Below, piece by piece: positions 1 through 41,061 of a stretch of 41,061 nucleotides of DNA (position 1 is its first letter; each line of letters opens with the position of its first letter). The notes under the pieces were generated by a model. That model saw only the letters and a list, made by a program, of their open reading frames with translations, did no database searches and was not told where the DNA came from. The stretch covers positions 1,098,613-1,139,673 of the forward strand of contig BCKZ01000001.1 of the NCBI GenBank assembly GCA_001600815.1. Reading direction: 5' to 3'. Origin of the DNA: Alloascoidea hylecoeti. Its lineage: Eukaryota. The position numbers and the translations under genes were made by a program.

Positions 1-2052
1 TCAACTCCATTATCATTTGGTGCCTTTAATATATATTGGTAAAGTTCGTATTTCACAAGTATCACACATTTGTTGTTTACTACATACTGGGTAGGAGTGG
101 CAGTTAACAGTTAATGCAATAAACTATGAGTTTACTTATACTTCATGGAAGCCCAAACTATTTTGTGTTCTCTCAACGACCAGTTGCGACTTTTTAGTTA
201 AGGTTGTAATAAATGACGACAAAACTAAGGCTGAGCAATTCCATAGACTACCATGCCATTACCGGTAAATTATATTTTCCCTCAGCCTCCCAACAACCAA
301 TCGAATCCTAAATATTATCGAGCTGAAATGATAAATATTTGCCAATGTGCAATTAAAATTTGGTGCTTTAAGAATTATCTTCTTTATAATAAATATATAC
401 TAACATCTTATAATGAGACTAGGAACTAATACTCAGCTTATCATAATAAATTCTATAGAATTCTTCCCCCAACTAGGATCTTAAATGCTGATGGATGAGT
501 TATAATACATTGTGGAACCAACAAATTAACGGTTTTGCCCTATACTTTTTTAACCTTTCATAAATCCTAGGAAATTACACTTAAACTCTCAAATTCTATA
601 TTCTTTTTTATTGTACTCTTCAATTAAAGTTCTTTTCTTTGATTCACCGCGAAAATAAGATATAAATGTATAAATATATATTAGATATGTTTTGCTTGAA
701 ACTTATATGATACAATTGAAAAGCATTTTGATATTATTCCCTAATCAATGTCAATTTCAAGAAAAAGAATTTAGAGAGTGGTGGTGAATTTGCAATACAT
801 ATATAATATTATATTTGTCTTATTTTCATATAGGCCATTCTTTTTTATATATTTTCTTATCTTTATTTATTATCATATAGAAGAACCTAAGGACATTTTT
901 CTAACATTATAATCGTGGTGCATCCATCAAACAAACCAAATGTTTTTAATTTGTACTACATTTTTGGATTTTTATTTGAGTATATCATCTATGTAGCGTA
1001 TTCCGGTCATATCCTTGAATGTTTTTTGTAAGTTTTCTTTATTTCACTCCACGATTAGTTGCGGCCTTCCTGTCGTAAATTTTGGTGTTCTTTAATCAAA
1101 TTTAAGGAACTATTAAGTTCAGATCCAAATGAATATGCATATCAATACATTTAAGACTATATATCAATTATAATCAGAAAATATCGATCAACGGTCTAAG
1201 AACGTGAACTTGATTTATTTCTCATTAATCTGTTAAAACAATTTAATTTTGGACGTATATTCATATCTCTTCATGAAAAGTAATGAATAGTCTGTATTGA
1301 AATCATAAGTATTCATTAAAAATTATCATTAATATTTTTATCTTGAAAAATCAACATCAAAAATTTTAGATCCACACAAAAATGGCAATTTTACCTAACG
1401 TCCCAGATTCAGTGCCATGGCAATAAAGAGAATAAATATGATCATATCCTTAAAGATATCAAAATACTTAGTTCTTATTTTTTTTCTCAAGAGACCCATT
1501 AAGATCTATATTAGACAATAAAGGAACCGAGGGGGATTAACAGAACGAGCAGTCCAAAACTGTTACATTTCAACCATGAATTACACAACCACTACCTCAT
1601 ATAAATTATTAAAAACAGTATTACTAAAATCTACTTAATTTCGCAATTCAGATAATATATTTTTGCTTTGTAAATGTAGTTGTAATTTGAGTGTTCTTCT
1701 ACGATTTAGCGTATTGAGCTAAGGGACACCAGCACCAATCTTTAAATGTAATCTCAAGCAAGCCATGATTAGCTGAAAAGTGCCATATGGGCAAGTATGA
1801 TACCTCTAAGTTCACAGAATAGTCTAATGTCTCTTTAATGCAAGCGCCCTGGTGAAGAACAAGGATTTATGAGGCTTAAAAATTTGTAGGATCAATCCCA
1901 AAATGCGAAAAAAGTTGTAACTCAAAAGTTCTTCCTCTTTTTACATCCTCCAACTTATTACCAGTGAATGAAATAGCATGTACAAGTGCTATAAAGAAAG
2001 AGAAGAAGAAGTAAACAAGATCATACACTCGTTGAAAAAGAAAACAAGCAGG

Positions 2053-2467
2053 TGTCATATGTGAAAATTGCCAAAACTAATGGGGCTGTTTCTGTTAATC
2101 CTCCTCGGATCCTTAGACTCACGGTATATGTACTTGGGTACTAATTGTTTAACTAAAAAAACCTTAATAACTAGGGAACCGTATTGCGAGCTTTTGCGAG
2201 CTTTTGCGAGCTTTTGCGAGCCTTTTTTTTTTTTTTTTTTCTCCAAGTGGCCATTAAGGCTCTATATTAAACTGCTTTACTATATTCATAACAACCAAAA
2301 ATTTGTGAAAATAAAAAGACCTATTACTAGGCAAAAATACCTCTTACTAATGTTAGAGGTTCACTCTTTTTTGAGTAATGTTGTTACTTTTTTAATATTA
2401 TTTATTATTGTCACCATTTCCAACTTCTTACTCAATTAATACGAGTAAAGGATGTCAATTGTATACA
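2053..2467. mobile_element. Putative LTR, family A copy 1 (415 bp, TG...CA)
   Basis: Starts TGTCATATGTGAAA and ends TCAATTGTATACA; both termini recur at 37275..37702. Internal blocks AGACTCAC, GCTTTTGYGAGCT and AACTGCTT are shared in the same order. A purine-rich tract (GAAAAAGAAAACAAGCAGG, PPT-like) precedes it. No matching TSD. Confidence 0.5.
2184..2240. repeat. 10-bp tandem repeat (CTTTTGCGAG), about 3.7 copies, followed by T18
   Basis: Read directly: ttgcgag cttttgcgag cttttgcgag cttttgcgag cc + poly-T. Confidence 0.9.
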
Positions 2468-2476
2468 TCTTTNNTA

Positions 2477-3077
2477 TTTTTTTTTTTTTTTTTTTTGTCC
2501 ATAGCACCTAAATGATTCAGAACAAAGCTTTGTGGAGTCCCTTTCAATCATTTTACTTCATTGAGATACTGATAAACTATTCTCCTGTTGATAGTATCTT
2601 CTGTGATATTTTCTAATCAAAAAAAACGGTTACTGCTCTTAATATTAATTCTTTTCTTTCCTTATGATTAAAGTCAAAGAAAGATTTGACTTCAATTTCT
2701 TTTTCATTTAATTCTATCACTTTTTGGTTATAGGACCATATTTTCTTTGTAATTTCACATGTAGAGAATACATGCTCAAAGGATAATTCAAATTTATCAC
2801 AGCAAGGACACCTTTTGTCTTTGAGGTTGTTGTAAAAATGTAAAAATGAACCACTGCAGAATATTTGATAATCATTTATAACGTTTGATAGATAAAGGTT
2901 GTTTTTATGGATTATTTTCCATAGCAAACCCCATTTATTGACACCAATTTTGTAGGTTTTTTTCAATTCATATGGTACTGATACTTTTTGATTATTTGCT
3001 TTGAAGAAACTTTTACAAATGCTCCTCCAACTGAATTTGTCGGGCCTTTCAGGTTTTACGTTCAAAATGTAACAAAA
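2477..3077 (-). mobile_element. 5'-truncated non-LTR retrotransposon (L1 clade, Zorro/Ylli-like): ORF2 C-terminal zinc knuckle plus poly(A) tail
   Basis: ORF 2613..3065 contains CPCC-x6-EHVFSTC-x5-IW, the CCHC zf-RVT motif of L1/Tx1 ORF2 C-termini, preceded by LLWKIIHKNNLY. There is no ATG, RT or endonuclease domain. A20 tail at 2477-2496 on the minus strand. Removing one T from the T8 run at 2619-2626 continues the frame (LIRKYHRRYYQQ...). Confidence 0.8.
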
Positions 3078-3084
3078 TTATGCC

Positions 3085-3089
3085 AAAAA
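3085..3089 (-). terminator. Pol III terminator (T5) of tRNA-iMet
   Basis: AAAAA on the + strand, 2 nt past the tRNA 3' end. Confidence 0.75.
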
Positions 3090-3091
3090 GT

Positions 3092-3163
3092 TAGCGGCGC
3101 TCGGTTTCGATCCGAGGACATCAGGGTTATGAGCCCTGCGCGCTTCCGCTGCGCCACGCCGCT
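3092..3163 (-). tRNA. IMT: Initiator tRNA-Met (CAT), intronless, 72 nt
   Basis: Reverse complement AGCGGCGTGGCGCAGCGGAAGCGCGCAGGGCTCATAACCCTGATGTCCTCGGATCGAAACCGAGCGCCGCTA. Shows the A1-U72 pair, GGG/CCC anticodon stem and GATCGAAAC T-loop that mark eukaryotic initiator tRNAs. Confidence 0.98.
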
Positions 3164-3176
3164 GTTCTATTGATGG

Positions 3177-3558
3177 TGTAAAGTAAGCTACTAATCCCTT
3201 AATAGCTTACAATAGATGTAACTGGCGGAATCAGATACAGACGACGATCAAGATCTAACCAGGAAAATTTTATTAAAGCTAACCTCCTCCCCTTTAAAGT
3301 GGGATTTATCTTACGTTTATATAGATAAATCCAAAAGCTATTAATAGGAAAAATCCTAGAAGTAATAAACATAATAAGATATTAAATGTTGCGGTAAGAA
3401 TGAAATACAATTGTATATATCCACGAACTGGCTAGTTCAAGAACTGTGGAATGTTTTTCAGGAACCAATATAAAATGCATCCAAGAAATGTTAAATGTAC
3501 TAGCGAAATGATAACCAAAGGAACAAAATAATGACGATGTCATGATTGTTCCTTTACA
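3177..3558. mobile_element. Putative solo LTR, family B (382 bp), upstream of tRNA-iMet
   Basis: Termini TGTAAAGTAA ... TTCCTTTACA form a 9/10 inverted repeat with TG...CA ends. Flanks GATGG and GACAG could be a decayed 5-bp TSD. It starts 13 bp from the tRNA mature 5' end. Confidence 0.45.
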
Positions 3559-3737
3559 GACAGTTGGAAGGTTATATTTATGATATTACTACCCTTAATT
3601 CTGTGTCAAGAATACACAAAAATAAGAAGAATAGAAAGAGGAGTTTTTATTTCACTATATATAGTAGAGATTTCCTCAGAAGTTACATAGTTTCTAGTTA
3701 TATGAAAAGTTAAAAAAAAAAAACTCTTAATTAAGCT

Positions 3738-3768
3738 TGAGACCCAGGTTCAATTCTGACTCGCGGCA
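3738..3768 (+). pseudogene. tRNA 3'-half relic, resembling tRNA-His
   Basis: TGAGACCCAGGTTCAATTCTGACTCGCGGCA has a B-box-like GGTTCAATTC and a ...GGCA end, similar to recalled fungal tRNA-His 3' halves. T-stem is broken and no 5' half is visible. Confidence 0.45.
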
Positions 3769-4515
3769 GAATAATTTGGAATTTATTGACATTTAGAGAA
3801 TTTTAGACTGTCATCTGAGAAGCCATCACTAGACGTACTTACGGTGATAACATCTGAGGGGTTTTAGTGCATAGTTCCGGAGGTCCTGGATTTCTCTAGA
3901 AGGGTTAGTCACCACACTGTTGTCTCAAGTACATAGTGAGACTTCATCCATATTCCCACATATAAGCTTAAATGGCATTGGAATTTGGGATATTCAACGA
4001 GAATCGCACGCCAAAAGATGGTGAATTCAAATGCAAAAGAATGTACCTGTTTGATCTTAACAATTGTTTAACTTTAGAATCGTTTCAATATTAATTAATT
4101 AATATTAGTTTTGTCTGCAGATCGGTCCTATTGATTTCCTGCATATTAATATATTGGTTGTTTTGTCTTCATATCGCGATCGGACCATATCATAGTTCCT
4201 CTAGATCTACTGTGGGGTCAGCTGGTTCCAGCAGCCATATATATTGTATGATAATAAATCTGAGGTATTGTATAAAATATCAGCAATTATTTATATATTG
4301 TCACTCTCAAGTTTATAATTAATTAAGGGATTTAGGGCCCATAATTATATGTAAGATATAATGGAGTGGGCGGCTAAAATATCCCTGCTTTCGAAAGATC
4401 CGGCAAGTTGCACATAATAAGACGCGCCGTTTTATGCGATGACCTAAGGCTCATTAATTATTCCGCTCCTAACTAAATTTATGTTAATTACCTCGCCGAT
4501 GAGATGGCGCGAGGA

Positions 4516-4551
4516 AACAATACATCGGGGCGGGTGAACAATACATCGGGG
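4516..4551. repeat. 15-bp direct repeat AACAATACATCGGGG x2 upstream of the permease
   Basis: Exact copies at 4516-4530 and 4537-4551. Confidence 0.85.
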
Positions 4552-5192
4552 ACAAACATCTTTCTCCGGAGTCTTCACCACTTTTGAGCCACAGCTATAC
4601 CAACAAAGTTTTAGCCTTTTCCTGATTTAGCACTTCATATATAACCTATAAAATAACCAAGTAAATACGTAACAAGATAAGAGCCTGCTACAAAAGCAAT
4701 GATTAGGCAAATGAGTAACTCGGAAAGCACAATAACAAAAGCACATTTGTAAATATCATCTTCGATTCATCAATCTTGCTTAAGCTTTATTATATATATT
4801 GCATCTCAAATGGTATAAATAAAGCTTAATCCATGTATTAGAGTATTATATATTACCGAAAGATACTTCATCCCCACGAAATCTCCAAATTACCGATTTC
4901 ATAATATAAGAATTTATGCAGTTAAATCAGTGTCAGATACAACTTGAATAGCGATAATTAATAATGAACTGTGTCATGCGAACCACGGAAATATACATAC
5001 CCTATCTTTTCTTCTTCAATTATTATATATGGCACAAATATTAATTATATCATTAATAAAAAACTTTTTCATATGAGACTCTCAAAAAATATATAAAGCG
5101 ATCAATGGTGCTATTTTCAAATTTCCCCACTCATCAATTATATACTAATATCAAATATATAGTAAAGTCCAATAGTTTACTTAAATTCAGAG

Positions 5193-6824
5193 ATGGAGGC
5201 TACAAAATCAAATGAACCATCAAATATAAAGACGGTGGAGTCTGGTTATAGCTCACAGTCAGAACCTACAGCCGCACTTGGAGAAGCTTTTGAAAAAAAA
5301 GCTATCCCTGAACTTGACGAAACAATTGACGATGATGTTTTGGCAGATATTGGCTATCGTCCTGAACTACGAAGACATTTTTCAACTATCCAAGTTTTTG
5401 GTGTTGCATTTTCTATTATGGGATTACTCCCAAGTATTTCATCCACAATGTCTTTAGCTATGGCCGGCGGCCCTGCAGGTATGGTATGGGGTTGGTTTAT
5501 GGGGGGCATGCTAATCTTAACTACCGGAGCTTCTATGGCTGAATTAGCCTCATCAATGCCAACAAGTGGTGGATTATATTACTGGAGTTACTTTTATGCC
5601 CCCCAGAAAGTGAAAGTTCCTTTATCTTTCTTGGTCGGTATTTCTAATACCGTTGGACTAACCAGTGGTCTTTGCTCTATTGATTATGGTCTTGCTAACC
5701 AGATCCTTGCTGCCGCAGTTTTGGGAAGTAATGATAGCTTTACAATTACTAGACCATACGTTTATTGCGTCTATATTGGTTGTGTTATTGCACATATTAT
5801 TGTTACTTCAGTAGCTTCAGCTTTTGTCTCAAGATTACAAACTACTTCTATTGTCGCCAACGTTGGGTTGATTCTTTTGTTTCTTATCGCTCTACCAGCA
5901 GGAACCGGGGCTGGAAATTTCAATGATAGAAAGTTCATCTTTGGGGAGCTAGATACATTTAATGGGTGGTCTCAAGGTTGGCAGTTCATGCTGTGCTTAA
6001 TGCCCGCCATTTGGACAATTTGTGGATTTGATTCTTGTGTTTATATGTCAGAAGAGGCTAAAAATGCTGCGAGGTCTGTTCCGATTGGCATTGTTTGTTC
6101 AATCTTTGTCGTTTGGCTCTTAGGATTTGCTGTTATGATTGTTATTGCTGCTTGTATGAACACAGATGTTTCCGCTGTTCTTAATGGAAATCTTAATCAG
6201 CCATTTGCCCAAGTAATTTATGATAGATTGGGGAAAAAATGGGCATTGGGTATTTTATCTTATTGCATTGTTGCTCAATTTCTTATGGGCGCTTCAATAC
6301 TTACCGGCGGTTCTAGGCAAATATGGGCATTTTCAAGAGACAACGGTTTGCCATTTTCATCGTGGATAAAGGTTGTTAACAAAAATTTGAAAGTACCATT
6401 ACATGCTATTCAATTTGAAGGTTTTTTTGCTTTAATTATTGGCTTACTCTGTCTAATTAATGCTACGGCTGCAGATGCTGTATTTTCTTTAGTTATTGCA
6501 AACAATTATTTTGCTTGGGGTGCACCAATCTTCCTAAGACGTGTTTTTGCAACATCATCATTTATTCCAGGTCCGTTTTCAATGGGTAAGATTTTGTCTC
6601 CTATTATTAATTGGATTACAATTATATGGATGTCATTTATAATAATATTAGTTATGTTCCCTTCAGGAAAATCAGTTGATAAAACAACCATGAATTATAC
6701 TGTTGTGATTAGTGCTGCAGTTTGGATTTTTGCTGGTTTGTATTACAAGCTACGTGCTCATAAGGTATTCCATGGTCCCATTAAGACAGTCTTGGAAGAC
6801 CCAGCGGATGCTATTGAAGCTTGA
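5193..6824 (+). CDS. UGA4: GABA/polyamine permease (APC superfamily, amino acid/choline transporter family), 543 aa
   Basis: Motifs IGYRPELRRHFSTIQVFGVAFSIMGLLPSI, ELASSMPTSGGLYYW, FDSCVYMSEEAKNA, SRQIWAFSRDNGLP, PGPF and TMNYT; about 12 hydrophobic segments. Confidence 0.88.
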   Translation: MEATKSNEPSNIKTVESGYSSQSEPTAALGEAFEKKAIPELDETIDDDVLADIGYRPELRRHFSTIQVFGVAFSIMGLLPSISSTMSLAMAGGPAGMVWGWFMGGMLILTTGASMAELASSMPTSGGLYYWSYFYAPQKVKVPLSFLVGISNTVGLTSGLCSIDYGLANQILAAAVLGSNDSFTITRPYVYCVYIGCVIAHIIVTSVASAFVSRLQTTSIVANVGLILLFLIALPAGTGAGNFNDRKFIFGELDTFNGWSQGWQFMLCLMPAIWTICGFDSCVYMSEEAKNAARSVPIGIVCSIFVVWLLGFAVMIVIAACMNTDVSAVLNGNLNQPFAQVIYDRLGKKWALGILSYCIVAQFLMGASILTGGSRQIWAFSRDNGLPFSSWIKVVNKNLKVPLHAIQFEGFFALIIGLLCLINATAADAVFSLVIANNYFAWGAPIFLRRVFATSSFIPGPFSMGKILSPIINWITIIWMSFIIILVMFPSGKSVDKTTMNYTVVISAAVWIFAGLYYKLRAHKVFHGPIKTVLEDPADAIEA

Positions 6825-8269
6825 GGAGTATAGGGAAGAAATTTTATTAAAAAAAGTTTCACACGATTATGATTTGTCTTTCGAAAAGTATATTTATTTT
6901 TATATTATTTATCAACTTATAATAGTAATAATTTTAGCTTTCAATTATTGAAAACAATGTAATGTTGTAATTAATTGAGAAGAACCTCAATTTAGAGTTA
7001 TATATTTATTTTTATTATAGTATAAGTATCGTAACGACCGTAAACACATAACTAAAACCTATTTTTAAATTAAACAAATTAAATGTATTTATTGCCTATA
7101 TAAAGGTACCCATCTCAGGTGAGATAAAAGAAAACCTGTTTTTTTAAAGATTATATGGTCATTAAAATGAACAATTTTTAGGAAAATCAACGCTCCTCGC
7201 AGAAAATGTAACCACACCACCAAAATCACTTCAATGATATATTAAAGATAGCAAAGGATAAGTGGCAAATATATCTATATCCTATCGTTTTCAAATTAAT
7301 TTTTGCACTCCTCTATCAAATTATATTCTCCTATTTTTTTTTAACTACGATCAATTGCGCAATTGCAGCAAAACAACAATAAAGCCTAAGTGTACCTAAT
7401 CTAGATGAGTGCATGAATATATATAATGACCTATTTCCCCATTCCGTAGTATGCACAGTTGTATGCATATTGTGTGGAGAACATAATTTCGTGGGAGAAA
7501 AAGTTTATTATGATTTTCTAAACTCTAGGTTGTTACGAAGTTTACCCTATATAACGGCGACTAGTAGTAGCAGTATGGTGAATTAAAATTTATCACTGTT
7601 TGTAATTATGAGTGAAAATTGTAGACAATAAGAATAATAAACAAAGTGACCTAGTGTGGGGTTTGGTATCATTATCCTTTTTAGCTTCAAGATCGTTATC
7701 AATCTCGTTGAACTTGTTACTATCTTTATCAAAATCAGTTTTATTATGTATACATACATATCTATTAATATATTTAGGTTTGCTACAGATATCCTGATAT
7801 TGAATGTTGATAGATTCAAATTTGTTCTCAAAGATTTCAAGTATCCATTTAAGGACCTAAGCTATTAGCTGTGTTTCTTGATGTATTTGATTTATTGTCT
7901 CCCATTTTATTATTATCTTATCTACGTTAACAGATTGCTTTAGTTCGTAAATTAGTTATAAGTAAATATTGATAATTGTATTAAAAGGTATTAAAGAAGA
8001 AAAGGTATTTATTTATACCACAATTTTGTAAATGAGGCATTGCCTTGTTATTTTATTTGAAGCTAAAATAGAGAAATTCTATTTGATACGAATATGGACC
8101 TATATCTAGATCTAGAGAGCTACATTGTTTGTTGAATTATGATGTAAGTAATTTAGTAATAGTAGACAAATTTACATTATAATTTCACGAACTTATTATT
8201 AAATCATGAAAGAGTCTATTTTATGTATACTATATGTAAAATAAAAATTTATTGCTATTATTTAGCATT

Positions 8270-10282
8270 TTATTTCTTTTCCACATTGGTTGGTTTACCC
8301 TTATTCATGTTTCCCTTCTGTTTTTTTAATTTCTTTCGGTCCTTCTGATGTTTTCCCCTGCCAGGATTTTGCTTTTGGGGTTGTTTGCTGTCTGTACCAT
8401 CATCTTGTTCCGACCGTTTTCTCTTTAAATCTTGGCCTTTACTTTTTGCTATAAATGCCTTTTCTCGCTGCGTCTTAACAACCTGAGAATTTTCAATTGC
8501 AAATTCTACAATTAAACGTCTTCTCTTAGCAGCTTCTATAGGCGGGAGTTGTTTGATTTCCTCTTCAGTTAATTCAACTTTAATCTCTTCAGGGGTGACT
8601 TCATGACAATTAAGCCATCTGAGTCCCATAAGTGCGGCTTTATGATCTCTAAATTCCACAAAACCAAAACCTCTGCTCCTTCCTAATTCACCCGACTCTT
8701 TTTTCTCTAATACAACTTTTGCTTGTTTAACAACACCCATGTTCTTCCTTTTTTTCTTGTTATCATCAGGCTTAAATCCGTTCACTTCATCTTTATGTTT
8801 AACCGACCGTATCACTTCTTCCTTACTTAATTTTTGTCTTTTCTTTTCTACAACTTCCTTTGCAAATTCAACTATAGCCTTTCTTGATAAGGCTTTTAAA
8901 GCTTTTTCTGATAAGGCCCTTGGTAAATTTCTAATGGCTAGTCTTGTTAGACTTATATAAAGTGCCGGATTGTTCTTTAGTTGTTGTATCCTCAGTTTAT
9001 GGCTTTCTTCTCTATGATTTAACTCTTCATTTGTTAATAAAGAGGCTAGTTTTGAATTGTTTGTAATTCTCCCTTCATTTAACAGATACAAATTTCTTTT
9101 ATCTTTTTCATCTGGTGATTTACCTAATATATCCTTTCTCTTTTCACTACTAATTTCGGATAATTTATTAGCTGTTTCTCTATTAACTGCTCTTGAAACT
9201 GATAAGATTCTACCTTCAAAAACATAACCAATTGGGACATCATCAGCCATTAATAAAGATGTAGAATTTGTGGTTGGGGCATTACTTATACAATTTTCAA
9301 AAGTGTCCTTATTTTTAAAAGAAACAAAAGCTGTTCCTTTTGGAATACCATCTTGCCCCTTTACTGATAATGCATATCTACAAGGCCCAAAATGTTCCTC
9401 AAAATGTTCGAATAATGCTTCATCAGTCGCATCATATGGTATATTCCTTATGAATATTGAGTATTCTTCACGCGGTTTCCTCTCTGTCTTATTATATTTT
9501 TTAGGCTTACTTTGTTCTTTTTCATCAGTAGCATCATCAGATTCGTATTCCGATTTAGAATCAGTCATATCTTCATCGTCATCGTCATCGTTATCGTCAT
9601 TATCATCTTCACCTTCATCTTCATCTTCACTTAATTCTGCATCATCTTTAGACACTGGTACCTCTTCAGTTTGTATCTGTAACCACTTATTTTTTTCAAT
9701 GGCAAAATCAACAGCTACTTCTCTGCCATCGATTTTTAATCCTTTAGATTCGCTCACTGCTTTCTGGGCATCATCTTGTTTTCTCATAGTGACAAAAGCA
9801 AACCCTTTCATGATACCATTTTTACCACGAGGTATATAAGCATCCACAACGGGACCAAATTTTGTGAATTGCTTTTTTAATTGGTTTGGATCCCTTACAG
9901 ACCATGGTAAATTTCTGATTATAAGCCTAGGTCTTCTTTTTTCAACTTCCTCATCAGATATTTTATTATTATTAAAATTACCGATAGCCCTTTCACTTGG
10001 AGCTGTTGATTTTCTTTCTCGTTTTCTAGCAAAATCAACTTTTAATAGTCTCTCTTCTATTTTGATTTTCCTTGACTCGAGTAGAGCTTTAGCGGCATCT
10101 TCTTGGGTAGTGAAACTAACAAACCCATAACCACGAGATTGACCTTTATCATCAGCAATATGACAATGCTTAACTGGAACGATTTGGGAGAAAAAGTCAG
10201 ACAACTTTTCTGCAGTAACAGAGAACGGAATCGATCTCACAAATAGAGTTGTCGAAGGAGTTTCATCTTCTTGTGTGGACAT
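8270..10282 (-). CDS. NOP4: Nucleolar 4-RRM 60S biogenesis protein Nop4/RBM28, 670 aa
   Basis: RNP1 motifs RGYGFVSF, KGFAFVTM, KGTAFVSF, RGFGFVEF; acidic linker; DKRNLYLLNEGRI, SLTRLAIRNLP and RLIVEFAIEN. Confidence 0.96.
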   Translation of the reverse strand: MSTQEDETPSTTLFVRSIPFSVTAEKLSDFFSQIVPVKHCHIADDKGQSRGYGFVSFTTQEDAAKALLESRKIKIEERLLKVDFARKRERKSTAPSERAIGNFNNNKISDEEVEKRRPRLIIRNLPWSVRDPNQLKKQFTKFGPVVDAYIPRGKNGIMKGFAFVTMRKQDDAQKAVSESKGLKIDGREVAVDFAIEKNKWLQIQTEEVPVSKDDAELSEDEDEGEDDNDDNDDDDDEDMTDSKSEYESDDATDEKEQSKPKKYNKTERKPREEYSIFIRNIPYDATDEALFEHFEEHFGPCRYALSVKGQDGIPKGTAFVSFKNKDTFENCISNAPTTNSTSLLMADDVPIGYVFEGRILSVSRAVNRETANKLSEISSEKRKDILGKSPDEKDKRNLYLLNEGRITNNSKLASLLTNEELNHREESHKLRIQQLKNNPALYISLTRLAIRNLPRALSEKALKALSRKAIVEFAKEVVEKKRQKLSKEEVIRSVKHKDEVNGFKPDDNKKKRKNMGVVKQAKVVLEKKESGELGRSRGFGFVEFRDHKAALMGLRWLNCHEVTPEEIKVELTEEEIKQLPPIEAAKRRRLIVEFAIENSQVVKTQREKAFIAKSKGQDLKRKRSEQDDGTDSKQPQKQNPGRGKHQKDRKKLKKQKGNMNKGKPTNVEKK

Positions 10283-10304
10283 TTCGTTATAAATTTTGAA
10301 GAAG

Positions 10305-10609
10305 GATGAGATGATTGTTGAGCGCGTGAAAAAAGATTTGAATTTTTCACATTAAAAATATTTTTTTTCTTTTATGCACAATCCGGGTAACACACTCAAT
10401 ATATGAATCACGTGATATTATATTCAGTAATATCAAGCCAAAATTTTTGTACTGTACCAATTCACAAATTCATTCTTGTGAACTATACTGTTATTTTTTA
10501 GGCTCCAGATTATCTATTATTATCATAAGAAGAGAACTGTATTGTAAGTATAAAACTCGTATTTTCAATGGTGTACGGGTGTACTAAACTTTAAACCCAA
10601 TTTGTTTAC
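10305..10609. promoter_or_regulatory. NOP4/CHL4 divergent promoter with PAC, RRPE, Reb1, E-box and forkhead-like sites
   Basis: GATGAG at 10305-10310; TGAAAAATT on the minus strand at 10341-10349; CCGGGTAA at 10383-10390; palindromic ATCACGTGAT at 10407-10416; TGTTTAC at 10603-10609. Confidence 0.65.
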
Positions 10610-10666
10610 ATTTTCAGAAATCTTTAATTTGTTCCAACACCCCGAATAAAGAAAAATAATTATAAA

Positions 10667-12121
10667 ATGTCACGAATAGCAAGAAATAAACCTCTTTCGA
10701 ATACTTTTATTCCTCCACAGGTGAGGAAATACTCCAAAAAATATATATTAAGATTACCACTAAAATCTATATCTGACTTAAGCTTATCATGGCTACAACT
10801 TGGCCCAACTCGTCCAAAACTCTTATCAGATTTAGAAATAGCTGATATTGAAAAACAATTATTATCATTAATCGACAGACCCAATTCAAAAAAAATATTA
10901 ATAGACTTGATCATCAATGTTATATGGTCGGATGGATTTAATTTGCTACAATTATCACAAATCGATTGCCAATGCATAGTCGATAGGCCAAATATACAAT
11001 CGTGGATATCTTCAACTGCTTTTGACTCAAAAGGTAACGAATATTCAATGTCACTGGAGCCACAGAGATTCTTGGAAAAGTTAACAGTTGATTTAAACCC
11101 ATTATTCAAAGTCCATATCTATATTGCAAGACATCCTCATTTACCATTAATTATCATAAGAATCCAAGTCTTTGATACTCAATCATTTTTACCATTTTCT
11201 GAAAAGCAATCACTATCTGTTAGAAAAACTACAATTTCTTCAAGGAAACCATTTTTTGTTGGATTACCACAAAATTCATCACATATAATACACAGTCCAG
11301 GATCCGATTTAGTTTCGAAAATTATAATACAATCAATTGAGAGATCTGTATCAACATCAAACACACAAATTAAATTAAAACAAGATACTAATATACCAAT
11401 CAAATCAATTGAATCATTGCATATACTAAAAGGAGTTTCAAGATTTTCTTGTTCTTTAGGATGTTGGAATCCTTACGCGGAAAATAATGTCGATAAATCA
11501 CCTTTATCTAGTCTTAGTGGAAATATAATTGGTGAAAATAGTAAACAAAAATTAGATAATAATACCAACGAAAAGGAAAAACAAGATATCAAGAGAAGAA
11601 AACTCGCTAATTTAAGATTCACTGGATCAATAAATAAACGAAATTCACAACATTTTAAAGATGGGAAATCAATTCAAATATATGAAACTGTTAGGCCGCC
11701 GAAGAAAACATTACAAGAATTAAGGAAAGGAAGAGGCGAAAATGACGCAAGTGATGTTGATAATTCTGATGATGATGACGATGACGATGATGATCTTTTT
11801 CTCGATAAAAATATTAGATTACAACCTTTTTTCACAAGACAGATCGAGAATGAATTTTCTACCCCAGTTCCTATACAATTTACACAATTTACATTGAATG
11901 AAGCTATCCATAAACATAATAAACCGGACGAATTTCTTAATGCTTCACTGCCAAACGTAAACATTAGTCTACAAGGTAATGATATTTACGGTGGTATTTA
12001 TGAATTTGCTGTAAAAAATATTGCAGATGTTAAGCAAATACCCGGATGGTTAACTGGAGAGGAAGGCTCAAAATCTGGGCAGATTAATAAAGGAAGAGTA
12101 ATTGCTTATGAAAAGGATTAA
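10667..12121 (+). CDS. CHL4: Inner kinetochore protein Chl4/CENP-N, 484 aa
   Basis: W-x-DGFNLLQLSQIDCQ, HPHLPLIIIRIQVFD, LHILKGVSRFSCSLGCWNPYA...DKSPL and C-terminal IPGWLTGEEG are typical of the CENP-N/Chl4 family. Confidence 0.92.
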   Translation: MSRIARNKPLSNTFIPPQVRKYSKKYILRLPLKSISDLSLSWLQLGPTRPKLLSDLEIADIEKQLLSLIDRPNSKKILIDLIINVIWSDGFNLLQLSQIDCQCIVDRPNIQSWISSTAFDSKGNEYSMSLEPQRFLEKLTVDLNPLFKVHIYIARHPHLPLIIIRIQVFDTQSFLPFSEKQSLSVRKTTISSRKPFFVGLPQNSSHIIHSPGSDLVSKIIIQSIERSVSTSNTQIKLKQDTNIPIKSIESLHILKGVSRFSCSLGCWNPYAENNVDKSPLSSLSGNIIGENSKQKLDNNTNEKEKQDIKRRKLANLRFTGSINKRNSQHFKDGKSIQIYETVRPPKKTLQELRKGRGENDASDVDNSDDDDDDDDDLFLDKNIRLQPFFTRQIENEFSTPVPIQFTQFTLNEAIHKHNKPDEFLNASLPNVNISLQGNDIYGGIYEFAVKNIADVKQIPGWLTGEEGSKSGQINKGRVIAYEKD

Positions 12122-12901
12122 ATTTTTGAAAGAAAAATTATTAGTAGTACTACTGCGTTTAGCTACATAGTGATTATTGTTACTATTATAATAAGCTAGC
12201 TAAAGTAAACAGAGATACAATGCAGTCTTTCTATGGTACCATTCATAACGCTATTTTCGAAAATAAATGTAGTGTAGCTGTACTCCGTTTTGAAGCTCTG
12301 ACTTGCGGTGTAAGTTTTGTTCTCGACTATAAAACTAGTATAAACTAATAACTACTCGTAAAGTAAAGTTATGTTTAATTCAGGGTTTTTAAAAGACCGT
12401 TTTGGCAGACATAATAAGTATGTGCGAATATTCAATGCGAGGAGACCGAAATTAAGTGAGATGACTGGTCGAATTTTAGAATCATATGGCCGAGTTATTA
12501 ATTTAAAAGTTGAGCGAATATAGGTCAACAAGTGGTCGATATTAACGCAAAACACTGTATTAACGAACATCATGATCATAGTACCAATCATATTGTGAAT
12601 TTGTCTATGGATGTCTATTTGACATAATGAAGTGTTTAGATCGGTTTTTTTTTCGTCTTCATATTAATATTGTCTACAAATATAATTATAAGTTATATTT
12701 CTCCAAAATAACTCCACGAAAAGGTCGTAAATGAAATGAATTTAATAACTCTAATTAAAATATGTTAATAAAATTAATTTTTAATAAATTATTAAATAAA
12801 AACATGTTTAGTATTAAAATCAACTCATGCTCCTTCTATCAGGAGTAGCAGATCGATCAAGCGATCTATAAATCTATATAATATTTAGAATCATAGTTTT
12901 A

Positions 12902-14698
12902 TTAATTTGTTAAGGAATAGTTTACTCCAGCCCGTGGTGCATTAACTATGATACCCATTAAAATCCCAGATATTAAGCCAGCACAAGGTAACGTGAAAAT
13001 CCAGCCTAAATAACACCATGTAACCATTCTCCAATTAACTGCTTTAATATCTTTGTTGCATAAACCAACGACAACAACTGCTCCGACAATGCATTGAGTA
13101 GTTGAAACTGGAATACTTAATCTTGTAGCAAAGACCGTTGTAACTGCTGCCCCGAGCTCCATTGAAAATCCTCTTGCTGGGGATTGTAATGTTAACCTAT
13201 TTCCTAAATTTCTCATAATGTTGTATCCATAAGTCCATAAACCAATAACTAAAGCTGCAGCTGCATAACATAAAACCCATACAGGAACATCAGCTTTTGC
13301 CATTGTTTTATTATGTTTCCATACCAAATAAATTGTTGATAAGGGACTGCAAGCATTTGAAATATCATTTGATCCATGAGCAAATGAAGCAGTACAAGCA
13401 GTGATAGCTTGCAAAAATGTGTATAGATGTTCAGTTTTATTGTCATATTTCTTTGCTCTCTCATGCATATCACTAACGTCACCGGCTAATCTTGAATGTT
13501 CGTTTTGAGATGATAAAACATCAACATCAATACCATGAATGAAAGCTTTCCAAATCATGAGTGGCCATAACTTTGGAGTTACAAGAGCCTTTTTAAAATT
13601 AAATTTTTCAAGCTTTTCAAGTTTTGGATGTATATTGGTTTGTGGGAGTTCCTCGTTAGTCTCTACAGCTAACTTCTTACCTAGTTCCTTTTCCTCATCG
13701 GTAATACTATTAGAGTATTCCATTACATCACCAGAACTATTGCTATTGTTCTGAGGACTAGGACCGCCTGTAGCTCCAATTACACCAATATCGCCAGCTA
13801 ATCTGGCAGCTTGAATTTCCTCTTCAGTTCTTCGACCTTCATAATAGTCGATAATAATATTATGTTGTTCTCCAGCTGGAATAGGAGGAACATCACCACG
13901 TCTCCAAAGAAGAGGACCTAAAATAACATGATACTTCTTCAAAGTCCAATCTTCTAGCACTAATAATCTGTATAAGAAAGGGTACCAGAAGAGGAAGTAT
14001 AAAATCACGGAGACGGCTCCAACTCCAAAAATACTCCCAACAGTTGCTCCAGTAGATAACTTATCTAACTTTAAATTTGGTGCTCCTTTCCAGACAATAA
14101 CCATAGTCAAAACAGAAAATGTAAGAAAGAAGTAGACTGGGATGATATAAAATGCGTTTCTTAAAGAATTCTTTCTTTCAAGAACAGTATACTTGGTAAA
14201 CATAAACAATATACCAGCAAAAGCGCCAGCAATAGCGGGAGCAATAAACCAAGATGCAACAATTTGAGAAAATCCACCCCAGCCCCATTGAACTCCATCA
14301 GCTCCATTAGCAGCAATACCTGCACCAATGATAGCACCAACTATTGAATGTGTTGTGGAAACAGGTGCACCAATCCTCGTAGCCAGAGAAAGCCAGAGAG
14401 ATGATCCAACCAAAGCACAAGCCATGGCTAACATCAACACAGCAGGCTTATCTTCAAATAAATCGATATCAATAATATTGTTTCTTATTGTAGCACTGAC
14501 TCTACTCCCGGCCAATACAGCACCCAGAAATTCGCAAATACCACCCAAAACCATAGCCTGCCAATACTTCAGCGCTCTTGAAGATACGGAAGTAGCAAAA
14601 GAATTAGCAACATCATTAGCGCCAATATTCCAAGCATCTAAGAAGGCAAACAACATGCTTATGGCAAAAACATAGTCAAATTGATGGAGTGCAATCAT
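12902..14698 (-). CDS. PHO89: Na+/Pi symporter Pho89 (PiT family), 598 aa
   Basis: MIALHQFDYVFAISMLFAFLDAWNIGANDVANSF, PVSTTHS, FAHGSNDISN and PVSTTQC. The ORF-track start at 14704 is GTG; the first ATG is at 14698. Confidence 0.97.
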   Translation of the reverse strand: MIALHQFDYVFAISMLFAFLDAWNIGANDVANSFATSVSSRALKYWQAMVLGGICEFLGAVLAGSRVSATIRNNIIDIDLFEDKPAVLMLAMACALVGSSLWLSLATRIGAPVSTTHSIVGAIIGAGIAANGADGVQWGWGGFSQIVASWFIAPAIAGAFAGILFMFTKYTVLERKNSLRNAFYIIPVYFFLTFSVLTMVIVWKGAPNLKLDKLSTGATVGSIFGVGAVSVILYFLFWYPFLYRLLVLEDWTLKKYHVILGPLLWRRGDVPPIPAGEQHNIIIDYYEGRRTEEEIQAARLAGDIGVIGATGGPSPQNNSNSSGDVMEYSNSITDEEKELGKKLAVETNEELPQTNIHPKLEKLEKFNFKKALVTPKLWPLMIWKAFIHGIDVDVLSSQNEHSRLAGDVSDMHERAKKYDNKTEHLYTFLQAITACTASFAHGSNDISNACSPLSTIYLVWKHNKTMAKADVPVWVLCYAAAALVIGLWTYGYNIMRNLGNRLTLQSPARGFSMELGAAVTTVFATRLSIPVSTTQCIVGAVVVVGLCNKDIKAVNWRMVTWCYLGWIFTLPCAGLISGILMGIIVNAPRAGVNYSLTN

Positions 14699-14947
14699 TT
14701 TCACTTGAAACTAATTGCAAAGTTTTGAAAGGAAATAATTGTAAAGGGCTGAAAGATGGTTTTCTGGAAATCTTCATCGTTATATATTTATATATCAGTT
14801 TCTATATTTCATGGTCATCATACTGTAACAGTGTAACATATAGCTATACCATTATGTTGAGCCTGTACTGAATTTTGGATTTGAACACATGGGATGGATA
14901 TCGCTATCTTATTTGTTCAATTGTAGTGATAGAGGAAGGTATTTAAT

Positions 14948-15331
14948 CGGCAGGGATGCATATTGTTTTTAGACTTCGGAACAGGGACACAATTTTCCGA
15001 TTGTGTGACAACTTTCCTTGGCAAACAACTAATTATATATGAATGAGCTCTGTTTTATATGTATCAACTGTATGAATGGGGCAAACTGCATATAGTTTAG
15101 AGCGGCAGGGATGCATAGATTGGCCATGTGGGAAGACCCTTTCTTGTGATTGTCTGGCGACTCTCTTGGCAGGCATCAAACCAGCTCCATTATCTGCTTG
15201 TCATTCGGCTATATTAATTAACTTAACTAGTAAGTTTTCAGGCTTGGCAGACACACGTTTTCTTGTCATGCTAATAAAGTTTGGAGTGACAAGATATTTC
15301 TCCACGTGGGAAGACTCTTCGTTGTGATTGT
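14948..15331 (-). promoter_or_regulatory. PHO89 upstream region: three Rim101/PacC sites and two Pho4-type E-boxes
   Basis: TGCCAAG on the minus strand at 15017-15023, 15165-15171 and 15243-15249; CACGTT at 15254-15259; CACGTG at 15303-15308. Confidence 0.7.
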
Positions 15332-15929
15332 TTAGACTCCCCAAGTGAAGACCTCAATTTTCACTAAGTGTAAGCTAATTATGTGTTTATAGTTAATATA
15401 TTGTATTATAGACTGAATCTCAAGTCAAGATTTTTCCTTTTACTGCTCATCTAATTTAGATCTACTTCAAATGTACGTAGAATTTCCCTCCTAGATAGGA
15501 TAGACAGAGAAATTTATTTATACAGATGTTGAAATATAGAACTTGATACTTAAGAGGTTTATTAAAGCGATACCTTGCAACATTATCTTATTATTGCTAA
15601 ATTAATACTAATTAAGCTATTACCAAGAGACTAGCTAATTATTACGATCGAAATATACATGCAGGTATAAGATCTCATAGTGCTATAGGGTGAGGTTGCA
15701 ATTTACAAATTTAAATTAAACGTTAACAAGTTAAATCCATATCACACGACCTCTAGCAGTTCCCATATGCTATTTAAAATTATGGTATTTATATAATAAT
15801 AATATCTACTAATCCATACTTACAATTGTATATTCTATGCCAAAACAGATAACATATGCAGTTATCACCACAATTAATTGTGCCTATATTTAGCATGAGT
15901 GGAATTCCTTGTCACAAGTTCGAAAACTG

Positions 15930-18900
15930 TTAGGAACTTTGTGTATCCAACATGCTCCTTATATCACGAACTTCTTCCACAATTCTATCAACCAAAGCAT
16001 TGCTTCCGTCCTTGGTCTCTTGCTCCGATAACTTTGCCTCTTCTGCGTTATTAGATACTACACGTGATGCTAAGAATTTTGGATGGGTAAGTAGATAATC
16101 TAATCTGTCAGCCAAATCTTGTTTGTTATAATTAATATGTCCCGAGGGTAATGTTGCCCCGTTGTGTTGTGGCTGACTCTGTCCATCAAACCCTTTCCGA
16201 GATCCGTTAGATGAAGGAAGATGCAGGCTAGAATTCTCTCTGCTGGCAACTTCTTTTATCTTTGAGTCAATGAATACTTGTCCGGTATATTCTCCCCCGC
16301 CAGTTTGATTATCTAACACAGATAACAATTCAATTAATATCACAATTTGACTTGTTTCGACAACGGTTGAAATACTTAGAATCAAATTGTCTCGGTTCCA
16401 ACCTTTCAAAGCATATTCAATTTGATTGCTATAAAATTTTAAAAACATTGCTATCTCTGGTATTAGACGACTACCTATTTTAGATAGTAAACTAGCAACA
16501 AGTGTTAGCATTCGACACCAAATAGAATGAAGTCTAGCTGCTGGGTTACTACTGGTAGGTTTAATACCTCCCTGTTGTATCATAGTAGCAATTGGACTTT
16601 CAACCAGCATTGAAAACAAACCATTTACAATTAAATGTTCTGCGATTATATCAACAGATGCTAATTCCAGTATTAATAGTAGAGATAGTTCACCAAAAAC
16701 AGGATCCCCATTAATCGCCAACTGATGAGAGCAAGAAAATAATGTCATAATTGAAATGGCCGTGTGCGTTTCTGAAATCATTGTGGCCATACTAGAAAGA
16801 AACCCACGAGAGGGATTTAGTGTCAATACTTTAGTAAGGACGGATATTATTTGAGTTAAATCTTCAGTAAAAAAACTTGTAATTCCAACACCATTATCAT
16901 CGCTTGAAATTTGTGCATTACCATTAATTTGAATTGTAGAGGAAGAATTTATATGAGATTTATTTTCAATTGTGGTAACCAAAGTTTTAATACCTTTTGC
17001 AACAACGGTTTCAACAAGATCAGACAAACAACCACCACTTCCCCCTTGAAACGCAACCTTACTGTCTTTTTGTAAGCTATCTAATAAGATAATAATAATT
17101 CGAAGTAAGAAGCGACAAACTCTAGTGTCACCTTTCCGTAGTGACTCTAAATAGTTCAAATCAGTAGATACCAATAATGCTGTTGCTTCAACAAGACCAG
17201 CTTTACTATCAACGGGTAATAATGAACGTGAAATGTTATAATATAAAAAAAATGATAACTGTAACCTTTCATCAAAGACATCTTTAAAAAGTGGAACAGG
17301 TATACCATTTTCTGTATTAAATCTTAAACATAATTTAGCTATTGTTGCTAATAATTGTAAACTATCCCCACTAGATTTATCTTTCTTTTGGATTACAGTT
17401 GTACATAATGTCGATATTAATGCTCCCCATGCTTTTGCAGCTTTGAGCTGAACAGAAGTATATAACAGATTCAAGTTAGCTTCTCTAATTTCTTCTCTAT
17501 AATCTTCCCAGTTGGGATCTGATTCAAATACATGGTTCATTAGCCCCAAGTCATAAACAAAACCATGATTATATTCTTTCTTGAAAAGGGAAGTACGTGA
17601 GAACTGAATCAGATTAAATCCCTTCCATTGATTTTCAAAATTTCGGTGTAGGTTTGCATGTAATGATGCTCTATAGCCCGTAATATTTAAAAATTTGCGT
17701 GACAAAGCTAATAATTTACCTCCATTATTCATTAAGAATGAAAGAATTGGTTTAACCTCAGAACTATTGAGACCCTTATGTAATTGTAATGCACATATTT
17801 CGGCAGTTTTAGCAGCAATATAATATTTATATGAAATTTCAATGGTTTCATCTTCTGTAATTGGGTCACTAGGATTTGGTTCATCAAAGTTGCAAATGTA
17901 GTCAAAGTTATCAAGAATTGAACGAATAAAATCAGAATTATCAAATTTTGAGGTCCACGTATTATGTGCTAAAGATATCGCGTCTAATAACTTTGATGCT
18001 ACTCGAACGTTTAATTTGCTGATATTAGCTGATTTTTCTAACAATTTTAATATCGATGTGTTATCATTACCATTTGAACTATTATCATGTTGAATTTTAT
18101 CGTTTCTAGATTTTCGAATATCTCTTCCACTAACAAGTAAAATTGAAAGACCCTCTTGTTTACTTTCAACCAAAGCTGCAAAAAATCCATATAATAAAAG
18201 CTTTAATGATTCATCCAGTAAAGTATTTTTGACTGTTGAACTTAATACAGTTAATAATACTTGAGAATGAAAAGAACCTAAATGTGCTAATAGAGAAGGT
18301 GGTTCATATGGCCAGGAAGCGCTAACTAAGTTCTCCAATAATTCAAAAATTGGAACTCTTAGGTCAGCATAACCAATATAAATCATTATTAATTGTGGGG
18401 CCTTTGAGTATATTCTTTTCTCTAAAGATGATGGTGGTAAATTTGATAGTGAACGAACTCTAATCATCTTTGAAATAAAGTTTAAGATTGAATTTAACCA
18501 ACGTAAGGACCATATTCCAGACATGTCACCAGTTTGAAAAGTAAGTAAAGATTTTGCAATATTATCGATAGCACTTAATAATGGCTCAGCACTTCTCACT
18601 TCAGGGATATTTGGTTCTAAAAACACATTTACTAATAAAGTAGCAGATGTTGCAAATACTTTAAAAGGTCTTTGATTTAATTTTTTCTGGCCATCAATAC
18701 CAAAACTTGTAATAATAATTTTTTCAAAAAGTTGTAAAACTTTAGTACCAATTTTCTGTAATTGATATGGTTGTGTTAAAAATCTCCAATACATGAAACT
18801 CTCAAATACTTGAACTAAATGAACAACAAATTTGTAGAGAACCTCACTTTTTAAAGTTACAGATACTCTCGAAAAATTGTCAAAATTTGCTGCATTTGCA

Positions 18901-21279
18901 ATGCAATCATCCACTAATTTATCGATGAGTTCAATTAAAGTTAATGTAAAACCAAAATCACCATTAACGATTTCAACAGCAGCAAGAATTGATTCGGCGA
19001 AACCACCTCTACCATTTCTTTCCAATAACCCACTTCTCGATAAATAAGGCCAAACCCTATGGGGATAAAGTGGTGTCAAAGCTGTGAAAAATTGAAGAGA
19101 TGCAATAGCTAAATTTACTTTCCGACACTGCAATGATTCATCCAAAATTCTTAAAACAATATCAACGATATCACCAGTACCCATAGCTAATAATTTTGAA
19201 CACAAAGTTAGGACCTCTGATGTAAATTCAATTGGTCTTGTTTCCCCTACCTTTAAAACATTACTAATAACCTCCAAAATATCAACAACCAGGCTCTCAT
19301 CAACATTTTCACCTAGTGTAAAGTTTTCCAATATTCTACCAAGTAAAATCCAGCCATTGTATTCATAAAACCAAATAGTTATAGCAGATTTAGTTTCGCT
19401 TGGCATAATTTTACCCCTTGTACCTTGTGGAACAATAATTGCACCATCATGATCATCTTCTCTTGGATTAAACACACATAAATCAGATTGTAAAACAATA
19501 ACTTCTGGATCATCATCAGACGTTTCATAATCTGTGAAATATGATGGTAATTGGCGCATAAAACTATTCATATTATTCAATTCATTAACAGCTAAATCAG
19601 CATCAATTTTTAATAATTTTAAAAATGGTTGAAAAGCAATTGGAACTTTTGATTTTGATAACAACAATGCTCGCTTCGTAAATGGTTCTAATAAAAAATG
19701 AGAAACCATTGCATCTGGGCCATCGGTAACAACATTTGCAATTGTATCAGATATAGATGTTGTTAAAGAGACATAAGGAAGACTTGCAGCTAATAATGAT
19801 GCTAACACTGTTGTGTATATACTATCGAAGGATAAAGTATCATGACATCTGCCAATGACTGTATAGACATCGTTAGATAATGAATGATTTGCTAATCTTG
19901 AAGCGATAGCTCCTAAATCCGTTATTCCAGTGGATCTGAATTGTGTATCTTGCGATCGATTTTCATATAAAATAATTGATTTCCTATGTATGATAAAACT
20001 CCAAGCAAAAGTAATCAGTGGGCTTGATAGATTTGAAGTGATACATTTATTAATGAAATTAAAATCATCTGGATTATTTAAAAATGAATCAGATTCAAGA
20101 TCAGAAAAATCTTGTTCGAGATCTAGAATCGTTAAACTTGCTATAGATAATAGAGAATTGATAGTAATAAGTGATTCCTTCGGAATTGACTGCTGTGGTA
20201 TTAAAGAGCCAAATGAAATTGAGTTCATTGTATTAAACCAGTCAGCCACGCTATTTGAAGATGATGGTGTATTAATTATTAATGTGATTGTTAATTTCAA
20301 CAATTCAATTATAAATAAATAAGTCTCCGAGAAAACAAGTTTATTTGAAATGATTGCATTCTCATTTAACATATCAGTTAAATGTATAATAGCCAAAAAA
20401 CAATAATATGTAATGTTTTCTTTAGTTAAAATTTCAATTGCGTATTTTTTCGCTATTATAGCTTTTAGCATTTCATCATTTTTGTTATCACTTGAATCAT
20501 CTCGCGAATTATTATCATCATCATCATCATCATCGTTAATATTAGCATCAAGACCCAATTTAATCAAGTAATTAACTAATTTTACGATATTCCGTCTTTC
20601 TGTGAAAATTTTTCTCGTATATAGTTGCATTCTTTCAGTTTGTAATTTTTTTTCCTTTTCTGATTTGCCAATTGATGATTCTACGCGTCCAAAAGTTGGT
20701 TTTGCTGTTTCTTTTGAAGTTTTACCATTCTCAGTATTATTAACATTTCCAGATTCTTTTTCTTTCGTATCAGTTTCCTTATTGTTATTATCGGATTTTT
20801 CAAAATTATAACCAAATTCATCTTGCGAACAATTGACAAGTTTCTCTAATTGTGCGGCCACGCGAATTAATTCAAATTTATCTAATGCAAAGGCTTCAGA
20901 TAATTTTTCACAATCTTCTTTTACATGTTTTGTAATATGATTATAAGTAATATCATGTAAAGCTAATGAATATTCATTTGTTCCCGTAACTTCTTTTAAG
21001 GATACAGATGATTTTTCACTACTTAAATGTTTTTGTCTTTTTCGAGATTGCCTAGTGTCTAAATTTTCAAGACTAAAAGTAGAGAACGGATCATAACAAT
21101 GTAGCAAAACATCAATATTTGAATTCAAAAACGTATCCAAATCTTTAGTTACAGTAAAATTAGGATTTGTTAAAAGCTGAAGTGCATCTTCAAAAGACCT
21201 ATTTATAAAGTTGATATTAGTTTCTAGTTTTCAATGTTTTCAGCACCTTCAATAGGTAATCATACCATAATGACGACAT
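15930..21279 (-). CDS. NUP188: Nucleoporin Nup188; exons 21279-21266 and 21198-15930, 67-nt intron
   Basis: Large helical protein with YEYNGWILLGRIL, PHRVWPYLSRSGLL, EPPSLLAHLG, GYRASLHANLHRNF, EANLNL and RLHSIW motifs. The track start is TTG. Intron GTATGA...ACTAAT...TAG (21265-21199) gives in-frame MSSLWSFEDALQLL. Confidence 0.9.
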
Positions 21280-21551
21280 TTTCCAATGCTCCTGCTCAGA
21301 ACACGGTTGAAGTTTTAAAAAGTAACAAACAGAGCTCCTGACACTTTTGTTGAACTTTTGTTATTACTTGAATTTTTGTTTGGTGAATTATAAAAACATC
21401 CCTTTGCGCACGTGGTGTTGTTGCATTTATGCGGAAATATTTTTAAAAGGTTCAAATTCATGATGGTCCTTAAACTTAATTTCGGCCATGTGACACACTT
21501 AATATTGGCCCATTCTGAATACTAATTGTCAATTAATTAGAAATTAAAATA

Positions 21552-21969
21552 GTTAATTATTTCCCAGATAAAACGCCAATTTAGTTTTGTGTAAAGCGCT
21601 AATTAATTTCCATCAAAATCGCTAATTTTGTGCTGCACACATCACTAGCTAATTTTCGTGAAATAGCTAATTATCAGTACAATCCGATCGCTAAAATATT
21701 TCATAAGAAGGTGCTAATTATTTCTTGGTGAAAAAGCTAAATAAGTTTCAACTCGAAGACCAGCGAACTGTGTTTACTGGACTGTGTTTACTGGCACACA
21801 ATTTCCCCTGTGGCACGTAAACAATGGCACAATCACACAAATAAATACTAGGAACTATTTTAATTCATCTTCAAAATGAGCGCTAATTAATTCACGGAAA
21901 TATCGCTAACTATAACTAATTCCCACATCGGTTACCTTCGCTAATTAACGATATTCGTAGCATACTAAT
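21552..21969 (+). repeat. Degenerate 23-bp-period array with GCTAAT core
   Basis: Cores at 21552, 21575, 21598, 21621, 21644/21648, 21666, 21690, 21713 and 21736, then 21882, 21905, 21940 and 21964; all in one orientation. Confidence 0.75.
21767..21794. repeat. 14-bp tandem duplication ACTGTGTTTACTGG x2
   Basis: Exact; each copy carries the forkhead-type TGTTTAC. Confidence 0.85.
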
Positions 21970-22309
21970 TCAAAAGGTGGGGGGAAGACTACTGTAATAT
22001 CTTATAATTAGAAGCTGATTCCAAACAGCCAATTGGAATTTTAAATTGAGTAATTGATTCAGGATCGGCCGGATTATCTTTCGATACGATTATTAATCAT
22101 GCTTAATCTCTCAACGATACCTAAGTTCAGCAATTTAACGGATCAAATGTGGACCCAACGAGGCTTTCCCGCCCCATTTCCCATCAGTCATCACGTGTCG
22201 CCAGCTGATGGAGGATGCTGACTAATTCCCTCATGTATTTTTTGGAATATAAACTTAATGTGAGCACTAATGTCATACTCAAAATTGAAAACTCTTTTCT
22301 GTAACAATT

Positions 22310-23421
22310 ATGTCTTCTAAGCTTAACGTGGGAATTGTCGGCACAGGTGTAAGTACCTAACCTCCTGGTTCCATAATTTATATGTTTACTAATCGTTGTT
22401 TTGCACTCAGATCTTTGCTGAGGAAAAACATCTTCCTGAGATCCAAAAATCATCAACACTACAATTGTCTGCTGCCTTTAATAGAACCCGCTCAAAAGCT
22501 GAATCATTTGCAAAAAAAGCAGATTTACCCCTATCCCGCGTCCATGAGTCCCTCGCTGAATTACTTAAAGATGATCAGGTTGATGTAATCGATGCTCTAT
22601 TACCTTCAAAATTCAATCTGTCAACTGTTCAGGCTTCAATTGACGCCGGTAAACCAATTGCCATTGAAAAACCAATTGCCGAAAATTTAGATGCTGCTAA
22701 AAAGATTGTGGAATTATCAAGGAAGACAGATGTACCAATTATGGTTTTAGAAAACTGGGCTTTCTTCAATTCAATTGATTTAATTATGAAAATCATCCCA
22801 AGAATTGGAAATATTGTTTCATTTATTCAAAGGGGTACCGGCACCTATTCAACAGCTAATAAATATATAACAAAATCAACTTGGAGATTGCATACCGAAT
22901 CTCCAGGTGAATTCCTTTCGGATGGTGGTGTTCATCAAGTTGCTCTTTTCACTGAAATCTTAGGTAAGGTTGACACAATTAGTGCTCAAGCAACCCAGGT
23001 TAGACAAACTTCTGGCGCTGAAGATGTTATTTTTTCAACCGTTAAGTTAACTTCTGGTGTTATTGGCACTTGGATTTATGGTTCAGCTTTTGGTAATACT
23101 GAAAAAATAGCTGAGTTAACTATTTTTGGTGATGACGGATCTATTCATTTGGATGTTTCTCCAAACCATAAAGACCACATTGTAACTTTAAGAATTGGTA
23201 ACAGTTCAGAAGATGTAAACACAGTCCAAGAAACTTTCTATGTTAAAGCGGATGCTGGTGTTAAGGGTGAATTGGAAAACTTTGCTGAAGCTGTTAAAGC
23301 AAAGGATAAATCTTTAATTCGTGTTACCCCTGAAAAAGGTTTCCATCATTTTGCTGTAATTGTTGCAGGTGTCGAAAGTTCTCGTCAAGGGGGAAATGCT
23401 GTTAAAGTTCAAATCCCATAG
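22310..23421 (+). CDS. Gfo/Idh/MocA NAD(P)-dependent oxidoreductase (YMR315W-like); exons 22310-22348 and 22411-23421
   Basis: Intron GTAAGT...TACTAAT...CAG (62 nt) restores the Rossmann motif MSSKLNVGIVGTG|IFA; also AIEKPIA and FLSDGGVH. Confidence 0.92.
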
Positions 23422-23450
23422 ATTAAAGAACAAGTCTGACAGTAATATAT

Positions 23451-23488
23451 ATAATATAGAAATAATATAGAAATAATATAGAAATAAT
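23451..23488. repeat. 11-bp tandem repeat ATAATATAGAA, about 3.5 copies
   Basis: Read directly in the short convergent gap between the two oxidoreductases. Confidence 0.85.
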
Positions 23489-23579
23489 GGCATTATTAAC
23501 TATACGATATGTATAGTATGATACTTTTGTTTGAATATTCTACTTCTATATAAATTATATAAATTATATTCATAGTAAA

Positions 23580-24563
23580 TCATTTTTTAGCTTGAAATTG
23601 GTTAGTAGACACAACACCAGCATCAGTAGCTTTCCAATCCTCAAATCCCAAATCAACTCCCCATGCAGGTTTAGTAAATCTATGAATACCCTCCTTAATA
23701 TGAATTTCATTAATCTCCTTAATATCCTCATTTGTTAAATCTATAACCTTAGTATTTGATAAAATCCTCGATGGAGTAAAAGATTTTGGAATTGTAACTC
23801 TTCCAGAAGAAACGTGATAAGAAATAAGAACAACTGAAGGATCTACTTTATACTTCTCAGCTATTTTGTTGATTTCTTTATTTTTTAATAATGGCCCACC
23901 ATTTGAACCAAGTGGACTGAATGCCTCAATTACAATTCCTTTTTCTTTACAATATTTGACAAGATCTAATTGTGGTAATTGCGGATGTAATTCTATCTGA
24001 TTCACAGCTGGGATGATTTTTGTACCTTTATCGTTAATCAAAGCTTCTATATATTTGATAGAAGAATTACAGACACCAATTGATTTGGTTTTTCCTGTAG
24101 CAACAAGTTTTTCCATTTCATGCCATGTTTGAATATAACTCCAATCTGTTTGTAAATCTCTTGAACCATCCTCTTTAAAAGGTACATAAGGATCATCTCT
24201 ACCTTGACTATTCAAAGGAACCGGCCAATGAATTAAATACAAATCAACATAATCTAAACCAAGCAATTTTAAAGAAATATCCAAATTTTTTTCTGGTCTA
24301 TCATGGAAAGTACCCCATAATTTTGTTGTAATAAAAAGATCTTCTCGTTTAACTTTACCACTAGATATAGCACGTCTGATACCCTCACCAACCTCTTTCT
24401 CATTTTTATAAATATAAGCAGTATCAATATGTCTATAACCAGCTTCAACAATCGCATATTCAACTGAATTTGCAATCACATCACCGAACTCAGATGTCCA
24501 TGTTCCCAACCCCAAGGATGGAATTTTAATACCATTATTAAGACTTAAGTATTTATCTGTCAT
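23580..24563 (-). CDS. GCY1: Aldo-keto reductase, GCY1/YPR1-like (NADPH-dependent), 327 aa
   Basis: GLGTW, GYRHIDTAYIY, TTKLW and YVDLYLIHWP supply the D-Y-K-H tetrad; also NQIELHP, FSPLGS and IPKS. Exact orthology within the family is uncertain. Confidence 0.85.
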   Translation of the reverse strand: MTDKYLSLNNGIKIPSLGLGTWTSEFGDVIANSVEYAIVEAGYRHIDTAYIYKNEKEVGEGIRRAISSGKVKREDLFITTKLWGTFHDRPEKNLDISLKLLGLDYVDLYLIHWPVPLNSQGRDDPYVPFKEDGSRDLQTDWSYIQTWHEMEKLVATGKTKSIGVCNSSIKYIEALINDKGTKIIPAVNQIELHPQLPQLDLVKYCKEKGIVIEAFSPLGSNGGPLLKNKEINKIAEKYKVDPSVVLISYHVSSGRVTIPKSFTPSRILSNTKVIDLTNEDIKEINEIHIKEGIHRFTKPAWGVDLGFEDWKATDAGVVSTNQFQAKK

Positions 24564-26491
24564 TTTTTGGATTGAAATTGCAATTGATTATGAAATGAAT
24601 AGATGAAATGTAAAAGTTGAATTGAACGATATTTATACCCAATTTGCAAAAGATCAGATTTGAAGATTATAAACACCTATACGCCCATCATATTACATGT
24701 CTTATACGGAGAATTGGTTCTTCTTTCTTCTAATAAATTCTTCCGTTATACTTTTCCCCATCTAAAATCAATTGAAAATTAGTTATAACGTTGTGAATAA
24801 AACGTGGGGGTACTATCTGCGCATAGTTAATTCATTATTCATTTTTGATTCGGTCAGGGGAAATTTACCGAGACTGCCAGATGCATATAATTATTTAAAA
24901 TAATTAATATCTCATATATATTGGGGACTCGGAGTTATAAAATTGCAAACGATATCCTTGAAAAAGAAGTACACCAAACTTACCAAAGTGAAACTATGTT
25001 TTCTAGATAACGGTATAATGAGGGTAATTGAGCAAGGCCATGAAATACCTCGTTACCACTTAATTTCGGCCAAAATGTTCAGTGGATCGTTATTATTTAT
25101 TATGCATAGTCAATTGCAATTCTCTAAATTTACTTTTATCAATTAGTTATTATTAGATAGACCTTCAATAAATTTAGGTGAAAACATTGATACAGCCGAT
25201 GAATATTCATAAGGTGATTCAATTGTAGAGTTTGGGGTTTTAGTTTATATTTTCAATTATCATGGGGTCATAATCATCTGCGATTCATTCATTAATGTTA
25301 TGATAGTATCCTTTTTACTCCTCAACTAATTGATTATCTCTCCTGCTGATGGTGATGACGAATTCATCCCTTAGATTTGAAATGATTGTTCGAAACATGA
25401 ACTAATTTTGATGTATTCAGATTATTGCTTTAAGTATATTTGAACTTAACAAATTTGTGATTTTAATAGGTAAATTTAGAGTGTCAAAATTATTTTGGCT
25501 TAATTCATAGTCCTGAATGGTTTCTTGTTCGTCGTCTAAATCCGTTGAAGATAAAAAGTTACCACAAAAACAAAAAACAATACAGGTAAGATTTCAGGTG
25601 TTAAAAAACGTTTTAGTGCAACCCATACCTAATTTTCCTTCAAACAGTAAAAAATTTTGGATCATGGTAGATACTTGTACAAATTGGCATAGTGTACTTT
25701 ATAAATGAACACAGTAAGCACTTATCAAACGGTGTCCTAATATAAACAACAATACAAGTTCTATATAACAAAATTTTCGAAAATACTCATATAAATTATA
25801 AGTTCCGGAATAGTAGTAAATGATATGGTCAAATCAGATTCATTCATTTAATATAACCTTTTGTTTTTGACTAGTAAAATACCATACTAATAACTTGATT
25901 GTTTACGCTTGTTTACGCTTGTTTTGCTAAACATACAATACTTCTTGAGTGAGATCTTAGTTTTAAGAGTCTATATAAACGACCTATTACGACATAATAC
26001 TTGAATCATTTTTTAAACTAGTTTACATCAGCTGTTGATTCAATATGTCCTCGTTATCGCGACATTGACAGATTTTAGATCATGAGATGCCTGATACATT
26101 TCATTTGAATGCACTGTGTAGTGACAGTTAATAAGACAGCTCATCTAGAGAAGGTGAAGGAAAGTTTGCACCTCTTAATATTCTCTTTATGGGTACTGAT
26201 AGTTGATATTTTAATTGAACGGTTGGAATAAAAATACGACTACAATATATACAGTGCTTATAATTATTTATAATTGCATTTATCTCATCTGCTTATAAAT
26301 ATGAGAGTGTTTGTTGGTGGAGATTAATCAACGCTAAGTCCACTCTTATTATCATGAGATATACAATACGACTATAAAACAATCAAATATCATCTTCCGT
26401 TTAAGAATCATCAATCAAATAAACATTATTAATATCTGATACAACTATTCATAACACCTTACTTCAAATTACATTTTTTTGAGATTTAAAC

Positions 26492-26725
26492 ATGGCCTGC
26501 TGTAACGGGAAAAGTGAGAACTGTACATGTGCTAAGACGGCAAGATGCCTTTGTGGAGCCAGAGCAGCAATGGATTGCAATTGCTCTAGAGCTAGTGTGG
26601 AAAATGTTCAATCTGAACACACTTGTTCCTGTAGAAGAAGACCATTCCATCAATGTACCTGTGAAAGAGCTGCTGAAGAAAATCAACTTATGGAAGGAGA
26701 GATTGATTTTACTTATTCCAAGTAA
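26492..26725 (+). CDS. CRD2: Cys-rich metallothionein-like protein, Candida Crd2 type, 77 aa
   Basis: Five CxC pairs plus an N-terminal CC; CNCSRASVENV and terminal GEIDFT match recalled C. albicans Crd2 (CNCSKASVENV...GETDFT). Confidence 0.85.
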   Translation: MACCNGKSENCTCAKTARCLCGARAAMDCNCSRASVENVQSEHTCSCRRRPFHQCTCERAAEENQLMEGEIDFTYSK

Positions 26726-28714
26726 CGTTAACAATAACGAGAACAATATGTAGGGCTGCAGATGGCTCGTTCATATTTCGCAGCCTGAAAGCGGTTTTAA
26801 ATGGTATAACAGAAGAGGTTTCTACATATTTGGGTAAAATGCCATATGCAATCATTAGATATCCAATTCTAATAGATTAATCATATTTCCTAATCTGGAT
26901 ATCGCCGTGCTAATATGCGTCTACATATGGCATCATAACTGTAGTTACAGTGCGCAGTCGTGCTGTATATTCCAAAATCAATCGATAACTTTTGCTCTAA
27001 TTGAGATTTCCAAACGTTTTTCTAAGATAATAATTTCTCAAGGCTATCGCTATCAATAGGTAAAAAACTGCGTATTTACTATTTAGATACATAATTAAAC
27101 TTACTAATTATTTTATTAATAAATTGGTTGAATAATTAATATTGGATCAAGCTGGTGAGACCTATAGAAATAACTGATCTAGCGCTTAACTTCAAATTTT
27201 TAGTGTATAAACATATGTAAAATCCAGTTTAGAGTAAGACTTTAGAATTACCTTTAGTATATATTTTTTAAAAGGATACTACTGTTATTTTATTTTACTT
27301 GTCTAGACCTAGATCTTTTTATTGCTATGTTAAATAGATGAATACGGAGTACTCAGGATTAACGTGTTTTTCTACTTATTAATTTTGTAAATTAAGTCAT
27401 AAATTTAATATTAGATTGTGGATATAAATTATGAATTATATTTATATTATTGAACTGAAAGTAAAATATATTAAGACTAATAACTGTGTAAAACTAAAGA
27501 AAAAGAACTAGTAAATGGATGAGAGTTTTTATATAAATTGAAGCTAGCTTCAATTCCTGGAATCCTCTCTTAAACTTGAATCCAAAGAATACACTAAGAC
27601 TTAGCGTATATATTTATGCAATGTATACCGGGAAACATGCCTCTCATACCAACTTATCAATAAATAAGCTTATACCTGTATATCAGAGGATATACTATAT
27701 ACCCTAGCCGATTATAATTAATATTTAAAGGTTCTTCATAGCTCTATATTTATTTTTATAGCTATCATGACTTGCAATACATAATATGATTAATCAAAAG
27801 TTTAACTTTAAATGAATGACTTCAGTTACCTATAGTGGCTGTAGGTGAAAAAATAGATAATTATAAAATCGAGTTTAATTAGTATCAAATTTCAACTCAA
27901 ACAATTATGACTATGGCTTCTTTATTTTCTTCTGGGCTACCATTAAATTTGCGATTCACAGTACTATGTATATAATCATATAGGTATAAGTCTTATATTA
28001 TACACCTATCGGTATCCACAAATTAATATAATATTGTTTTTAACTTAGAATTGAGTTCTTTATATCTATAAGTATTACTGCTACTAAATATAGATTTTAT
28101 TCTAGTGATATTACATTATCCCTGTTAAATATATCAATCTATTAAACGATAGAGACATAATCATACTCATACTTCTATTTATGTTAATTGTTTATGGGTA
28201 TAAGCTTCCATATTGTATTGAGGTTGAAATGAGCTCAAAATTATTATATCTAGAATCTTGTTTGTATCAAAAGGGATTACAATAAATTTATTCAAATGAA
28301 CTGTTTATACTTGAAAGTTATTTATAGTAATCCCTCAATATGAAACTCTTCAATTTCGTTTCAGGATATTGTTCATCAATAGTTGTTATTGGCTTAATTC
28401 GTGATTCATGAACTAGAACATTAGTTGGTTAGTCATATGCTATAAATATATATTGATTAAAACTTAAACCTTTAACCTTCATTTGAAATTCTATAATTAT
28501 AAACTAATATTGCAATTAGGCATTGTCTGAGACTCGAAATAAAAGCTACAATATTTTTATTTCTTAATTATATTAGAATGTGTGCATTGCGACAGAATGA
28601 GATATTCTCGGTTAAGCGACAAATAAGCCAACAGCCTATAAATCTAACAGTTTGTAATGCGGTAAAAAATTTCAGATAAGGTCTAGATCGATTTTAGAAA
28701 TCCATCAATCATAT

Positions 28715-28926
28715 TTAAGCTTAACGTTAATGTGAAGGACATCTTTGAGGATGATGTATTTACCATAATATTGGAATAAATCACCTTATAAAATATATTG
28801 ATAGGATACGCCTACATTACATATAAGTAATGAAATCCGGCTTAAGCTTAATGTTAATGCTAAGAGCATCATCGAGGATGCATTTTTCACAATAATATTT
28901 AAATTAATCACCTTATAAATATTGAT
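28715..28926. repeat. Diverged tandem duplication, about 88-bp unit, 127-bp offset
   Basis: TTAAGCTTAAYGTTAATG...CATC...GAGGATG...ATAATATT...AATCACCTTATAAA...TATTGAT at 28715-28802 and 28842-28926. Confidence 0.85.
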
Positions 28927-30863
28927 GTAAGTAAATGCAATCAGGCGCTTCGATTGTTATTTCAAAACCTGGAATCCATAACTATATACTAGGTATCACG
29001 TTTGAGAATAAGATATACCAGCATATATATAACTATAAAATTATATTAATGAACGTTAACGATATATGCAAGTCTAAAATTTATATTTGTAAGCTTGCTT
29101 CATCAAAGATTATTTATAACGAGAATATCTAAAAGCTCTTTATAGAGACCTCCAAAAACGCGATGAATAAAACTTAATTTCGTTTAATTAAACCACCACT
29201 ATGCCAAAAATAAACCTTGGTTCAAAGAGGTAAAAGGGCAATCGAGGTTCGAGATTACATAGCGCCATTGTTTACGCGAAACTGAAACGATTTCCGTAAC
29301 AAGATTGCAAAAGACTTCGCCGTTCCTAGATCTTCCTTTGGGACCAATCGAGGAGATTGATAAAAGAAAGCAAAAGCTTGCGGTTTTTCAGGAAGATGAG
29401 ATATCGGGAACTCCAGGAGGGTGCAGGTTCAAATGGAATTTCCGTCTATTCCTCGTGTTGCAGATGCCAACATTTCCCCATGATTATTTTTTGATTCACG
29501 CTTATGGCAAGGCGCTTAACTGGCGTAACTGCAAACGTTGGAATTATGTTACGGAAAATCCAGTAAAAGAAATATTAATGGATGAAGAAATGAAATCAAT
29601 CTCAAGGAAAAATGCCTATCATTGTAACTGTGAGAAGAGGTGCTATAGGAATGGTATAAAATTTACTACCATATAAATATAGGTATAGCGAAGGCCAAAA
29701 TTGCAATAAAGATAAAGTTCATATAAAATTAGACACGCGCGAAAAAGGTGTAAAATATACTATCATGAAACCTGAAATTGTACTCCCAAAATATAGCTTA
29801 AGTTATAATTATACTTAGTAATAAACTTGAGATTGTATTTCAACTGCAAAACAGTAATGGACAATTACTTGAAGGAGGATTTTGCCAATTTTAGTAGTTT
29901 GCACATGTGATATGCGTTGATGTTTAACTGTAACCGCAAACGGATCAACGGAGAGGGAAAACTGAATTATTAGCATTCTTAGATTTCGACTACAATTACA
30001 ATTGAAATCGTATGTTCAAATCCTAGTTGGCTGGTATAAAGTATGTAAATCCACATTTCATTATTCTAAAAGGATTGTATTATTTTGATTATCGTAAATC
30101 TTATCAATCTTATAGATTTTAAGGTTATGTTAATATTTAAGCTTAAGAGAGTTAGGATTTAATATCAAGGTTTCTGATTATATTACAGTGATAATATTAT
30201 ATTTGTAGTATTAATTGGAATCTATGGCCACAGTTTAAGAGCTTATTAGGAACAGGAAATCGTCAAGACCCAAGAGGCTCATCTTGAATCTTGAATGCAT
30301 ATGATATTAATATCAACAAGAATAGGATGAGGATTCCCCAGATTCTACAAGAATAGATCTATAATTAGTAGTCAGTAGAGTTGAAATTTTAAATTCAAAA
30401 GAAGAGAAGCAGAAGCCGATCGCAAAATTGGAAATTTCAGAGAACAATATTAGCAGCTAAACGAAACGATCCTCCAGAAACGCAGCCATTGATTTGCCAC
30501 AAAAGATAATAGTGGTCTGTTTATTTAATTGAAACTGCAGGAACGAACGGCTACCAGTGCATGACTTCTTCCGGGTGCCTACTTCCCAAACCGGCCGTCA
30601 TCTCTTTGAAAATAATACGCGAAGCCTTATAATTGCAATTGGCCATGCACATGTGCTGCTGCGGACATGCATGGCTAACGTCGCACTGCATGCCAATGCG
30701 TCACAATCGAACCACTTTTCTGGAGCACCCCCTAGCAGCAGCGCACCCCCGGTGAGCAGAGGAGGGGGACGCAGAATATAATGAAAGCAGTCGCTTTTCT
30801 TTCTTTTTCATCTCTGTTTTTCTGTTTCTCCTGCTTACTCGTTTTCAAATACTTCACAATACA

Positions 30864-33800
30864 ATGGACTTCAGGGAGTTTGGCGACGTCGATCTCAATA
30901 TGGGTCTGTTTCTCGAACACCCGGCCGTATCTAAAAACACTAATAGTAACTCTGCTTCCCCGGGCATGGCGTCCGACCTGGCCCCAATGCCCCCGGCCCT
31001 AGATGATCTTTGGGACGAGTATGGCCGGTATACCATGCCGTTTGGCGTGACCAACAATCTCAACCCTTCAACCCTCGGCCAGGACCAGGATCAGGCCTTT
31101 GTCGCAGACCTTTCTGCTTTGGATATGAACATGGCCTTGTCTGCGTCGGACTACGCTCTAACTTCAAATTTAGGTCCAACCCCCAGTGACGACTTTTCTG
31201 TCAAATTGGAGGGTTCCGATATTGATACCACTGATTCTGTCTCTGAAAACATATTTGAAACTGAAAAGTACCCATCTCCTTCTTCCTCAAGTTCCCGCTC
31301 TGGTTCTGCCTGCAGGTTCTCCTCCAGATGTTCCTCAAGTGTTAGTCCTGCACCCACACATGCATCTGCATCTACATCAATCACAAAAACTTTGAAAAAT
31401 GAACCTTCAACAAATTATGATGATGATGACGATGATGATTCTTCCATTTTTAACTCTGAAAATGGTTCCCCCAATCCTCAAAAATCTGCTTCTTCAAACA
31501 CTTCGAAATCTCCAAAACCAACCAAAGTTAAACAAGAAAAACAACAATCAAAGTTAAAAGCAAAAGGAAGCAAAATCATAAAACCAAAAAAAGAAAAATC
31601 TTCTCATAATATGATTGAAAAGAAATATAGAACAAATATTAATGATAAAATTATGGCTTTAAGAGATAGTGTGCCTTCTCTACGTTGCTTAGTTACAAAT
31701 CAAGAACCTATTGATCTTGATGGTTTAACCCCTGCTTCAAAGTTAAATAAAGCTACCGTTTTAACGAAAGCGACTGAATATATTCATCATTTAAAACAAA
31801 GGAATGAAATGTTACTTCGTGAAAATGAAGAATTACGAAAATGTGAAATCATGAGAAGACAACAACAACAACGATGTAATCCTCAAATGCCAATGATGCC
31901 GATGAGTAATATGAATATGAATAATTTACAAATGAATATGGATATGAATCCTGGAATAAATATGGGTTTTGATATGGATATACCGATGGATATACCATCT
32001 TTTATTCAAAGACGTGGCTTTTCAATGCCTGAGTTACCTGAAAATAACAACAACAATAATAATTGTGTCACAGATCCAAATCCTCAGTTATTAAGTCCTC
32101 AATCTCAACCTCAATCACGACAAAATTCACATTCATCACTTCAAACAAATAACCGATCTTCAAATCTACAATCAAATAATAATCAGAATCCAAGTATTAC
32201 TCAATCATTACCTTCTAAACTTTTAATGGTATCAATGGCTGGTGTTATGGGTACAAATTTAATGTCTGATTTTACAGATACAAAAGGTTTATCAATTTTC
32301 CCAATTGGTTTTATTAATAATCAACAATTACATTCATTCTTTTCATTTTTAAAATTGGCTCTTGTAATTGGTTCAATAATTACAATGTTTTTCCCATTTT
32401 TATTATCATCTTTATCATCATCATCAACATCATCAAATGATTCAAAATTATTAAAAACAAAACAACATTTAAAATTTTTAGAACATCAAAAGATTTTAAA
32501 TTCAGATTCTTATAATTTAATTGAAAGATCACGTTCAATTTGGGATATTAAAACTTCAAATTTTAATTTGAATTATCCAATTGGTAATATATCATCACAA
32601 ATTTCATTATATTTATCGTTTTTTTTACAATCTTCTATAGTTTTATTATTTGGTAAAAATTCTTTATTTATGTTTCAATCATTTATTAATAATGATACAA
32701 CAACAATGATTATTGATGATAAATATGAATTAGAAAAATCAAATGCTATTAAAACATGTCTTGAAGTTCAATTATGTGGTGGTGATTTAAATATTTCAAA
32801 ATCAAGATTAATTTTTTCATTATTTCAAAATTTGTTAAATGATTTAAATCATTCAAATAATAATACCAAACAAATTAAAATTATTGATTATATGCGTTAT
32901 ACCGTTTTATTTGGTGTTATATTTCAAAATACTTTGTTTGAAAAAATTGGTAAATTATTTATGAAAATGTTTTGGAATAAAGCAAATGATTTGTTAAATA
33001 ATGATGATGATAATAATAATAATCAAAAAGATGATGAAATTTTAAAACCACATTTAAAATCATTACTTCAAACTCCATTTTCTGAAATATTTGAAAATTC
33101 TCAAATTATAAATTTAGTTTATGATTTATGTTGGAATAATGACGAACATATGTTGCAAATGTTAAATTTAGATGAAGGTTATTATTCAATAATAAAAGAT
33201 GGTACAATTAGTAATATTCTAGATGTTTTAAGCGCTGTCGTTTCATCATTTGTTTTAAGGGGTTTATTAGTTTCAAAAGTCCTCGAAATAAATAAAGAAC
33301 AAATCAATAATGATAATATACATGAAGAAGAAGAAGAAGAAGAAAATCCTAATAAAGGATTAGATTATTGTTTTTCTTTAGCTCCAAAAAATTCAATTCA
33401 ATATCGTCGTTGTTTAGTTGCAAAGGGTTTATTATCAACTTCAAATGATTCTTTAGATGATATTAAATCAGCAATTACATTGACGAATGATGAATTATAC
33501 GTTGATGGAGATCTAGATAATTCAGAATCTAATGATATTAATAATAAACCAAATACTTTTGTTCAATGTCAAATGTTAAAAGTTAAACTAACTAAAATTG
33601 AATCATTAGAATCAACGATTATTTTTAATTCATTAAATTCAATTACATCTTCGGAAATTGATCTATTATCTTTTACTGCAATTTATCAAGCACTTTCAAC
33701 AATAAAATTATATTCTTTACAAGCACTATTATCTTCTAAATTTGAAAATCAATTGGAAGCTATTACTGGTTTATGTAGAATTTGGATTGGCGCTTCAGCA

Positions 33801-33962
33801 GATTCATCATCATCTAATCAACAAAATCAACAACAACGACAAATATATTCTAAATCTGGAATGTCAATTAAAGAAAGAGAAGATGTTGTTGAAGTTTTAA
33901 TTAATATGGGTAGAAGTTTTGGTGGTGTTTTAATTGAAGATGAAGGTTATGGATCACAGTAA
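30864..33962 (+). CDS. SRE1: SREBP-family bHLH-zip transcription factor (Sre1/Cph2/Hms1-like) with membrane segments and DUF2014-like C-terminus, 1032 aa
   Basis: HNMIEKKYRTNINDKI carries the SREBP-diagnostic Tyr; KLNKATVLTKATEYI; hydrophobic LLMVSMAGVMG and FFSFLKLALVIGSIITMFFPFLL; QLCGGDLNISKSRL. Confidence 0.9.
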   Translation: MDFREFGDVDLNMGLFLEHPAVSKNTNSNSASPGMASDLAPMPPALDDLWDEYGRYTMPFGVTNNLNPSTLGQDQDQAFVADLSALDMNMALSASDYALTSNLGPTPSDDFSVKLEGSDIDTTDSVSENIFETEKYPSPSSSSSRSGSACRFSSRCSSSVSPAPTHASASTSITKTLKNEPSTNYDDDDDDDSSIFNSENGSPNPQKSASSNTSKSPKPTKVKQEKQQSKLKAKGSKIIKPKKEKSSHNMIEKKYRTNINDKIMALRDSVPSLRCLVTNQEPIDLDGLTPASKLNKATVLTKATEYIHHLKQRNEMLLRENEELRKCEIMRRQQQQRCNPQMPMMPMSNMNMNNLQMNMDMNPGINMGFDMDIPMDIPSFIQRRGFSMPELPENNNNNNNCVTDPNPQLLSPQSQPQSRQNSHSSLQTNNRSSNLQSNNNQNPSITQSLPSKLLMVSMAGVMGTNLMSDFTDTKGLSIFPIGFINNQQLHSFFSFLKLALVIGSIITMFFPFLLSSLSSSSTSSNDSKLLKTKQHLKFLEHQKILNSDSYNLIERSRSIWDIKTSNFNLNYPIGNISSQISLYLSFFLQSSIVLLFGKNSLFMFQSFINNDTTTMIIDDKYELEKSNAIKTCLEVQLCGGDLNISKSRLIFSLFQNLLNDLNHSNNNTKQIKIIDYMRYTVLFGVIFQNTLFEKIGKLFMKMFWNKANDLLNNDDDNNNNQKDDEILKPHLKSLLQTPFSEIFENSQIINLVYDLCWNNDEHMLQMLNLDEGYYSIIKDGTISNILDVLSAVVSSFVLRGLLVSKVLEINKEQINNDNIHEEEEEEENPNKGLDYCFSLAPKNSIQYRRCLVAKGLLSTSNDSLDDIKSAITLTNDELYVDGDLDNSESNDINNKPNTFVQCQMLKVKLTKIESLESTIIFNSLNSITSSEIDLLSFTAIYQALSTIKLYSLQALLSSKFENQLEAITGLCRIWIGASADSSSSNQQNQQQRQIYSKSGMSIKEREDVVEVLINMGRSFGGVLIEDEGYGSQ

Positions 33963-36900
33963 CAATTAAAAACTAGTAAAAAAAAATTTAAAAAGAAAAT
34001 CCCTATATTATAGTTATAATTTTATTTTTTTACTCTATTTTATTTTTTTGTTTTTTAAAATTTATTTATTTATTCTTTCTTTTTTTTTTTTTTTTTTTTC
34101 TCTCAATATCTATTACTTGTTTACGTTAAGTTAAGTTACGTTATATTGCGATGATTCTTGTTACTTGTTATAATTATTTTTTTATATTTAAGTTTTTTAT
34201 GGTTATGGCATAAAAAAGAGGTTAATTTTGGCATTGACACTTGAGATATTCTCTCAGTTATGATTGATGAACTTTTCTCAAGACAAATGAAATTAAAAAC
34301 TGGTTTAAACCAACAAAACTAATATATTCTTGCAATTGGAGGAATAGGATAGGAGGATAAATACATATACATATAAATTGTTTGTTTGGAGTTATTTGGA
34401 AGAAGGAAGAAACGAGAAGGACAAAAAAAGAAAAAAAAAGCAGCTGGAGGAATGAATAAGTAGATTCATTCAATATACTATATTATATATACATATCTCA
34501 TATTATATCACAACCCTATTACTTTTCTTTATTTATCAACTGTTTTATTATACTATTACTACTATATTTATATTACACTTATAGTACTAAAAAAATATTT
34601 ACTTGTCTAAGATGTTCCCTTTAGATCTGGTTATACATAAATATAATAGTGACCAATATCTCATTGGTTGAAACAAACGTTGTGGAGAAACTGGAGATGA
34701 AAATGGATACGATAATGTAGATATTTCATGATCGTTTACAATTGGTTAGGTGCAATTTCAAGTTTGTCTCACTAATACAAAGGAATGCGTGTTTCTAGAA
34801 GCTTTTTCAAACAATATCATGAATTAATCCCTAATTAGGACGTGCTGTCTTTCTCACGTTATTAATTATAAAGATCATGTCCAGATGATCCAGTTATGAG
34901 GCTTATAAATCGCTGACTTTTGAAATATATGTTTAATATTGTACTCTTCGATCATCTTTATTATATTAAGCTCAACCTTATTGGCTGTAATGATCTGTAT
35001 TGATCTTTATTAGTACGAGAACCGAATTATAAGTATAAACTCAACTCCATAATTCGTATCATCTCTTAATGTTTATTTAGCCCCTTATATACCCATCAAG
35101 CCACAAAAGATTACGCTTACCACCAATATAATTGGCATTGGAAATTTAATTCAAGGAGTTGAGTTATTTCGTTTAACTTCTTCATATTCCGTATAAATTT
35201 TTCTAAGACAATCATCATCATCCCGGTTAGGGGGGCATATTAACTTCTCTCACATATGCGTGTTGTTGGTTGGTAAACCTCAGAGCCGAGACTTTAAATT
35301 CCGAGTAGAATAGTCAAAGTTCTTAAAGCAGTAAGAAAACTTAAACCAGCATCAATATTAGAAAATAATATGATAATATCTCGCATTTCCGCTGGGTTTA
35401 ATAACAAACCCGTGAATATTATTTGAAGTTGATCATGACGAAATAAGTCCCACGACAACGTTCAATACAAACAAATAATCAACACACGGAGGCCGATTTA
35501 ATTTAAAAGTCATCTAATTGGTTCACATTTGAAAAATTAACGATCGCGATAACTTCCGATCTTTAAAATGAATATTTTAATTTCAAATAAAAATTTAAAG
35601 ATTAAATTATAAATAAATTTTGAAGAGGGTGTTCAAAACATCGTGCACGGTTAATCGGGAATAATTAAAATTCCAAACTATAATGAAGATCTGACTTCTC
35701 TGTGATGATGGCTTGTAGTCATATATTTTTCTTCGGATTATAAGAAAAAATATAGGAGTCGATACGATTCTCATCCCCTTTATATCCGTTTATTACGTGG
35801 CAAGTTCTATTTAACATAGGACGACCATCAAATGATGAGGCTCCGTATATCAAACTAATGGGGTTCTCCGGATTTTCAAGAAAGAGAAATTTAAAACAGC
35901 CACAGATGAATGAGATATTTCCAATATTAATCGGCTTGTTGGGTTAAGCATATATTTTTTTAAAGCTTATAATAAGACTTTAATTTTATATAATCATCAA
36001 TTAATAAAATGAATCGCATAACGGACAATAGCAATTTTTACTCAATTAAATCTACATGGTTAATAGTATTGTGGAAAAGTGTATATAGTTGAATATACCA
36101 TCTTTATATTCCATGTTCGGCTGTGGCGGTTAACAACAAATATAAATGTATGAATGGATAAAAAAATCCAATTATAAATATAAAATGACTGAATATTGTG
36201 TCTGATTATAATTAGTAAATAATCAAAATATGAAGCCCATTGTCATAGTCGCATATAGACGTACATTTAAACATCTATTCATCTTAATTGATCAATTGAT
36301 GATAATTATAAGTTTCATCCTTGGGCATGGTACTAAATGGCACTTTAACTGAAACTCATCTAATATTGTTGTCCTGCAATTGCGTCTCTTTGTTTCCTTC
36401 TTATTCATTACTCTGTGTCACAAATCCTTAAGCTTAATTTGCAAGTTTTCAATTGTGTAGGAGAGAGCTTTGAGTCTGACTGTAACGGTATATAGTTATA
36501 TGTACAACTAAAATGATTTATAGTTGTGAAGAGGATTTGATACCAATCATCAGTACTGACTTAGCTAGTAGTATGAAAGTGGTGTTCAAATTATCAACAA
36601 TTGCTGCCATATTTCACACCTGGACATCTGGGTAATAGAACACAAAACATGGATTTGAGATTTGACAACGTCTTTTTAAGAAAACCCCAATGTTTTATTT
36701 AAGGCTTATACCGTAGACGGTATATGTAGTATGAGTTAGCAACCTAGCATACTCACAACATTGTTATGTTGCAGCCACGAATTACTTAACCAGTATTAAC
36801 CACCAACAAAATATAAATATAATTTACTGGAAAGCTTATCACAGAAATCTACTTAATCTCATTATTCTGATAATCTTTGATGAATATTCACTCTTTGTAA

Positions 36901-37274
36901 TTTTTTCTCTGGTGTGAGACTTTTTCTAAAATTTAGCTTATTGGGCTCTTAGATGCACTCATAAAACACAATTCTTCATTATGCCACGATTAGTTGGAAG
37001 CTGTCATATTGATATCATATCATCCCTCTATATTAAAGAGTGAAGTAGATGTTTTCTTAAAGTGGTTATCGTAATGTATTGCGAGAATTGAGAATATCTA
37101 TAATTTTGGGCGACTACCCTAAATCGCTGCAACTCAAAAGTTCCATCTTTGAATCAACCACTAAATCACCACCCGATATTGAAATGACACGTACATACAA
37201 GGATTCTAATTAGAATGATCATTAGAATGAGCTCATACTCTCAATTATTGAGTACAAGAGACAGCACACGAATG

Positions 37275-37702
37275 TGTCATATGTGAAATAGCCAACAAAT
37301 TCTATATCTCAAAATCGACCATTACCTCCACCATAAATTATCAAGATAAGACTCACAAAAATAAAAGGGTTCTATCTAATCTTTAGGAATAAAAGATAGT
37401 TGGGTGACTTGATTTTGCGTAAGCGCTTTTGTGAGCTGAATGATGAACTGCTTGTGGAGTACGAAAAAGGGTCCTTCTCAAAGATTTACAATGAGAAACG
37501 TGTAAACAAAGCATTATTATTCCGATAATTATCATAAACGTCTTTAAACGAGGAACCAAAATGTCTTCACGAATGGTATACTTTACTTGAAGCTTTCAAA
37601 TAAAACATCACGATTCTCACATTTGGAACCTTAATAAAGCAATTACACAAACAGGTATCACATAAGAATGGGATGAATAATTTATATCCTCAATTATATA
37701 CA
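37275..37702. mobile_element. Putative solo LTR, family A copy 2 (428 bp)
   Basis: AATG|TGTCATATGTGAAA ... TCAATTATATACA|AATG: TG...CA ends, a 4-bp flanking direct repeat, and termini shared with 2053..2467. Confidence 0.5.
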
Positions 37703-37919
37703 AATGCTTGACTATATTTGTTAGATTTAGGCTCCTTATATCAAAGTTTTAATAAATTTAATATTTTATAATTGATTTTTTTTCCGTTCTAATTATTGAG
37801 TACAAAATTATTAGAGCAGGGGTCACCCGGACATATCCTATTTTTTTGTGACACTTTTATACAATACCGCTAAACATCTGAAAGCCCAATAATTTATATC
37901 AAATTAATAACATATTAGG

Positions 37920-39409
37920 ATGCCACGATTAAGAAGAAACAGTACGTTACATTTTTCACCTCGAAAGATACAATTATTATACCAACCTCCTCAAATATAT
38001 TCATTTCACTAACTGTTAATTGCTTTACTTTTCATTCAGCGCGTTCAAAGAAACACGAAACAGAAGATGGAGATGTTGAAATGCACGAAGAACCGCTTCA
38101 ATTAGCCCACGATGATGGGAAGGACGATGACTATAAAGATGATTATGATGTTGAAGATCATGATGATAAGCCAGATGGAGAAGTAGGAGATGATGAGCCC
38201 AATTCGCAACATGATAATGAACAAGACTTTGGCTCACCGGCCCCAGACACCGAACACTTCGAAAACGGCGATACACCTGTTTTTAAGAAACGTGGTCGTG
38301 GTAGGCCTCCTTTACACAAAAATAAATTAAGGACTCCTGTAAGGGATGAGGATGGCTCTTTAAAAAGGAAAAGAGGGTTTCAACCAGGAAGTAGTAAGAA
38401 TAAAAGCATCTCAAGAATCAAGAGAATTTCATCCTCAATTCCTACAGATGATGATGGTATTCCTTTACAAATTATCGACGATGAAGCTTCACTACCCGAA
38501 GACCCAAAGGGTGAGACTAAAATAAGCAAAAATGGTGAATTACGAGGTGGCAGAGAGTTTAGAACCCGTACCTTTAAAGTCTTAGGCAGAGGTAATCGAT
38601 TTTACATGCTTTCAACGGAACCTGCTCGATGTATGGGATTCAGAGACTCATACCTCCTATTTCAAAAACATAAAAAACTAGTTAAAATTATTATTGATAA
38701 TGATGAAAAATTCGATTTGATTGATCGAAATCTTATTCCACATTCTTACAAGGGTCGTACCATCGGTGTTGTTACAGCGCGCTCTGTATATCGTGAATTT
38801 GGTGCTAAAATTGTTGTTGGCGGTAAAAGAGTTATCGATGATTATTATGAAGACTTAGCAAGAGAACAAGGTTACGTGGAAGGAGATTTAGCAGATCCAA
38901 CAGATCGTCTACCACCACAAGGTATACCATACAATCAAAATCAATACGTTGCTTGGCATGGGGCAAGTGCTATTTATCACCAGGCTGCTATAACTCCAAT
39001 TTCAAGAGAAACTTTCAAGGAACCATCTCGGAAACAAAAAATTAATTTAACTCCCCAAAATTGGATTTTTCAGCATGCATTGTCTGCAAGTCAGTATAAC
39101 AATGAAATCACAATTAAAAGAGGACGGGCGTGGAATGCTCGAGGCATATATGAGCCTTATACAGGAATTAATTTTTTCCCTGAATCAACACAACCATCAA
39201 AAGTTATTTGGGAGAAATTTAATCCAAGTGAAGTTTCGACAGAAGAGAATAATAAAGTTATTTTGGAAACAGTTATTAGAGCTCCAAATAATGTCATTCG
39301 TACAGGTTTAAAAGATGTTCCTGCTGAAATTTTTGAACATTTAGATCCTGACATTAAGAAGGAGATTCTTAAGCAACAAGCACTAGAAAGAGAATGGGAT
39401 AATTTGTAA
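37920..39409 (+). CDS. NPL6: RSC/SWI-SNF subunit Rsc7/Npl6 (Rsc7/Swp82 family); exons 37920-37941 and 38040-39409
   Basis: DPKGETKISKNGELRGGREF, YMLSTEPARCMGFRDSYLLF and HSYKGRTIGVVTARSVYREFGAKI; AT-hook KRGRGRPP. Intron GTACGT...CACTAAC...CAG (98 nt) joins MPRLRRNT in frame. Confidence 0.92.
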
Positions 39410-39828
39410 TAATTTTGGTTAGTTAATAATAGAACAATATAATAGTATAAGATCTTATAGTACGACTTCGTCTGCTTTAAATATATTAATGTTGTATAGT
39501 TATCGCTTTAACGCCATTAAATTGCAATTGAGGTTTTCTTTAAAAGTTATGGTTCACTGTACCCCTTTCTAATGTTTAATTTCAAATAAATCATCGATAT
39601 CATATACACGTACACTATCTTAAGGCCAGGCCGCATAATCTGGTATAACTTAAGCTTATAGGCCATTAAATTCTGAACGGATCCGAATTTCTTCAGGTTT
39701 TGATATAAAACACCCATTCACCTAAAGTTAATCCTAATTAGGTTTGTATGAGCATATTTTCAGAAGAAATCATCAAAACTCCTAACAAGTTAGTATAGCA
39801 TCTATACAAACTTACACGAAGTTCTGAT

Positions 39829-41061
39829 ATGATCAGACTCAAATTATTCCAACCAGTGGTGGGCAGAAATTTAGGAATTTGGGGAGCCGGCCGCTTAAAG
39901 GCAGTCGCATCTCCGATTGCAATTAAACAGTTAACCATACCCAGACTTGCCCAATCAATTACCAGAAATGTAATATTTCCTAGTTATATGCCATTTGTGA
40001 CATTTAATAGGAGTCTTTTTAAACAATCTCTTTCTCTGAAAAGCTCGAAATCCAACAACCCCGAATTTCCAGATCCTACAGATTCTGAATGGGAAACATT
40101 GTCAGAGCTTGCCAAATTGGAGGTTAACTCAAATAAATTTGCAGCGCAGCTTCGTATTGTTATACGAAACAAACAATCATGTAGATATTGGCGAAAAAAA
40201 TATATTTTTGAATATCTCAACTCTTTTCTTCCATTATCAAGGGGGTTTTCAGATGATTCCATACTTCACCGGAAAGCTATATCAATAAACTGGAACCAAC
40301 TCTCTAATGTTAATGTAAAAGTATTTCATCAAATAATTGAAATATTGGGAAACGGAATACTTTTAAAGAATTCTTCTCGGCCTTTCACACTCAAGATGAA
40401 GGACTGTACACACGATTTACCTTTTATTCCAGATAAAATACTTCATAAAGAATCATTCTTTCTGAAGTATTTTTGTACCTATACTATTTATCATTATGAT
40501 CCACCTATATGGAGCAAAACAAACACAGAATGTGTAAATTTCAGAAGTGATGAAGAAGATGTGAATCGACCAGATGGGAAAAAAACTGTTAAGCCAAAGA
40601 GGGCATCAATTGATAATAAGCTTAAGGAATCCCAGAATTTAGATGAGAATTCCAACCGCAATAAAGAAAATACAGATCCAAAGCCTGACAGAACAGAGAA
40701 CCCAAAAACAAACACCAATCAAAAAAATAAAGGTGGAATACCTCCTGAACTTGGAAACGGATATTACAATAATCCTTTCCTATGGCTTACTATTGTTTTT
40801 ATTTTCGTCTCAATATTTTCTTCGATTTCAAATTCTCCTAAAAGTGAAAACGTGACTTGGCAAACTTTCAGAGTAAATTATCTGGATAAAAATCAAGTGA
40901 AGCTAATAACTATTATAAATAATTCGGTAGCTCGTGCTGAACTGTACCAAAATGAGAAAATGGTTGAATTTGATATCCCATCAGTTGAGGCATTTGAAAG
41001 AAAACTAGAGGAGGCCCAAAATGAAAATGGCACACCACAAGAATCTAGAGTTCCCGTAAAT
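39829..41061 (+). CDS. YTA12: Mitochondrial m-AAA protease subunit (Yta12/Afg3-like), 5' part, runs off the window
   Basis: Hand translation shows 411 stop-free codons from ATG 39829: a basic presequence-like N-terminus, PTDSEWETL, one TM (PFLWLTIVFIFVSIFSSI) and an FtsH_ext-like VTWQTFRVNYLDKNQV...SVEAFERKLEEAQ...RVPV. Absent from the ORF track because there is no stop in the window. Confidence 0.8.
   Translation, partial: MIRLKLFQPVVGRNLGIWGAGRLKAVASPIAIKQLTIPRLAQSITRNVIFPSYMPFVTFNRSLFKQSLSLKSSKSNNPEFPDPTDSEWETLSELAKLEVNSNKFAAQLRIVIRNKQSCRYWRKKYIFEYLNSFLPLSRGFSDDSILHRKAISINWNQLSNVNVKVFHQIIEILGNGILLKNSSRPFTLKMKDCTHDLPFIPDKILHKESFFLKYFCTYTIYHYDPPIWSKTNTECVNFRSDEEDVNRPDGKKTVKPKRASIDNKLKESQNLDENSNRNKENTDPKPDRTENPKTNTNQKNKGGIPPELGNGYYNNPFLWLTIVFIFVSIFSSISNSPKSENVTWQTFRVNYLDKNQVKLITIINNSVARAELYQNEKMVEFDIPSVEAFERKLEEAQNENGTPQESRVPVN

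Follow-up and report, generated by a model that had tools for sequence, protein, structure and literature searches.

A 5'-truncated L1-type LINE behind an initiator tRNA gene of Alloascoidea hylecoeti and the placement of its family downstream of tRNA genes

Introduction

In the stretch of 41,061 bp analysed here (C1:1098613-1139673, referred to as the window), a tRNA gene of the budding yeast Alloascoidea hylecoeti is followed on the same strand by the 3' end of a LINE and a poly(A) tract. The order of tRNA, LINE tail, and poly(A) is superficially that of tRNA-headed SINEs and of tRNA/LINE-1 or U6/L1 chimeras, and the locus thus raises the question of whether both parts moved as one unit or whether a LINE was inserted behind a resident gene. 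A sequence-only reading of the window had offered a LINE family targeting the 3' side of tRNA genes like TRE3 of Dictyostelium, a template-switch chimera, or a SINE or proto-SINE. We compared the locus with the whole assembly (24.8 Mb, 136 contigs) and with public sequencing runs.

Results

The tRNA gene and the LINE copy of the window

The locus sits in a stretch of about 5 kb without long ORFs; elsewhere in the window, ORFs are long and poor in introns and resemble budding yeast genes. Annotation revealed the following features, among them a LINE of a family designated A and the tail of another designated B:

1472–1516, minus: older, diverged A-like 3' tail, 71% identical to 2228–2272 (sequence comparison)
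1521–2114, no strand: MITE-like repeat, dispersed, with terminal inverted repeats of 30 nt, used as control, not tRNA-linked
2184–2222, minus: 3' flank with GG (candidate right copy of a target-site duplication), then a 10-mer repeat (sequence)
2223–2240, minus: true poly(A) tail, A18 (paralog alignment)
2223–3044, minus: 5'-truncated family A L1-type LINE, 822 bp (paralog alignment)
2473–2496, minus: internal A-tract at the end of ORF2, A20 (2496–2477) and NN (2473–2474) (paralog alignment)
2616–3044, minus: C-terminal ORF2 section still in open frame, with CCHC zinc knuckle (translation, Pfam)
3045–3091, minus: unique genomic spacer of about 47 nt between tRNA and LINE (alignment, single-copy junction)
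3049–3045, minus: AAAGG at the spacer end, candidate left copy of a short target-site duplication (sequence)
3085–3089, minus: T5 Pol III terminator (sequence)
3092–3163, minus: tRNA-iMet(CAT) gene, the target (ARAGORN and Rfam, 61.9 bits)
3177–3558, plus: solo LTR (TG..CA) of 382 bp, upstream of the tRNA gene at a distance of 13 bp (sequence comparison)
3603–3723, plus: family B LINE 3' tail with poly(A), head-to-head with the tRNA gene (sequence comparison)

The intact tRNA-iMet and its T5 stop were thus confirmed as read before. We take the A1:U72 pair, the three G-C pairs of the anticodon stem, and the T-loop sequence AUCG of this tRNA-Met(CAT) to be the marks of an initiator. All three iMet genes found in the genome are identical over the 72 nt of the tRNA and differ in their flanks. 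Behind the one on contig C32, at a distance of 48 nt, lies a separate and shorter insertion of family A, and the flank of the third revealed a weak match to the tail of another family. The junction of tRNA, spacer, and LINE is present as a single copy in the genome.

The L1-type ORF2 C-terminus noticed downstream was also verified, based on its CxxC..HxxxxC motif and a zf-RVT match (E 0.0035) under the Pfam cut-off. Its frame shifts at T8 (2626–2619), where paralog contigs have one letter fewer at position 2619, and then runs into a stop, so that the window copy is dead. The nearest paralog of the 822-bp copy showed 92.7% identity. Both ends of the LINE had to be redrawn. The proposed distance of about 15 bp from the tRNA gene reflects the opening of the frame only; homology begins 31 nt after the gene according to BLAST and about 47 nt after it in the best alignment. 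Likewise, the A20 tract, regarded before as the 3' end, is internal. Paralogs carry A7-8GA5 at this site within the final ORF2 codons, the tract codes for the ORF2-terminal lysines in paralog L031 (…CYGQKKKNRKDVYV), and the element continues for about 250 nt to a conserved end and A18. The two N, which were thought to blur the 3' junction, correspond to GG in 6/6 aligned paralogs, lie within the element, and do not touch the junction. Directly after the poly(A) tail, a 10-mer is repeated about 3.7 times (2184–2220), which could be the result of priming slippage or an older microsatellite.

Altogether, an ordinary tRNA gene is followed, at a distance of about 47 nt and in the same direction, by the remnant of a dead LINE. 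On its upstream side, a solo LTR and a second LINE family had been overlooked. All three insertion types (solo LTR, family B tail, family A downstream) occur at this one gene. Beyond the MITE-like repeat, the A-like tail at 1472–1516 on the same strand suggests an earlier hit at the same tRNA gene.

Family A is an L1-type LINE

Longer, broken copies of family A were found with 4.5 kb on C5 and 4.8 kb on C7. The endonuclease of the C5 copy best matched that of human L1 (E 7e-8), and all nine PDB matches were L1-derived. The reverse transcriptase, which gave an RVT_1 match above cut-off, matched L1 ORF2p with an E-value of 2e-10 and R2 with 0.1, a coarse ranking of clades since the PDB holds few LINE clades. 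Analysis by tblastn revealed the domain order endonuclease, reverse transcriptase, zinc knuckle, with the endonuclease N-terminal to the reverse transcriptase in ORF2, and the C-terminal CCHC, the poly(A) end, and variable 5' truncation are further L1-type traits. About 1.4 kb of broken frames without a Pfam match precede the endonuclease in the C5 and C7 copies. The endonuclease has STH, as compared to SDH in L1 (L034 2525-3268 minus; P0005, P0006, P0008); distant database relatives are alike in this, so that a trait of the lineage is more probable than decay.

All long copies are broken, and no intact family A ORF2 was present among 59 RVT_1 or 5 endonuclease matches. Full-length database relatives are about 30% identical, and among 20 that were checked an organism name was given for two, both fungal; no named TRE, Zorro, or Ylli protein was returned among these relatives. 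A protein search for longer relatives gave 0 matches among 3279 candidates, a profile search gave 12 matches, none named as a known element, and scans of metagenomes for relatives with flanks confirmed none.

Placement of family A in the genome

Starting from the elements, 45 of 56 loci begin at most 150 bp downstream of a tRNA gene on the same strand, compared to a chance expectation of 0.05–0.17 for such placement, assuming 300–1000 tRNA genes. The arrangement is thus far beyond chance, and the tabulation of copies against tRNA genes that the sequence-only reading had named as its check showed non-random placement with gaps of 10–97 bp. To obtain the 56 loci, we searched with the element body, its 3' end, a pattern of that end, and the endonuclease, and merged tandems at the same site by hand; as only top candidates were scored, locus counts of family A are lower bounds. 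Six of the remaining 11 loci start 184–2554 bp downstream of a tRNA gene, and five have none in the fetched flank. The clearest exception is a copy of 2.3 kb with a large internal deletion at C3:490750-493017 (L113), which lacks a tRNA gene in the 2 kb upstream.

The gaps (median 47 bp) were determined for 47 loci of a BLAST-clustered set, which comprises 56 clusters, two of them found from the tRNA side. These loci involve 27 anticodon calls, a few of which were misread by ARAGORN owing to introns, and 8/47 targets are intron-bearing or long tRNA genes. A terminator run of T5 or longer lies within 45 nt in 47/47 spacers, and 18/47 gaps are shorter than 40 bp. The 5' edge is approximate for the four long copies that were used as references; judging from homology to other copies, they too stay at 150 bp or less. 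Gap and copy length (51–4767 bp) are independent (rho 0.13, p 0.38). It is therefore the copied 5' end that meets the tRNA flank, as expected with a fixed site and varying truncation.

Starting from the tRNA genes, 23 of 63 have family A downstream on the same strand; one upstream and one opposite case each trace to a copy that belongs with a neighboring tRNA gene. The 63 genes are the top of about 1957 rough Rfam candidates, picked regardless of LINEs, two of them at contig ends. These tallies use Rfam coordinates, and gap tallies use default ARAGORN. Calls of tRNA-SeC inside family B, obtained with relaxed ARAGORN (-ps95), were rejected as false.

The MITE-like repeat of the window (42 matches among 88 candidates, 68–91% identity) served as control. 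Within 500 bp of the 63 tRNA genes we found 19/55 family A loci and 0/39 MITE loci (Fisher p 1e-5), and at 1500 bp 20/55 and 1/39, respectively; copies in the window itself and two weak MITE rows that were duplicates are excluded from these tallies.

Further families at tRNA genes

Four more LINE families were detected downstream of tRNA genes on the same strand. One of these, tallied from the element side, has 21 of 23 rows (30 before seven redundant ones were dropped) downstream on the same strand within 3 kb, with one opposite and one without a tRNA gene. Family F gave 49 matches in the genome. At stacked loci, family A is nearest to the tRNA gene in 20/22 cases, which fits repeated insertion shoving older copies outward.

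Family B is organized the other way around, upstream and head-to-head, and was found at 37 of the 63 tRNA genes within 1.3 kb. Without an intervening LTR, its distance is at most 110 bp in 49 of 63 loci (median 64), a set that mixes element-first and tRNA-first loci. The tail in the window now lies 439 bp from the tRNA gene, or about 55 bp if the LTR is left out of the count. Reverse transcriptases of families A and B are 23–26% identical, and a tree of 50 rows, with long branches and two rows less than half filled, did not group A, B, and D in any of 200 bootstrap trees (0/200). Altogether, LINEs lie within 600 bp of 46 of the 63 tRNA genes, 30 having one downstream, 33 upstream, and 17 on both sides.

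Sibling solo LTRs of the one in the window have 5-bp target-site duplications and are found in both orientations, 11–17 bp upstream of tRNA genes. Ty3/gypsy gag-pol regions were seen at L038 3022-4839 and C20:146000-150000, one of them between two divergent tRNA genes, and several long open gypsy-type reverse transcriptase frames are present in the genome. A separate LINE lineage (C38:101150, L114; C11:134990, L122), whose reverse transcriptase is 15–20% identical to those of families A, B, and D, had no tRNA called in the fetched flanks. We also observed closely spaced tRNA gene pairs of the same isotype, most of them in inverted arrangement and separated by LINE pieces (C6:998733/999451, C11:529455/531132, C23:322219/324177, and C2:731659/734979); at such pairs, the elements may favor local duplication of tRNA genes.

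Target-site duplications

A blind test for target-site duplications was negative, with a mean longest shared word of 4.9 compared to 5.0 in shuffled sequences (n=35), so that the evidence comes from nested insertions, for which other copies of the older host LINE supply the empty site. Ten nested clusters were found, and four were dropped due to low-complexity or unrelated matches or extra junction bases. Four of the remaining six (C12, C40, C2:597792, and C13) revealed duplications of 3–4 bp around the LINE alone, and the other two a small deletion or an ambiguous result. The duplicated words share no common motif.

The window copy had been described as lacking a visible duplication. A short candidate does exist, as the 5' junction is preceded by AAAGG and the poly(A) tail is followed by (A)AAGG; with 2–3 informative letters and microhomology to the LINE also at this junction, it is suggestive only. 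No direct repeat of at least 12 nt brackets tRNA and LINE together in the window.

Comparison of spacers revealed one identical pair among 1081. It belongs to an identical unit of tRNA-Thr, spacer, and family A tail at C8:616158 and C16:186493 (L076, L008) with different 3' flanks. As the C16 unit starts 18 bp after a 100-N gap, it is possibly a scaffolding artefact; the unit at C8 and C16 is either such an artefact or a real mobilized tRNA-LINE unit.

Junctions in public sequencing runs

The spacer and 5' junction are bridged by a contig of 108–109 nt (3013–3121) with 0 differences in 4/4 public runs, which represent three samples from three studies, one possibly being the source of the assembly itself. 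The 3' junction is bridged by a contig (1600–2273) in two of the four (X1 and X2), and no single contig in the four runs holds the whole element. All four carry the window copy, and neither an empty allele nor a new insertion was seen among them. A joint of 3091 to 2319, found in X3 only, was considered as a strain-specific insertion or empty allele and rejected, as it matches the paralogous C32 iMet gene with its short insertion.

Discussion

Origin of the arrangement

We consider it very probable that the window copy was placed by target-primed reverse transcription directed to the 3' side of tRNA genes. The genome displays a consistent geometry and polarity, an L1-type endonuclease and reverse transcriptase, variable truncation at a fixed distance, poly(A) ends, and 3–4-bp duplications. 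The DNA would be cut or nicked 10–100 bp behind the terminator with fixed polarity, reverse transcription would be primed from this nick, and repeated hits at one tRNA gene would push older copies outward.

As to the guide, pairing of poly(A) with the T-run of the terminator does not explain the pattern, since according to the model of target-primed reverse transcription it would yield antisense copies at the T-run. Such copies were not seen, and the duplicated words share no motif, so that a tether to a Pol III complex is the most likely guide. With TRE5-A as the analogy, we lean towards a protein contact, with TFIIIC or Pol III as candidate partner, rather than a sequence motif. Nucleosome-free access may contribute, though alone it does not explain the polarity.

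A different history would be random insertion of LINEs followed by selection that spared copies near tRNA genes as safe harbors. Every copy seen is old and broken, so that the pattern has passed through selection, and 5/56 loci do lie away from tRNA genes. Selection, however, yields neither a window of 10–97 bp nor a single strand nor sides specific to a family, with family A and four others downstream on the same strand and family B upstream and opposite, and the MITE of the same genome persists away from tRNA genes. We therefore regard this history as highly improbable. Slightly less probable still is a template-switch or ligation chimera, in which the reverse transcriptase jumped to a pre-tRNA and tRNA and LINE were inserted jointly as a retrogene. 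The shared orientation would fit, a pre-tRNA could have a short trailer, and human tRNA/LINE-1 chimeras are known (PMC13174262); as described in the available part of that report, however, these are mostly antisense tRNA halves with duplications of 9–19 bp around the whole unit. In the window, the spacer extends about 40 nt beyond the terminator and thus past any Pol III transcript, and this terminator and unique spacer are kept. Terminators are likewise retained at all 47 loci, intron-bearing or long tRNAs are among the targets, and duplications flank the LINE and not the tRNA-LINE unit. Moreover, a Pol III-targeted LTR and a LINE lie upstream of the tRNA, as for a resident transcribed gene.

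The proposal of a SINE or proto-SINE, in which the tRNA head and LINE tail would be transcribed by Pol III and copied, could draw on the identical tRNA-Thr unit at two places. In contrast, the window junction is single copy, the other two iMet genes match in the tRNA only, and the one identical spacer pair has a member close to a 100-N gap. In addition, seven runs of T5 or longer separate the tRNA from the poly(A) tail, and we give this proposal very little credence, less than the chimera. Least probable of all is an assembly artefact fusing a tRNA contig to a repeat. Two N beside an expanded A-tract and the missing contig across the whole element could be taken as signs of it, but the two N are internal to the element, both junctions were recovered in contigs of public runs (the 5' one in every run, the 3' one in half of them), and dozens of loci share the layout. 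Targeted insertion behind a resident tRNA gene thus remains our preferred reading, and the idea of a TRE3-like family is strongly supported by the genome-wide tally.

Comparison with known elements

In Dictyostelium discoideum and other dictyostelids, TRE3 (TRE3-A to D) inserts 40–150 bp downstream from tRNA genes and in the same orientation, TRE5 44–54 bp upstream in the opposite orientation, NLTR-B at 39–64 bp, and DGLT-A 13–33 bp upstream in either orientation (PMC5911963). This layout of TRE3, TRE5, and DGLT-A is found here in a yeast. Family A likewise lies within 150 bp downstream in the same orientation, though closer (10–97 bp) and in a budding yeast instead of a dictyostelid; the likeness is one of insertion geometry, and family A is known from broken copies. 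It works, by analogy, like TRE3 and is not classed as TRE3, the host being another. Family B resembles TRE5 and NLTR-B in its upstream, head-to-head placement and narrow window, with a median of 64 bp compared to their 44–54 and 39–64 bp (PMC5911963).

Zorro1-3 of Candida albicans and Ylli of Yarrowia lipolytica are L1-type elements of budding yeasts as well, with poly(A) and many copies truncated at the 5' side. Ylli lacks recognizable target-site duplications, as did family A in the blind test, and, unlike for family A, the available text on Ylli gives no tRNA preference (PMC5014426). Zorro3 differs in its target, poly(A) tracts, and Zorro1/2 in their subtelomeric location (PMC7175516). The solo LTR of the window lies near the tRNA start similarly to Ty3, Tyl3, and DGLT-A, which is ordinary for yeasts, and is termed putatively Ty3-like. 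Compared to tRNA-headed SINEs and tRNA/LINE-1 or U6/L1 chimeras, the window has a terminator and a unique spacer between the two parts, a single-copy junction, and no duplication around the whole unit. In genome scans, tRNA plus LINE tail plus poly(A) in Alloascoidea hylecoeti should therefore not be called a SINE.

Significance

According to the accessible part of a 2018 review, insertion downstream of tRNA genes occurs only in dictyostelid genomes (PMC5911963), and a 2016 study, in its available text, calls TRE targeting unique to dictyostelids (PMC5006619). Outside Repbase and most subscription journals, our literature search found no fungal LINE that targets tRNA genes. We think it likely that a budding yeast independently evolved the whole Dictyostelium set, with at least five downstream LINE families, a deeply diverged LINE family placed head-to-head at about 60 bp upstream, and a Ty3-like element at the start site, which jointly occupy about three quarters of its tRNA genes. 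If true, family A and its companions would be the first fungal LINEs to target tRNA genes and, beyond the dictyostelids, the first retrotransposons to target their downstream side.

For TRE5-A, ORF1 binds TFIIIB and targeting requires the B box (PMC5911963). It is the only TRE studied mechanistically according to the same 2016 text (PMC5006619). A LINE that spares genes and inserts in a specific orientation is a lead for safe-harbor insertion, and a fungal LINE with the geometry of TRE3 would add a case of independent convergence in hosts with genetically tractable TFIIIC, TFIIIB, and Pol III.
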